Shown one piece after another: positions 1 through 64,000 of a DNA stretch of 64,000 nucleotides. The position numbers and the translations under genes were made by a program. Position 1 is the stretch's first letter. Each line of letters opens with the position of its first letter. The stretch comes from Nitrosopumilus sp. GTDB taxonomy: Archaea; Thermoproteota; Nitrososphaeria; Nitrososphaerales; Nitrosopumilaceae. A model generated the notes under the pieces. It was not told the DNA's origin and searched no databases. It saw only the letters and a program-made list of their open reading frames with translations. Where the stretch lies: NCBI GenBank assembly GCA_965206745.1, contig OZ242220.1, positions 1,376,001 to 1,440,000 on the forward strand. The letters are read 5' to 3'.

Positions 1-1932
1 GAGAGACTCGCATGGATTACGATGGGCACACCCACAGCATATGATTGCTGTTTTGGTCCAGTTAACGAAAAATTATTTGAAAAGGTGGGAATTGATTCAG
101 ATTCGGAGGTTCTCAGAAGATACTTTACGGAAATTGCAAAGGAGATTGATCACTCTGATGATCTAAACGAGGTAAGGCGTCTTGCAGTAAAGAATGCAGG
201 AATAACAGACGGACAGCTGGACAAGATGATTACTCCGCTTGAGGGAGTCTATCTGATTGCAGATCATTTGAGAACGCTGATTTTTGCAATTACTGATGGC
301 GCTTTGCCAAGCAATGTCGGTGGCGGATACAACCTCAGAATGATTCTCAGACGAATCAATGCGACAGTTGGCAAACTAGACTTGAAGGTCGACATCGATG
401 ATTTGATTGACGCACATGTTGATTATCTCAAAGACACCTATCCAGAACTTGACGAGAAGAGGGAGGATGTCAAGAAGATTCTCAAGATAGAGTCAGGCAG
501 GTATGAAGAGTCCAAAGTCCACATGAAGAAAAAGGCCGAAAAGATTCGTCAAAAGGGCGTGCCAAGTGTCGAGGAACTCATCACCCTGTACGAATCAGAC
601 GGCATCACGCCTGAATATCTCAAAGAGGTTGATGCAATTTCAGAGATTCCCTCATCATTTTATTCAAAGCTGTCTGACTTGCACCAGTCTGAAAAGAGAA
701 AGGAGATTACAAAGTTCCCGCTAGAGCAGCTGCCTGAAACTGAGGCGTTATTCTACAAAGATGACCCGATGGAGTTTGAGGCCAAGGTAATCAAGGTCTT
801 TGATGACCAGGTTGTACTAGATAGAACATCGTTTTATGCCAGGGGCGGTGGACAGGAGCCGGACTTTGGCAGCATTGCAGGGTTCAGCGTGGTTGATGTA
901 GACAAGCACGCAGGCATCATCGTTCACAAGCTTGTAGGAGGAGTGCCAAAAGAGGGAGATACAGTCTCATGTGTAGTGGATCAGACCAGACGGGCAAACA
1001 TTACCAAAAACCACACAAGCACGCACATCCTAAACACATCATCACGAAAAATTTTAGGATCATGGATTTGGCAGCATTCAGCCTTTAAGGATGCTGACCA
1101 TGCAAGATTAGACATCACACACCACTCCTCACTAACTGATGAGCAGGTAAGGCAGATTGAAGATGAGGCCAATACGATGGTCAGGGAGAACTATCCTGTA
1201 AACATAGAGTATTTTGACAGAGGTACTGCCGAGCAAAAGTACGGGTTTAGGATTTATCAAGGCGGCGTAGTCCCGGTTAAATCAGTGCGAATTGTATCAA
1301 TAGAGGACAGGGATATCGAGGCCTGCGGCGGAACGCATGTCAAGAGGACAGGTGACATTGAACTGATCAAGATTACAAAGACAAAAAGAATTCAGGACGG
1401 GGTCGTCCGACTTGAGTTTGTCTCAGGACCGACTGCATTTGATTATGTGAAACTGCAAGAAGAGAGTTCAAAGAGGCAAGCCAGAGAGCAGGTTGCAAAG
1501 CAGGCATTGGAAAGACAGAGAGAGGCAGACAAGCAGAAAGCTAAAGAACACATCCCAATACTATTGGAGAGGATTCTGTCCGGGGAATCAGGGGAATTAG
1601 ATGAAATTACAGTCAATGACAAGATCTGCTTTACTGCCAGTTCAAATTATCAGGATTATTTCCATCAAAACTTTGGCAAGAAACTAGTGGCCAAAGATGG
1701 CAAGGCTGCCTTTTGTGGAATTTTTGAGTCAGGACCAACTGTAAGGATAGTGGTGTATGCCGGAGGGGAATCAGGCGTAGATTCAGGACAGATAGCAAAG
1801 GAGATAGCCTCAATTTTAGGCGGTTCAGGCGGCGGGGATGCCAGATTTGCCCAAGGCGGTGGAAAAGACACATCTAAAAAAGACGAGGCAATAGCCAAAG
1901 CAAAATCAATGATTTTAGGATCGACACTATGA
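1..1932 (+). CDS. alaS: Alanine--tRNA ligase (5' part outside the window)
   Basis: Frame is open from base 1. Motifs ADHLRT, FYARGGGQ, editing HxxxH (NHTSTH) and ACGGTHV, plus a C-terminal GGSGGG DHHA1 domain. Confidence 0.97.
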   Translation, partial: ERLAWITMGTPTAYDCCFGPVNEKLFEKVGIDSDSEVLRRYFTEIAKEIDHSDDLNEVRRLAVKNAGITDGQLDKMITPLEGVYLIADHLRTLIFAITDGALPSNVGGGYNLRMILRRINATVGKLDLKVDIDDLIDAHVDYLKDTYPELDEKREDVKKILKIESGRYEESKVHMKKKAEKIRQKGVPSVEELITLYESDGITPEYLKEVDAISEIPSSFYSKLSDLHQSEKRKEITKFPLEQLPETEALFYKDDPMEFEAKVIKVFDDQVVLDRTSFYARGGGQEPDFGSIAGFSVVDVDKHAGIIVHKLVGGVPKEGDTVSCVVDQTRRANITKNHTSTHILNTSSRKILGSWIWQHSAFKDADHARLDITHHSSLTDEQVRQIEDEANTMVRENYPVNIEYFDRGTAEQKYGFRIYQGGVVPVKSVRIVSIEDRDIEACGGTHVKRTGDIELIKITKTKRIQDGVVRLEFVSGPTAFDYVKLQEESSKRQAREQVAKQALERQREADKQKAKEHIPILLERILSGESGELDEITVNDKICFTASSNYQDYFHQNFGKKLVAKDGKAAFCGIFESGPTVRIVVYAGGESGVDSGQIAKEIASILGGSGGGDARFAQGGGKDTSKKDEAIAKAKSMILGSTL

Positions 1933-4799
1933 CAGTTAACTGGAACAAGATAGAGACAAAATGGCAAAACAGGTGGGCCGAATCAAAAGACTTTGAGACA
2001 AATCCAAATGAAAAGCCAAAAAAATTCATCACGGTGGCATACCCGTATCCAAACTCGCCGCAACATATCGGGCACGGCAGAACATACACGCTGGCTGATG
2101 TTCACTCGAGATACTACAGAATGCAAGGGTACAACGTGCTGTTCCCAATGGGATTCCACTATACTGGAACGCCGATACTTGGAATGGCAAAAAGGATTCA
2201 GGCAGGAGAGAAGGACATTCTTGACGGGCTGCGAAACATCTACAACGTCCCAGAAGAGGACATCAAGACATTTGTTGAGCCGATAAAGATAGCAGACTAT
2301 TTTCATCAGGAGATCAAATCAGGAATGATAGAGATGGGATACTCTATTGATTGGCGCAGAGAATTTACAACCATAGTTCCAGGATATCAGAAATTTATCG
2401 AATGGCAGATTACGGTACTCAAAGAAAACAACAGGATCATTCAGGGAAGTCATCCGGTTGGATGGTGTCCCAAGGATCAAAACCCGGTATCACAGCACGA
2501 TACGATGGGGGACGTCGAGCCAAAGATTGATGATAAAAACTTCCTAGTCAAATTCAAGTTGGGCGAGTTTGTTTTCCCGGTTACAACATTAAGGCCTGAA
2601 ACAATTTTTGGAGTTACGAATTTGTGGGCCAATCCAAATACAGTTTACAAAAAGGTTGCAGTGGATGATCAGACATGGATAGTTTCTCAAGAATGTGCAC
2701 GCAAGATGGAGTTCTTTGAAAAAGAGGTTTCGATAATTGGGGATATTTCAGGAACTGAATTGGTTGGAAAGATGGCCATTCTGCCACACAAAGGTGACAA
2801 AGTTCCAGTCTTGCCAGCTGATTTTGTAGAGCCTGGCATGGGCACAGGATTGGTAATGTCAGTTCCGGCTCATGCTCCAAAAGACTACCAGGCGCTGATG
2901 GATTTGAAGGCGGCAAACCACGAATTGGCCTCAAAGATTGAGCCTGTACCCATCATGGTCACTCAGGGATATGATGCCATTCCAGCAAGACAGATTTGTC
3001 AAAGACTAGGGGTATCAGACCAGTCTGATTCCAAATTAGAAGAGGCCACAAAGGAGCTGTATCTCAAAGAGTTCACAGATGGAAGACTAAATGAAAGATG
3101 TGGCAAGTTCAGCAACGAGAAAGTCCAGTTTGGACGGGACAAGGTAAGGGCGTGGCTGGAGGAGGGAGGTCATTTGGAGAAATTCCCAGTGCTTGAGAAC
3201 GCTCCAGTGCATTGTCGTTGTGGGGCAGAGTGTGTTGTCAAAATATTGAACAATCAATGGTTCCTCAATTATGGGGATAAAGAGTGGAAAGAACTAGCTC
3301 GCAACTGTTTTGATGGGATGAACATCCTGCCAAATAACATCAAGACAGAGTTCAAAGAGGTAATTGATTGGCTGCATGAGCGGGCTTGCGCAAGACAGCA
3401 AGGATTGGGAACCAAGCTGCCTTGGGACAAGGATTGGATTGTGGAGTCACTTTCTGATAGCGTGATTTACATGGCATACTATACTATTTCACGATTTGTA
3501 AATGATGGAACTGTACAGCCTGAGAATCTTACCAAAGAGTTCTTTGATTATGTTTTGCTAGACAAGGGAGACGTGTCATCGGCTGCAAAGACCTGCAAAC
3601 TTTCTGAGGAGATCATCAGTACGATGAAGAAGGAATTTGCTTACTTTTATCCAGTTGATTCAAGGCATTCAGGCAGGGATTTGGTGCAGAATCACTTGTC
3701 ATTTTTTGTTCTAAACCACGTTGCAATATTTGATAAAAAATTGTGGCCACGGGAAATTGTAGTTAACGGGAGTGTGATGATGGACGGTGCCAAGATGAGC
3801 AAGAGCATGGGAAATATCATACCCTTGCGTACTGCAATCAGAGACCATGGTGCAGACCCCATCAGATTGGCAATCATCTCATCAGCTGAACTGCTCCAAG
3901 ATGCCGATTTTAACATGGAATCAGTGTTTGGAATTCAAAACAAGTTAGAGTCTCTGTTAGAGGAGTGCTCTAGGCTCAAAAAAAGCCCAATATCCAGACT
4001 GCAGGCAGAGGACAGATGGATTTTGTCTAAAACCCAGAACAAGATATCTGAAATCACAAAGGCAGTGGAGAAGATGAGATTACGCGAGGCACTGCATGAT
4101 ATTTTGTTCACGTTTGAGTCGGATTTGAGCTGGTATGTAAAAAGAACACAGGCCAAAGGAAGAGATGACATCTCAGGGATACTATACCAGATAAACTCGG
4201 CTCGTGTTGCAATGCTGTCTCCATTTGCACCGCACATAGCTGAGGAGATGTGGGAGAGGATTGGGGGAACCGGTTTGGTCTCAAAATCACAGTGGCCGCA
4301 GTATTCCATAAAAGATGTTGATGCCGCATCAATCCAATCCGAGGAGCTACTCAAATCAACCATAGGGGATATTGCAAAGATTCTCAAGGTAACCAAGATG
4401 ACTCCGCAGAAAATTATAGTTTATGTTAATTCTGATGAATTAAAATCAACAGTGTATCGCAAGATACTTGGCATGATGGTGGGTGGCCAGAACAACATGG
4501 GGGTCATAATGAAGGAGATCATTGCAGATCCTCAGACTGCAGAGGCCAAGAAAATGCCAGACTATGTACAGAAAGTAATCAAGGATTTGCATTCAGAGTC
4601 TGAGGATATCAAAACCATGAAATTAGAAGTAAAAGAGTTTGATGAAAAAGAATTTCTCTCCAGGGAATTGCCTGCAATTGGCAAGAAAGAGTTTGGCGTA
4701 GAGATTTCAGTGTATTCTGAATCAGATAAAGACATCTATGATCCAAAAGGAAAAGCTAGGCATGCAAGACCGTTCAAACCGGGAATTTTAGTAGAATAG
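1929..4799 (+). CDS. leuS: Leucine--tRNA ligase (archaeal type)
   Basis: HIGH and KMSKS motifs, CP1 editing TTLRPET and GTG motifs. ATGA overlap with the alaS stop. Confidence 0.97.
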   Translation: MTVNWNKIETKWQNRWAESKDFETNPNEKPKKFITVAYPYPNSPQHIGHGRTYTLADVHSRYYRMQGYNVLFPMGFHYTGTPILGMAKRIQAGEKDILDGLRNIYNVPEEDIKTFVEPIKIADYFHQEIKSGMIEMGYSIDWRREFTTIVPGYQKFIEWQITVLKENNRIIQGSHPVGWCPKDQNPVSQHDTMGDVEPKIDDKNFLVKFKLGEFVFPVTTLRPETIFGVTNLWANPNTVYKKVAVDDQTWIVSQECARKMEFFEKEVSIIGDISGTELVGKMAILPHKGDKVPVLPADFVEPGMGTGLVMSVPAHAPKDYQALMDLKAANHELASKIEPVPIMVTQGYDAIPARQICQRLGVSDQSDSKLEEATKELYLKEFTDGRLNERCGKFSNEKVQFGRDKVRAWLEEGGHLEKFPVLENAPVHCRCGAECVVKILNNQWFLNYGDKEWKELARNCFDGMNILPNNIKTEFKEVIDWLHERACARQQGLGTKLPWDKDWIVESLSDSVIYMAYYTISRFVNDGTVQPENLTKEFFDYVLLDKGDVSSAAKTCKLSEEIISTMKKEFAYFYPVDSRHSGRDLVQNHLSFFVLNHVAIFDKKLWPREIVVNGSVMMDGAKMSKSMGNIIPLRTAIRDHGADPIRLAIISSAELLQDADFNMESVFGIQNKLESLLEECSRLKKSPISRLQAEDRWILSKTQNKISEITKAVEKMRLREALHDILFTFESDLSWYVKRTQAKGRDDISGILYQINSARVAMLSPFAPHIAEEMWERIGGTGLVSKSQWPQYSIKDVDAASIQSEELLKSTIGDIAKILKVTKMTPQKIIVYVNSDELKSTVYRKILGMMVGGQNNMGVIMKEIIADPQTAEAKKMPDYVQKVIKDLHSESEDIKTMKLEVKEFDEKEFLSRELPAIGKKEFGVEISVYSESDKDIYDPKGKARHARPFKPGILVE

Positions 4800-5306
4800 G
4801 ACTCGGGTCACAAAGGATAATCATTGTTCTTGATCAGAGCAGCCAGATGTAAAACAAGGCAGTCATCTGTGTCTGAGAGTATTATCAACTTGAGAAGATC
4901 GGAAGGCAAAGAGAACACTAATCGAAATGATCACCAAAAGAACAGTTCAAATCAAAAACAATATCCTAGGTACATTGTTGAAAATATTCGTGCCTAGTTT
5001 TTTCAGTAGCTAACCTCAGATAGGATATAGATATTCAATATTTGATTAAATCTCAAATGACCCGCACCTAGAAATCATCTAGATTTCACTCATCCACATC
5101 AGATCCTCTTGATCAATGAATTGCACGTAACTGTGACAAATCTCCAATTTGTTGATTGAAGAGAACAGGTAAAGAACAATCAAGTCCGTCAGCAACTTAC
5201 TGTTCAAGAGTCATCTTGTATGCATTATCAATTCCTTTACAGCACGTCTTGGTGGCATCAAATGTATCGATAAAAAAATTGAGAGTCTCAGTAAATGTAA
5301 TGGGAT

Positions 5307-5451
5307 AAAAAAAGGCATGTGAGCTTAAGATCAACTCCAAAAGGACGTTGATGACAGCTCCTCACTTAAGATCAGTAACTGGACGTTATCTGATGAAAGC
5401 GATGTCTTAAGGCTTGAAACTGTTTGTAATCAAACGAAAGACTGCCTCTTC
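5307..5451 (-). ncRNA. Candidate structured ncRNA with three 41-nt-period hairpin modules
   Basis: TTAAATA at 5479-5473 (minus), T7 tract at 5313-5307, terminal stem 5451-5443/5317-5309, and three CUKUC-[23-24 nt hairpin]-CUUAAG modules. No long ORF. Confidence 0.55.
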
Positions 5452-5566
5452 AAACACATTATCCATATTTGATATTTAACTAATACTACTTTTTCATACT
5501 AGCAAAAAATATCAGAGTAAATTTCCAGATAGTGTATTTATTAGGCGTGAATGTTCGCAGAACATC

Positions 5567-6580
5567 TTGAAGATAGCAGTGATGGGAATGGGCGTGGCAG
5601 GATCTTATCTTATGGCCAGATTAAAGAACTCCGAACACAAAGTTGTCGGGTATGAAAGAATGGTTGAAGAGAAGCACGATTCCATTTGCGCATGGGGCAC
5701 AATAAAACCGATTTTAGCAGAGTTTTGTAAAAAGACTGGAAGGGATTTTGACGACTTTTTGATTCATGATGGCAAAAATATGCACGTCAAAATGAATAAT
5801 GATGTAAAATTTGACATCGGGCTAAAGGGACTATGCACGTATGACAAACTAGCGCTGATCAAAGATTTCATCAAGGACTCCGAGGTCGTCTATGGTACTC
5901 CGCCATCAAAAGAGGAACTAGAAAGAGAGTACGACATGATTGTTGATTGTACAGGATTTGGCAGGGCATACTTGCCAAAATTACAGGAGGACTTTTTTTT
6001 ACCAACATACGAATACAAGATAGAGTACGAAGACAAGGTACCGTATGATGACTTTTACATCGAACCGTTTCCCGGCATGTCAGGCTACTTTTGGTATTTC
6101 CCACTAGGCAAAAAATGGGCACATGTCGGAGCAGGCGACTACAACAAGCAACACATGAAGGCAACAGACGAGTTTCTAAAAAAACACGGGGGCAAAGTCA
6201 TCCAGACAAAGGGACGCCCAATCAGATTAGCAACGCCAGACAGATGCAAACCCTACTACTCAGGAAAGGTGGTAGGGGTAGGAGAATCTATAGGAACCGT
6301 TTATGCGTTGCTAGGCGAGGGGATCATCCCATCAATGCAGTGTGTCGAGATATTTTTGGAGAACATGAACGATTTCAAAGCGTATGAAAAGGCAGTAGAA
6401 AAACATTACAAGGTATATGCCAAGGTCTTTAACTTTGTTCGGGCTAAAATCCACAAAGATTTCAATTTCTTCAAAGCGTTGCCAGATTTTATTGCGATAT
6501 TCCGATACATGAAAAAGCATGAAGACAGATTTGGAATGAACATCAAGATTGCAGATCTGATCAAAGTTGCAAAGGCCTAA
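5567..6580 (+). CDS. FAD-dependent oxidoreductase, geranylgeranyl reductase-like
   Basis: N-terminal GxGxxG Rossmann motif (MGMGVAG), GYFWYFP and GE...GEGI motifs typical of the GGR family. Confidence 0.8.
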   Translation: MKIAVMGMGVAGSYLMARLKNSEHKVVGYERMVEEKHDSICAWGTIKPILAEFCKKTGRDFDDFLIHDGKNMHVKMNNDVKFDIGLKGLCTYDKLALIKDFIKDSEVVYGTPPSKEELEREYDMIVDCTGFGRAYLPKLQEDFFLPTYEYKIEYEDKVPYDDFYIEPFPGMSGYFWYFPLGKKWAHVGAGDYNKQHMKATDEFLKKHGGKVIQTKGRPIRLATPDRCKPYYSGKVVGVGESIGTVYALLGEGIIPSMQCVEIFLENMNDFKAYEKAVEKHYKVYAKVFNFVRAKIHKDFNFFKALPDFIAIFRYMKKHEDRFGMNIKIADLIKVAKA

Positions 6581-7281
6581 CTAAAGCTTACAGAGCCAAA
6601 ACCCTCACGGTTTGTCCGATTTGAGGCCATGTTGTAATCGTAAATGGTTTTAGAATAGTCCTGGAATTCGCCTTTCATAGGATCCAAACTCTCTGCAAGG
6701 TAAAACCCAGGACAGTCCCCAGTGAATTGATACGTTGCATGGACTCTGGCCTTGCCTTTCTCATTCTCTAGCCAGCTTGAAAACGGATACAGGTAACACA
6801 CCCCGGGCCTGTCAGGATGCATGCTGCATCCCCCCTTCTCATCTAGAAACCTGCAAGAGATATGGGTGCCATCATCATCCTCAGTTTCATCTGCCTTTCT
6901 TTTTAGATTAATCGTAGTCATTGTCGTTAGCTGTCCGGAGGGACCAGGTTCCTGATAGGTAACTGCAAGTGTCTCATTTTTGATAAAATCCGAAGATTTT
7001 TTGTATTTCAAACCTTTGCCAATTACAATTAGATCATCAGAAGTCAGGGGCAATCTGCCTTGTCTGTCACAACAGTTATGGCAGTCAGGCCAATAGCATT
7101 TCCACAAAATATATTTTTTTTCAGAGTTCAAATATGGAACATGGAAAACCACATCCTTGACTTTGATCAGGTGATCAGAGACGTCTGTAACTTTGCCTAA
7201 CATGAACTTTCTAAGGATCGGATCAACGTCCCAGTCTTTTTCCAACAAATCAAGGGACTCTTCAATCTGGTTTTGAGACAA
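6577..7281 (-). CDS. YkgJ-family cysteine-cluster (CxxCC) protein
   Basis: CYWPDCHNCC, CRFL...C..HPDRPGVCYLYPF and CPG motifs. Confidence 0.8.
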   Translation of the reverse strand: MSQNQIEESLDLLEKDWDVDPILRKFMLGKVTDVSDHLIKVKDVVFHVPYLNSEKKYILWKCYWPDCHNCCDRQGRLPLTSDDLIVIGKGLKYKKSSDFIKNETLAVTYQEPGPSGQLTTMTTINLKRKADETEDDDGTHISCRFLDEKGGCSMHPDRPGVCYLYPFSSWLENEKGKARVHATYQFTGDCPGFYLAESLDPMKGEFQDYSKTIYDYNMASNRTNREGFGSVSFS

Positions 7282-7298
7282 TCAAGTTATAACATCTT

Positions 7299-7634
7299 TT
7301 GCAGATGTTATTAATGTTGAGTGAAAAAGGAAAATATGCCTTAGCTACTGAAAACAGGAGGTTTGTCTGGTCTGAGATCGTCTGGCCTCTAATTTTGGAG
7401 ATCAACGACGTGGCATTTTCTTTGAAACGATTTCAAGAAAAACGTGAAAAAGTCTGTGATGAAAAAAACGTTTCAATCAACATCCCATCAAGGGGGCTAG
7501 TATCGCTGATGCAGAAGGGAATCATCATAAAAGAGGGAAAGGTCTATTCAATTCATTTCAGATTGATCCCATACATGCGACTAAAGGCAGCGTGTGATTA
7601 TGCAACTGCAATTCGCGAAGTCAGACTAAAATGA
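7299..7634 (+). CDS. Hypothetical protein, possibly winged-helix
   Basis: 111-aa ORF. SRGLVSLMQKGII...GKVYSI resembles a wHTH recognition helix and wing. Start uncertain. Confidence 0.6.
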   Translation: MQMLLMLSEKGKYALATENRRFVWSEIVWPLILEINDVAFSLKRFQEKREKVCDEKNVSINIPSRGLVSLMQKGIIIKEGKVYSIHFRLIPYMRLKAACDYATAIREVRLK

Positions 7635-7679
7635 TTACAACAAATGAATATATTCTAAAACATTAAAATCTCTTCAAGT

Positions 7680-7767
7680 AGCCCGATAGTCTAGTGGTCA
7701 AGGATTCTGCCCTCTGGATCTCAAGAGTGGATAGGCGGAGACGGCAGTTCGAATCTGCCTCGGGCTA
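7680..7767 (+). tRNA. tRNA-Gln(CUG) with a 15-nt anticodon-loop intron (~7718-7732)
   Basis: Acceptor AGCCCGA/TCGGGCT (A1-U72), T arm GGCAG-TTCGAAT-CTGCC, anticodon stem CTGCC/GGCGG with CTG at 7714-7716. Confidence 0.92.
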
Positions 7768-7796
7768 CTGGTAAAATATCAACAATTTTGCGAGTC

Positions 7797-8396
7797 TTAT
7801 CTTGATGCTTGTGCGATGCGTTCCAACTCATTCTTTTTCTTTACGGAAGGAGCATTAGGATCATTGGATGCTGCAAGCATGAGCTGCTCAGCCATGTGTT
7901 CCTCAATGGGTTTTGGATTTGAAAAGGTTGCTTCTTTTACAGCATCTGCAATAAACTTTAATGCCAAATCAACTCGCCTGATTGGAGCGACATCGACTGA
8001 TACGTGGTACGTGGTGCCACCATAAACAATTCTAGTCGTATCCTCAGTTGGAGCAGAGAACTCTATTGCTCTGACCAGAACTTCAACAGGGTTTTGTCCG
8101 GTTTTCAATGCAACTATATCAAAAGCAGTTTTTACGGTATTGAGAAGCTTGGTTTTCTTGCCAGTCATTCTACCAGTGTTCTTTGCATACTTTTTTCCAA
8201 AATGCATCGACTTGTTGATTAGTCTCTCAACAATGTTAACTTCGGCTTTATTAAATCGCTTCAGTGCTGAACGGCCATAGGTGTAAGGAAGAATCTGTTT
8301 TCTCAGAGAGATGGCAGTTTTTAATCCCGGATCTCTAACTTCAATATCAGACAAGTCCCACTTTCTAAACAATAGTAAATTCTTAGTTTCTGCCAT
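7797..8396 (-). CDS. rps7: 30S ribosomal protein S7
   Basis: NIVERLIN, VDVAPIRRVD and KKKNELERIAQASR motifs. Follows rps12. Confidence 0.97.
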   Translation of the reverse strand: MAETKNLLLFRKWDLSDIEVRDPGLKTAISLRKQILPYTYGRSALKRFNKAEVNIVERLINKSMHFGKKYAKNTGRMTGKKTKLLNTVKTAFDIVALKTGQNPVEVLVRAIEFSAPTEDTTRIVYGGTTYHVSVDVAPIRRVDLALKFIADAVKEATFSNPKPIEEHMAEQLMLAASNDPNAPSVKKKNELERIAQASR

Positions 8397-8398
8397 GC

Positions 8399-8836
8399 CT
8401 ATCTCCTCGGCTTCTCCTTCTTGCCAATTACCAGCTCATGCAGTGCAGTGCCGTTAACTTTGAAAACTTTGAATCGGACACCAGGAATATCCCCCATTGC
8501 GCCGCCCTGTGTTGCACCCATACCCTGAATGTGGACTTCGTCGTGTTCATCAATGAAGTTCATCGCGCCATCCCTTGGCAAGAATGCAGTTACGGTTTTT
8601 CCATTTTTAATCAATTGCACTCTAACACATTTTCTAATGGCAGAGTTTGGTTGTTTTGCAGCAATACCCACCTTTTCTAGAACAATACCGCGTCCCTGTG
8701 GTGCGCCTCCGAGCGGATCAGATTTTTTATCAATGCCTAATTTTCTTCTTTTGTAAGTTGAGATTGCCCATCTCTGCTTTTTCTTTTTAATCGTAAGAAC
8801 CCTGCCAGCAAACAGTCCAAGAGGTGATTTTCTCAT
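8399..8836 (-). CDS. rps12: 30S ribosomal protein S12
   Basis: [16 protein letters not shown] and [10 protein letters not shown] motifs. Confidence 0.98.
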
Positions 8837-8839
8837 ATC

Positions 8840-9304
8840 CTACATCTCCAGGGTTGCCCGTTCAGGACTATTAATCAGTACGCTGCTAATATCAAAATAT
8901 CGTTTTGCAAGAAGCCTTGCCTTTTCTGCATTTCTGCCTTCCCTTCCCACTACAATTCCTTTCTTTCTTGGGTCTACCATCACTATTGCCTGCTTTGACC
9001 CATCGGCTCGTTTATTTATTTTTACTTCTGAAATTAATTTAGGATTAAGCAGATTAGACAGGAATTTTGCAGGATCCTCATCGAATTCTACCAACTCGAC
9101 ATTTCTCTTGACGATATTCTGCAATGATTTGATATGAATGCCACCTTTGCCAATTGCAAGCCCCATTTTGCCAGTATTGACTACAAAAATTACCCTGTCC
9201 TGTTTCTCATCATCGACACAATCGCGTGCTGTTGCACCAGTGACGCTTTGGAAGAGAGACATCATTCGCATTTGATCAGTTGAGAGCTTGATTGATTGTG
9301 CCAT
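8840..9304 (-). CDS. nusA: Archaeal NusA (two KH domains)
   Basis: GLAIGKGG and GIVVGREG KH loops. Canonical position between rpl30e and rps12. Confidence 0.93.
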   Translation of the reverse strand: MAQSIKLSTDQMRMMSLFQSVTGATARDCVDDEKQDRVIFVVNTGKMGLAIGKGGIHIKSLQNIVKRNVELVEFDEDPAKFLSNLLNPKLISEVKINKRADGSKQAIVMVDPRKKGIVVGREGRNAEKARLLAKRYFDISSVLINSPERATLEM

Positions 9305-9367
9305 TAGAATTCCTTTTTATCTCCAAACAAAAATGTCTCATTTAAACTTACATTATAGAGACTGTAG

Positions 9368-9691
9368 TTAATCATTTTTTTCCTCAGCTTCTGTATCTTT
9401 TAAAATTGATTTGATGCTAGCATCATCGATTGAAGTAAATGAAATCGTCGAAATTCTAAATTGTAAGCCACATAGTCTACCTAATGCGACTGATGTTCCT
9501 TGAAAGTTTACTAGGGGTATTTTTTCTTTTTTTGCATCTGATTCAATTCGCTCAAGCATTTCTTTTTTAATGGATTGAGACAATACAATTAGCTTGGAAT
9601 TTTTTAACGAGTTTAGAACTTGCTTGGTGCCCATTGTCAACTTGTCTTCCTTGCGGGCATCTCGTAGTGATTTTTCAAGTATCTTACTCAT
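9368..9691 (-). CDS. rpl30e: 50S ribosomal protein L30e
   Basis: L7Ae/L30e fold (GTKQV...GTSVALGRLCG) and operon position. Confidence 0.88.
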   Translation of the reverse strand: MSKILEKSLRDARKEDKLTMGTKQVLNSLKNSKLIVLSQSIKKEMLERIESDAKKEKIPLVNFQGTSVALGRLCGLQFRISTISFTSIDDASIKSILKDTEAEEKND

Positions 9692-9950
9692 GTGTTTTCC
9701 TTATGACGATCGTCTTGACAGGGCTTTATAGGTTTATTGAAAAATTAAGCGCATGGCATAGGGGAATCAGTTTAGAGGACCAAAAAGACAACCAACAAAG
9801 TACATTCCAGTTATGCCTACATGTGGAGAGGCCGGAACCACACTAGTTTAGCAGGCTGGTAAAAGTGCAACTTGACAGTGTACCCAATGCATATCCTAAA
9901 ACGCCGGTAAAAGCGCAAATTTCTGTTTAATAGTCACAAAGTTATTCCTT

Positions 9951-11129
9951 TCACGGGATAGTAACCAAAGTAGACATTGTCGTGGATAGAACAGTCGGAT
10001 CATCAACTGAGCTCCAAACAAAAGTTTCAATTTCATAGGTGCCAGATTTTTCTGGGACCCACAATTGAGAGAGATCTAAACTTTGTTTAGGAGAGATTTC
10101 TCCTTGAACCCATGAGAGTGATTCAACGACATTCTCATCATTTTTCACCTGTAACATATAGACGAATTTCTGTGCAAAATCATGATCGTTTGAAATGATT
10201 CCAACTATGTGTATTTGAGAGTTTTGTGAAAAGGATTCTAAAGCATTGCCAAGCCCGTCTGAAAAAGTGATTGGAAGGCTTTCAATTCGTTGAATTGGAG
10301 GAATGGACGAATCAGCAGAAGCACTAGTTTGAATTGCCAAACTATCTGATACAGAATAGGGTTGTGGCAGGGTGTAATCGTCATATTTGGCAAAAAGTTC
10401 ATCACCGGGAAGAGAGTAAAGTCTATTCCCACTTGAGTGGGAATTCTGAGATAGTGAAACAGTTGCGATAAAAGAACCTGAACCCGCAGATGTCTCCACA
10501 GCATTGACTTGAATTCCTGCGACATCAGAGTCAGAAAATAGTTGGACGGGGAGATTATCTATGGATTCAGGATTTAGATTCATGTCAGCATCAACTATGC
10601 GGACCATCACAGAATCTTCCAAAAAGAGAACATCCTCAATGAAATTAACCGTTCCAACATTCCAGCTTACTGGAACCGATTCAACTAGGACGACCCCATC
10701 TGCAAACTCAAAGGATATAGTTATTGCAGAATCCCTATCAACTTCCAAGAACCCACTAGTAGGACCATTCCCAAGGGTTCTAGGAGTGGTGTCAAAATCA
10801 CCATCCCCATCAGCATCATGGCTAAAACCCGTCAGGGTCACCTCAGCAGTAAAGATTCCAGAGTTTGCATCAGTTTCAGTAAACCGATAAGGCTCAAGAG
10901 AGTTTTTAGATGTAGAAATTTTGATGGAGTGATCATCAGTGCCACCAATTGAATCAATCAAATGCCTATTGGAATTCCAGCTAGGAGCGACAACAGTGAT
11001 TGTCATCTTGTCAGTCCACGAATAAACTGGCTTGTCTGTAAAAATTGGAGAGTAGGGATTGTCATAGTCAGGCGGAGATTCTCCAAACGCCGGAAGCAGA
11101 ATCAAAGATAGCAACAGAGGATAAAGCAT
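9951..11129 (-). CDS. Secreted protein resembling the C-terminal domains of the thaumarchaeal S-layer protein
   Basis: Signal peptide. TDKPVYSWTDK, ETxxxSGxF and DxDMNLNPE motifs and the C-terminal FVWSSVDDPTVLS match my recollection of the Nitrosopumilus S-layer protein C-terminus. Confidence 0.7.
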   Translation of the reverse strand: MLYPLLLSLILLPAFGESPPDYDNPYSPIFTDKPVYSWTDKMTITVVAPSWNSNRHLIDSIGGTDDHSIKISTSKNSLEPYRFTETDANSGIFTAEVTLTGFSHDADGDGDFDTTPRTLGNGPTSGFLEVDRDSAITISFEFADGVVLVESVPVSWNVGTVNFIEDVLFLEDSVMVRIVDADMNLNPESIDNLPVQLFSDSDVAGIQVNAVETSAGSGSFIATVSLSQNSHSSGNRLYSLPGDELFAKYDDYTLPQPYSVSDSLAIQTSASADSSIPPIQRIESLPITFSDGLGNALESFSQNSQIHIVGIISNDHDFAQKFVYMLQVKNDENVVESLSWVQGEISPKQSLDLSQLWVPEKSGTYEIETFVWSSVDDPTVLSTTMSTLVTIP

Positions 11130-11173
11130 GTTGAAGATCAGGGATTCAATGAATTTATTGTTTGATGAGCAGA

Positions 11174-11404
11174 CTAGGGGTTGTCTTCAGGCATTGAAAC
11201 CAACAGGATGTTGTCTCCACGAAGCAATATTTTTCCAAGTTTCTCATGTTTTTCTTCAGAAACGTCCTCAGCATCATCCAATGTCAGATTCATGTGAATG
11301 TCAAAATCTTTGAGAATGCCTTGAATAACTTGGGTATTTCTCAATCGAAGTAGCACAACTTTGTCTTTATTGTTATTCATTAATGTAGAAATTTCATCTG
11401 CCAT
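11174..11404 (-). CDS. Sm-like (Lsm) protein
   Basis: Sm1 (GILKDFDIHMNLTLDDAE) and Sm2 (LLRGDNI) motifs. An AGGTGA Shine-Dalgarno-like motif precedes the ATG at 11404. Confidence 0.93.
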   Translation of the reverse strand: MADEISTLMNNNKDKVVLLRLRNTQVIQGILKDFDIHMNLTLDDAEDVSEEKHEKLGKILLRGDNILLVSMPEDNP

Positions 11405-11413
11405 AATTATCAC

Positions 11414-11530
11414 CTAACTATACTCCCATTTGCCCTTGCTTGTATGTGTAACGCGACAGTTTTCACATACTTGTTGGATGATAAAGGTAAAAGGAGCAAT
11501 TTTTCTACAACTCCAAGCTGATTTGGCCAT
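11414..11530 (-). CDS. Putative 38-aa Cys/His small protein
   Basis: ATG...TAG ORF MAKSAWSCRKIAPFTFIIQQVCENCRVTHTSKGKWEYS. Its stop overlaps the Lsm SD motif. Confidence 0.35.
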   Translation of the reverse strand: MAKSAWSCRKIAPFTFIIQQVCENCRVTHTSKGKWEYS

Positions 11531-11846
11531 ATTTAGCCATTTTCAAATGGTTCTCCTCATGTCTTGTACGTAAAGTAGCATTGTTTTTCATAGGCAACCT
11601 CCCCCGAGAACAGATATTCAGCATTCTGGAGGAGGAGAAATATCAGAAAGCAGGGATGCCATAAAGAATGAGCTTGACATGTAATAAGAAAACACTCGTC
11701 TTTCTTTGTCATGGTTGTATTTTCAAGCAGGATAGTTACAGATGCCAACGCTCTGTAATGTGACAAGCGCATCAGAATAGTATTTCCACATTCTTTGGAA
11801 TTTTCCTCAAACGAGAATAGATGAGTGCACGGAACTAGCGTACGAG

Positions 11847-14800
11847 TCACTTCTTTTTGGAGACTTGCATGTACAGGTCAACAGTACCGCTTCCGATTGG
11901 AATGTTACTGCCGACAATTACATTTTCAGTAATGCCTTTGAGTTGTTCAACTTCGCCACCTAGTGCAGCATGTGCAATTGTAGGAACTGTAATTTCAAAT
12001 GCCGCCCTTGCAAGAACACTGTCTTTAGTACCCGCAATCCCGTGTCTGCCAATTTGCTGCATGTATCCCCGGGAACACATCAAATCAGATACAAGCATGA
12101 TGTATCTGTTATCGACTTCCAATCCCTGGTCGCCCAAAGTGTGATTGAGTTCATTAATCAGTGAGTTTCTTGCAGCCTCAATTCCCAAGGTACCTGCAAT
12201 CTCAAAGACGTTGTTGGTCCTGACATTCTTTTTGTCAATGCCCTTTACCTCGAGTACTTTGGCAATATTAGAGCCTGTTGTTTGGATAACCCATTCGTCA
12301 TCCTTTTGAACTAGGGTGACCCGTTCAACATCTGGAACCCCTTTAACAGTAGTGTTGAGAACTTTGTTTCTAATTGCAATCACAGTTGCAGTATCAGCCT
12401 CATCTACCAAATTCAAGGTGATTAATTCGCCTGTAACTTCCATTTTGAATTTCTTATTTGATGAGAGTGCAGATTCCACTTCGGCAATAGAACAGCCTCT
12501 TTCATTGAGCCTGTTATTACTTATAATCAATTTGATGTTCGTGGAATAGTCTGTTTCAGTATCTGCAATCAATGCGCTAACCTTGGTCTGCAACACATTT
12601 CGTGCAACTTGAATCGCTTTTTCCCGAGATTTCTTTGATTCCTCGTCAAGATAGATATCCATAGTTGGAGTGACAGGTTTCTTTCTAGCATCAACTAGCT
12701 CAATCAACCTTGGAAGACCCAATGTTACGTTCCTTTCTTTAATTCCTGCAAAGTGAAAAGTTCTCAAGGTCATCTGGGTTCCGGGTTCGCCGATGGATTG
12801 TGCCGTGACAATTCCCACGGCTTGACCGGGTTCCACTTGGGCCTTGTTGTAAAGTGAGAGTCCCTTCTTACATACTGCCTCAACACCGTCTTTACTCAGA
12901 TTGGATTTATGTAAGGCATCAATTACAAGACGGGTCAATCTCGGATTAAATGTCTTGGTGTACTTTTTAGTCAATGTGTCAATCTCATCCTTGGTTGCCT
13001 TTTTTCCAGAGTCGATAATGGTTTGTGATTCGGCCAGTCTGCTAGCATTGAATGCCTCACCATGATCACTTTTTTGCACATCAATGCCGTCTTCGCCGTA
13101 TAGGAACTGAACGATATGGCCGTGTGGGTCTCTTACAGTTCCATCATACTCCAATCTAATGTGCTCTAATGCGTTAATCAGTCTGCGCTGCATGTAACCG
13201 CTCTGTTGTGTCCTAACTGCAGTATCTACCAGCCCTTCACGTCCACCCATTGCGTGGAAAAAGAACTCCAAGGCAGTAAGACCGGTTCTGTAATTTGACT
13301 TTACAAATCCGTGTGCGTCTGGATTGCTATCATGCTCTTTGTAATGTGTCAATGCACGATTGCTGTAACCATAACTCATTCTATTTCCCCTTCTTGATTG
13401 CTGACCCAAGGCACCGGCCATCTGACCTACGTTAAGTGCCGAACCTCTAGCTCCAGTTGTAGCCATGATTTTACCGGCATTGCCGTCATCAAGGGAATCA
13501 TTTGCAGTAGCTCCTGCCTTCTCCCTTGCCTTACCTAATTCATTAACAATATAGGCCTCCAAGGCCTCCTCAGCCTTCATGCCCCTTGTGAGTTTGAGGG
13601 TTCCTTTTTCATATTGATGGGTCAGATCAGATACGACATCATAAGTTCCCTGAATGTCATCTAGGATTTGCTGCACGTTCTTTTCTGGAACTTCAAGATC
13701 ACCATAGCCATAACTGAAGCCATAATGGGTGATGAACTGTTTTACCATGATAAGAATAGAGTTTAAGAAAGTCTTGCCAGCTGCGTTTCCATAGTCTTTT
13801 GTAATTCTGTGCAAAACACTTTCTGGCTCCTCAGCGCCGATTGACGTCTTGTCAATAACGCCACTGATTAGCTCACCGTTTTTGATTACAACATCTTTTT
13901 CTGGACCTTTTGTTCCCTTTGACCATTTTGATGTAAGGACATAGTTGAAGTCTTTTGGAAGGAATAATGAGAACAGCTGTTTTCCAGTATATGCAGGACC
14001 GTTTTTTGTTTTGGTTCCCGGTTTTGGAAGTGCGCCAGCATATCCGCCAAGCATTGCATAGTTTGAAAATTCTTGAATAGACAGAATGGTATCATCCTTG
14101 GTCAGCAGGTAAGCGCCAGTTACAAAGTCTCTGAGCGCCCCAATAATCGGACCTCCATATCTTGGGGAGATCAGCTGGTCTTGAACCCTCATCAAAAGAA
14201 TTGCTTCGGCTCTTGCCTCCTCACTTTGAGGAACGTGAAGGTTCATCTCATCACCATCAAAGTCTGCGTTGTATGGTGGACAGACAGAAGGATGCAGTCT
14301 GAAAGTTTTGCCAGGAAGCACCCTCACATAGTGGGCCATGATGGACATTTGGTGAAGTGATGGCTGTCTGTTGAACATGACAATATCGCCATCTGCAAGG
14401 TGTCTTTCGATCAGATATCCGATCTCTAGTGTTTCGGCAATTGTAGAACGGTCTTCTACGAAATCCAGTCTGATTTTTACACCGTCTGGTCGAACAATAT
14501 AGTTTACACCTGGGAATTTCTCAGGGCCGTTGATCACCAATTTTCTCATCCTCTCAATGTTCCATTCAGTAACAATTTCAGGAATGGTTAGTTTCATTGC
14601 AACTTGTTCTGGAACTCCAACTTCGGACAAATCCAAATTGGGATCAGGCGAGATTACAGTTCTGCTTGAAAAGTCAACCCTCTTTCCAGATAATGAGCCT
14701 CTGAACCTGCCTTCTTTTCCTTTTAGCCTCTGGGTCAAAGTTTTGAGTGGACGTCCAGAGCGATGGTGTGCTTGCGGGATTCCAGATACTTCGTTGTCAA

Positions 14801-15638
14801 AGTATGTTGTAGAGTGATACTGGAGCAAGTCAACTAAATCCTGAACAATTAATGGGGGGGTTCCTGCCTCCTTACTCTCCTTTAGCCTTTGATTGACTCT
14901 GATGATATCCACCATTTTGTGCGTCAAGTCATCTTCAGATCTAATCCCGGTTTCAAGAATGATCGAAGGTCTGACAGTCACAGGCGGAACAGGCAAGGCC
15001 TGCAGAATAAACCATTCTGGCCTTGCAGTGATTGGATCATAAGATAGCAGTTCCAGATCACCATCAAGAATTTGTGTGAATCTCTCCCTAATCGTAATTG
15101 GCAACAGTCTGTGCTCACCGATTTCGGTCTTTTCTACAAAGATGGTTGGTTTTGTAAAGACTAGCTCATATTGCGTTTTTCCACAATGAGGACATTCTTT
15201 AGCTTTTTTGGCCTTTTCAATGATTTGTTCCGGAATACGCTTTTGTGAAATTACGGTATAGGCAGCATGCTTGTCTTTAATTTTTTTGAATGCCAGTAGA
15301 TCTTCTTGCGGTACCTTGAGTCTTGCACATGAACGGCATGTTGATTGCAATAATTTGTAAATGTTATCAATAAATGCAATGTGTAAAATCGGTTCTGCAA
15401 GTTCGATGTGTCCAAAGTGTCCCGGACACCTTGCAGCAGTGTTTCCACAAGTGAGACATTTTTGTCCAGGCTCAAGGGTTCCCAATCTTCCATCCATAAG
15501 ACCCCCCTGTACAGGCATTCCGTCCTCATCATATGTCTCAGGGGCGGTAATCTCGGCTACAGAATATTTTCTGATTTCAGTTGGAGACCAGACTGAGAAT
15601 CGAATCCCATCAATTGCCTTAATTGCCTGAATGGACAT
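11847..15638 (-). CDS. rpoA1: DNA-directed RNA polymerase subunit A (unsplit A'+A'', Rpo1)
   Basis: NADFDGDEMN active site, followed in the same ORF by the A'' motifs AQSIGEPGTQMTL and ARAAFE. Confidence 0.98.
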   Translation of the reverse strand: MSIQAIKAIDGIRFSVWSPTEIRKYSVAEITAPETYDEDGMPVQGGLMDGRLGTLEPGQKCLTCGNTAARCPGHFGHIELAEPILHIAFIDNIYKLLQSTCRSCARLKVPQEDLLAFKKIKDKHAAYTVISQKRIPEQIIEKAKKAKECPHCGKTQYELVFTKPTIFVEKTEIGEHRLLPITIRERFTQILDGDLELLSYDPITARPEWFILQALPVPPVTVRPSIILETGIRSEDDLTHKMVDIIRVNQRLKESKEAGTPPLIVQDLVDLLQYHSTTYFDNEVSGIPQAHHRSGRPLKTLTQRLKGKEGRFRGSLSGKRVDFSSRTVISPDPNLDLSEVGVPEQVAMKLTIPEIVTEWNIERMRKLVINGPEKFPGVNYIVRPDGVKIRLDFVEDRSTIAETLEIGYLIERHLADGDIVMFNRQPSLHQMSIMAHYVRVLPGKTFRLHPSVCPPYNADFDGDEMNLHVPQSEEARAEAILLMRVQDQLISPRYGGPIIGALRDFVTGAYLLTKDDTILSIQEFSNYAMLGGYAGALPKPGTKTKNGPAYTGKQLFSLFLPKDFNYVLTSKWSKGTKGPEKDVVIKNGELISGVIDKTSIGAEEPESVLHRITKDYGNAAGKTFLNSILIMVKQFITHYGFSYGYGDLEVPEKNVQQILDDIQGTYDVVSDLTHQYEKGTLKLTRGMKAEEALEAYIVNELGKAREKAGATANDSLDDGNAGKIMATTGARGSALNVGQMAGALGQQSRRGNRMSYGYSNRALTHYKEHDSNPDAHGFVKSNYRTGLTALEFFFHAMGGREGLVDTAVRTQQSGYMQRRLINALEHIRLEYDGTVRDPHGHIVQFLYGEDGIDVQKSDHGEAFNASRLAESQTIIDSGKKATKDEIDTLTKKYTKTFNPRLTRLVIDALHKSNLSKDGVEAVCKKGLSLYNKAQVEPGQAVGIVTAQSIGEPGTQMTLRTFHFAGIKERNVTLGLPRLIELVDARKKPVTPTMDIYLDEESKKSREKAIQVARNVLQTKVSALIADTETDYSTNIKLIISNNRLNERGCSIAEVESALSSNKKFKMEVTGELITLNLVDEADTATVIAIRNKVLNTTVKGVPDVERVTLVQKDDEWVIQTTGSNIAKVLEVKGIDKKNVRTNNVFEIAGTLGIEAARNSLINELNHTLGDQGLEVDNRYIMLVSDLMCSRGYMQQIGRHGIAGTKDSVLARAAFEITVPTIAHAALGGEVEQLKGITENVIVGSNIPIGSGTVDLYMQVSKKK

Positions 15639-18600
15639 TAGATCTTCTCCTTGATCAGTAATCTTGGTGCAACGTTAAGACTTTGCATTTCTTGTAATAA
15701 TAGCTTAAACGCATATGCTACAGACACAGAGGATACCTTGGCTTTGTCACCGCAAACTCGGCAGACATACTTTCTCTGTTTGACATCATGATATGCCACC
15801 AATCCACACCTTTCACATACAAAAATATCAGACTTGTCAGATTCATCTAACAGCCTGTCTTTGAGAATCATCGATGCACCATAGGCAATCAAACAGTCCC
15901 TTTCCATCTCACCGAATCTCAATCCTCCACCCCTTGCTCTTCCTTCGGTGGGCTGCTTGGTTAACATCTGGACCTGTCCTCGAGCTCTTGCATGGATTTT
16001 GTCTGCAACCATATGATGCAGTTTCTGGTAATATACCACTCCAATGAAGACATCCACTGGGAATGATTTTCCAGTCCTCCCATCATACATTGTTTCCTTG
16101 CCAGAATATTCAAAACCGTGTGCATCCATTACTTCTTTGACTTCAGGCATCTTCTCTCCAACAAATGCAGAGCCGTCAAATCTTTTTCCACGTAATGCGG
16201 CTGCCTTGCCACAAACAGATTCCATCATCATGCCAACTGTCATTCTAGAAGGGAACGCATGCGGATTAATCAAGATATCAGGGGACACCCCATCTGCAGT
16301 ATATGGCAAATCTTCGGCTTTAGCTAAAATACCCAATACGCCTTTTTGGCCGTGCCTTGATGCAAATTTGTCACCAATTTCAGGAACTCTCATATCTCTT
16401 GCTCGAATCTTGTACATCTTTCCTCCTTCATTTGATTGAGTCATAACTACGGTGTCTATAACTCCGGTCTCAGAGGGTCTCACGCCAATTGAGGTATCTC
16501 GCCTGTATGGGCCAGAGGATTCAAATTCCCTGTACTCTTCCATAAATCTTGGAGGGCTGGTCTTTCCAATCAAAATATCTCCGCCCTTGACAGGGGATTC
16601 AGATGCAACCACACCGTCATCTTCAAGCAGTCTGTATGCACGCTCACCCTTGTAGCCTCTGATGTTATCCTCGGCATTTGGAATTTCAAAGGTATCGCGC
16701 ATTCCGCCCGGATACTGCTTTGCTTCAGCATCGTAAATTCTAAAGAAGAAGGTCCTGCCCAGTCCACGATCAACGGATGATTTGCTCAACACGATGGCAT
16801 CCTCGATGTTATAACCATCAAACGGCAATACTGCAACAATACAATTCTGTCCTGCAGGCCTGTCTTCCAATCCCAAAAGCTTCATTGCTTTTGTGTTGAC
16901 AATTGGAACCTGGGGATACAACATGAGGTGTTGTCGGACATAGGTACTGGTATTCATCATGGGTGTCGAAAATCCAAGACTTTGCTTGGCCATTGCAGAT
17001 TCGTAAGTGTTCCTCGGGGATTGGTTATGTTCAGGATATGGAATTATAGAAGCGCCTGCACCCAGTATTGATGGCGGGAACACCTCCAAGTGAGTGTGTT
17101 TCTTTGTGTCCTTTTCATCCAAAGTGACATAGCAATTTTCTTCCTCATTTGCGTCAATTACCTCCAATATTCCCATCCTCAAAAGATCGGTCCAAGAAAG
17201 TAGCTTTTTTGAAATCTTGTCTAGTAATTCTGCAGTCAGCAATGATTTGTTGTCTGTGATAATAATTAACGGGCGCAGCACCCTGCCTGCATTGCAGTTA
17301 ACATACAGCCTTCTTGTTGAGCCTTCAATCTCTGATTTGTGGAACGATACTCCAACGTGCGGATGAATTTTTGAGTTTCTTCTTAACTCCCTAAGGGACT
17401 GTGCTAACTCTCCACCATCCTTGGAATATCCAATTAATCTGCCATCGACGAAGATTCTAGTTCCGTCTTTTTTCAGATCCTCTTTTGCTTCAAAGAAATG
17501 AACGGTTCCAAGATCAAAGAGTTTTTCTATAATCTCTTCAGATGGGACATTTACTGAAATGATTCCAGAGAGGGCAAGATTCTTCACCAAACCACAGTTT
17601 GAGCCCTCTGGGGTCTCACTTGGACAGATTCGTCCAAAGTGAGTCGCATGCAGATCTCTTGCTTCAAAGTTTGGCTGGGTCCTACTCAGGGGGGATTGGA
17701 TTCTTCTAAGATGACTGATCGTTGAAAGATAGTTGGTTCGATCAAGTAGCTGGGTAACACCCACACGGCCCCTTCCCCAATTTCCGGTTGCAATTGCATT
17801 GTTTAGTTTGTCAGTAATGATGCCAGGACGAATTGCTGCGGCAACTGCATTGATTCCACGCTTTTGGCCAGAGCGCTCTAATTGATACTTCATATCCCTG
17901 ACCAGATTTCTAAATGCAGTTCTAAACAGATCTGCCAGCATTTGTCCTGCAAATTTGATTACCTTATTTCCATAATGATCTTTGTCGTCAGGGGCAATCC
18001 AGCCTAGTTTTAATTCCAATAACTTGCAAGCGGCCTCACCTAAGAATTGAGCCTTTTCTTTTCTGTTTTCAGGGTGTTTGCCCAGATGAGGCAAGAGTCC
18101 CCAATCCAGTAATGTCTCAGCCCGTTTTATCTGGAATTCCTCCAACATTCCAGGCGCAATTCTCTTACTGATATAGACAATGGCATCTTTTGAGGTTGGC
18201 ACGTCGCCAGCTTTTTCAAAAGAGCCTTCTAACTCATCCTGAATTTCATCAACCAATGAGACTACAGATGCGATTTCTCTATCGGATTCCAATCCAAGTG
18301 CCCTCATCAATGTGACGACAGGGATATCCACAGGAGAGCCAGGGATTCTTGCAACGATTAATCCGTCATTTTTCATCACAAGCTCTAGCTTTGCACGATA
18401 GCCTACAATCGAAGAATACACCTTAGCTTTGAAAACAATGTTTCCGCCCAGAGTCTCCCTATCAACAATTATTTTGTTGTATGAGAGATCCTCTAGTCCA
18501 ACAATTACACGTTCTGAACCATTGATGATAAAGTAACCGCCGGGATCACTTGGATCCTCCCCATGTTCAATTAGTTTTTGAGTGGAAAAATTATGCAAGA

Positions 18601-18985
18601 TGCATGCATTTGATTTTGCCATAACTGGTACATCGCCAATATGTACAAACTTTGATTCTAAAATTTTTCCATCCTCTACGACACTAGCTTCCATCATGAC
18701 CGGTGCTGAATAAGATACATTTCTCAGCCTTGCCTCAGCAGGGGTAATGTGGGTGATGGAACCGTCAAGCTCCATCATTCTGGGTTGTTGGAGTTTTACC
18801 TTGCCTAGTTGGATCTTGTAAGGATATTCTGCATTTTCAATATCAATTTGTGCAACCTCATTAATGATACTCTGAAGCCCTCTTTCTAGAAACTCATCAA
18901 ATGAATTTAGATGCTGACGTGCAATGCCCTCACGTTTTAAAATATCCTGAATTATCGGCCAGCGTTTAGTTGAAGGATGCACCAT
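15638..18985 (-). CDS. rpoB: DNA-directed RNA polymerase subunit B (unsplit)
   Basis: GDKFASRHGQKG and GLRFGEMERD motifs, C-terminal Zn ribbon. Confidence 0.98.
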   Translation of the reverse strand: MVHPSTKRWPIIQDILKREGIARQHLNSFDEFLERGLQSIINEVAQIDIENAEYPYKIQLGKVKLQQPRMMELDGSITHITPAEARLRNVSYSAPVMMEASVVEDGKILESKFVHIGDVPVMAKSNACILHNFSTQKLIEHGEDPSDPGGYFIINGSERVIVGLEDLSYNKIIVDRETLGGNIVFKAKVYSSIVGYRAKLELVMKNDGLIVARIPGSPVDIPVVTLMRALGLESDREIASVVSLVDEIQDELEGSFEKAGDVPTSKDAIVYISKRIAPGMLEEFQIKRAETLLDWGLLPHLGKHPENRKEKAQFLGEAACKLLELKLGWIAPDDKDHYGNKVIKFAGQMLADLFRTAFRNLVRDMKYQLERSGQKRGINAVAAAIRPGIITDKLNNAIATGNWGRGRVGVTQLLDRTNYLSTISHLRRIQSPLSRTQPNFEARDLHATHFGRICPSETPEGSNCGLVKNLALSGIISVNVPSEEIIEKLFDLGTVHFFEAKEDLKKDGTRIFVDGRLIGYSKDGGELAQSLRELRRNSKIHPHVGVSFHKSEIEGSTRRLYVNCNAGRVLRPLIIITDNKSLLTAELLDKISKKLLSWTDLLRMGILEVIDANEEENCYVTLDEKDTKKHTHLEVFPPSILGAGASIIPYPEHNQSPRNTYESAMAKQSLGFSTPMMNTSTYVRQHLMLYPQVPIVNTKAMKLLGLEDRPAGQNCIVAVLPFDGYNIEDAIVLSKSSVDRGLGRTFFFRIYDAEAKQYPGGMRDTFEIPNAEDNIRGYKGERAYRLLEDDGVVASESPVKGGDILIGKTSPPRFMEEYREFESSGPYRRDTSIGVRPSETGVIDTVVMTQSNEGGKMYKIRARDMRVPEIGDKFASRHGQKGVLGILAKAEDLPYTADGVSPDILINPHAFPSRMTVGMMMESVCGKAAALRGKRFDGSAFVGEKMPEVKEVMDAHGFEYSGKETMYDGRTGKSFPVDVFIGVVYYQKLHHMVADKIHARARGQVQMLTKQPTEGRARGGGLRFGEMERDCLIAYGASMILKDRLLDESDKSDIFVCERCGLVAYHDVKQRKYVCRVCGDKAKVSSVSVAYAFKLLLQEMQSLNVAPRLLIKEKI

Positions 18986-19236
18986 TAGATCTCCACCACA
19001 TATCGATAATAGAGACTTTCGCCAGCAGTTGAACTTGTTCTAGTGATCTTTATCATATCGCCAGGCTTTACGCCAAGTCCCAAAATTGCAGGATCGTTGG
19101 CAAAGATTAGGGGTAATTCGGTGGGCTTGCAGTTGTATTTTTTCAAAACTTCCTCAGCCTCGTGTTTGGCAATGATCTCATGCTTTGGAACATAGATATG
19201 ATCGGGCACTAAAACTTGGTTTTTCTTGATTGCCAT
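18985..19236 (-). CDS. rpoH: RNA polymerase subunit H (Rpo5)
   Basis: HIYVPKHEI, LPLIFANDPA and YYRYV motifs. Confidence 0.96.
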   Translation of the reverse strand: MAIKKNQVLVPDHIYVPKHEIIAKHEAEEVLKKYNCKPTELPLIFANDPAILGLGVKPGDMIKITRTSSTAGESLYYRYVVEI

Positions 19237-19416
19237 CTACAGAACCTCCACGTGAAACATTACATGTAACAGAAATAATACACACAAACTGTCAAAAATT
19301 CACGCTCGGGTTAATATATATGTAATTTGAATTTTGCCGAAAAAACTGTTTTTTTTTCTACTTTGTCAATAAATTTTTTCGCAACCTTAAATAGTAGAAA
19401 TTTAGGCGTAAAAACA

Positions 19417-20253
19417 ATGAAAGCTCATCTAACGGTGTTTGCCCTATCTGCAATTATGATTGCAAGTATGGGTTTAGCGCCTGCATTTGGACAGATTGTA
19501 AGCTCAATTGATGTTACTACGGACAAGTCTTCATACGAAGAAGGCGAGACAATCCTAGTAACAGGAACCGTAAGAGAACGATACTCTGGTACTCCAGTAA
19601 GCGTAATTGTTAAGGCTCCCAATGGGAATTTGGTGTATCTTGCACAACCCACAGTAGGAGATGATAAGAAATTCAGTGCTGAACTGACTGCTGGTGGAGG
19701 ACTAATGAAGGTGGAAGGCTCATACATAGTCGAAGTCCAGTATGGATCAGAAAATCGTTCGGCAGAGACAACATTTGCATATAGTGGATCTGAAGTACGA
19801 GTCCCAATCACATTCCCTCCAGGAGTGACGGATAAGACGATCAAAATCGACGGATCCGACGATCTGCTAACATATGAGATAATAGGAGGAAAAATAACAA
19901 GCATCGCGCCTTATGTGGAAGGAAATTCACTAGTCATAGGCATAGAGGCTACAGATGATGGTACATTAACCATCACAATCCCCAAATCAGTGTTAGTAGC
20001 AGAAACTGATGGTGTAGACGATAGCCTGATCATCTTAATTGACGATGAAGAAGGAGAATTTGATGAAGTAATAACATCAACAGGCAGAACGCTCACTATA
20101 CCATTCCCAGTAGGTTCTGAGACGATCGAAATCATCGGTACATGGGTGATTCCAGAATTTGGTACAATTGCAGCTATGATTCTAGCAGTGGCAATTATCT
20201 CGATAATTGCAATATCTGCAAGATCAAGACTTAGTATTATACCAAGATACTAA
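19417..20253 (+). CDS. PEFG-CTERM sorting-domain surface protein 1
   Basis: Signal peptide from ATG 19417 (TTAAATA at 19387-19393). C-terminal VIPEFG followed by a TM helix and basic tail. Confidence 0.88.
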   Translation: MKAHLTVFALSAIMIASMGLAPAFGQIVSSIDVTTDKSSYEEGETILVTGTVRERYSGTPVSVIVKAPNGNLVYLAQPTVGDDKKFSAELTAGGGLMKVEGSYIVEVQYGSENRSAETTFAYSGSEVRVPITFPPGVTDKTIKIDGSDDLLTYEIIGGKITSIAPYVEGNSLVIGIEATDDGTLTITIPKSVLVAETDGVDDSLIILIDDEEGEFDEVITSTGRTLTIPFPVGSETIEIIGTWVIPEFGTIAAMILAVAIISIIAISARSRLSIIPRY

Positions 20254-20313
20254 ATTTCATCTTTTTTCTATTTTTGAATATACATAAATAGCAATAATGT
20301 TGGTAAAAATCAG

Positions 20314-21180
20314 ATGAATTTTAAACGTTCTACAACATCTATGGCAATAGCCCTCATGGCATTGTCATTAGTTTCAATGACCTCAATTCAGCAAGATGCT
20401 TTTGCGCAACAAAATCAAGGAATGTCGATCACGGCAATCGCCGACAGAGGCTCAGACACAATTACCATTAATGGTAAAACAGTTTCAAGCCTTACAGATG
20501 TTACATTTAGAGTGACAACTCCAAGTGGAAACAATGTGGCAGCCATCGGTCAACTTACACCAGATGATGAGGGTGATTTTGTAACAGAGTTTAGAATCGG
20601 ACCTACATGGAACGAGGACGGATTATACAAGATTACAGCAATGCAGGGTATAGGGAGTAATTCATTATACACACTAAATGTTCTTGTTGAAGTGGTAAAC
20701 GGCATAGTGACTGAAAGAACTTCCGTAACAGAATCAAACATGAATGCGATATTCAAACCAAATGAAAACAATGTTGCAACAGATGCAGGAATCACACTCG
20801 ATCAAATGGAAATCGTGAATGGTTCTACAATGTTTGAGGTTACCGGAACAACTGACAGAATAAGTCAAGATATCACAATAACTGTATCTGCACCAAATGG
20901 AAATAGAGTAGCAGTTGATCAGATATCACCAAACCTTGACGGAAAATTTGCTGCAGAGATTATCGTGGGAGGATCATTATGGAAAGAAGATGGTTTTTAC
21001 ACCGTAATTGTACAACAATCTGAAGATCCAAAATATACTGCTTCAACTAAAGTGGACATATTGGATGGTAAAGTAGTACCAGAATTCGGTACAATCGCAG
21101 CTATGATTCTAGCAGTGGCAATTATCTCAATAATTGCAATATCTGCAAGGTCAAGACTTAGCATTATTCCAAGATACTAA
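20314..21180 (+). CDS. PEFG-CTERM sorting-domain surface protein 2
   Basis: Signal peptide, two related Ig-like repeats and a VVPEFG tail. Confidence 0.88.
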   Translation: MNFKRSTTSMAIALMALSLVSMTSIQQDAFAQQNQGMSITAIADRGSDTITINGKTVSSLTDVTFRVTTPSGNNVAAIGQLTPDDEGDFVTEFRIGPTWNEDGLYKITAMQGIGSNSLYTLNVLVEVVNGIVTERTSVTESNMNAIFKPNENNVATDAGITLDQMEIVNGSTMFEVTGTTDRISQDITITVSAPNGNRVAVDQISPNLDGKFAAEIIVGGSLWKEDGFYTVIVQQSEDPKYTASTKVDILDGKVVPEFGTIAAMILAVAIISIIAISARSRLSIIPRY

Positions 21181-21242
21181 GTTCACAACTTTTTTCTATT
21201 TTTAAATATACATAAATAGAGACAGGTATAAATCGCATCAAG

Positions 21243-22127
21243 ATGAACAACCGTACGTCGTTCGCGTTACTAGCCTTATTGACTGCAGTCGGCGCTGTAA
21301 CCATGACAGCAGCATATGCTCAGGAAGATATTCCAGAAGCATGTGTAGGGTGTACCATAGAGGATGCAAGGGCAATAGCAAATCAAGCATTGCTTGGAGA
21401 CATCCCAATATCTGTTTGGACAGACAAGACAGAGTATGGTCACAATGACATGATTATAGTGCAAGGCCAAGTAGCAAATGTAGCTTCTGGATTTCCAGTT
21501 ACATTAACTGTTGTTAGTCCATTAAACTCCATTGTTAGAATTGATCAACTCAATGTAGCACAAGATGGTAGTTTTGAGACAGCAATAAACACAGCAGGTG
21601 CAATCTGGAAATACGACGGTACCTACACCGTTAAAGTAAACTATGGTAGCACTGAAAAAAGTAACAGTGCCCAAGTTAAACTAACCGGTGGAGTTGTACA
21701 CGTACCAATCTACGAAACACCAGACAAACAATGTGGTGATGGTGATCTGCAAGTAGCTGATCAATGTATACCATTTAGCATCACAGGTGGAATGGTAACA
21801 GGTACAACTCTCATATCTGGTGATAATGGTTCAATTATCATCAGTATCAACGCTGAAAATGACGGAACATTAACAGTAACCCCATCAGAGACAACCATAC
21901 GAGGTATCCAATTGATACTAGTGGATGGTGAACAATGGGATGATGTTGAGATTGTTGGAAACAAAATAACAGTAATGTTCCTAGCAGGCGCTGAGACAAT
22001 TGAAATAGTAGGTACCTATGTGATTCCAGAATTTGGAACAATCGCAGCTATGATTCTAGCAGTGGCAATTATCTCGATAATTGCAATATCTGCAAGATCA
22101 AAACTCAGTATTGTACCAAGATACTAA
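21243..22127 (+). CDS. PEFG-CTERM sorting-domain surface protein 3
   Basis: Signal peptide, CxxC near the N-terminus and a VIPEFG tail. Confidence 0.88.
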   Translation: MNNRTSFALLALLTAVGAVTMTAAYAQEDIPEACVGCTIEDARAIANQALLGDIPISVWTDKTEYGHNDMIIVQGQVANVASGFPVTLTVVSPLNSIVRIDQLNVAQDGSFETAINTAGAIWKYDGTYTVKVNYGSTEKSNSAQVKLTGGVVHVPIYETPDKQCGDGDLQVADQCIPFSITGGMVTGTTLISGDNGSIIISINAENDGTLTVTPSETTIRGIQLILVDGEQWDDVEIVGNKITVMFLAGAETIEIVGTYVIPEFGTIAAMILAVAIISIIAISARSKLSIVPRY

Positions 22128-22199
22128 AAATCACACAACTTTTTTCATTTTTTCATTTTAGTAGTAAAGAAAATATACAAACAAGTATTGGTTAATCGT

Positions 22200-23000
22200 G
22201 TGGATTTAAAAATACTTTATGGCCTAATACTGATACTTGCGATTTCTGCCGTACCCGTATCTGCACAGCAATCATTAATTTCAGTTCAAACAAATGATAA
22301 GAATTATGAAGAAAAAGACATAATTGTAATTTCAGGCACCGTGAACATCATAGTTGGAGAAACACCAGTAGTGTTACAAATATTTTCTGAAGGAAATAGG
22401 GTAGAAATTGCACAACTTACAGTGGCACAAGACGGGAGTTATTCACACACAGTAATTGCAGAGGGCCCGAGATGGCAAAAATCAGGCGATTATAGAGTCA
22501 GCACCTCATATGGTGAAGGAAATATTGTGGAAACAGAGTTCAGATATTCTCTAAAATCAGATGCAATTTCAACTAAAATTTTTGAAGTCGATGCTGGAAG
22601 TTATGGGACTTTTGATGTAAAACATACCATCATAGGAGCCACAATCAAAGACATAAAGGTAGATCAGAAGAACTTGGGACTGGTAGTTCAAATCGAGTCC
22701 ACAGATGAGGGATCAATCACATTAGAGTTGCCAAGGGAATTCATAGGTGCTAACACAAAAGACGATAAGGACGAAAAATTCATAATCCTGATAGACACGA
22801 TTCCGGTGGACTATGAAGAGGAAGGAACATCTGCAGATATCAGAACCATCACAATTGAATTTGAGCAAGGGGATTCAGACATTCAGATTATCGGAACTTA
22901 TGTTATGCCAGAATTCGGGGCAATAGTAATGGTGATTTTAATCGTCGGAATCATGGCCACAGTTTTAGCTGCAAGAAGCAAACTTCAAATGAACATCTAG
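22200..23000 (+). CDS. PEFG-CTERM sorting-domain surface protein 4 (divergent tail)
   Basis: Signal peptide, VMPEFG plus TM helix. GTG at 22200 preferred over TTG at 22188. Confidence 0.85.
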   Translation: MDLKILYGLILILAISAVPVSAQQSLISVQTNDKNYEEKDIIVISGTVNIIVGETPVVLQIFSEGNRVEIAQLTVAQDGSYSHTVIAEGPRWQKSGDYRVSTSYGEGNIVETEFRYSLKSDAISTKIFEVDAGSYGTFDVKHTIIGATIKDIKVDQKNLGLVVQIESTDEGSITLELPREFIGANTKDDKDEKFIILIDTIPVDYEEEGTSADIRTITIEFEQGDSDIQIIGTYVMPEFGAIVMVILIVGIMATVLAARSKLQMNI

Positions 23001-24166
23001 GTCGTAGAATCAAAGGAATACTTTTCTTTGAACGGGGAGAACGAGCGCAATTCTCTAACGATTTTTTTCAAAGAGTCAACTGTTTGATCAATCTCTTGCT
23101 CGCTGTTGAATATCCCCAGAGTCAACCTTAGGGAACCGGTAATTTGTTCGTGTGAGAATCCCATTGCTTGCAACACATGTGAGGCCCGTTGGGTGTTTAC
23201 AGAACATGCAGAGCCAGTGGATGCGGCAATCCCATATTCATCAAGTTTGATGATGAGATCTTCTCCATTCACACCAAGAAATGTAAAATGCGCATTATTG
23301 GGCAATCTTGATTGAGGGTCACCGTTGAGGGTGGCTACAGGAATTTCGTGCAATATTTTTTCAACTAGGGTATCCCGGAGTTTTCTCACACGAGTCATAT
23401 TTTCATCAAGGTTATTTTTTGCAATTTCACAGGCCTTGCCAAATCCCACAATATTTGCAACATTTTCAGTTCCAGAACGCAGTCCATCCTCTTGCCCTCC
23501 ACCCAACATCATGGGATCTATCTTTATCCCGTCTTTGATGTATAATGCGCCTACTCCCTTTGGACCGTGAAGTTTGTGGGAAGAGATGGACAGTAAATCT
23601 ATGCCCAACTCTTTTACGTCAATTGGGATCTTGCCCACAGCCTGAATGGCATCGGTATGAAATGGGACATTCATCTCACGGCATATTTTGGTAAATTGTG
23701 AGATCGGCTGGATTGTGCCCACCTCATTGTTTCCAAACATGATTGAGACAAGGCACGTGCTATCAGATATGTGGTTTTTCAGCTCCTTGGGATCCACAGT
23801 CCCAAAGGAATCGACTGGCAGATAATCAACATGAAGGCCATCCTGGAGAAGCCTCTTGCAAGGCTCTAAAATTGCATCATGCTCAATTGATGATGTGATT
23901 ATTTGCCTGGAGGCGTCATTTTGAGATATGCCTCCAAGTACAGTATTGTTTGACTCGGTCCCTCCAGATGTAATTAGAATTTCAGAGGGCTCAGCATTAA
24001 TCAATGATGCAATCTGTTTTCTGGATTTTTCAATTGCTTTTCGTGCCAATCGGCCATATCTGTGAATCGAAGATGCATTGCCATACTGTTCCTTAAGATA
24101 AGGCAGCATTGAATCTAAGACATCTTGATGAATTTGGGTGGATGCGGCATTGTCAAGATAAATCAA
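22997..24166 (-). CDS. iscS: Cysteine desulfurase (IscS/NifS group)
   Basis: IYLDNAAST, SSHKLHGPKG (PLP lysine) and STGSACS (catalytic Cys). Confidence 0.95.
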   Translation of the reverse strand: MIYLDNAASTQIHQDVLDSMLPYLKEQYGNASSIHRYGRLARKAIEKSRKQIASLINAEPSEILITSGGTESNNTVLGGISQNDASRQIITSSIEHDAILEPCKRLLQDGLHVDYLPVDSFGTVDPKELKNHISDSTCLVSIMFGNNEVGTIQPISQFTKICREMNVPFHTDAIQAVGKIPIDVKELGIDLLSISSHKLHGPKGVGALYIKDGIKIDPMMLGGGQEDGLRSGTENVANIVGFGKACEIAKNNLDENMTRVRKLRDTLVEKILHEIPVATLNGDPQSRLPNNAHFTFLGVNGEDLIIKLDEYGIAASTGSACSVNTQRASHVLQAMGFSHEQITGSLRLTLGIFNSEQEIDQTVDSLKKIVRELRSFSPFKEKYSFDSTT

Positions 24167-24960
24167 TCTGCAATCACATTAATTTTTCCGGGCTTGTAGC
24201 CTTCCTGATCAACTTGAACCGAAGTAAAACCAATCATCTTTAATCTTTGAGTGATTTGCTTTAAGACAGATTCGTCAAATCGAGACAGCATGTGTTTTTC
24301 AACCTCAATTTTTGCAGAGCCGTTCATATCACGGACCCGAACCTGCTTTGCCCGGGTAAGCTGTTTGACAATGGTTTCACCTAATTCAATCCGAGTCAAT
24401 TTTTCAGCAGTGACCCTTTGACCCCAGGGAATTCTTGATGCCAAGCAGGAATTTGACGGTTTGTCATATACGGACAATCCGACTGTTTTGGCAGTCTCCC
24501 GGATTTGGGATTTTGAAAAGTTCGTCTCTACAAGGGGGCTTTTAATTCCATGCTGCTTTAATGCCTCAATTCCGGGCCGGTAATCACCCAAGTCATCAAG
24601 GTTTGTTCCATCAACTAGAATCTCCACATTGTACTCTTTTGCCAGCCTCACCAGATGCTTGCCCAACTCCATTCTGCAATGAAAGCAGCGATCTGAGTCA
24701 TTTTTTATAAAATCTTCATTTTCAAGTTCGCTATAGTCCAAGAAGAGTTGGGTGATGCCAATCTCAGAGCAGATTTGCCTAGCTGTTTCGAGTTCTTCTT
24801 TAGACAGGGTTTTGTAATCTGCAGTTACAGCGATGGCAGAACTGCCTAATTTTTGAAATGCAGCGTATGCAACAAGTGCACTGTCAACCCCCCCAGAAAG
24901 GGCAATCATAACTCTGTCCTTGTCCCCAAACCAATCAACAAGTTCATCAAGTTTTGTCAT
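24163..24960 (-). CDS. larE: ATP-dependent sulfur transferase LarE
   Basis: PP-loop SGGVDS, CFHC, DGTNLDD...RPG and SCLASRIP motifs. Confidence 0.92.
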   Translation of the reverse strand: MTKLDELVDWFGDKDRVMIALSGGVDSALVAYAAFQKLGSSAIAVTADYKTLSKEELETARQICSEIGITQLFLDYSELENEDFIKNDSDRCFHCRMELGKHLVRLAKEYNVEILVDGTNLDDLGDYRPGIEALKQHGIKSPLVETNFSKSQIRETAKTVGLSVYDKPSNSCLASRIPWGQRVTAEKLTRIELGETIVKQLTRAKQVRVRDMNGSAKIEVEKHMLSRFDESVLKQITQRLKMIGFTSVQVDQEGYKPGKINVIAD

Positions 24961-26182
24961 TTGTAACCTCCAATTTTTCGATCTCTCGCCTTAACAATGC
25001 TTCTGTCCCTTTGATTGACTTGCCAATAACATCAGATATCCTCCTTAGATCGTCAAACTCTATTTTAAAATCAGTCTTTCCTTTAAAGTGGGATTTTTTA
25101 TAGCGGACCTGAAAAGGGACGCCGTTCAAACTTACAGAAACACCATGGCTGGATCTAGGAACGATCAGTCGATTCGAGTCAGATATTCTAATTCCCAAGG
25201 TTCCAGTCTCCAACACTAGTGCATCTGCAATATCATCAACGACCTTGTCAGTGCACATTACAGATACGAGGTTTGTAGGCCTGCCTTTTTTTGTGATTCC
25301 ATGATAAATTGATACGTCCAGTGCGCCTTTTTCCATAATTTTCTCGATCAGATTTCCCAGAATTTCCCCAGATACATCATCCACATTCGTTTCAAGTATT
25401 TTTACAGAATCGGTTTCAAAGTTACTTTCTGAGCCCCTAACAACTTTTAAGACATTAGAAAAAGTTTCAAAATTCTTTTGTCCTGCACCGTAACCTACAG
25501 ATGTAACCTTCATCAGGGGGTAATACCTTGCAGACTCGCCAGCCAAATTCACTAAAATACAGGCACCTGTGGGAGTGACGAGTTCTTCATCAGCGTCATT
25601 TCCTTTGATTATCAAGGATGAGTTTTTGAGAATTTCAAGAATCGCACTTGCAGGATTTGACATCGTACCATGGGAGAATTTTACAGAGCCACCTCCAACT
25701 GCAATTGGCAGACAGATAACTTTCTCCTCAAAGAGCCCCAAATCTTCTAGTGCGATGGTAGTTCCAACAATATCAACCAGGGTATCGATGCTTGAGGCCT
25801 CATGAAAATGAACGGACTCGGGTGGGATCCCGTGTATTTTGGACTCTGAAGAAATCAGGGTGTCAATACACGATACGGCAAACAATCTTGCTCTTTCTGA
25901 GAGGTTGATCTCTTGTACAGACTGGATGATCGCATTCTTGATTTCAGAGCCCTTTCTCTCAGCAACAACTTCATCAACATCTAAAATCAGCTGGAGTGAC
26001 TGGACTTTGTGTTTTTGAATTTTTTCAAAATCAATTTTTTTTATAGTAGAGTTTGCAAGAAATTTTTCAGATTCTTTGATTCCGGCAATTATCTTATTTT
26101 TATCAGCGCCAAGATCCACCAACGAGCAAAGGAGCATGTCGCCAGACAGGCCAGCAATTTGAGGATCTATTACGACGACCAT
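24947..26182 (-). CDS. larC: Nickel insertase (NPN cyclometallase) LarC
   Basis: AGLSGDMLL, VHFHE, TPTGA, ETNVDD, KKGRP and ETGTLGIR motifs. Confidence 0.92.
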   Translation of the reverse strand: MVVVIDPQIAGLSGDMLLCSLVDLGADKNKIIAGIKESEKFLANSTIKKIDFEKIQKHKVQSLQLILDVDEVVAERKGSEIKNAIIQSVQEINLSERARLFAVSCIDTLISSESKIHGIPPESVHFHEASSIDTLVDIVGTTIALEDLGLFEEKVICLPIAVGGGSVKFSHGTMSNPASAILEILKNSSLIIKGNDADEELVTPTGACILVNLAGESARYYPLMKVTSVGYGAGQKNFETFSNVLKVVRGSESNFETDSVKILETNVDDVSGEILGNLIEKIMEKGALDVSIYHGITKKGRPTNLVSVMCTDKVVDDIADALVLETGTLGIRISDSNRLIVPRSSHGVSVSLNGVPFQVRYKKSHFKGKTDFKIEFDDLRRISDVIGKSIKGTEALLRREIEKLEVTNDKT

Positions 26183-26271
26183 GATTGAAAACTGTCAAAA
26201 ATGCTTATAAATTCGACTAATATCTCACAAATTTCATTAGATTTAATTATTGAAAATCAGCACCGATTCTC

Positions 26272-27186
26272 ATGATTACTATTATTGGTTCAGGCAAAGT
26301 AGGCGGAGATGCGGCTTTATTCTCAGCCTTAAAACGACTAGACGATCAGATATTATTGCTTGATGTTGCAGAGGGGCTTCCTCAAGGGGAAGCAATGGAT
26401 ATCAATCACATGCTATCTGAGCAAGGAATTGATGTGGAGGTGAAAGGCTCAAACAATTTTGCAGACATGAAGGGATCAAACGTGGTGGTGGTAGTTGCAG
26501 GCTCTGGAAGAAAGCCAGGAATGACCAGAATGGATCTTTTGAAAATAAATGCATCTATCGTAAAAAGTGTCGTGGAGAATGTAAGAAAATATGCAGATGA
26601 CTCGATGATAATTCCAGTTACAAATCCGCTTGATCCCATGGCCTACATCACATACAAGGTTTCAGGGTTTGAGAGAAACAGGGTATTTGGCATGGGAGGA
26701 ATGCTTGACTTGTCAAGATTCAGGCAGTTTATCCACGAGGCAACAGGACACTCACGTGACTCTGTCAGGGCCCTAGTAATTGGCGAGCACGGCGAAAACA
26801 TGCTGCCATTGCCAAGATTCTCATCAGTCTCAGGAATCCCTTTGTCGTCTTTTCTTCCAAAAGAGAAGTTAGACGAATTGGTTCTAAATACAAAGCAAGT
26901 TGCAGCTAAAGTTATCGAGCTAAAAGGGGCTACAGTCCATGCCCCAGGAAATGCAATTTCTGCAATTGTCGAATCAGTCGTAAGGGATAGAAAACAAGTC
27001 ATCCCAGTTGCGACATATCTTGACGGGGAGTACGGTCATTCAGATATCACCATAGGGGTTCCGGCAATCATAGGAAAGGGGGGTGTTGAGAAGATTATCG
27101 AGCTGGACCTAAATGACGAAGAGAAACAGGTCTTTGACAAGGGAGTGGAAAGCGTAAAGAGCGCCATTTCAGGCATCACGATCTAA
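26272..27186 (+). CDS. mdh: Malate dehydrogenase (LDH-like MDH)
   Basis: [16 protein letters not shown] (MDH-specific Arg), TNPLD and GEHG motifs. Confidence 0.94.
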
Positions 27187-27219
27187 GCATTTTTTTAGAA
27201 TAGCAGATAAAATCCACCA

Positions 27220-28002
27220 ATGGAGATTCATGAGATTTTGGAGTCATTAAAGAGAGGAAAGATTTCAGTGAACAATGCAAAAAAGCTTTTGTCGCTTTAC
27301 TCAATTGAGCAAGTAGAGGGCTTTGCTAAAATCGACATAAACAGAAGAAAGAGAAGAGGAATTCCAGAAGTAATTTTTGCAGAAACAAAAGAATTAGGAG
27401 AGATTAGGAAAATTACAAAAAAGACTCTGGAAAAAACAAACTCGGTAATAATATCAAGGATCAGGAGGGAGGACTATCCAAAGATACTGTCCTTTTCCAA
27501 AAGATTGAAAGTGAGAATCAAGACTGGAAAAAACTGTTCGTCAATTTTATTATTCAAAAAACCGATCAAGTTCAATGGCGGTAAAGTCGGAATTATGACG
27601 GCAGGCACCTCAGATATCGGAGTTGCAGAAGAATCAAGACTGATGTGTGAGGCAATGAACTGCAAATGCATAACGAGTTATGATGTGGGGGTGGCAGGAA
27701 TACAGCGAGTGTTTCCAATTTTGAAGAGGATGATAGATGAGGATGTAGATTGCATCATAGTTGCAGCAGGAATGGAGGGTGCCTTGGCCACACTTGTATC
27801 CACACTGGTTGATATTCCAATCATAGGCATTCCAATCTCTGTAGGATACGGGTATGGGGGGGAAGGAATAGCGGCCCTTGCATCAATGCTTCAAAGCTGC
27901 TCATTGGGTCTGTCAGTTGTAAACATCGATAATGGGATAGCTGCCGGAGGAATAGCTGCAAATATTGCAAACAGGGCAATCAAAAAAAATTATCCTGATT
28001 AG
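27220..28002 (+). CDS. larB: NaAD carboxylase/hydrolase LarB (PurE-like)
   Basis: GIPEVIF, AGTSD, DVGVAG, AGMEGAL, SVGYG and VVNIDNG motifs. Confidence 0.93.
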   Translation: MEIHEILESLKRGKISVNNAKKLLSLYSIEQVEGFAKIDINRRKRRGIPEVIFAETKELGEIRKITKKTLEKTNSVIISRIRREDYPKILSFSKRLKVRIKTGKNCSSILLFKKPIKFNGGKVGIMTAGTSDIGVAEESRLMCEAMNCKCITSYDVGVAGIQRVFPILKRMIDEDVDCIIVAAGMEGALATLVSTLVDIPIIGIPISVGYGYGGEGIAALASMLQSCSLGLSVVNIDNGIAAGGIAANIANRAIKKNYPD

Positions 28003-28061
28003 GATTCCAGACTGATCGTCCTCGTAAATGATATATAACATGCCAAAAAGAAGTTGGGTAA

Positions 28062-29642
28062 TTGGATGGCAAACGTATTGTACTTACTGCTGATCGTAGC
28101 TTGATGACAAATTATAGGGGAAACTTTCTTTACGGATTCATTGCGTGCGGACCGTATGAGGTCCTTCCCGAATGGGTTTTTGACAAGGTATTTTGTCCTT
28201 CAGTTGAGACAGATCCAATAACAGGTGAGGTAAAAGTTGCCCAAGTCGGATTAAGAAGGATAGAAAGTTCACTGATTCAGGGAGGATACAAACGCGAAGA
28301 CGTGTTCATGGCACATCCAGAAATGTTGAACAAATCAATAGGCCCAGATACCAAAGTCGTGGGAATCAATGTGATGGACCCGCTAGGCATGGCGCCAGTT
28401 ACAACTACCATGTCCCCAGAGAAACTGTCCTACGTTGCAATGAAGTTCAAAAAAATGTGTGCCAGCATTATTCAGTTAAAAAAGAAGTATGATTTCAAAG
28501 TCGTAGTCGGGGGAAACGGGGCATGGGAGCTGGCAAAGTCAGACAGAATGAAGATACACGGGATCGACACAGTTGTAGTGGGGGAGGCAGACGAGTTGGC
28601 AGTTGATTTATTCCAGGATTTAGAAAAAAACGATGCGCCAGAGCTAATGCACTGCTTTGTAAGGAATCTCGAAAACATTCCAGTCATCGAGGGCCCTACG
28701 ATTAATTCGCTGATTGAGGCAATGCGTGGATGTGGCAGGGGATGTGACTTTTGCGATGTTAACAAAAGATCAAAGAAGGATCTCCCACTTGAAAGGCTGC
28801 AACATGAGGCCAAAACCAACTTGGATTACGGGTTTGACTCGATATGGCTGCATTCAGATGAAATGCTACTTTATGGATGTGATAACAGAGACTTTGTTCC
28901 AAACAGAGACGCCATTGTAGATTTGTGGAAGGGGCTCAAGGGATTAGGTGCAAACTTTATCGGAACCACACATATGACATTTTCAGCAGTTGCAGCAGAC
29001 CCCACATTGATGCAGCAGATCTCCCACATTAACGAGCAGGATAAAACAGGAAGATGGCTTGCGACAAATCTCGGAATTGAAACGGTTTCGCCTGCAATGG
29101 TAAAGAAACACCTAGGAGTCAAGACAAAACCGTTTGCGCCTGAAGAATGGGGAAGCGTCGTAAGAGAGGGAGCAAAGATTCTAAACGAGAACCATTGGTT
29201 CCCAGCTGCCACCATCATCATTGGCTGGCCTGATGAGACGCCAGATGACATTCAGTATACGATTGACATGATGAGTGATTTTAGAGAGATGGATTTCAGA
29301 GGACTGGTGGCCCCCTTGCTTTATCAGGACTTTAGTGAAAAGAATTCAATGCACTTTGGAAACTTGAACGAGGCCCAATTTACACTGTTTTGGAAGTGCT
29401 GGGAGAACAATTTGCGCGTAATCAATGACATCATTCCAATTATTCTCAGAAACAAGACCTACGGTCCTCCAATGAAGGTTTTCATGTATGGGATTCTCAA
29501 GGCAGGGACTTGGGCGATTATGAGGTATTTGCGAGGATTATGCAAGGATCTCTTCAACGGAAGAACTCCAGATGAGATTATTGACAAATATGCAAGAAGT
29601 AGATCCGTAACGGCACCAAAGATTCAAACAAAGAAACTATAG
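28062..29642 (+). CDS. Radical SAM protein with a putative B12-binding N-terminal domain
   Basis: RGCGRGCDFC (CxxxCxxC), preceded by a VVVGG...VVVGEAD Rossmann-like domain. Confidence 0.85.
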   Translation: MDGKRIVLTADRSLMTNYRGNFLYGFIACGPYEVLPEWVFDKVFCPSVETDPITGEVKVAQVGLRRIESSLIQGGYKREDVFMAHPEMLNKSIGPDTKVVGINVMDPLGMAPVTTTMSPEKLSYVAMKFKKMCASIIQLKKKYDFKVVVGGNGAWELAKSDRMKIHGIDTVVVGEADELAVDLFQDLEKNDAPELMHCFVRNLENIPVIEGPTINSLIEAMRGCGRGCDFCDVNKRSKKDLPLERLQHEAKTNLDYGFDSIWLHSDEMLLYGCDNRDFVPNRDAIVDLWKGLKGLGANFIGTTHMTFSAVAADPTLMQQISHINEQDKTGRWLATNLGIETVSPAMVKKHLGVKTKPFAPEEWGSVVREGAKILNENHWFPAATIIIGWPDETPDDIQYTIDMMSDFREMDFRGLVAPLLYQDFSEKNSMHFGNLNEAQFTLFWKCWENNLRVINDIIPIILRNKTYGPPMKVFMYGILKAGTWAIMRYLRGLCKDLFNGRTPDEIIDKYARSRSVTAPKIQTKKL

Positions 29643-29960
29643 GTTTTCAATAGCAACATCGGCTATGGTATTTCGTTTTGGGGTTATGGAGACAAAGTAG
29701 ACTTTGTCTGCCCTCTCAATACTTTGAACCTTTTTGAAAGACTTTGATGGGACATCAAATTCATAAATTCCCGGTTCGAGCGAGCCCTTTGCATAAAGCA
29801 TGAGATAAGTGTCCCCAGTTAAAGGATAGAGTGGGATAAAGGACATCACGTAGCCTTTGTAAGAGTTGATTGGCATGGTATTTTTCATCGGTGGGGCAGC
29901 TGATGCCATATACATTAAAAAGTCCTCAACAGATTCAAACTCTTCATATTCCATATGCAT
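29637..29960 (-). CDS. Hypothetical protein
   Basis: 107-aa ORF with normal composition and a TATA-like element upstream. Confidence 0.7.
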   Translation of the reverse strand: MHMEYEEFESVEDFLMYMASAAPPMKNTMPINSYKGYVMSFIPLYPLTGDTYLMLYAKGSLEPGIYEFDVPSKSFKKVQSIERADKVYFVSITPKRNTIADVAIENL

Positions 29961-30008
29961 GAAATATCCTAATGTGGTTCAATATAATAACCTAGAGTGG
30001 GATTGCAG

Positions 30009-31022
30009 TTATTTTCTAGACTTGATAATTTTGTTAACTTTAAATCCAATCAAGGCAGGTGCTGCAATGTACATTCCCAAATTCAAGGCAATCACAGATA
30101 TTCCCAGTCCCAGGACTTCGGCCTCTGAGCCCTGATCAGCTAGTGACATTATAGATAACGTCGAAAGCATTGGAGTGATCACAAGCTTTACTGCCTCTTT
30201 GAACATTGGGTTCTCTCTCTCCCAATCCGAAACAGTTGGTGCAAATGAATAGTACAGTGTGTTAAATCCGCTCATGAATGCAGTGCCAGAAGATGTACTA
30301 AACAGCGTATTATCTCTGATCTCTCTGAGCAGCTGAACCTGTGGTGCAAGTTCGGTTCCATATGTTGCAGTTGCAATTAGACATCCAGTCTTCTTTTCCT
30401 CGTCTTTAATTGGTACGCACACACCATCTACTCTCTCAGTTCCTGGACCACATTGTAATGGTTTTGGTTCTGCAGGTGGAGCTGGTGGGGGTGGAGGTGG
30501 TGGTGGGGGAGCTACTACTGGGGGTGGAGCTACTACTGGGGGTGGAGCTACTACTGGGGGTGGAGCTACTACTGGAGGTTCTTCTACTGGAGGGGAGTCA
30601 GAACCTGGTGGTTCTCCTCCAACATAATTAACCAAAGCTGTGTTACTATTTGCGCCATATTTTGCTTCAATGGTGTAATCCCCATTTAATTTCCAATTTG
30701 GGCCACCGGCTCTAAAATTAAATTCAAAGGAGCCATCCTCAAGTGGAGTTTCTTGGCCGATGTTAGTATACGATGTTTCATCTGGAGTTGTCACCAGCCA
30801 AGTTATATCACCAGCAGTTAATGCCTTTGAATCATAATCCTTTATGGATCCAGTGACTGTAACAATGCCGCCATTTGAAATGATATCCACATCAGTTGAC
30901 AAAGTCAGAGGGGCAATATTGTGAGTGTCTGCAAAGGCAGAACCATTCACACCATAAGATAAGATTGAGACGGACAATAAAGCAAATGCCAAGAATCCAG
31001 TTAGCCTCATTTTCAATTTCAT
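30009..31022 (-). CDS. Secreted protein with a proline-rich linker and CFI-box-like C-terminal domain
   Basis: Signal peptide, Ig-like domain, (PPVVAP)4 plus polyPro linker, GCLIATATYGTELAPQVQLLREIRD domain and C-terminal TM. Confidence 0.85.
   Translation of the reverse strand: MKLKMRLTGFLAFALLSVSILSYGVNGSAFADTHNIAPLTLSTDVDIISNGGIVTVTGSIKDYDSKALTAGDITWLVTTPDETSYTNIGQETPLEDGSFEFNFRAGGPNWKLNGDYTIEAKYGANSNTALVNYVGGEPPGSDSPPVEEPPVVAPPPVVAPPPVVAPPPVVAPPPPPPPPPAPPAEPKPLQCGPGTERVDGVCVPIKDEEKKTGCLIATATYGTELAPQVQLLREIRDNTLFSTSSGTAFMSGFNTLYYSFAPTVSDWERENPMFKEAVKLVITPMLSTLSIMSLADQGSEAEVLGLGISVIALNLGMYIAAPALIGFKVNKIIKSRK
30508..30579. repeat. 4 x 18-bp in-frame tandem repeat (GGAGCTACTACTGGGGGT)
   Basis: Three exact copies plus one with a single change. 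Encodes PPVVAP. Confidence 0.92.
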
Positions 31023-31071
31023 TCATTGAACCGAGGTATTTATATTTTCAACGAAAGAAAAATTGACCAGA

Positions 31072-34000
31072 TTATATTCTTATGATGCCTTTATTGAGCA
31101 AATATTGAATCAATTTGACAAAGTCTTCATCAGATATTTGATCACTTGTCCACCATTTGGCACTGATTTTAATCCAAATTGGGATTTCTTGATCGGGGAC
31201 GGGTATTGGGGTAGGTGGAACTGCCACCAGTCCTTCTTCAATCAAAGATTCAAGCACATCTATAAACTCATTATCAGGTATGGCAGCAAAAGACCACAAC
31301 TTTGCACTGTTTTTGACCCAATCAGGAATGAGCAGACCAGACACCACAAATGAGACAGTCTCAACATGAGAGTTGTAATAGGACAAGTCAATATGGTATT
31401 CCCCAGGTAAGGAATCCTCATGGATTGAGATCACAGCCCTATAGCTTCCAGAACTAGATAATACGGCTCCAAAATTTTGCATATCCCCATCAGGGGTCCT
31501 AATAGTTACATCCAATGGAATTCCCCTCCTATGATTGTCTATATTTCCAGAAAGAACAACTTCCCTGACATCTCCTGAAAGTGGCTTTACAACATCATAT
31601 GCGCTGAGTTGCGGGGGGCTGGAATATGACGTGGATTTGTCTTTCAATAAACGAGAAATGCCGGGATTGCCAAGGTCATCTCTGGCATCAAAATATTTTG
31701 CGTCAAGACTGCCTCCTGCAGAAGAGATTAATGCGGTTCCCGAAGAGTTGCATATTTTTGAAGGCATTTTAAACGAGCCCTCAAAAATTCCCGTACTAGG
31801 CCCGGTTTCGGCAAGAGTAAAACCGCTGGCACCTAAACCGCCATGCTCTATCCCGTTGACGGTGCAGCGTTTGTAACGGATATCCTTGATCAAAACTTCA
31901 AGCAAGATAGAGCCGTCTTTTCCAACCGTATCCACATGGGGGGAACTCGGATTATTAATTACAGAATAGACATCAATCAGATCATTTTTCAAATTGAGAT
32001 CAGGATCATGGAGTTTCAAAGTAACAGGCTGGCCAAATCGATAAGACTGCGAATCAGAAGATACGACGCCGGAGGTCGTGCTAATGTCAGACTTTGTAGA
32101 TACAGGTCTAAAGGCCCCAGTAGCGTCAAGATCAGAGTAGGAAACGGAGATGCCCTCATCGGCAACGAGTCTGCCAGTGACAATGAATCGAACTTGATCA
32201 TCTATCGCGTGTATCGTTTGGATAAATGCAGGATCCAAAATGTTTAGTTGGTTTGCAACAGAGTATTCCAGAGTTCCAGCAAACGTAGATGAGTCATCAG
32301 ATGTCTCTTCTAATTCAAAGCGGTAAATAGCGTTATTGACATCATCAGAGTTTACGAGTCCGAATGAAAAGAAATCAACCATGATTGGTTGTGAGTTGAT
32401 CCCATTGAGAATGGTTCCAACATCAGTGCTATCATTTGAAGAGTCAAAATTGATCACAAGGTAGACAGTTCCACTTTTGCCAAAGATGGATTGCGCATCA
32501 GAGTCATCTAACTGGACAAGACCCTGAGGTGCCGATAAATCTCCAGAATCAACAATTGTTACAGGCAGACTGCCAGGAGAGCCAAAAGACAGCTCGATGC
32601 TAGTATCAGAAAAGTCAGATATTCCAAAATCATTTGTAAAGGATCTCAGATCATAGTTGAGCCAATTGGTGCCATAGTGATTTGAAATGGACGTGTCAAT
32701 CATCGCAGACTGCAACTCCAAGGCAGAGATGCCCAGATTCAGGGAGATCTTTTCAAAATTGCCATCAGCAAGAACAGGGGCATCAATGAATAACCTTGCA
32801 GAGTTTCTGTCAGGAACAGACGAGTCAGCAGAATGGCCAGCATTTGGCGCATCAGTAGAGGAGGTAAAGAAATCAACGTCAAATGCATCTTCAAGTGTAA
32901 TTGGTGCGCCAATCCTCAGTGTTGGGATAATGGCAGTATCCCTGAACACGTCCAGATCATCTTGGGATTCAGAATTGATATTCTGATCAGGATCAGCTAG
33001 GACTATGGGAAATTTTGTGCCAGGTTTTAATGAATTAGAGCCATCACCGATAGTAAGGGTCGGATCATTTAATGACACAGTGGCAGATGAGGAGCCGGTG
33101 AGGACCGAGATGGATCTGTCATTGTACGTTATTGACCCAGATTGGCCTCTTGGGGCATTTGAGAGGATTCCCAGTGTAGATTGATCCCGAAAGTCGGCAT
33201 TATCAAAGATGCCTGAGCTTGGGCCGTCCTCAACTAGCGTGATGATTTGGGAATATGTCACAGTTCCATCTGAAACACCGGTGTCAGGTTGTTCACCATT
33301 TGGCTGCAACTCAAGGATGGAACCGAGGTTCACAGAAAGTTCTCCATTGTCCTCAAATCCAATACTTGAAAGATGTGGAGCTAGATCTGCCAGGCCCGGT
33401 CCTCCATTTGCAGAGTCGGCCCCATTCTCATCATATGCCTGATAGAAAGTAGAGGGATCATCCCCCACAGCAAAAGTCCAAGAATCTCTATCAGTTGGGT
33501 CTTGGTTTAGTTGAAAATCATTTACGGTTAGAAATACCTCAGCATTGCTCGGATAGAGATCCCTATCAAGATTCAAAGAGATGTTTGGAATTTCATCATA
33601 TTCCAATGAGACCTGCTGTGACGGACCGGCAGGATTGTATCTGATTGTGACTGCACCAAATGAATAAAGCTGGATTAGTGGCCATGCATTAGGATCCAAT
33701 CCTATCTGGCCAGGCATGACATTTGGATTTGTGTTAATTGATTTTGGATTTCTAATGACATTGTTAAGGATTGGACCAGACGGCAGATCAGTGCAGGGGG
33801 CAAGTGAAGAATTGCCATCAGTGGAGCCGGGTGCATAACGAGGCAATGCAAACCCATCAGTTTCAGAAAAGGACACTCCAGTGACGGATCTTGGCGTGTC
33901 CCTGTCACAAAAAACACCAAAGTCCAGTCCTTTTCCAGCTAGGCCAACTGTGGAATCTGCATCCTTTGCGTTCTCAACGTTTGCAAAGTAGGCATACCAG

Positions 34001-34260
34001 TTGCCATCAGTTGCCTGAACCATTCGTAGTGAGTTGCCATTGAGTGTGACATCAGGTTCGCCTTTTCCACTACCGGTATCATGTAGATTAGCATCAATGA
34101 TTACCACCTCTACCACCATGGAACCAGAAAAATAGTTCTCAAATTGCGGGTTTTCAGCAGATACAAACAAGTTGGGATTGCCCAAAGCCTCAGCTTGGGT
34201 AGGAATCAGCAACACCAGAGATAGAGTTGCCAGTAAAATGAGAGAGTCCCTGCCAAGCAC
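31072..34260 (-). CDS. Large secreted S-layer-protein paralogue with C-terminal IPxWxK repeats
   Basis: Signal peptide. NLFVSAEN...GEPDVT.NG..LRMVQA.DGNWY matches my recollection of the Nitrosopumilus S-layer protein N-terminus. Repeated ETxxxS/TGxF motifs and two IPxW(V/I)K..AKxW repeats. Confidence 0.75.
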   Translation of the reverse strand: MLGRDSLILLATLSLVLLIPTQAEALGNPNLFVSAENPQFENYFSGSMVVEVVIIDANLHDTGSGKGEPDVTLNGNSLRMVQATDGNWYAYFANVENAKDADSTVGLAGKGLDFGVFCDRDTPRSVTGVSFSETDGFALPRYAPGSTDGNSSLAPCTDLPSGPILNNVIRNPKSINTNPNVMPGQIGLDPNAWPLIQLYSFGAVTIRYNPAGPSQQVSLEYDEIPNISLNLDRDLYPSNAEVFLTVNDFQLNQDPTDRDSWTFAVGDDPSTFYQAYDENGADSANGGPGLADLAPHLSSIGFEDNGELSVNLGSILELQPNGEQPDTGVSDGTVTYSQIITLVEDGPSSGIFDNADFRDQSTLGILSNAPRGQSGSITYNDRSISVLTGSSSATVSLNDPTLTIGDGSNSLKPGTKFPIVLADPDQNINSESQDDLDVFRDTAIIPTLRIGAPITLEDAFDVDFFTSSTDAPNAGHSADSSVPDRNSARLFIDAPVLADGNFEKISLNLGISALELQSAMIDTSISNHYGTNWLNYDLRSFTNDFGISDFSDTSIELSFGSPGSLPVTIVDSGDLSAPQGLVQLDDSDAQSIFGKSGTVYLVINFDSSNDSTDVGTILNGINSQPIMVDFFSFGLVNSDDVNNAIYRFELEETSDDSSTFAGTLEYSVANQLNILDPAFIQTIHAIDDQVRFIVTGRLVADEGISVSYSDLDATGAFRPVSTKSDISTTSGVVSSDSQSYRFGQPVTLKLHDPDLNLKNDLIDVYSVINNPSSPHVDTVGKDGSILLEVLIKDIRYKRCTVNGIEHGGLGASGFTLAETGPSTGIFEGSFKMPSKICNSSGTALISSAGGSLDAKYFDARDDLGNPGISRLLKDKSTSYSSPPQLSAYDVVKPLSGDVREVVLSGNIDNHRRGIPLDVTIRTPDGDMQNFGAVLSSSGSYRAVISIHEDSLPGEYHIDLSYYNSHVETVSFVVSGLLIPDWVKNSAKLWSFAAIPDNEFIDVLESLIEEGLVAVPPTPIPVPDQEIPIWIKISAKWWTSDQISDEDFVKLIQYLLNKGIIRI

Positions 34261-34349
34261 AGTCCTTGATATCGTTTTGTCACAAATAATGTTGTCGCAT
34301 TACTGCCCCTTAGAAAACGGTAATACGTGATTAAATCATTGGAAAAGGA

Positions 34350-35702
34350 ATGTTTGTTCAAAGAACCAGAGTCCTGCAGATTTCATTTTTGGCCATTTTT
34401 TCGGCATTTGTAGTAGAGTTGATCTTTGGACTAGTCTCAAACAGTCTAGCACTAATCACAGATAGCATCCATGCCTTGCTAGATAGCGTAGTTACCCTAG
34501 TTTTGCTTTTGGCAGCAAGATGGGCAATAAAGCCTCCAGATGCAGAGCACACGTACGGACATGGAAAGATTGAATCCCTAGGAGGACTAGTTGGCGGAAT
34601 AGCAATATTTCTGATTGCCTGTTTTTTCATTTACGAGTCAGTCAACAGGCTTCAAAGCCCCCCTCCAAGTTTGCCACCGGGAACAATTGCAATAGTCGGC
34701 GGACTGTACACGATCGGTATTGACTTTTTCAGGATTATTATTTTAAGAAGGGCCATCAGAAATATTGGCGGGGGCACCCTAAAAGCAGATTTTTATCACG
34801 CGTTTATGGATCTTGGTTCCACACTAGTTGCAATTGCAGGAGTCGCACTGGCATCATACGGCCTGTATTTTGCAGACTTTGTTGCAGCATTGATGCTAGG
34901 GGTGCTCTTAGCTGCACTAAGTGTAAAGCTGGTCTACAAAACAGCACTGGATTTGACTGATGTGATATCCCCGAAACTTGTAAAAGATGTCAGAGAGATC
35001 TCAATCTCAACAGAGGGGGTAGTTGACACAGGCGCAATACTAATGAGAAAGTCAGGGGATGTCATTTTTGCCGATGTCACCATATCATTGCGTGGGGATG
35101 TCAGTTTTGACAAGGCCCATGAAATTAGCGACAGTGTTGAGAGAAACATAAAGGATAAAATTCCAAATGCATCAACTACGATTCACTTTGAACCAAACTG
35201 GAAAGACGTTCCCTTGGCTTCAAAAATTTTGGAGATTGCCAAGAGTGTGGAGGGGGTCAGGGGGGTTCACAATGTCACCACGCATAAAACAAGGGGCAAG
35301 ACATACTCTAATTTGCACGTAATGGTAGACAGGGAGATCAACCTGTCATCTGCCCACAAGATCTCTGAAATAATCGAGCAGAAGATTCAAGGGCAGATTC
35401 CAGACATTGCGCATGCAACCATACACCTTGAACCGTTTGTAGCAGTTCCAGAAAATATCAACAAGGAGGATATTGAGACCGAAGAAAGGATCAAGGCAAT
35501 ATTAGAAAAATACCCAGACATCAAGAAGATCGGCCGAATATCATCTTTGAAATTCGAAAACATTCTAAAAATAGACATAGACTGCTCATTTGACAGGGAT
35601 CTGCCAATTGAGAAAGTTCATGACTTGACATCAGTGATTGAGCATGCCATTAGAGGGAAGATCAAAAACTCCATAATTACCATCCATCCAGAGCCAAACT
35701 AG
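34350..35702 (+). CDS. Cation diffusion facilitator (FieF-like) with three C-terminal dimerisation domains
   Basis: DSIHALLD, HTYGHGKIE and ADFYHAFMD motifs. Three repeats ending IHFEP, IHLEP and IHPEP. Confidence 0.92.
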   Translation: MFVQRTRVLQISFLAIFSAFVVELIFGLVSNSLALITDSIHALLDSVVTLVLLLAARWAIKPPDAEHTYGHGKIESLGGLVGGIAIFLIACFFIYESVNRLQSPPPSLPPGTIAIVGGLYTIGIDFFRIIILRRAIRNIGGGTLKADFYHAFMDLGSTLVAIAGVALASYGLYFADFVAALMLGVLLAALSVKLVYKTALDLTDVISPKLVKDVREISISTEGVVDTGAILMRKSGDVIFADVTISLRGDVSFDKAHEISDSVERNIKDKIPNASTTIHFEPNWKDVPLASKILEIAKSVEGVRGVHNVTTHKTRGKTYSNLHVMVDREINLSSAHKISEIIEQKIQGQIPDIAHATIHLEPFVAVPENINKEDIETEERIKAILEKYPDIKKIGRISSLKFENILKIDIDCSFDRDLPIEKVHDLTSVIEHAIRGKIKNSIITIHPEPN

Positions 35703-36877
35703 ACCAGTATGCTAGTCAGGTACATCACCAGCATGCCTACAGAAAATCCTGAAACTACCGCAAGGCCAGACAGTTTCTGATCACTTTGATCTTGTATCCA
35801 CTTTAGAATAACAAATATCACCTGAAAGATGGCACCTGCGCCAACTGCCAAAAAGATCACCGATGTGAATGGGGAATAAACAAAGCCGCCAATCCATGCC
35901 CCAAAGATAGCAGGGCTTCCGGCAATCATTCCCATGGCGGCTAATTTTCCCAACATCAGTTTGCCTCTTGACATGGGGGCGGCAATGGCCAATCCCTCAG
36001 TCGTGTTATGCAGTGCAAAGCCAACAATCAGAAAAGTACTGAATGCTATCGAACCCATCCCAACAGCGGCACCGATTGCCAGCCCTTCACCAAAATTATG
36101 CAGTCCAATGCCAATGGAGATCATCAGTGCCATAGCCACAGGTTTTGTGAGTTTTGAAGAGCCTGCCTTGCTGGTGAGTTTGTTTCCTGCATAGTATAAT
36201 CCAAGAAAGGATAGCACCGTCACGGTGGCTACAAGCAGTGTCCCATTGAAGCTATCTGCCAGACTCTCATCGGACACCGCGATGGCCTCCTCAATGGAAT
36301 CAATTGCCAAGAAAAGCAGCAATCCGGCAGTCAGTGCTAGAAAGAAATGGTATTTTTGCCTGCTAATTTTTTTAATAAATGGAAGCCATAGCAGGCCAAT
36401 CATTACAGGTATCACTCCAACATACATTCCAATTATCGCAAAAAATATTGCAAGATCCAAAGACAGTTCCAACGCGGGGGCCGCTGCCTTGATCTCCTTT
36501 GCAAATCTTGTTCCGTCTTCAAGGGTGATTCCAATGGTGTACGGTTCTGCCTCATTCCATTCAAAGGGAATTCTGACGAGGGTCGTTTCAAATCGTTCTA
36601 AAAATTTATCAGGCTCAACTGCGGCAGGTTGAATCCTATCATTTACATCTGCCATCACCACCTCTACTGGGATAGGGCCAGTGTTTCTTACAGTAGCCTG
36701 TATTTCAGAATCGACAAAATCAACCTTTTCGATTGTTACTTCTGGAAGAAGGACCCCAAAATCCAGCAGATCGGCACCCGGACCAAAGATGTAGGCCATC
36801 ATCAGTATGACAAAGACAAACGGGATGATGCCGCTTGCAATGACTCTTCCCTTTGAAGAGTTACCATCAAGTGTCAT
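35699..36877 (-). CDS. ZIP-family metal transporter with an N-terminal extracytoplasmic domain
   Basis: IGLHNFGEGLAIG and LHNTTEG ZIP signatures. Confidence 0.9.
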   Translation of the reverse strand: MTLDGNSSKGRVIASGIIPFVFVILMMAYIFGPGADLLDFGVLLPEVTIEKVDFVDSEIQATVRNTGPIPVEVVMADVNDRIQPAAVEPDKFLERFETTLVRIPFEWNEAEPYTIGITLEDGTRFAKEIKAAAPALELSLDLAIFFAIIGMYVGVIPVMIGLLWLPFIKKISRQKYHFFLALTAGLLLFLAIDSIEEAIAVSDESLADSFNGTLLVATVTVLSFLGLYYAGNKLTSKAGSSKLTKPVAMALMISIGIGLHNFGEGLAIGAAVGMGSIAFSTFLIVGFALHNTTEGLAIAAPMSRGKLMLGKLAAMGMIAGSPAIFGAWIGGFVYSPFTSVIFLAVGAGAIFQVIFVILKWIQDQSDQKLSGLAVVSGFSVGMLVMYLTSILV

Positions 36878-37913
36878 AATCTGGTTCCAGAACTTGCTGA
36901 TTTGAGTCACTTACAAGGAAGATTCCAACCCATCCTTTTTCTGAGAATTCTACTTTGTGGGCATGGAAGAGGTATTTTCCCGGAAAGTCGTATTGAAACT
37001 CCATTATTCCACGCTCAGTCTGGGATAAGGTAATCATATCGGTGTAAAACGACGGTACAAGGTCTGTTCCGGTGGGATAGTATTTGTACAGATTTCCATG
37101 AAGGTGGAAATTGTTTATCGGATCAAACTCTACCATATTGACAACATAAACTCGAATTAGTTGATCGGTGCTGATTTGGATTGGATGGTGCTGATAGTAA
37201 AACGGGATAGTGTTTGCAGCATAAAAGTTATTTTCAGTATCAAAATCAGTATCCAGTCCATTTAGCACCATCACCATTTCGTCAGCTGGTGTACGTTCGT
37301 CTTTTGGATCTACTATGAAGACCCCATAAAGGCCATGAACGATATGCTCCTCAAGAGGCATCACATGGCAGTGATATGGATGTACCCCCACAGGTCCGGC
37401 TTCAAATTCATATACGAATCTGCCACCACCGCCCCCGACTGGTTCAAAGACCCCATCCATTTCAGCCGGATGAATTCCGTGAAAATGTATCGTGTGCTCT
37501 TTGGAGCCATTGTTTATGAAATTGATTCGGAGCAGATCCCCTTCAGTCGCCCTAATGGTAGGACCGGGAACAGTTCCGTTAAAGGTCCACACGTTGTAAA
37601 ATACACCAGGGGAGACCTCCATGATTTGATCATCGTTGGCAATTATCGTAAACTCTCGAAGTGTCGTACCATCAGGTAACTCAGAGACATGCCCATAGTT
37701 GAAATCCCTTAAGAATTCCATCGGATCAAAGTCTACCGTTGAGACAGCATACAGAGGATCTATGATTTCGCCAGTTGTTTGCACTATGGCCCCCGAGTGG
37801 GTTACAAAGGTTTTAGGCTCTGATTGGGCATCAGAGAAGGTTGGAAAGAGTGCAATTATGGAGAATCCAATCACAACAGATAGCAGTAAGATCATGATAG
37901 CTGAACGGTGCAT
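36867..37913 (-). CDS. Two-domain multicopper oxidase
   Basis: HTIHFH and YHCH...H...L in domain 1. FHLH and FHAH (no Cys) in domain 2. N-terminal signal/TM. Confidence 0.9.
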   Translation of the reverse strand: MHRSAIMILLLSVVIGFSIIALFPTFSDAQSEPKTFVTHSGAIVQTTGEIIDPLYAVSTVDFDPMEFLRDFNYGHVSELPDGTTLREFTIIANDDQIMEVSPGVFYNVWTFNGTVPGPTIRATEGDLLRINFINNGSKEHTIHFHGIHPAEMDGVFEPVGGGGGRFVYEFEAGPVGVHPYHCHVMPLEEHIVHGLYGVFIVDPKDERTPADEMVMVLNGLDTDFDTENNFYAANTIPFYYQHHPIQISTDQLIRVYVVNMVEFDPINNFHLHGNLYKYYPTGTDLVPSFYTDMITLSQTERGIMEFQYDFPGKYLFHAHKVEFSEKGWVGIFLVSDSNQQVLEPDYDT

Positions 37914-37952
37914 TGCCAAGATATCAAAAAATGGCAAATTCTTTATTTAAAT

Positions 37953-38034
37953 TTACCCTAAGCTAACTTTTTTAGCCCAGTCTAACTTTTTTGTACAAGG
38001 ATCAGATGGCTACGAAAAATTAGGTTTAAACTAA
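37953..38034. promoter_or_regulatory. Putative DtxR/MntR-family operator boxes (TTAS-N6/7-CTAA x3)
   Basis: TTACCCTAAGCTAA 37953-37966, TTAGCCCAGTCTAA 37972-37985 and TTAGGTTTAAACTAA 38020-38034, next to or overlapping TATA boxes. Confidence 0.5.
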
Positions 38035-38053
38035 AGACAATCAGCATAAATCT

Positions 38054-38557
38054 GTGCAAAAAACAGGATTGGTTATTGTGATTTTTGGTTTACTAATAGT
38101 TGCAGGATTGGCAATGACTGTAGTTGAAAATCAAGTGACACTGAGCGGAATTAGTCAGGGTAACGGAAAAGTCAGCTTGGTTGAAACTGTAACCATCTCA
38201 GTGGACATAGACAAGGAAGAGACACCAGTCGGAATTTTTGCAGTCCAAGTGATGGAATTCCAAGAGGATGTCATCTCCGCAAAGATATTGGATCCCATGG
38301 ACCATGAGATCATTTCTCAAAAAGTAGACGAGGAGACCATTGAAAGGGAATTTGACGTGCATGAGTCTGGAACTTGGCACTTGATCATTGAAAGTTCTAC
38401 AGACGATGAAATTTACGTGACAGGTGCAATCGGATCACTTCCCGATGAAAATCAAAAATTCATTCTCTCCACAGTCTCCTTTGCCATTCTCATCATAGGA
38501 ATGATAGGCCTGGCCGCTACTGGAATAAACGGAATCAGAAACAGAAGAGTCAGTTAA
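38054..38557 (+). CDS. Hypothetical membrane protein
   Basis: N- and C-terminal hydrophobic helices around an acidic beta-rich domain. Confidence 0.75.
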   Translation: MQKTGLVIVIFGLLIVAGLAMTVVENQVTLSGISQGNGKVSLVETVTISVDIDKEETPVGIFAVQVMEFQEDVISAKILDPMDHEIISQKVDEETIEREFDVHESGTWHLIIESSTDDEIYVTGAIGSLPDENQKFILSTVSFAILIIGMIGLAATGINGIRNRRVS

Positions 38558-38861
38558 GATAGCTGTCCATTTTTTCCAAACCGCTAATAGTGGCATCAAA
38601 GTTATCCCCGTCCTCCATAATACTTGAAAGCCTGTCAGAATTTGCAGCAAGCAGGCATCTTCCGTCGGCATCAGTCTTGGAGATAAATTCGTGTTCAATC
38701 AGATAAGATAACCTTTGGAGAACCTCAGATTCCGGTATGGATGATTGTTGGGCCAAAAACGAGCATTCTTTCTCCCCATCCTCAAGCTCGGCCAAAATAG
38801 ACGAGGTGGTAGGATCAAACATGCAGTCTATGACTTTTTCCCGATCAAAGGTCTCACCCAT
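38550..38861 (-). CDS. Winged-helix (ArsR-like) protein
   Basis: DPTTSSILAEL...EVLQRLSYLIEHEFI pattern. Confidence 0.7.
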   Translation of the reverse strand: MGETFDREKVIDCMFDPTTSSILAELEDGEKECSFLAQQSSIPESEVLQRLSYLIEHEFISKTDADGRCLLAANSDRLSSIMEDGDNFDATISGLEKMDSYLN

Positions 38862-38944
38862 GATATAACGCTAGATTTTCAAAGTTATAACTTTTTGAAA
38901 TATTATTCCAATAGAATAATTAAGAAAAAGATCTCAAGCAAGGC

Positions 38945-39097
38945 GTGCAAAAACTCTGTAGCAAGGATCCATCTGGGAGGGGAACCCACTGTTTTTGCAT
39001 AGATGTTGACGCCCAACGAGGCATCAAAAAATGCTGTAAATGTAATCAGTGGAATGTACAAGGTAATGACTGGACAAGCGATGAGGATTTCAGATAG
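38945..39097 (+). CDS. Putative 50-aa Cys-rich small protein
   Basis: GTG...TAG ORF MQKLCSKDPSGRGTHCFCIDVDAQRGIKKCCKCNQWNVQGNDWTSDEDFR, with TAATTAA about 28 nt upstream. Confidence 0.6.
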   Translation: MQKLCSKDPSGRGTHCFCIDVDAQRGIKKCCKCNQWNVQGNDWTSDEDFR

Positions 39098-39219
39098 TTT
39101 GGATCAAGAAATAAAGTCACAGGCATGATCGCAAAGCATCAATTGTAGGATATCTCAAAGATCAGCCAATTTGGTGCCTAGCATGGTTTTTATCGGGGAT
39201 TCTTCGAATTTTTGAATAC

Positions 39220-39792
39220 TTGAGCGCACAAGAATACAGACACATTGTCAGAATCGTGGGAAACGATATCCGTGGGGAGAAGAAGACAGTCATAGGATTG
39301 ACCCAGATCAAGGGCCTGGGCTATAATTTTGCAACGGCAATTATGGATACCATTAAAATTAATCCAAATTCCAACATTGGCAATCTTACAGAGGAGAACG
39401 TTAAAGCAATCGAGAAATTAATTACAGATCCCATCGCAGGTAGTTTTCCAACATGGTTTCTCAACAGAAGAAAAGATATTGAAACAGGGGCAGATTTACA
39501 TTTGTTAACATCAGATATTCCATTTACATTAAGAAATGACATTGAAAGAGAAAGGATTGCTGCAAGTTGGAGAGGCTATCGCCATCTAAGCGGTCTTAAA
39601 GTCAGAGGGCAAAGAACCAGAACCTCAGGTAGAAAAGGCGGAGCAGTCGGTGTCGCTAAAGGTGGATTGGCAGCTCCAGTTAAGAAAGGTGGAGCAGGGG
39701 CACCAGCCGCAGCTACAGCAGATGCAGAGGGAGCACCAGCAGAGGCAGCTCCGGCAGCAGAGACACCAGCTGTTGCGGAGAAGAAAGCATAG
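39220..39792 (+). CDS. rps13: 30S ribosomal protein S13 with an Ala/Glu-rich tail
   Basis: [19 protein letters not shown] motif. Confidence 0.97.
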
Positions 39793-39801
39793 GTGTTTTG
39801 A

Positions 39802-40491
39802 ATGGGAGATCCAAAATACCCACGTAAAGTATGGCGAAAACCAAAGAGACCACTCAATTATGAATTAAAGATGGATGAGCTGAAAACCCTCGGAACATTC
39901 GGATTAAGAACTAAAAGGGAACTATGGAAAGCACACACAGAATTATCACGTGTGAGACATCAGGCTAGATCATTGCTTGCATTAAGGCAAGAGGTTAGGG
40001 CCGAGAAAGAACCAATTTTGATGAAGTCTCTTGCAAGAATTGGATTGGTAAGTGCAGAGGCAACGCTAGATGACGTTCTTAACCTAGATGCAAATGATCT
40101 GCTTTCACGAAGACTGCAAACCATTGTCACAAAAAAATTAGGATTCAAAACACCATATCAAGCAAGACAGGCAGTCATTCACGGCCACATCATGATTGGT
40201 GAGAGAAAAGTCGACATTCCATCATACACAGTTACGATTAATGAAGAAAACAGCATTCATTTTGCACCAGAGTCAAAAATTCCAGAAATGTTGGAAAAAG
40301 CAAAAAAAGATAAACCTGTAGAGGCCCCAGTTGAGGAGGCTACAGATGCTCCTGTTGAGGGAACTGCAAAGGCTCCTGATAAAGAGACAGCAGATGCGCC
40401 TGTTGAGGGAACTGCAAAGGCTCCTGATAAAGAGACAGCAGATGCTCCCGCAACTGAGGCCACAAAGGATAAGAATTCTTCAACAGAATAA
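39802..40491 (+). CDS. rps4: 30S ribosomal protein S4 with a repetitive acidic tail
   Basis: MGDPK, RRLQT and ARQAVIHGHI motifs. Confidence 0.97.
   Translation: MGDPKYPRKVWRKPKRPLNYELKMDELKTLGTFGLRTKRELWKAHTELSRVRHQARSLLALRQEVRAEKEPILMKSLARIGLVSAEATLDDVLNLDANDLLSRRLQTIVTKKLGFKTPYQARQAVIHGHIMIGERKVDIPSYTVTINEENSIHFAPESKIPEMLEKAKKDKPVEAPVEEATDAPVEGTAKAPDKETADAPVEGTAKAPDKETADAPATEATKDKNSSTE
40343..40449. repeat. 48-bp tandem duplication in the rps4 tail
   Basis: Units 40343-40390 and 40391-40438 differ at one base, followed by a partial third unit. Encodes DAPVEGTAKAPDKETA. Confidence 0.92.
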
Positions 40492-40543
40492 TCGGAAAAA
40501 TAGACATACCAGTAAATAGCCCCAATTATCAAAATGAATCACA

Positions 40544-42304
40544 ATGTGTTCAATTATCGGATACAATGGAAAGAGATTTGCAGCACCCATCATTGTAAGG
40601 GGGCTAAAAAGGATGGAATACCGCGGATACGACAGTGTTGGCGTGGCAACTGAATCAGACAGCCAGATTGAATTAAAGAAGGGAATCGGAAAAGTTAACG
40701 AGGTCAATTCAAAAGTTCAGCTAGATGCACTTCCAGGAAAAACAGGCATCGGGCATACCAGATGGGCAACTCATGGAAAAGTCACAGATTCTAATGCGCA
40801 TCCACATCCAAGCAATTCAGGAAAAATTGCAATTGTGCATAATGGAATAATAGAGAACTTTGAGGAGCTAAAAAAACAACTGCAGGATGAAGGGTATGAT
40901 TTCAAGAGTGAAACAGATAGTGAAATTATTGCCAACCTGCTTCAAAAATACTATGAAAAAACAAACGATGTCAAAGAAACGATTCTGAAGACAGTTTCAG
41001 AAATCAAAGGGCATTATGCGTTTGTTGCAATGTTTGAGAATGGCCAATTAGCCGGCGCAAGATTCCATGAACCGCTAATAATAGGGGTAGGACAAGATGA
41101 CCTTTTTCTATCAAGTGATGTTTTAGGTTTCATTGAACATACCGATAATGCAATTTATTTGGAAAACGGAAATCTGGTAGTTCTGGATGAGGATAAATTT
41201 CAAATACTGGATTTCAAAGGAGAAGATGTAAAATACAGCATTACAAAAGTGTCTAAAGAATTCGGAGACGCATACAAAGGGGATTACGCACATTTCACAT
41301 TAAAAGAAATTTACGAGCAGCATGAAACAATACTAAAAGCAGGAGAGAAGACGCAGCAAGCCATAGAGGAAACTGCAGACCATATCAAGCATGCAAAAAA
41401 TATCTATGTCACAGGCAGTGGAACCAGCTATAATTCAGCGCTTATTGCAAAACAGATCTTTTCAAAATATGTCAAGATTAAAGCAGAGCCAATCATGTCA
41501 AGCGAACTGCCGTTTTCATCAGACAACATAGAGGAGAATTCGATCATAATCGCAATATCGCAGAGTGGCGAGAGTGCAGATGTTTTAGAGGCAGTGAATA
41601 TCGGAAAACAGGCAAATTGTAAAATCATCGCCATAGTAAATTTAATGACATCCTCGCTTGCCAGGCAGGCAGACATCGTGATTGGAATGAATTGTGGACC
41701 GGAAATAGGAGTAGCGGCTACAAAAAGCTTCACATCACAGCTGGTGGTGCTTTACAAAATCGTGCAAAAAATAAGCGATAATAAAATAACAATTAATTTT
41801 GAAAAGTTTGCAGAATCAGTTTTAAAAATATTGGAAAACCCGACCAAAATCCAAGAGATTGCAAAGGAGCTCAAACACATCTCAGATATCTACGTACTTG
41901 GAAGAGGAATCAACTATCCGATTGCATTGGAGGCATCTTTGAAATTAAAAGAGTTGACATACATTCATGCCGAAGGAATACCAGGCGGGGAATTAAAACA
42001 CGGGCCCCTTGCGCTGATGGATTCAAATGTGTTTGTGATAGTAATCAATCCAAATGATTCCACATATGCAGACACGTTAACCAGCGGAAGGGAGATCAAG
42101 GCTCGCGGAGCGAAGATCATCGGCGTCTCAGACATACAAAGTGATGTTTATGACCATTGGATAGAGATGCCAAAGATAGATCAGGTGCTGTATCCAATTT
42201 CAGAGATCATTCCAATTCAATTTTTGTCATATTATGCGGCCCTTGAGAAAGACACGGATCCGGACTATCCCAGAAATCTAGCAAAATCAGTTACAGTAAA
42301 GTAA
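40544..42304 (+). CDS. glmS: Glutamine--fructose-6-phosphate transaminase
   Basis: N-terminal Cys, EYRGYDS, GHTRWATHG and PRNLAKSVTV motifs. Confidence 0.97.
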   Translation: MCSIIGYNGKRFAAPIIVRGLKRMEYRGYDSVGVATESDSQIELKKGIGKVNEVNSKVQLDALPGKTGIGHTRWATHGKVTDSNAHPHPSNSGKIAIVHNGIIENFEELKKQLQDEGYDFKSETDSEIIANLLQKYYEKTNDVKETILKTVSEIKGHYAFVAMFENGQLAGARFHEPLIIGVGQDDLFLSSDVLGFIEHTDNAIYLENGNLVVLDEDKFQILDFKGEDVKYSITKVSKEFGDAYKGDYAHFTLKEIYEQHETILKAGEKTQQAIEETADHIKHAKNIYVTGSGTSYNSALIAKQIFSKYVKIKAEPIMSSELPFSSDNIEENSIIIAISQSGESADVLEAVNIGKQANCKIIAIVNLMTSSLARQADIVIGMNCGPEIGVAATKSFTSQLVVLYKIVQKISDNKITINFEKFAESVLKILENPTKIQEIAKELKHISDIYVLGRGINYPIALEASLKLKELTYIHAEGIPGGELKHGPLALMDSNVFVIVINPNDSTYADTLTSGREIKARGAKIIGVSDIQSDVYDHWIEMPKIDQVLYPISEIIPIQFLSYYAALEKDTDPDYPRNLAKSVTVK

Positions 42305-43361
42305 ATAATCTGCGATATTCTTTTTCTGCCATCTCTAGGAATTTTGCAGAACCATTCCCAGTTTTGATCATTGAGGAGATGATGCTAGCACCGGCACCCA
42401 CTCCTTCCTTTGCGAATCCTTTGGAAAATGCCCTCAGTCCAGGATATTTGGAATTTTCCAAGCCCGGATTGACAGCAATTGCGGGAATATCAGCAATCTT
42501 TTTTACAAGACTGGTGAAATTTGCACTCTTGTCACCAGTGATGTATGAGGTTGTTCCAATTGCGGTATTTTCTTCATTGAAACCAATTTTTGATGCAAAG
42601 GCCAATACTGCAGCCATCTGGGTTCCACCAGCCAACATTACATCAGATACGCCGGATGCAGAACTTAGCATTCCAGCTACAAATGGAATCATAGGATCAC
42701 CGACTTTTGCTACAATACTGTAAGGGTGATCAGAGTCTATCCTTTCAAGGGCGGATTTGACAATTTGATTCTTCAATTCAATAGGATTGTTTGGAATGCT
42801 GGAACTGACCTTGGCATCAAAACCTAATGCTTTCAGTACTGCCAGTGCAGTAGTTGTCCCGCCGGGGATACTCTCACCGATCACCAGACAGTCAGTTAGG
42901 GAGGCCATACTTCTGCCCACAATCCTTCCATAATCCACAGCGTGCGATACCTGCGCATCAGTCATTGCAGCACTAGTTGAGATGTCCTCTCCAAACGACA
43001 TGCCAGTCTCAACAAATGGAAGCTGTGGTGGGATTTTACTCCCGGCATTAACTGTCAAATGAGGGATACTGGCAGATTCCAATGCGGTTTTCGTCAGCAA
43101 TCCTGGGGTGGGTTTGCCATCAGGAGTCATTGGGATTTTATCGATTGTTTTGCAATATCCATAGTGAAGGTACTCTGCATCTGCAGGGGGGGTAAATTGA
43201 ATCGAGTCCTTATCTGCACCTGCAAATGTAATTCCTGGAACTTTGCAGGTTTCAGTGTAAGAGATTACAAGTGAGAAGAGAAATCTTTTGGACTTTATAT
43301 GTTCAAGAAAACTCTGCCCCTGTTCCACATTTCCAAATAGTTCAAAGTTCTCCATCGTCAT
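42291..43361 (-). CDS. cobT: Archaeal CobT nicotinate-nucleotide phosphoribosyltransferase
   Basis: GESIPGGTTTA, LAGGTQM and KEGVGAG motifs. Confidence 0.85.
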   Translation of the reverse strand: MTMENFELFGNVEQGQSFLEHIKSKRFLFSLVISYTETCKVPGITFAGADKDSIQFTPPADAEYLHYGYCKTIDKIPMTPDGKPTPGLLTKTALESASIPHLTVNAGSKIPPQLPFVETGMSFGEDISTSAAMTDAQVSHAVDYGRIVGRSMASLTDCLVIGESIPGGTTTALAVLKALGFDAKVSSSIPNNPIELKNQIVKSALERIDSDHPYSIVAKVGDPMIPFVAGMLSSASGVSDVMLAGGTQMAAVLAFASKIGFNEENTAIGTTSYITGDKSANFTSLVKKIADIPAIAVNPGLENSKYPGLRAFSKGFAKEGVGAGASIISSMIKTGNGSAKFLEMAEKEYRRLFTLL

Positions 43362-43363
43362 CC

Positions 43364-43972
43364 CTAACCCATCATATCAAGAAACTGTTGTTCAGTTCTT
43401 TTTTGCATTACGTGATTAGTAATTTTTTCTTGTCCAAGAGTAGAAGTTCCAGAGCCGCCATAATTATGGCCCGAATACATGACTAGATTTTCATCTAAAT
43501 TATACAGTACGTCAAACAAGCTGTGATAGAGATCTTTTGCACTGCCTCCAGGCAGATCAATGCGACCGCAATTTCCGACAAACAGTGTGTCGCCAGAAAA
43601 GATCTTTCCATCACCTACAAGACAAATACTGTCCTGAGAATGACCAGGAGTATGGAGCACCTTTAATCTTGAGTTTCCAAATTCGATGAGGTCCCCATCC
43701 TTTACTGTAATGTCGTGCTTTAATTCTGAAGATTCGTGTTGTATTATTGGGGCTTTGGTGGATTCTGCCATTGCCTCATTTCCCAAGGTATGATCAAAGT
43801 GATGGTGAGTATTTACAATGTACTTAATTTTCAGGTTGTTTTTTTTAATCACCGTTTCCAGCTCGATTAGATCCCAAGAGGGATCAATTATGATTGCCTC
43901 ACTAGTATCCTCATCTTCAACGATGTATGAAAAGTTCTGCATGCTTCCAACTTGGATTTGATGCGCCTTCAT
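43364..43972 (-). CDS. MBL-fold hydrolase (glyoxalase II-like)
   Basis: THHHFDH, HTPGH and GDTLF motifs. Confidence 0.9.
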   Translation of the reverse strand: MKAHQIQVGSMQNFSYIVEDEDTSEAIIIDPSWDLIELETVIKKNNLKIKYIVNTHHHFDHTLGNEAMAESTKAPIIQHESSELKHDITVKDGDLIEFGNSRLKVLHTPGHSQDSICLVGDGKIFSGDTLFVGNCGRIDLPGGSAKDLYHSLFDVLYNLDENLVMYSGHNYGGSGTSTLGQEKITNHVMQKRTEQQFLDMMG

Positions 43973-44616
43973 AGTATCCCCTCTTCGGCCTCTGGTGGAA
44001 TTCCAATCTTTTCGGCAAACAGTTCCCCAGTCAGATCCTTTCGTTTGGGAATTCCCTGTTTCATTTTGTGAAAAGTCACAGTCATATCACATTTTGAGCA
44101 AATGTTTGCAGTATCTCCAGTTTGAGGATCCAATCCCGAAGGCACATCCACTGCAAACTTGTAGCAGTTTGCCTCATTGATGTAGCTGATTGCAGATGCA
44201 TAAGGTTCCCGGATATCGCCAGATATTCCAGTTCCCAAGATTCCATCAACTATCACGTCTGGTTTGAAATCAAACTCAAAAGAGTCACCGGACATCAGTT
44301 TTACAGACGGCATTTTTTGTAAAATTGACCAATTCCAGTTGCTTTCTTCTGTTTTTATTTTCTCAGGACAGCCAAGAAGCATCACAGTGACTCGGGCGCC
44401 GTATCCTGCCAGATGCCTTGCCATTACCAGACCATCCCCGCCATTATTTCCCAATCCAACAAATATCAGAATATTTTTTGATTCCACATTACCTATTTTT
44501 TCAAGTAGGCGTCTGACTGCTGCAGAACCAGCATTTTCCATCATGAATTTTTTCAAAAATCCCATATCATGGCCTTTGTTTTCAATATTGTACATTTGAT
44601 CAACGGTAATTTCCAT
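43969..44616 (-). CDS. nnrE: NAD(P)H-hydrate epimerase
   Basis: MENAG, GNNGGDG, DGILGTG and DVPSG motifs. Start reset to ATG 44616. Confidence 0.92.
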   Translation of the reverse strand: MEITVDQMYNIENKGHDMGFLKKFMMENAGSAAVRRLLEKIGNVESKNILIFVGLGNNGGDGLVMARHLAGYGARVTVMLLGCPEKIKTEESNWNWSILQKMPSVKLMSGDSFEFDFKPDVIVDGILGTGISGDIREPYASAISYINEANCYKFAVDVPSGLDPQTGDTANICSKCDMTVTFHKMKQGIPKRKDLTGELFAEKIGIPPEAEEGIL

Positions 44617-44901
44617 ATCATTGATGAAATTATATCCAAAATAAGAGCTTTGAAAGTACAAATTATGGCTAAAATGGGCAGAAATGCCCACAGGAATTTA
44701 TCTTTTTTTCTGTATTGCCAGCATTTTTCTTGCTTTTTGTCCCAATACCCTTGTCATACCATACAGCATTACTGCTTTTTTGATCTAATTTTGTCAGACC
44801 AAAAAGAGGATACAGGCAGAGTCATGCAGCAAGGCGCATATTACGTACAGTTGGACTGGTTTGGCAAACGGCTTTATCCTAGTTTTAAAACATGAGTTAA
44901 C

Positions 44902-45516
44902 ATGACATTAAAAAATGTAAAACCATCACTGAACAAGATTGCAAAGGATTTAGGAACAGTTCAAGACGCCAGGGAGTTTCTGCTAACCAATACAAGGGAG
45001 ATAATAATTCAATGTAGCAAATCAATTATTGCAGTCCATAAAGGGGATTTGAGAACTGGAAAAAATAATCTAAAACATGCAGATGCACTATTAAAAAAAT
45101 ACAAGAAAAAGGCGACAGGGGGACTAAGAAGATACCTAATTACTCCAGAACAGGAATTTGTAGAAGCCGCATGTCTGATCGCAGTTGTTGAGAAAAAGGA
45201 GATCCCTTCAGATAAAAAACTGGCAGTGATGCCTGAATCATACGTTTTAGGATTATTGGATTGCGTGGGGGAACTGAAAAGACAGGTCTTTGATAAAATC
45301 CGAATCGGTGAAATCGACGAGGCAACAAGAATTTTTGAAATAATGGAAAACCTGTATCTTCAACTGTACACTTTTTCAATGTACGACAAGGTGGTAAAAG
45401 AGGCCAGAAGGAAGATCGATGTAAATAGGATACTCGTAGACGATGTCAGGGCTGTAATTACAGAAGAGAAGAGAAGGACCGAATTAATCAAGATTTTAAA
45501 GAATCTGGAGAGATAG
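44902..45516 (+). CDS. Translin-family protein
   Basis: QEFVEA, YVLGLLDCVGELKR and RRKID motifs. Confidence 0.85.
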   Translation: MTLKNVKPSLNKIAKDLGTVQDAREFLLTNTREIIIQCSKSIIAVHKGDLRTGKNNLKHADALLKKYKKKATGGLRRYLITPEQEFVEAACLIAVVEKKEIPSDKKLAVMPESYVLGLLDCVGELKRQVFDKIRIGEIDEATRIFEIMENLYLQLYTFSMYDKVVKEARRKIDVNRILVDDVRAVITEEKRRTELIKILKNLER

Positions 45517-45531
45517 CACAGAATAGAGAGG

Positions 45532-45616
45532 TGCGGATGATGGGATTTGAACCCACGAACTCCTAAGAGACTAGCCCCTCAAGCTAGCGCCTTTGGCCAG
45601 GCTGGGCGACATCCGC
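45532..45616 (-). tRNA. tRNA-Leu(GAG)
   Basis: Acceptor GCGGATG/CATCCGC, anticodon arm CTAGC-TTGAGGG-GCTAG, long variable arm and GTTCAAATC T loop. Confidence 0.96.
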
Positions 45617-45666
45617 AAAGGAATTTTCTTGCATGGTTTTTATAATCCTTGGTTACTTTTTTCTTC

Positions 45667-45903
45667 GTGTTAATTCCTGTCAGATGCTTAACTTGTGGAA
45701 AATTAATTGCCGATAAATTTGAAGATTACCAGAGCAAGATCAAGGCAGGCGAGGATCCTACAAAGACTCTCGATTCTTTAGGAATTGAGAGGTATTGTTG
45801 CAGAAGAATGCTTTTGACTACAGTTGAGACAATACAACAAGTGATTCCATTTTATGAAGCAATTCAGAGAAGAAAGCAAGAAGTTCAATCTGAGCTAGAA
45901 TAA
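45667..45903 (+). CDS. rpoN: RNA polymerase subunit N (Rpo10)
   Basis: IPVRCLTCGK and RYCCRRMLL motifs. GTG start at 45667. Confidence 0.96.
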   Translation: MLIPVRCLTCGKLIADKFEDYQSKIKAGEDPTKTLDSLGIERYCCRRMLLTTVETIQQVIPFYEAIQRRKQEVQSELE

Positions 45904-45904
45904 C

Positions 45905-47143
45905 TTGGCCAAAATATCCTCAATTGAAGGACGTATTTTATACAACAGCAGAGGCAGCAAAACAATCGAAGTCGACGTTCAATCAGATAACAGATTTTTA
46001 GGAAGAGTGTGTGCCCCGTCAGGTGCAAGTGTAGGAAAATACGAGGCAGTCAGTTTTCCAGATGGAGGTCCTGAGAAAAGCCTCAAAATACTAAGAGAGA
46101 ACTCTCAAAGATTTATCGGCTTGGAAACATCAGATCTCAAGGGAATTCACAGCGTTCTGAAGAGCTTGGATGACTCTGCAGACTATTCAGTCATTGGAGG
46201 GGCACTAGCTTTTGCAGTGACAATTGCATCCATGGAGTCAGCCTCAAAAGCATCAGGCCAGCCACTATTCAAGACGCTCTCATCAGAGTCATCATTCAAG
46301 TTTCCATTTCCGCTAGGAAACATTTTGGGAGGCGGGGCACATGCAGGACCAGGAACCCCGGACATTCAGGAGATACTGATTTGTGCAACAGGCTCAAAAA
46401 CCATAGAGGATGCAATTGGGACCAACCTAACAGTCCACAAAGAACTGCAAAGGGTTCTAGAAAAGGAGGATCCCAATTTCACAAACGGCAGGGGTGATGA
46501 GGGTGGCTGGGCACCAAGACTGGAAAACCAAAAGGCATTGGAGATTTCTGCAAAAGCATGTGAGAACCTAGGATTCACCTTGGGAAAGGAAGTGTCACTA
46601 GGGGTTGACTTTGCATCATCAACGCAATGGAATGAAGGAAAAGGCAAGTATGTTTATGACAGAGCAGACTTTGAGAATTCAACAGGGGAGCAGGTTGATT
46701 TTGCCGCAGACATTATTGAAAAGTTCAAGTTGATTTATGCAGAGGATGCAGTTCATGAAGAGGCATTTGAGGACATGTCAGAGCTGACAAAGAGGTTTCC
46801 CAACACGTTGGTTACAGGCGATGACTTGACTGTAACAAACAAAAATATCCTAAAAAAGGCAATTGAGGCAAAATCATGCAATGCGGCAATCTTAAAAGTA
46901 AATCAGGCAGGCAGCCTTTTTGACGCCCTAGAGTTTGCAGAGGAGGCAACTCAAAACAACATTAAACTGATCACATCGCACAGATCTGGTGAATCTACGG
47001 ATTCGCAGATATCCCACATTGGCCTTGCTACAGGGTCAAAAATGCTCAAAGTGGGCATTGTTGGGGGAGAAAGGGTGGCAAAACTCAACGAATTACTACG
47101 ACTATCAGAGCATGATTTAATATGCGGTATGGCAGAGATTTAA
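45905..47143 (+). CDS. eno: Enolase
   Basis: PSGAS, GDEGG, LKVNQ and SHRSGE motifs. Confidence 0.95.
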   Translation: MAKISSIEGRILYNSRGSKTIEVDVQSDNRFLGRVCAPSGASVGKYEAVSFPDGGPEKSLKILRENSQRFIGLETSDLKGIHSVLKSLDDSADYSVIGGALAFAVTIASMESASKASGQPLFKTLSSESSFKFPFPLGNILGGGAHAGPGTPDIQEILICATGSKTIEDAIGTNLTVHKELQRVLEKEDPNFTNGRGDEGGWAPRLENQKALEISAKACENLGFTLGKEVSLGVDFASSTQWNEGKGKYVYDRADFENSTGEQVDFAADIIEKFKLIYAEDAVHEEAFEDMSELTKRFPNTLVTGDDLTVTNKNILKKAIEAKSCNAAILKVNQAGSLFDALEFAEEATQNNIKLITSHRSGESTDSQISHIGLATGSKMLKVGIVGGERVAKLNELLRLSEHDLICGMAEI

Positions 47144-47150
47144 AATCGTC

Positions 47151-47774
47151 ATGAGTCAACAAGCCGAAGGAACCGACATAAAAAAGAAGGTTCTAGCTAC
47201 TGGGATCAGGGTAGGAACCCAGGTTAAGACCAAATTCATGAAGCCATTTATCACCAAGGCAAGTCCCGAGGGCCTGTACATGCTAGACTTGGACATTACG
47301 TTAGAAAAGATTCAAACGGCAGCCAAGTTCATCAACAGGCTGGGTACTGAAAACCTCATCGTCTGCTCAGGCAGACAGTATGCAGAGACACCGATTGAAA
47401 AATTCTGTGAGAATCTAGGAGCCAAAAAGTTGCTAAACAGATTCATGCCAGGAACCTTGACAAACCCTTCATTGCCATATTACATTGAACCAAAGTTAAT
47501 CTTGATCTCAGACCCACAAGTAGACGAGCAGGCAGTCATAGAGGCAACAAACGCCGGCATCCCAATTATTGGAATTGCAAATACGGACAACATCACATCC
47601 AATCTGGATGTAATTATCCCAGCAAACAACAGAGGAAGAAAGGCACTAGCTACTGTTTACTGGTTGTTGGTACGTCAGGTACTAATTGAGAGGGGTGAAT
47701 TAAAAGAGGACGAGCCGATGAAGGAGGAGATCGACGACTATGAGACAAAGATTACCGAAGAGGAAATCGAATAA
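47151..47774 (+). CDS. rps2: 30S ribosomal protein S2
   Basis: RFMPGTLTNP and IPANNRG motifs. Confidence 0.97.
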   Translation: MSQQAEGTDIKKKVLATGIRVGTQVKTKFMKPFITKASPEGLYMLDLDITLEKIQTAAKFINRLGTENLIVCSGRQYAETPIEKFCENLGAKKLLNRFMPGTLTNPSLPYYIEPKLILISDPQVDEQAVIEATNAGIPIIGIANTDNITSNLDVIIPANNRGRKALATVYWLLVRQVLIERGELKEDEPMKEEIDDYETKITEEEIE

Positions 47775-47792
47775 TTTAGAATTTGCGTTTAA

Positions 47793-48737
47793 TTGAAATC
47801 CAAAGCCTCTGCACCAGGAAAAGTAATTCTTTTTGGGGAACATTTTGTAGTGTATGGGGTAAAAGCGATACTCTGTGCAATTAACAAAAGAATCACGGTT
47901 ACTGCAGAAAGGGTGGAAGGGGGGGAAATATCCATCAAGTCAAGCATCGGGGATTTAAAATCAGAGCCTGGATTAATCTCAGAGATTGACTCGCCGCTAA
48001 AACCGTTTTATTACTTGGCAGACAAGATGCTAAAGAATGAGGATACGGGGATTGAGATTGTCGTTGAATCAGACATTCCGTTGGGCGTAGGCTTGGGTTC
48101 GTCATCGGCCTGCTGTGTTGCAGGGGCTGCTGCAATCTCAAGATTATTCAAAAAAACATCAAATGAGGAAGTGCTTGCACTGGCCATAGAGGCCGAAAGA
48201 ACAATCTTCAAAGACACCTCAGGGGCCGACTGCACGGTATCCACATATGGTGGAATTATGAAATATGACAAAGAGAGTGGATTTGACAAGATAGAGCATG
48301 AGCCTAGTTTTCATCTGGTAATTGCAAATTCAAAGATTGAGCATTCCACAGAATCAGTAGTAAGCCAAGTAAGACAATTTAAGGAAGATAACGAGAAACG
48401 ATTCTCCTCCCTATGCAAGATGGAGTCAGAGTTGGTTCAAAAAGTCCTGGAGTTATTCAAGAAGAATGACATCAAAGAGCTGGGAGCCAGAGTTAGGGAG
48501 AATCAAGAGTATCTAGAGACGATAGGAATTTCAAACGATAAACTAAGGGAGATGATCCAGATAGGCCAAACCGAGTCATTTGGTGCCAAAATTACGGGTG
48601 CTGGCAGTGGGGGATGCATCTATGCCCTTACAGACGAATCAAACCTCAAGCAGACAGTTGACGGATTCAAAGACAAGAACTATGATTGTTTTTCAGTAAA
48701 GATCGATTTTCAAGGTCTGACTGTTTGCACGGTTTAA
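47793..48737 (+). CDS. mvk: Mevalonate kinase
   Basis: APGKVILFGEHFVVYG, PLGVGLGSSSA and KITGAGSGG GHMP motifs. Confidence 0.95.
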   Translation: MKSKASAPGKVILFGEHFVVYGVKAILCAINKRITVTAERVEGGEISIKSSIGDLKSEPGLISEIDSPLKPFYYLADKMLKNEDTGIEIVVESDIPLGVGLGSSSACCVAGAAAISRLFKKTSNEEVLALAIEAERTIFKDTSGADCTVSTYGGIMKYDKESGFDKIEHEPSFHLVIANSKIEHSTESVVSQVRQFKEDNEKRFSSLCKMESELVQKVLELFKKNDIKELGARVRENQEYLETIGISNDKLREMIQIGQTESFGAKITGAGSGGCIYALTDESNLKQTVDGFKDKNYDCFSVKIDFQGLTVCTV

Positions 48738-48865
48738 AGTTCAGACAACATACATCAGCATACGGGCCCAGCCTTACACTTGCCAGTCAAAATATCCCCA
48801 ATTATGATTCAGACCAGAGATCTTGTAGTATTTTATCAGAACCAGAGAGTCAAGCAGACATGATT

Positions 48866-49213
48866 TTAAAAAATGCCAAACTTGCTAGACTCCATCTCTT
48901 CTTTGATTGCCAGTTTGAATCTGGGGGACTTGGCCTCAATATTTTTTGTTAGCCAAGTTAGAAATTTCTTGTCGCTGTCCTTTCCCTTCATATTATCAAA
49001 ATCAGCCCCCATCATGTCGGCCAGTTTTTCTACTAGTGCCCTATTTACGCTCAATACGAAAAAATGCCAGCCAAATGCAAATTCAGAGTCAGACATCACA
49101 AAGTCATCCTTCCCATGGACCATCTCCTCCAATAGGGACAATTGGTGAGTCAGTGCTTTGCTAGTTTTGTCGTAATCCACTGCTGAAACATTGATGTTGA
49201 TTCTGCCTTCCAT
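48866..49213 (-). CDS. Hypothetical protein
   Basis: ORF with normal composition, co-oriented downstream of the methyltransferase. Confidence 0.7.
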   Translation of the reverse strand: MEGRININVSAVDYDKTSKALTHQLSLLEEMVHGKDDFVMSDSEFAFGWHFFVLSVNRALVEKLADMMGADFDNMKGKDSDKKFLTWLTKNIEAKSPRFKLAIKEEMESSKFGIF

Positions 49214-49253
49214 GTCTTGTTTGGATAAAAACAAAATAAAAGGATTACACAGA

Positions 49254-50015
49254 TTATTCCTCTAATAGATGCTCAAAGTCGATGTCAAAATGCATCTTCA
49301 TAATGCTAATGTATGTCTGAATCGATTCGGGGACTTTTTTGCCACATGCCACACCTAGTTTTTTTGCATTAATCCAAATTACCAGGGTTTGGATAATCGT
49401 CAAAAACCGATCATTTTTAATTTCCGAGGTTCCAATTGATTTGGTATATCTTTCGGCAAACTCCCATGCCGTAACAAAGTCGACACATTTCACACCAAAA
49501 ATTGCCAGCAGCTGTTCTTGCATGTTTTGTGCTTTTTTGAATGGAACCTCATTCAGAATGTATGGAAAATCCACCTTCTCAGGAAGACGCTCCGGCAGAG
49601 GCCCCCAGATTGTAATTATTTTTGTACCTTCTCCAAGATTTTCAAACTTTTCCATCATTTTGTCAATGATGCTCTGATCAGTGAACCAGAATAAGATTAC
49701 TGATGCATCTGACAAGACCGAATCTCTGATGTCCTGGCAAATCAGATCTGCCTTGGAATTTTTTTCGGCAAGATTTTTTTTTGCCTGTGTTATTTTTTCA
49801 TGATTGCTATCTATTCCAACTGCTTTTCTGACTCTGAATTCATTGACTGCCAATTCAATGCCCCTCTCACTCCCACATCCTAAATGATAAAAAACATCGT
49901 CTTCTCCCAAATTCACAAATTTGAAAATCTCCCGAAATGATTTTTCAGGCAATTGAACATCCTCACCACTAAGCAAATTCGCAGGAAGTGTCTCCAAATA
50001 TTCTTCAATTTTCAT
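49254..50015 (-). CDS. Class I SAM-dependent methyltransferase-like protein
   Basis: VFYHLGCG motif I and AVGID motif. Confidence 0.75.
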   Translation of the reverse strand: MKIEEYLETLPANLLSGEDVQLPEKSFREIFKFVNLGEDDVFYHLGCGSERGIELAVNEFRVRKAVGIDSNHEKITQAKKNLAEKNSKADLICQDIRDSVLSDASVILFWFTDQSIIDKMMEKFENLGEGTKIITIWGPLPERLPEKVDFPYILNEVPFKKAQNMQEQLLAIFGVKCVDFVTAWEFAERYTKSIGTSEIKNDRFLTIIQTLVIWINAKKLGVACGKKVPESIQTYISIMKMHFDIDFEHLLEE

Positions 50016-50040
50016 TGTACTTTGTATGATAAACGAGAAT

Positions 50041-50310
50041 TTATTCTCTTATGCTTTCTAATTTTGAAACTGCTTGCCATAGTTGGGTTCTGACGTATGA
50101 GGGCATGTTAGGATCTTGTGTGACATCATCTAGCAGGCTGATGGTGTTTGCCGCCCTGACAGATAGCGAATATTCAGGATTCTTTAGATCAGTAACTAAA
50201 TCGGTGATTGATTTCTTGATTGTTTTTGGGGTTGAGTTGCTAGAAGCAATTTGCTCCAATGTCTCAATTGCCTCTTTCATGGATTCTTTGTTTTGCGCAT
50301 CGTCGGTCAT
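50041..50310 (-). CDS. UPF0147-family protein
   Basis: RAANTISLLDD..QDPNMPSYVRT.LW signature. Confidence 0.88.
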   Translation of the reverse strand: MTDDAQNKESMKEAIETLEQIASSNSTPKTIKKSITDLVTDLKNPEYSLSVRAANTISLLDDVTQDPNMPSYVRTQLWQAVSKLESIRE

Positions 50311-50958
50311 TTTTACATCCTACCTTAAATTAAAAGCACATAGATTTGAAACCGTAAAATGCAATGCCGAGCGTGAGACATGCGAAAATAAAATCATTTT
50401 TTTACTTGTTTAATATCTTATTAATAGTTTTAGCATCATTAATTGATCTGGCCACATTGAAAACAAAGATAGACGATTCACTGTTAATTCTTGAAATTTA
50501 ATTCCCACATATACAGGCCTGCACATTCAAATCCCTTTTTGCCATGCATGATTTGATATAGATCATCGCCTCACTGTTTGTTAGCAAGGGGTTTGACATC
50601 TTTGATTGCCTCAAGTCATTTTCATCCATTAGTTTTGCCAGGCCTAAATCCGTGGCTGCGACTCTAAAATTCGCTATTGCAATTATACTTTTGTCCACAC
50701 AGGTATCAAGTGATTCTATGTTTTTTGGTTTAATTTTGTCAAATCAATTGTACGAAAATTAATTCACCTTAATTTTAAAGTCTCCAAGGAAATATTTAAG
50801 ATTCTACTGATCAAAAAAACCGATGATAAGCAGATGGACACGGCGACAAATAAGATATGCAGTGAGTGTACATGCCCAACAATAGCACATTCATAAAATA
50901 AAGATAAAATTTTTTACATCCTGTTCTAAAGATGACAATGAAAATAGTTGGAAATTTT

Positions 50959-51192
50959 TCATTTGGAAGACCTGGATTTTTTAAGTGCAGAATATATCAT
51001 AACCGAGACTATGGATATGAAGGAAGATCCTAAAATAAAATATGATAGATAAGTGGGATGAGTCAATACATACGTTAATCCAAAATAATACAGATCAATG
51101 GCCACACCCCATCCAAAAATTACGGTGTACCAACTAGCTATGATTAAACCGATAAACCCCAGTATTAATTTAAAAGAAAAAAAAGAAAGCAA
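50959..51192 (-). CDS. Small hypothetical membrane protein
   Basis: 77 aa with two hydrophobic segments and a basic tail, in an AT-rich region. Confidence 0.45.
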   Translation of the reverse strand: MLSFFSFKLILGFIGLIIASWYTVIFGWGVAIDLYYFGLTYVLTHPTYLSYFILGSSFISIVSVMIYSALKKSRSSK

Positions 51193-51377
51193 GAGTTTAC
51201 CATCTGTTACTATGTGTATTTGGAATGAATGCAGAGTTGGGATCTAAAGCAGAACAACCAAAGCAACGAGAAGTATTACGTATTTTGGTTTTTTCAGATT
51301 ATGAAAACCTGAAAAAATCGATTTTATGTTATCTTTCGTCATTGATAATACCACACAGTGAAGATTAAAAGGCGTTA

Positions 51378-51405
51378 TGTACAATTTACAGTTGTAACTT
51401 GTACA
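51378..51405. promoter_or_regulatory. 28-bp imperfect palindrome upstream of a TATA box
   Basis: TGTACAATTTACAG/TTGTAACTTGTACA, 12 of 14 positions symmetric. TTTTAAA at 51412-51418. Confidence 0.5.
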
Positions 51406-51614
51406 CAATAGTTTTAAACAAGTGCACGAGGTTTTATAATGTCAAATCACATTGACTGAAGATTCTAGAACATTTGCAGACATGCTAATCAGTCACATAT
51501 TATCTCAAAAAAAGCATTGGCACTGCCTAAAAACTGGCTTTTTCTACACAGCAAAATCACATGTCAAATATGGATGAGTCTCGTAACCAAGATTCCAGTT
51601 TAGTTTTTTCCATC

Positions 51615-52310
51615 TCAAGTCTCCTTCACACACATCTTGTCATTCTCATAAACCGCATAATGCCTTCTGCCGGTGTCAAGGCAGATGTGTAAATCGTTTT
51701 TTCTCACATGATGTGATCTTGTGTGGCCAAAGATCTGTTTTTGCCCTGGAATGTCGACAAACTCATCATAGTCACACCAGAGAATACCGCCATGCTTGTA
51801 TCTTCCTCCTCGGGATACGCCACATTGCAAGAATCTGTGATAAAAGCCCGCATCATTGATCTTCAAGATGTCTTCATGAGATTCCAGCATGAAATCGTAC
51901 AGATTTGTAGTGGAGAACTGCTCATAGAACTGTCTGCTCACACCTGCATGGGTGCAAAGCCAGTCATGCACGTAACAGTACAGTTTCAGATCCTCCCAAG
52001 GTATGCGATACATGTTGATGATGTATTTTTTGTACTCTGTAAAACCGCTTGACTTCAAATGTGGCAGACTAGTCATATAGCTTAGGTCATGATTTCCAAC
52101 CAGATGCACCCTGTCTTTTTTCTTCAAGGAATCTTTGAGCCACTGTGCAGTTTGAGCCGTTGATTCATCAGTTTCAGTAAACGAGTCAAAGTAATCTCCA
52201 AGGAACACTGTCTTGTCGGGTTTTTCTTTATCTATGACTATTTCTGCATCAACAAAGTTTGTATGGATGTCCGGTATTATTACAACTTTTTCTGGAATGC
52301 CGCTAGTCAT
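51615..52310 (-). CDS. Calcineurin-like metallophosphoesterase
   Basis: DIH, GDYFD, GNHD, THAG and GHT motifs. Confidence 0.9.
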   Translation of the reverse strand: MTSGIPEKVVIIPDIHTNFVDAEIVIDKEKPDKTVFLGDYFDSFTETDESTAQTAQWLKDSLKKKDRVHLVGNHDLSYMTSLPHLKSSGFTEYKKYIINMYRIPWEDLKLYCYVHDWLCTHAGVSRQFYEQFSTTNLYDFMLESHEDILKINDAGFYHRFLQCGVSRGGRYKHGGILWCDYDEFVDIPGQKQIFGHTRSHHVRKNDLHICLDTGRRHYAVYENDKMCVKET

Positions 52311-52479
52311 CTTAAATTAAATTCTCCTACTTTTAATAATACGGGTTTCTGCTTTAAATCCATTATCAGAATGAGTTATTACTGATTCGGTCCCTGCAAA
52401 TTCTCGTGTTGGCCGTATGTACCTAATTTCTCCAAATGCCACCATGACTGATTGCCATGATAATTTGGCATGCCAGATT

Positions 52480-52788
52480 TTACACCTCTACAAAGACATT
52501 CTCAGACTCTACAACCACATTATATGATGTCAGATCCCTGATCGTTGCCGGAAACTTGATCAGTTTACCGGTTTTACAATCAAATTCTGCCCCATGCCAT
52601 CCGCAAGTAATGGTGCAACCGTCTAGTTTTCCTTCAGACAAACTAGAGCCTGAATGAGTGCACGAGTCGTCAGTTGCATGGTATTCTCCGTCAATATTTG
52701 CAACTAGAATGTCCCTACCATCAATGGACACTTTGATCATCTTTCCAGGCGGAATCTCGGATGTTTTGCCAGCTATGATTTTTCCCAT
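52480..52788 (-). CDS. Rieske (2Fe-2S) ferredoxin
   Basis: CTH and CGWH ligands. Start reset to ATG 52788. Confidence 0.92.
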   Translation of the reverse strand: MGKIIAGKTSEIPPGKMIKVSIDGRDILVANIDGEYHATDDSCTHSGSSLSEGKLDGCTITCGWHGAEFDCKTGKLIKFPATIRDLTSYNVVVESENVFVEV

Positions 52789-52827
52789 CGAAGTTTTTAT
52801 CAGAGCATTCTTAATAATTTTTTGTAT

Positions 52828-53613
52828 ATGGTCAAGTTGAAAATCAGAAAAGCTACAAATTCGGACAAGATTGCTGTTTTGAAATTCTGTCAAAATACTT
52901 TTTCATGGGGCGATTATGTAAAGCATGTCTGGGATTTTTGGCTATCTGAAGGGCATCTGTTTTTAGCTCAAATGCCCAATCCCGTTGGAATCTGTCATGC
53001 ATTCTACTCAGGGAACCAGGTATGGGTTGAGGGAATCAGAATTAAGCCTGACTTTCGCCACCAGGGCATTGCATCTGAACTGGTAAGGCATGCCGAACTT
53101 GCAAGTCGGGGCAAGAACATATCATTTTCGTACATGTTAATTGATATAGAAAATTCCGCCTCAATTTCAATGGCAAAATCCCTAAATTATGAAATTTTTC
53201 AAACGTGGAATTACTATTCTGTTGAGCCAAAAAATAACAAAAATTATGACGTCACTTTTAAGAGATCAGGTAATCTTCAGTCGTGCACCCATTACGTAAA
53301 ATCTTGGAGGTGGATTCCCATCGACGATGAAACATTGGAATCACTTTATGCCCAAAATAGAATTGTAAATTCCTCAATCAACAAAGACTCTATTGCCATC
53401 ATGACAGAGTCTGAGCATTTTGACAGAACACTGATGGTCACACTATTCCCCGGTTCTGATGAATCTGCACACCATCTTCTCTCTTTCTTGCAGAATTTTG
53501 GCTCAGAGAAGGACTACAAGCAGATACAGATTTTGACCAGAGAAAAGTTGCCAGAATTTGACACGCTAGAATCCAAAATATCATTTTATCTGATGAAAAA
53601 GTCATTATCCTAG
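52828..53613 (+). CDS. GNAT-family N-acetyltransferase
   Basis: FRHQGIAS acetyl-CoA motif A. Confidence 0.85.
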   Translation: MVKLKIRKATNSDKIAVLKFCQNTFSWGDYVKHVWDFWLSEGHLFLAQMPNPVGICHAFYSGNQVWVEGIRIKPDFRHQGIASELVRHAELASRGKNISFSYMLIDIENSASISMAKSLNYEIFQTWNYYSVEPKNNKNYDVTFKRSGNLQSCTHYVKSWRWIPIDDETLESLYAQNRIVNSSINKDSIAIMTESEHFDRTLMVTLFPGSDESAHHLLSFLQNFGSEKDYKQIQILTREKLPEFDTLESKISFYLMKKSLS

Positions 53614-54479
53614 TCGGATTTGACAATCTTTATCGTGTTGCTTAAAATTCCCAAATCCTCTATCTCCATCTCCACCCTGTCCCCGTCTTTTAGAAATACA
53701 GCATTTGGTTTGTTTAGCATTACTCCTGCCGGCGTGCCTGTAGAAATAACGTCTCCCTTCTCAAGGGTCATCACTTTGGAGATCTTTGAAACAATCTCGG
53801 GAATTTTGATAAGCATCTTACTTGATGAGGAGTTTTGTCTTAGCTCCCCGTTGATCTTGGTAGTCATCTTGAGGTTTTGAGGATCTCGGATTTCATCTCT
53901 TGTCGTAATCCACGGTCCGCACGGCGCAAATGAATCAAAGCCCTTTCCCCTTGTGAACTGCTTGTCTTTGAATTGGATGTCCCTTGCAGAAACATCGTTG
54001 AATACCATATATCCAAATATTGCATCAAATGCGTCATCTAGGCCAACATTTTTGCAGTTTTTGCCAATAATCAGGGCCAGCTCCACTTCATAATCTAACT
54101 GTGTGACAAAGTCAGGACATACAATCTCAGAATTTGTGCCGTTTAATGCGGTTCTTGGCTTCATTACCAGGGCAGGATCCTCTGGTGACTGCAATCCCTG
54201 TTCCATGGCATGGTCCACATAGTTGTACGCCAGACAGATTATCTTGTTGGGATTGGGAATCGGTGCCAGCATCTTGTACTTTGAGAGGTCCTCTGCATAC
54301 GGCAGATCCCCAATTTTACTTTTGATTTCGTCATACCATCCATCGAAAAGAAAATCCTTGATGTTCTGAGGGATGGGCACGCCTGTCAAATAGGTGATCT
54401 CGTCCCTGGTGGATACTTTATCCCCGTTGACAAAGCCGTATGTTTGGCCATCATCATGTAACAATCGTGCTATCTTCAT
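53610..54479 (-). CDS. Fumarylacetoacetate hydrolase family protein
   Basis: NYVDHA, DYEVEL, NDVSARD and GTPAGV motifs. Confidence 0.92.
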   Translation of the reverse strand: MKIARLLHDDGQTYGFVNGDKVSTRDEITYLTGVPIPQNIKDFLFDGWYDEIKSKIGDLPYAEDLSKYKMLAPIPNPNKIICLAYNYVDHAMEQGLQSPEDPALVMKPRTALNGTNSEIVCPDFVTQLDYEVELALIIGKNCKNVGLDDAFDAIFGYMVFNDVSARDIQFKDKQFTRGKGFDSFAPCGPWITTRDEIRDPQNLKMTTKINGELRQNSSSSKMLIKIPEIVSKISKVMTLEKGDVISTGTPAGVMLNKPNAVFLKDGDRVEMEIEDLGILSNTIKIVKSD

Positions 54480-54485
54480 ATCAAA

Positions 54486-56195
54486 TCACTTGTGGGTAAA
54501 AATTGCCTGATTCTGTGAATCCTTTCTACAATATCCAAATCTAACAAATTGAATCTCTTCTCCTTCTTTTAATTGTAGGTAATGCGGTTCCGTATAAACG
54601 TCCAACTCCTCCAAACTGTCTTCGTTGAACTCATCGCCGTTAAATAACATCTTTGGGATGATCATCTTTATCTTGTGTGCAGTCTTTTGCGGGACCCACT
54701 GGATCTTTGTCACATCTTTTATGTCTCCGTCTTCAACGAATTCTCCTTCCAGCTGCGTCGCCTGCTTTGTGATGCGAATGTTTCCCAGACCCAGCAGACG
54801 GATTTGTGATCCCTCCTGAATTTCTTGTGCATCCTCGCCTGAAATGTAAAAGTTTCCATCAAGCTGAATTGTTCTCTTTCCCATATCATTTACCGGATGA
54901 TTTGGGATCTCAACAGATGATGTGGGCAGATTCCCCACTGAAAGCATTCTTGCATTAGCCACCATAAACAACCTAATGCTGTCTGAATCTACAAATTTTC
55001 TGTTAAAGGCCTCTAGCGCATCAAATGGGGCCAGGGTGTTTGCCTTGGTCAATCCCAGTGACATGATGAACTTTCTGATTGCCTCTGGCTTGATTCCTCT
55101 CCTTCTCAAGGCCTCCAATGTTGGTAGCCTTGGATCGTCATACCATGAAACTTTGCCCTCCTCAATCAACGGCTTGATGATTCTCTTTGATATTGGCATT
55201 CCCTTGAACTCTAATCTGGAGAAGAAGCCTTGGGCCGGCTTTCTCATGTTTAGCACATCCAAGATTGCATCAATTAGCTCTTTTCGTAGTTCAAACTCTT
55301 TTGAACGGAAGGCATGTGTGACCCCGTCGATGCTGTCTTCTATGGCAACTGCCATATCATAGCTTGGCCAGACCCTGTATTTTTCCCCCAAGGTGTAGTG
55401 CTTTCCTTCAATGATTCTAAACAAAACAGGATCCCGCATTACTGCGTTATCTGCCTGCATGTCCCCACGGAATCTAACGACTGCATCCCCTGGTTTGAAT
55501 TTGGCACTCATCTTTTCCCAGTTTTTGCTGTTCGTTTCTGCATCTTTTCTGCTGCACTTGCATGCCTTTCTCTCCCTTCTGTTTTTACTGATATCCTCTC
55601 GCTTGCAGGTACAGACGTATGCTTTTCCTGCATCGATTAACTCCATTCCCTTCTCATAAAACAACTCCATGTCATCAGACGTACTCTTTACCGTGTCAAA
55701 CTCGATTCCCAGCCATTCTAGTCCCACTTTGATGGCTGCATGGTATTCCATTCTTTCAGCCTCAGGATTCGTATCATCCATCCTCAGGATGAATTTCCCC
55801 CCGTACATTTTGGCATATTCTGAATTGATTATGGCAGCCTTTGCATGTCCAATGTGCGGATAGCCGTTGGGTTCTGGGGGGAACCGCGTGATGACTTTGC
55901 CCTGCTCGGCACCCTTTAGTTCTGGGAGGCCCTCTCTCCCCTCAATCTTTTTTTTGGGCGCTAAAATTTCTGGAAAATTTTCCTTGATTTGAGTTTCCTG
56001 ATCTTCAGGTGATAACTGGTTGACTGCAGACACGATTTCAGAGATGTCCCCTGAAATTTCCTTTACTTTGCTTCTCAACTCTGGTCTTGTTCCGAGAATC
56101 TTGCCCAAAATTATCTTGTCCCTGGTTTCTCCCCCGTGCTCAAAGGCATTCTGCAAGGCCATCTTTCTAATTTCTTTTTTTAGTTTGTCATCCAT
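54486..56195 (-). CDS. gltX: Glutamate--tRNA ligase (archaeal)
   Basis: RFPPEPNGYPHIGH, ISKR and QFVRFGY motifs. Start reset to ATG 56195. Confidence 0.96.
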   Translation of the reverse strand: MDDKLKKEIRKMALQNAFEHGGETRDKIILGKILGTRPELRSKVKEISGDISEIVSAVNQLSPEDQETQIKENFPEILAPKKKIEGREGLPELKGAEQGKVITRFPPEPNGYPHIGHAKAAIINSEYAKMYGGKFILRMDDTNPEAERMEYHAAIKVGLEWLGIEFDTVKSTSDDMELFYEKGMELIDAGKAYVCTCKREDISKNRRERKACKCSRKDAETNSKNWEKMSAKFKPGDAVVRFRGDMQADNAVMRDPVLFRIIEGKHYTLGEKYRVWPSYDMAVAIEDSIDGVTHAFRSKEFELRKELIDAILDVLNMRKPAQGFFSRLEFKGMPISKRIIKPLIEEGKVSWYDDPRLPTLEALRRRGIKPEAIRKFIMSLGLTKANTLAPFDALEAFNRKFVDSDSIRLFMVANARMLSVGNLPTSSVEIPNHPVNDMGKRTIQLDGNFYISGEDAQEIQEGSQIRLLGLGNIRITKQATQLEGEFVEDGDIKDVTKIQWVPQKTAHKIKMIIPKMLFNGDEFNEDSLEELDVYTEPHYLQLKEGEEIQFVRFGYCRKDSQNQAIFTHK

Positions 56196-56214
56196 GATAG
56201 TTTGCCCCGTACAC

Positions 56215-57195
56215 CTACACACTTCGCTTTACCACAAAATCCAACAGTGAAATTAACTCTCCTTTTGCAGGACCAGAGTAGCCCCCTAATGCTTTCTCCG
56301 CCTTTTCGGCATATTTTAGGGCCTGCCCCCTTACACTCTCACCTATTCCCAAAGATCGTATGACATCGACTGCCCTGCTGAGATCCTTTCTGGATATCTT
56401 TGAATTTCCAAATGCCTTTAGGATTATCTTCTTATCATTGCCCTTTGCCGATTTTATTGCCATGAGAATGGGAAGTGATTTTTTTCCCTCCCTTAGATCA
56501 TTTCCCACGGGTTTTTTTGTTATCTTGGGATTGCCCATCACCCCGATAAGATCGTCAGTTATCTGGAATGCGATTCCCAGATTTCTTCCAAATGACGAAA
56601 GGTTTGAGATGTCCCTTGCCTTCTTTGTTGCACAAATTGCCCCCATTGCACAGGACACATCAAACAAGGCTGCGGTCTTTTTGCCTATCATGGTAATGTA
56701 TTCTGCCTGGGATGGAATCCTTTTCTCATCGGCCATCCTCACATCTAGCAGTTGGCCTTCACATACGTCCACGCAGGCCTTGGCAAGCCTGGATACCAGC
56801 TGGATGGTGGCACCGGGGGGTAGTTTTGAATCAGTAATAATCTGGAACGCCTTTGAAAACAGCACGTCCCCTGCAAGTATTGCAATTGGCATGCCGAACT
56901 TTTTATGCACAGTCTGAACCCCATGACGCACTTCATCATTGTCCATAATATCATCATGGACCAGTGTGAAATTATGGACCATCTCTACTGCGCTTGCAGC
57001 AGGCATTGCATCAGATGCCTTGCCTTTTAAAATTTGGCAGCTTCTGATAACCATGTACGGTCTAAGCCTTTTTCCACCATTTACAATCAGATGCCCTGCA
57101 GCATCATAGAGTTTCTTGGGATTTCCCTTTAGCTTTGAATTCAGATGCCTGTTTACTATTTTGGCATTTTTCTCCATGGATTTGGTTTTATTCAT
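56215..57195 (-). CDS. idsA: Geranylgeranyl diphosphate synthase (polyprenyl synthetase)
   Basis: GGKRLRP, FTLVHDDIMD and FQITDD motifs. Confidence 0.93.
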   Translation of the reverse strand: MNKTKSMEKNAKIVNRHLNSKLKGNPKKLYDAAGHLIVNGGKRLRPYMVIRSCQILKGKASDAMPAASAVEMVHNFTLVHDDIMDNDEVRHGVQTVHKKFGMPIAILAGDVLFSKAFQIITDSKLPPGATIQLVSRLAKACVDVCEGQLLDVRMADEKRIPSQAEYITMIGKKTAALFDVSCAMGAICATKKARDISNLSSFGRNLGIAFQITDDLIGVMGNPKITKKPVGNDLREGKKSLPILMAIKSAKGNDKKIILKAFGNSKISRKDLSRAVDVIRSLGIGESVRGQALKYAEKAEKALGGYSGPAKGELISLLDFVVKRSV

Positions 57196-57832
57196 TTACT
57201 AACCTCCATTTTTCATTTGGCAAGTGGACCTTGATTGCCTTTTGTAGCTCATCATGAACTTCACTGGCAGTCCATGCAGATAAGACGCTTGCGTGCTTTT
57301 CAAGCATGGACTTGTTTGACTTTTCCAACAACTCCAGTGCGATGAGCATCCATGGGCAATAAATTTGCGGGTTTTTCTTTAGTTCAGCAACCAGTTCCTT
57401 GGCTGAGATCCATTTGATCTCGTCAATCTCACCTTCAATCTCCTTTAGTTCAGTAGATTTGTCAATTACGCCCAGCAGGGTTGCGCATATCTCGTTTTCA
57501 GAGCCCACGTCCCTGTAAGGAACATGGTACTCGAATTTGTGCAGATAGTCCAGCGTACCGCAGATTCCCAGTTCCTCAGGCATTCTTCTCTGGCCTGATG
57601 AAACGTACGTCTCTGACTCTCTGGGATGGCTTGCAAATGTCCCATCCCAATCACTGGGCCATAGCATTTTTTCTTTGGCTCTTCTTGCAAGAACCAGTCT
57701 TCCATCAGCATCAAACAACAGTGCAGTAAATGCCCGATGCAGCTTTCCATTTGGCAAGTGACACCTTACCTTTTCTTCACTTCCTATCGGATTGTCATTT
57801 TCATCAACTAGAATCACAAATTCTTCAGACAT
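57188..57832 (-). CDS. idi: Isopentenyl-diphosphate delta-isomerase, type 1 (Nudix fold)
   Basis: ILVDENDNPIG, LHRAF, SHP, RRMPEELG, ENEIC and PW motifs. Confidence 0.88.
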   Translation of the reverse strand: MSEEFVILVDENDNPIGSEEKVRCHLPNGKLHRAFTALLFDADGRLVLARRAKEKMLWPSDWDGTFASHPRESETYVSSGQRRMPEELGICGTLDYLHKFEYHVPYRDVGSENEICATLLGVIDKSTELKEIEGEIDEIKWISAKELVAELKKNPQIYCPWMLIALELLEKSNKSMLEKHASVLSAWTASEVHDELQKAIKVHLPNEKWRLVNE

Positions 57833-58577
57833 TTCTTTTACCTCTAAACAATGTCCCTTCAAATGCCCTATTTTTAACCGCTTTTACAATTCTGTCAGGC
57901 TTGCCGCCGTTTGCAAAGAACACGTTGATTCCCATTTTGGCTATCTTTGACGCTTCTTGAACTTTTCTTGCCATTCCCCCTGTCACATCCATCTTGTTTT
58001 CAGAGATGGATGGGCGCTGGCCATGTAATTCATAAATCAGTTTTTTTGTTTTCAAATCAGAGTACAGTCCGTCCTCGTTTAGTGCAAAAATGCAAAGCCT
58101 GGGCCTTAGGGTTTTTGCAAGATGGGTCATAATCTTGTCCCCAGATAAGATGTATGTCTTTCCCTGACCGTACCATAATGCATCCCCATATGTGACGGGA
58201 ATCAGGCCGGATTTTGCAATTTTTTCAATCTCTCTGATTTTTTTGGTGATGGGCTTGTTTCCAGACATAAAGTCAGTCGGAGGAAGTGAGTATGGATTCT
58301 GTCTATTTTTTAACAGCGAGTCCAAAATAATTTTGTTCAACTCGATCATTGAATTCTTAACAAGTACAACCCCCTTTGGATCGTATCTTTTTTCCTTTGT
58401 ATGCATGTCGTATTTTACAGACCAGTAATGGCCATAGGATCCCCCCCCATGAACAATGACTAGCGGCTCATCAATCTTTCTCAGACTTTTAGAGAGATTC
58501 TCTATTGCTTTTTTCCTGACAGACAATGGTTTCTCTTTATTTGTAATTATAGAACCGCCCAACTTTATTAGAATCAT
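57825..58577 (-). CDS. ipk: Isopentenyl phosphate kinase
   Basis: IKLGGSIIT.K, HGGGSYGH, SGD and DVTGGM..K motifs. Confidence 0.92.
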   Translation of the reverse strand: MILIKLGGSIITNKEKPLSVRKKAIENLSKSLRKIDEPLVIVHGGGSYGHYWSVKYDMHTKEKRYDPKGVVLVKNSMIELNKIILDSLLKNRQNPYSLPPTDFMSGNKPITKKIREIEKIAKSGLIPVTYGDALWYGQGKTYILSGDKIMTHLAKTLRPRLCIFALNEDGLYSDLKTKKLIYELHGQRPSISENKMDVTGGMARKVQEASKIAKMGINVFFANGGKPDRIVKAVKNRAFEGTLFRGKRNV

Positions 58578-58831
58578 GTACTTTAAAATCACCTGATCAA
58601 TTAAAAAGTAATGCAGTCTTTTTGCAAGATTTATAGCTTATTTTGGCATGTGCATGTAGGCATATCCACTGCTTTGGGAAAGCAAGGAAGGTTTTGAGGA
58701 AAAGAGATCAGGCAGAATCCAGCATGCAGAATAGATTTCACGCAATAATGAGTAATTTTGAGGCCTCTTACATGCAGTCGGCCCTCCCATTGACGAGGTT
58801 TCTAAACCGGATATAGTCAAACTAGTAAAGG

Positions 58832-58904
58832 GGCCCTCGAGGGGAATCGAACTCCTGTCCGAGGATCCACAATCCTCTATACTAACCACTGTACTACGAG
58901 GGCC
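58832..58904 (-). tRNA. tRNA-His(GUG) with encoded G-1
   Basis: G-GCCCTCG/CGAGGGC-C acceptor, GAGGA-TTGTGGA-TCCTC anticodon arm and TTCGATT T loop. Confidence 0.96.
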
Positions 58905-58998
58905 ACAAAAAAAGAAATTTGTTCATCTAGTAATAATCTTTAAGATTTGACTAGGGACTGTCCTGTAGATTTATTATTAACCAGATGAAATCATCAAT

Positions 58999-59079
58999 AT
59001 GCGACTATGGTGGGTTGGAATGGGAGCAACAATAGCAGTCATCTGGGTAGGAGTAAACTATCTTCTTCCATGGGTATAG
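58999..59079 (+). CDS. Putative 26-aa single-TM peptide
   Basis: MRLWWVGMGATIAVIWVGVNYLLPWV, with TTTATTA about 28 nt upstream and a T-tract downstream. Confidence 0.55.
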   Translation: MRLWWVGMGATIAVIWVGVNYLLPWV

Positions 59080-59165
59080 TTGGCAATCTTTTTGTCTAGT
59101 CAGCCTCAAATTCAAAATTAATTTTTGATTCACAGTAGCGATCGCTTTAAATTTGTTGTATCAGG

Positions 59166-60200
59166 GTGTTTTTCGACATGAGAAAAGGTTTCATCACAAG
59201 CAGATTACGCTCAAATAAAAAATCAGAAGACATTCCTATTGAAAATAAGATTCAGACCATCAAGGGGGAGAAATTTGTATGGATTGACCTGCAAAATCCA
59301 GACAGGGCAGATGTTGAGAGATTGGCTGAAAAATACAATTTCAACGCATTGAACATTGAGGATTGCATGACAAAGTTTGAGCTTCCAAAATTAGACAGTT
59401 ACGATGATCATTTCTTTGTAATTCTACATTTCCCGCCACTGGCACAGAAGATAGGGGTCTCAAAGAACAGTCAATTGTCAGTATTTGTAGGAAAAGACTT
59501 TCTAGTTACTGTTCATCAGGGGGACCTCAGACCGCTTGTTGAATTGGTAGACATATGCAAAACAAATGCTGATCAGCAAAGAAAGGAGAGGTTGCTGGGA
59601 AGATCTTCGGGGCTTCTATTGCACGAAATCTTGGATATCCTAGTAGATGATCTTTTACACACATCAAGGAAGATTATTGCAAACCTGGATGAGATTGAGG
59701 ACAGGGTTTTTGATGAGACAAAGCCGGTGGCAAGAAGTATTGCCCTACTCAGAAGGGAGATTAACAGGCTAAGAAGGATAGCCAACCCGCTAAAGAAATT
59801 CGTATTGGAAATAGCAAAACACGTCAAAGGGTTTTCAGGCAGCGAGGATGATGAGCTCACGCTATACTATGACGACGTCATTGATCACATTGACAAAGTC
59901 ATCGAGACCCTAGAGGAGTCAAGGGAGACTATGGAAATCTACAAGGATACTGATTTCGTGTTAAGTAATGAAAAGACAAACAAGGTTCTCGCGGTGCTGA
60001 CAATGATTTTCACGCTGGCAATTCCATCAACGGTCATTGGCACATTTTATGGGATGAATGTCGATCTACCCGGAGGCATCGGAGAGGGTTCGATGATTTT
60101 GGGGCCATTTACGACTTTTATAGTTGTGATAATCGCATCGGCAATCCCTGCAATCATGATGTTTGCATATTTCAAGAGATTGGGATGGATCAGCAGTTGA
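59166..60200 (+). CDS. corA: CorA-family Mg2+ transporter
   Basis: WIDL and YGMNV signatures, two C-terminal TM helices. Confidence 0.94.
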   Translation: MFFDMRKGFITSRLRSNKKSEDIPIENKIQTIKGEKFVWIDLQNPDRADVERLAEKYNFNALNIEDCMTKFELPKLDSYDDHFFVILHFPPLAQKIGVSKNSQLSVFVGKDFLVTVHQGDLRPLVELVDICKTNADQQRKERLLGRSSGLLLHEILDILVDDLLHTSRKIIANLDEIEDRVFDETKPVARSIALLRREINRLRRIANPLKKFVLEIAKHVKGFSGSEDDELTLYYDDVIDHIDKVIETLEESRETMEIYKDTDFVLSNEKTNKVLAVLTMIFTLAIPSTVIGTFYGMNVDLPGGIGEGSMILGPFTTFIVVIIASAIPAIMMFAYFKRLGWISS

Positions 60201-60337
60201 GATGGGAATCCTGATCGATTCTTGAGGAATGAGGCTCTGTTTTAGATCACTATTGAACAGTAACTAGTCGAGATCGCTAATATTGACCAGAGCACGATTT
60301 AGAGCTTAGATAAATACAAGATAATTATACCTAATCC

Positions 60338-60595
60338 ATGGGGAAAATTAAAATTAGAACCGGCAGAGGCACAGGAACTATTGAAGTTGATCAGGATGCC
60401 TCAAAATGGTCTGGAGATGACTTCAAAAAGATCCAAGAAGCAAGAAAGAAAGCAGCATCAAATAGGACTGTCTCATCAGGAAGAGGAACCAAGTCTAGAA
60501 AACTCGGCGACACACCTGAAGCAAAGAAAACAACCAGTACTAAAGGCAGGACAATCAGTACAGGCAGAGGCACAGGTTCTAGAAAAATCAAGTAA
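60338..60595 (+). CDS. Small basic protein with three (S/T)GRGT repeats
   Basis: 85 aa, K/R/T/S/G-rich, with its own ATAAATA promoter and a T-rich terminator. Confidence 0.75.
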   Translation: MGKIKIRTGRGTGTIEVDQDASKWSGDDFKKIQEARKKAASNRTVSSGRGTKSRKLGDTPEAKKTTSTKGRTISTGRGTGSRKIK

Positions 60596-60655
60596 AAACA
60601 GAATTACATCAATTCTTTATTTTTGAAATCTCTGATGTTATTCTCTTAAATTTTA

Positions 60656-61321
60656 TTATATTTTGATATCGGGATTTCCAGATTTTAGCTTGTCCCAATC
60701 TGCAAGAAAGTTTTCCAGACCAATCTTTGTTAGCGGGTGTGACATCATTTTATCCAATACTGCCGGAGGCAACGTGACAACATCTGCACCAATCTTTGCG
60801 GCATCCACCACATGCACGGGATGGCGAACACTTGCAACAAGAATTTGGGTTCCAAAATCATAGTTTGAGAAAATTTCTTTGATTTCTGAGATCAGATGCA
60901 TTCCATTTTGACCGATGTCATCGAGCCTTCCAATAAACGGACTGACATATTTTGCTCCGGCCTTGGCAGCAAGCAGTGCCTGGTTTGCAGAAAAGATCAG
61001 AGTAACGTTGACTGGAATTCCTTCAGACGAGAGTGACTTGCATGCCCTTAGACCATCAGGGGTCATGGGAACTTTGACTATGACATTTTTCCCGTACTGA
61101 CGAAGGCGCTTGCCCTCTTCTATCATTCCGGAATATTCGGTACTGACAACCTCTAGACTCACATCACCTTTGATAATTTTTGTAATTTCCTCCATTGCAT
61201 CTTTTGGATTGCCGCCTTCCTTGAACATGAGAGAAGGGTTGGTTGTAATTCCATCCAAGAGACCCATGTCGTTGAATTTTCTAATGGACTCAAGATTGGC
61301 AGTATCAAGAAAGATCTTCAT
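60656..61321 (-). CDS. tal: Transaldolase (short FSA/TalC type)
   Basis: FLDTAN, TTNPSL, VKVP and SPFIGRLDD motifs. Confidence 0.93.
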   Translation of the reverse strand: MKIFLDTANLESIRKFNDMGLLDGITTNPSLMFKEGGNPKDAMEEITKIIKGDVSLEVVSTEYSGMIEEGKRLRQYGKNVIVKVPMTPDGLRACKSLSSEGIPVNVTLIFSANQALLAAKAGAKYVSPFIGRLDDIGQNGMHLISEIKEIFSNYDFGTQILVASVRHPVHVVDAAKIGADVVTLPPAVLDKMMSHPLTKIGLENFLADWDKLKSGNPDIKI

Positions 61322-62292
61322 AATTTTTTGCTCCTGATCTCCTTGACTGCCTTTACCATATTAAAGGATGTTATCCCATGCTTCTCCAAAAGCAGGGGAA
61401 TTTCATCATCACGCGCAGATTCTCCAAACATGTCCTGAGCCCCTATTCTCTTAATCGGTACAGGACAGGACTCAGAAACGGATTCGGCAACTGCCGAGCC
61501 CATCCCGCCAATAATGTTGTGCTCTTCAGTAGTTACAATGCAGCCAGTCTCTCTGGCAGCCTTTTCCAAAATTTCATGATCAATTGGCTTGATTGAAAAC
61601 ATGTCCAATACCCTGCAAGAGATTCCTTCCTGCTGCAATTTTTCGGCAGCCTCCAGAGCCATTCTGACTGTAATGCCACATGCGGCAATAGTACAGTCAG
61701 AGCCGTCTCGCAGAGTGATGCCTTTTCCAATCTCAAAGTTTTGCGAATCAGAATGAATCAGGGGGGTTTTTGATCTTGCCATTCTCATGTAAAACGGGCC
61801 GTACTCCCTTGCCATCAACTGGGTCAGCCTTGAGACTGCGACTGTATCGGCAGGAATAAAGACTCGAAAATTGGGTATGACCCTCATTATTGCAATGTCC
61901 TCAATCTGCTGGTGTGAGCCCCCGTCAGGTCCAACTGATAGGCCGCCATGGGACGTGACTAATTTTACATTAAGGCCTTTCTTCCCAGGGGGCGAGGGGT
62001 AGGCAATGTTGTTTCTTATCTGATCAACTGCCCTGCCAGGCAGAAATATCGCATAAGTACTAGCAAAAGGAATCTTTCCAGATGCTGCCAATCCTGCAGA
62101 CGTTGTGACAAGGTTGGCCTCTGCAATGCCCACATTGAAAAATCTTTCAGGAAACTCTTTTCCAAATGCAGAGGTCTTCAACGAGTCAGTCGTGTCAGCA
62201 CCCAAAACAACGACATTAGGGTTTTCCTTTCCCAACTCAACCAAAGATCTTGAATACTCTGAACGCATGTCAGTCATTGCAGGTTCATTCAA
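61318..62292 (-). CDS. Transketolase, C-terminal subunit
   Basis: NVGIAEAN, GPDGGSHQ and EEHNIIGG motifs. Confidence 0.93.
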   Translation of the reverse strand: MNEPAMTDMRSEYSRSLVELGKENPNVVVLGADTTDSLKTSAFGKEFPERFFNVGIAEANLVTTSAGLAASGKIPFASTYAIFLPGRAVDQIRNNIAYPSPPGKKGLNVKLVTSHGGLSVGPDGGSHQQIEDIAIMRVIPNFRVFIPADTVAVSRLTQLMAREYGPFYMRMARSKTPLIHSDSQNFEIGKGITLRDGSDCTIAACGITVRMALEAAEKLQQEGISCRVLDMFSIKPIDHEILEKAARETGCIVTTEEHNIIGGMGSAVAESVSESCPVPIKRIGAQDMFGESARDDEIPLLLEKHGITSFNMVKAVKEIRSKKL

Positions 62293-63956
62293 AGGTATCC
62301 GGCCTCCTGTGCAATTTTTTTAATCTGCTCCTGCTTTTCACCTATCACGTGCAAGCCAATCCATTTGTTTACCAGGTCACCCCCTCCAAGTTCATTTGCC
62401 TTTGCAAGTAGCCTGTGTCTTCTTGATTTTAAGACCTCATTTCTAAAATCCCTAATGGCGGCCCTAACATCCTGCTGGCCTATTATCGCACCGCCACCCA
62501 CAAAAGCACGTGCACCGTCATCAAATACCGAGCCAATATTTTCAAGATTGACACCCCCGTCAGCCTCAACATAGCCTGAAAAATTATGCTGTTTTAGTGT
62601 GAAATTCAGTCTTGCCATTTTTTCATGTGTCCCCTCAATGTATCTTTGACCGGATTTTCCAGGCACTACTGACATCACAATGAGCTGATCAAGGGATTGC
62701 AAAAATTTGTAAGACCACTCAGGCAACTCTGTATCAGGATTTATTGAAAAACCCACACCCACCTGATTCTGTTTTAGAATATCATGAATCTCTCCAAAGC
62801 TGGACTCGTCAGTCACCTCAGCATGCACAGTGACAATGTCACTGCCGGCATCAACATAGTCTTGAACATGTTTTACGGGTTCCTCAATCATAAGATGGGT
62901 GTCAAATGGAATCACCGTAAGGGGCCGCAGTTCCTTGATCTTGCTGTGATCAAATGTCTTTGTTGGAACAAATTGGCCATCCATTACATCAAGATGGATG
63001 TAATCAGCCCTGCCAGACACGCACCGCTTAATCTCATTTTCTAGATTCGTCATATCCCCTGCAATGATGGAGGGTGCAATCATAAATTGGGAATCCAGCT
63101 CAAGGTCAATTATCGGAACGACATCAGTGTCAGGTGCCTTTCCATGCCACTGGGGATTATCCTCCATGTGCTCTACGGCTTTTCCCTTGATTGTTCTTGA
63201 GATGATTATTGTAGGAACGCCCTTTGTGGCATTTGCCTTTGTGATGGCCGCATCAATTTGTTCTACCCGGTGTCCGTCAACTTCAATGACATTCCAGCCA
63301 AATGACCTCCACTTGTCCCCGGTCTTCCAGCGTGATGCATCCTTCCACATTTCAGAGATATCCAAACCGTCCAGATTCTCATCAAGGGGCATGATTCTTT
63401 CGGTATACGAGTCCTGCTGGATAAAGTTCCTGTCAAGAAAGGCAGTGAGGTTGTCAACCTTGTATTTTGATGCAGTCATTGCAGCCTCCCAGACCTGGCC
63501 CTCATCGGACTCTCCATCCCCAAGAACGGTATAGACGTGATGATCCTTGGAGTCAATCTTTGCAGCAAGTGCAATCCCGACAGAGTATGACAGTCCGGTA
63601 CCCAAGGAACCCCCGCAGAATTCCACGCCGGGGCATTTTAGATCCGGATGTCCCTGCAGTTTACTGCCAAATTTTCGAAGTGTCTGAATCTCGGATTCTG
63701 GAAAATATCCGGCCACTGCCATATTGGAGAACAGTCCAGGGGCAGCGTGTCCCTTTGATAGTACCAATCGATCCCTGTCTTCCCATTGAGGGTTGTTTGG
63801 ATCAAATTTCAAGTGCTTGCCAAACAGGCATCCCAGGATCTCAGCCATGGAGAACGAGCCTCCGGGGTGGCCGGATCCTGCAGTATTGGTTCCCTTGATA
63901 ACTAACTTGCGAGCTCTGAGAATATTTTTCTTTATTTGGTAATAATTAAGACCCAT
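62289..63956 (-). CDS. Fusion of transketolase N-terminal subunit and ribulose-phosphate 3-epimerase
   Basis: SGHPGGS, LSKGHA and GDGESDEG (TPP) motifs, then IAPSII, HLDVMDGQFVP, DTHLMI and ADGGVN (Rpe). Confidence 0.92.
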   Translation of the reverse strand: MGLNYYQIKKNILRARKLVIKGTNTAGSGHPGGSFSMAEILGCLFGKHLKFDPNNPQWEDRDRLVLSKGHAAPGLFSNMAVAGYFPESEIQTLRKFGSKLQGHPDLKCPGVEFCGGSLGTGLSYSVGIALAAKIDSKDHHVYTVLGDGESDEGQVWEAAMTASKYKVDNLTAFLDRNFIQQDSYTERIMPLDENLDGLDISEMWKDASRWKTGDKWRSFGWNVIEVDGHRVEQIDAAITKANATKGVPTIIISRTIKGKAVEHMEDNPQWHGKAPDTDVVPIIDLELDSQFMIAPSIIAGDMTNLENEIKRCVSGRADYIHLDVMDGQFVPTKTFDHSKIKELRPLTVIPFDTHLMIEEPVKHVQDYVDAGSDIVTVHAEVTDESSFGEIHDILKQNQVGVGFSINPDTELPEWSYKFLQSLDQLIVMSVVPGKSGQRYIEGTHEKMARLNFTLKQHNFSGYVEADGGVNLENIGSVFDDGARAFVGGGAIIGQQDVRAAIRDFRNEVLKSRRHRLLAKANELGGGDLVNKWIGLHVIGEKQEQIKKIAQEAGYL

Positions 63957-64000
63957 CTGCAACGATATTGCCGTAAATTGAATAAAAATCTACTTCTAAA

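Follow-up and report, generated by a model that had tools for sequence, protein, structure and literature searches.

A modular three-hairpin RNA of Nitrosopumilaceae: most likely a small RNA gene not described before in ammonia-oxidising archaea of the sea

Introduction

Several described RNAs are built from repeated units. Archaeal H/ACA sRNAs carry one to three copies of a hairpin unit, each with an internal loop. In the bacterial sponge RNAs CsrB and RsmZ, a short conserved motif recurs on several hairpins, and little of the remaining sequence is single-stranded. Type III antitoxins of the ToxI kind have a promoter and short repeats in tandem, which end in a terminator ahead of a gene of the same orientation. 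Tandem hairpin aptamers also exist, namely NAD+-I (the nadA motif) and guanidine-II (mini-ykkC), in which small stem-loops are repeated and invariant loop nucleotides sit in covarying stems. In these respects the RNA described here resembles all four.

Marine ammonia-oxidising archaea, which drive nitrification, rank with the most abundant cells of the ocean. The literature that we searched held almost nothing on their regulatory RNAs, and no description of the present RNA was found in the open-access literature on RNAs of Nitrosopumilus or Thaumarchaeota. Transcription start sites were mapped on Thaumarchaeota contigs in a study (PMC5069720) whose main text describes no such RNA.

Here, we analysed a stretch of 64,000 nucleotides from Nitrosopumilus sp., called the window below, in which a small RNA is predicted next to leuS. 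As judged from sequence comparisons, positions 5455-5307 of the minus strand are very probably a functional RNA gene. Most likely, the three-module RNA is genuine and represents a small non-coding RNA gene that had not been described before in these archaea.

Fold and conservation of the three-module RNA

The predicted gene consists of a closing stem, three hairpin modules and a U-tract (Table 1). Its 5' end was placed from the spacing to the TATA box and its 3' end from the U-tract. The letters CTTAAG stand at 5324, 5365 and 5406, an exact 41-nt period, and GACAG or GAAAG stands at 5353, 5395 and 5436. The window has a single such CTTAAG triple spaced by 41 nt, and none of 100 dinucleotide-preserving shuffles has one. 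RNAfold gave the minus strand a free energy of -49.9 kcal/mol (z = -5.75; 0 of 200 shuffles equally stable) and the shape of a four-way junction, in which a 9-bp closing stem encloses three hairpins, whereas the fold of the plus strand was different and weaker (z = -2.12). An earlier note on this DNA, made from the letters only, had placed all of these elements at coordinates that agree with the sequence, and the three insert pairings that it proposed are those of the RNAfold structure. The linkers on the minus strand are one A between modules 1 and 2 and one G between modules 2 and 3, and ACA follows module 3. The apical part of module 1, UUACAAACAGUUU, is conserved. A covariance model of the module (R2) matched module 2 with 34.8 bits and module 3 with 49.5 bits, and the covariance model R1 scored 153.6 bits over 5307-5458.

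Table 1. Features of the three-module RNA and its surroundings (positions in the window)
Feature	Position	Strand	Description
leuS	1929-4799	+	window neighbour of the RNA
Predicted small RNA gene, ~145-150 nt (~147)	5307..5455	-	closing stem, three hairpin modules and U-tract
Closing stem, 3' strand UGCCUUUUU	5317-5309	-	runs into U7 tract 5313-5307; kept U-rich in orthologues
Module 3	5321..5360	-	outer stem GAGCU/AGCUC, loop GUC/CUUA, inner stem AUCAAC(G)UCC/GGAGUUGAU
Module 2	5362..5402	-	outer stem UCGCUU/AAGUGA, loop UC/CUU, inner stem AUCAG(A)UAAC/GUUACUGAU
Module 1	5404..5442	-	outer stem GUCUU/AAGAC, loop UC/CUU(A), inner stem GUUUGA/UCAAGC
Closing stem, 5' strand GAAGAGGCA	5443..5451	-	from sequence and RNAfold; 5451-5443 pairs with 5317-5309 over 9 bp, with two G.U pairs on the minus strand
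TATA box GTTAAATAT	5472..5480	-	lies upstream, with its end 20 nt from where the closing stem starts
Conserved upstream element TAGTATGAAAAAGTAGTA, consensus TAGTAGGAAAAAGTAGTG	5484..5501	-	from aligned homologous loci
GGR-family FAD oxidoreductase gene	5567-6580	+	divergent from the RNA

A BLAST search with positions 5290-5480 found matches in 18 of 24 genomes of the same genus (E <= 1.3e-4), the full-length ones at 71-82% identity, and none in 16 genomes from other families of the order (best E = 0.0055, a short stretch). Eighteen orthologues were aligned with MAFFT (alignment A1), and the consensus fold was computed by RNAalifold. It revealed the same three hairpins with 39 pairs, 15 of which have compensatory double changes. 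In this alignment 97.1% of the cells are paired. Shifting the 3' partners by 1-3 columns lowers this to 27-40%, a control that is somewhat generous because the structure came from the same sequences. Double-changed pairs numbered 15, compared with 1-6 after sliding, and none of 500 column shuffles reached the observed values. Covariation in relatives among the Nitrosopumilaceae, the test that the earlier note had named for its proposal, is thus positive.

The closing stem is backed less than the hairpins. Inner positions of the stem have changed among orthologues with pairing kept, for example in GGUGA/UUACC and GACAA/UUGUC, and compensatory variants include GAAAAGGUGA with UUACCUUUUC or UCGCCUUUUC, GAAAAGACAA/UUGUCUUUUC, GAAGAGGCA/UGCCUUUUU, UACAAGACC/GGUUUUGUG and UAAGAAAGG/CUUUUCUUA. 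The best closing stem has a mean length of 8.05 bp, compared with 7.43 bp for flanks combined across species and 5.07 bp for shuffled flanks, and this pairing is partly trivial because a purine-rich strand pairs readily with any U-tract. Since the mismatched-flank control is nearly as good as the true flanks, the four-way junction rests chiefly on the individual compensatory cases.

The covarying closing stem around three units nevertheless argues for an intact junction, and this bears on another way to read the locus, namely that the RNA is a precursor, which an endoribonuclease, with the module as its processing signal, would cut into hairpin RNAs of about 41 nt acting singly. The exact 41-nt periodicity in the window, the linkers of just 1-4 nt between units and the existence of the module as separate single-hairpin RNAs (see below) are what such processing would lead one to expect. 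The units are not interchangeable, however; units 1, 2 and 3 each resemble their own orthologues and not one another. Furthermore, the neighbours are leuS, the GGR-family gene and a nitroreductase gene, and, judged by these identities, no nuclease or cas gene is adjacent. We consider the precursor reading improbable.

Probable promoter, terminator and RNA strand

The TATA block is conserved among 19 aligned homologous loci, with variants in two only (L024 and L025), and the 20-nt gap between it and the closing stem is the usual archaeal spacing between a TATA box and the start site. The whole upstream block, TAGTAGGAAAAAGTAGTG-N-GTTAAATAT, is conserved in the locus alignment. The TAGTATGAAAAAGTAGTA element sits between the promoter of the RNA and that of the divergent GGR-family gene, and it may be a site for a regulator. 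At the other end, the U7 tract is likely an archaeal terminator; many orthologues end in just CCUUUUC, a short U-tract.

The base pairs themselves tell which strand is the RNA strand. In the 12 best-defined pairs of the 140-module alignment described below (1680 cells), 107 cells are G.U or U.G and 18 are A.C or C.A. On the plus strand this imbalance would be inverted. Taken with the positions of the two signals, a TATA box ahead of the gene and a U-tract behind it, the excess of G.U pairs indicates that the minus strand is the one that acts as RNA. An unlabelled sequencing run, possibly of RNA, gave one low-depth contig over 5411-5579, and DNA runs span the region, so that these data are uninformative on expression. 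The earlier note had proposed a self-contained minus-strand RNA of about 145 nt with three copies of a module, and conservation, covariation, G.U bias, promoter and U-tract all support this.

The module and its one- and two-module relatives

The alignment A3 comprises 140 distinct modules, taken as the units of 37 three-module and two two-module RNAs together with 27 single modules; two rows were removed as mis-extractions. The module spans roughly 44 nt, and its model has an outer stem of 7 bp, a 3x4 internal loop and an inner stem of 5+2 bp. In it 87.8% of the cells are paired, against 24-39% after sliding, and the covariation score is 0.586, against 0.06-0.12 after sliding, a value that none of 500 shuffles matched. 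The two outermost pairs are poorly kept, with 70 and 78 unpaired cells. The closing pair of the loop is U-A in all 140 modules. The 5' loop strand is NUC, again in 140 of 140 (GUC in 118, CUC in 12, UUC in 7 and AUC in 3), the 3' strand is CUUA in 136, and the inner closing pair is purine-pyrimidine in 138. The seven loop bases and the U-A pair are the most constrained part of the module, and its helices change freely provided that pairing is kept, which suggests a specific recognition site.

R1, which models the whole RNA, recovered full-length copies in relatives. Other loci gave numerous lower-scoring R1 matches as well (E from 1e-7 to 1e-3), and those that were inspected contain one copy of the hairpin each, for example UGGAGCUGUCACCAAGUAACUAAUCGUUGUUGGUCUUAAGUUCCA. 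Two forms of single module were observed. In class A, a conserved promoter block with TCATCAGTAnGATCTAAATAC is followed after about 25 nt by the module and then by a U-tract or a second hairpin. In class B, a longer stem, CAAAGCA/UGCCUUUG, encloses the module, and a U-tract comes after it; this locus is syntenic across 14-15 fetched loci, and no small ORF was found upstream of the class-B modules. The single-module RNAs carry their own promoter and U-tract, and they stand before genes of unrelated kinds or run towards a convergent neighbour. A related genus has two genomes in which single modules adjoin small AbrB-like genes or a methyltransferase-like gene, all named from a reading of their sequences. 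Among the two-module RNAs, one (L061) is enclosed by a closing stem, and the other (L060) consists of near-identical tandem modules, which points to a recent duplication. The earlier note had missed that the module occurs beyond this locus, as the unit of a larger family whose RNAs have one, two or three copies of it. The module, not the whole RNA, is the evolutionary unit.

The genome of the window has one extra module, which is of class A (G000:C1:412504-412548, minus strand, 42 bits) and lies 59 nt upstream of a gene named DUF72-like from a reading of its sequence; the class-A promoter motif is present in a single copy in this genome. Strict motif patterns had found no further module here, and R2 later found this one. 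At E <= 1, R2 gave three matches in this genome, namely modules 2 and 3 and the one single-module RNA, and no module match in mRNA leaders.

Between one and eleven R2 matches were found in each positive genome, in varied contexts and beside no consistent gene, a distribution like that of small ribozymes. This, and a loose likeness of CUUAAG to the CCUAAG strand of the 11-nt tetraloop receptor, would fit a protein-free structural or catalytic motif, that is, an RNA-docking receptor or a small self-cleaving motif. A 3x4-nt loop is below the core of any natural self-cleaving ribozyme known to us, however, the NUC strand does not have the A that the receptor requires, and there are no conserved GNRA loops, so we hold this reading to be very unlikely. 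By inspection against consensus motifs, readings of the loop as a K-turn, an 11-nt receptor, a UAA/GAN motif or a BHB motif were also a poor fit. The loop has no tandem G.A pairs of the K-turn kind, and we know of no protein-binding RNA motif that it resembles.

Genomic context

A nitroreductase-family gene (PF00881) on the same strand starts 24-43 nt past the RNA match in 46 of 59 distinct three-module loci. It has its own conserved TATA-like block, ATTAAATTTGG, 16-19 nt before the ATG. The RNA is present without the nitroreductase gene in the other 13 loci, and the locus of the window is among them: its nitroreductase remnant has ATC as the start-equivalent codon (5271-5269), reaches a stop 24 codons on (5199-5197), and continues out of frame with NWRFVTVT near 5164-5102. 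Since the RNA is intact beside this degraded gene, it is independent of it.

This arrangement bears directly on the main rival to the function proposed below, a ligand-sensing tandem aptamer, in which the modules would bind a small molecule or an ion and control read-through of a weak U-tract into the nitroreductase gene. Aptamers are likewise marked by invariant loop nucleotides in covarying helices, the gene follows closely at most loci, and many orthologues have a short U-tract. The gene's own TATA-like block, the persistence of the RNA where the gene has been lost or degraded, the varied neighbours of the single modules and the lack of a visible expression platform with alternative pairing all argue against it. 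Overall, we regard the tandem-aptamer reading as unlikely.

Another conserved neighbour, 'ORF ii', was considered as a partner of the RNA and rejected: it occurs in 22 of 27 genera, some of them without the module, and module matches occur in 13 of 27. It has no Pfam match and just a weak match to RNase HI (E = 0.012) that falls short of the cut-off.

Taxonomic range

All counts of range rest on samples, in which absence means not found in the genomes searched, and three genomes (G117, G132 and G133) were counted in denominators only. R1 was run on 151 sampled genomes of the family, that of the window included. It gave a match (E <= 0.01) in 60 genomes and in 13 of 27 genera, and a three-module match of at least 62 bits in 20 genomes. 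R2 was run on a sample of 151 genomes of the class, again including that of the window. The module was found in 54 of 80 other Nitrosopumilaceae genomes and in none of 70 genomes from 11 other families, and R2 had no match in two complete genomes of the same genus (G002 and G018). A search for the exact tandem-module pattern in one genome for each of 185,579 species returned 37 stretches. Thirty-six of them belong to records named Nitrosopumilus, Nitrosopumilaceae, Nitrosarchaeum, Nitrosopumilales, MGI or Thaumarchaeota, and R1 matches every one over its full length (114-169 bits). The 37th, from a Succinivibrio MAG, has no R1 match and lies in G+C-rich sequence, and is seemingly a chance match. 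In IMG/VR, the single-module pattern had 95 matches; of the 80 that were scored, just two reached 25 bits, which is marginal. A viral origin was therefore set aside, as no convincing copy was among the 80 scored.

These results also weigh on the idea that the element acts at the level of DNA, whether as a repeated palindrome, as a site where a protein binds DNA or as what is left of a mobile element. CTTAAG is palindromic and the hairpins are imperfect inverted repeats, genes of the AbrB-like or methyltransferase-like kind adjoin modules in the two genomes mentioned above, and a segment of 340 bp, with half of module 3 in it, has a second copy elsewhere in the genome. On the other side, the excess of G.U over A.C cells is strand-specific, as predicted for RNA, and compensatory changes keep the pairing and not the sequence. 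The locus is also syntenic: the GGR-family gene lies upstream on the opposite strand in 53 of the 59 distinct three-module loci, and two of the six loci that do not have it are cut short. With the 80 scored viral matches including no convincing copy either, a DNA element is hardly credible.

Tests against known RNA classes

A permissive cmscan with Rfam 15 of both strands of 4700-5700 (E <= 10) gave five rows. The one that overlaps the RNA, sR9, is on the plus strand (5321-5371) and scores 14.5 bits where gathering requires 36 (E = 9.6), the single H/ACA row lies outside the RNA at 4877-4996, and no riboswitch model matched at the RNA. The RNA is thus absent from Rfam, in line with the novelty that the earlier note had proposed. 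ARAGORN placed three tRNAs in the window, none of them at 5300-5460, where it reported no tmRNA either; a tRNA-like cloverleaf does not fit, as the arms are about 40 nt long and not of tRNA size.

An archaeal H/ACA sRNA was rejected. There is no K-turn or K-loop and no conserved G.A/A.G pair, and the upper stems are Watson-Crick paired and covary. The internal loop of 3+4 nt is invariant in sequence and so cannot be the variable guide pocket of an H/ACA RNA, a large bipartite pseudouridylation pocket for which it is also too small. The H/ACA-like role had been suggested from ACA after units 1 and 3, which is correct for the window; elsewhere, ACA directly follows unit 3 in 2 of 18 aligned orthologues, and the suggestion falls with the invariant loop, the missing K-turn and the unconserved ACA. 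A box C/D sRNA, whose C (RUGAUGA) and D (CUGA) boxes stay unpaired and form a K-turn, was rejected as well: CUGAU on the minus strand lies in covarying inner stems (CUGAU, UUGAU, CUGGU, UUGGU), and UGAUGA is found on the plus strand only, the strand that the G.U bias disfavours.

Two further roles that had been put forward did not survive comparison. In a CRISPR-like guide array or mini-array the inserts would be variable, unpaired guides between identical repeats, and here the 'inserts' are conserved across species, base-paired and covarying. In a repeat-type (type III) antitoxin the units would be near-identical and precede an endoribonuclease gene of the ToxN/AbiQ type, and here they differ beyond the loop motif; furthermore, the downstream gene is a nitroreductase and is absent in 13 of 59 loci.

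Proposed function

The explanation that we favour, with a rough probability of 0.45, is that the invariant loop docks an RNA-binding protein and that the three-module RNA is a trivalent docking platform or a decoy. Of the roles listed in the earlier note, the protein-binding or sponge role comes closest to this. Each invariant loop would be a sequence-specific docking site for one protein copy or one subunit of an oligomer, and the three-module RNA would display three such sites on the arms of its junction. In this way it could assemble or hold three copies of the partner, as a scaffold or a storage particle. Alternatively, it could act as a decoy that titrates the partner away from the single-module RNAs. 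The features that suggest docking are the invariant loop nucleotides within covarying helices, the unvarying U-A pair, the multiplicity of sites and the lack of a seed: the RNA is nearly all helical outside its loops and its linkers are 1-4 nt, so it offers no base-pairing seed and would not be a guide. The decoy version has no visible targets in this genome, because no mRNA leader matched the module. A wider version of the docking explanation, which we put forward tentatively and consider doubtful, is that the module is the RNA handle of a ribonucleoprotein specific to the Nitrosopumilaceae, in which the single-module RNAs would be the working forms and the three-module RNA their platform or decoy.

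The RNA family found here is new and well supported by comparison: it covaries clearly, its minimal module is defined, and its range is narrow, lying inside a single family of archaea. The conserved loop is a ready bait for a partner search. The one-, two- and three-module forms provide a case of modular RNA growth by duplication of a hairpin that would bind a protein or a ligand. If the partner is a global regulator, post-transcriptional control in these archaea would be opened to experiment. If the ribonucleoprotein reading is true, the RNA would be an archaeal counterpart of regulators of the CsrB or 6S type, and the first in ammonia-oxidising archaea.

Comparison with known systems

The RNA differs from each of the systems that it resembles. 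Unlike archaeal H/ACA sRNAs, it does not have a guide pocket, a K-turn or a conserved ACA. In CsrB and RsmZ the motif is GGA in apical loops, whereas here it lies in an internal loop, there are three sites, the host is archaeal, and the search with R2 gave no corresponding operator hairpins among the mRNA leaders of its genome. In contrast to ToxI-like RNAs, its repeats share the loop motif only, and the downstream gene encodes a PF00881 protein and not an endoribonuclease. Unlike NAD+-I and guanidine-II, it is a stand-alone RNA, and its single modules have no consistent downstream gene. In summary, the RNA family is new, and its kind, a modular sRNA with repeated recognition hairpins, has precedents in the multi-hairpin H/ACA RNAs and in CsrB/RsmZ.

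Surroundings of the three-module RNA

The predicted three-module small RNA and the divergently oriented GGR-family gene, which encodes an FAD oxidoreductase, have a short bidirectional promoter region in common. Between its two TATA-like boxes lies a conserved block, TAGTAKGAAAAAGTAGT, which may be a site for a regulator common to the RNA and the GGR-family gene. Directly downstream of the RNA is a remnant of a nitroreductase-family gene. Where the start codon would be it reads ATC, the frame runs into a stop after 24 codons, and a frameshifted fragment, NWRFVTVT, is found further along the same strand. This gene is whole (200 aa, PF00881) in 46 of 59 distinct related loci with a three-module RNA.

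Part of this region, window ~5006-5338, is matched elsewhere in the same genome by a 340-bp duplicate with 83% identity. In the duplicate, the U-tract and what is left of the nitroreductase gene accompany the 3' half of module 3, so that its RNA part is a truncated piece only. Because it includes the remnant, the segment was copied when the gene was already degraded. ARAGORN also predicts a tRNA-Gln(CTG) in the window, which at 89 nt is longer than a standard tRNA; it may therefore hold an intron or be mis-bounded.

Features in the window, elsewhere in its genome (G000:C1) and at two loci of related genomes (L096, L097)
Feature	Position	Strand	Remark
Nitroreductase-family gene remnant	window 5100-5271	minus
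Bidirectional promoter region	window 5481-5566
tRNA-Gln(CTG)	window 7680-7768	plus	ARAGORN; anticodon at position 28
Partial duplicate	G000:C1:~116930-117260		outside window
Second module-bearing small RNA	G000:C1:412504-412548	minus	outside window
Class B-syntenic site	G000:C1:1201900-1202650		outside window
Overlap of class A small RNA and 63-69-aa gene	L096:3170-3375; L097:3180-3403	antisense

Single-module RNAs

The genome has a second module-bearing small RNA, with GCGTAGAATTCATCAGTATGATCTAAATAC as its promoter block; a small 5' hairpin precedes its single module, which has the loop CUC/CUCA, and a U7 tract follows. The neighbors of this RNA, named by reading their sequences only, are a DUF72-like gene 59 nt downstream and uracil-DNA-glycosylase-like and nitroreductase-like genes upstream. 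At the site syntenic with the class B RNAs of relatives (a single module in an extended stem, followed by a U-tract), the module is absent in this genome, and the adjoining gene, 115-136 aa in length, is broken by stops. This gene matched no Pfam family and showed weak similarity to RNase HI (E = 0.012). The module and its neighbor appear to have been lost together, in this single case; the spread of the gene across genera does not track that of the module.

At two loci of related genomes, a class A RNA (a single-module small RNA with a conserved promoter block) runs antisense to a gene of 63-69 aa and overlaps its 3' end; the gene looks AbrB-like by eye and had no Pfam match. The RNA and this gene may form a cis-antisense pair.
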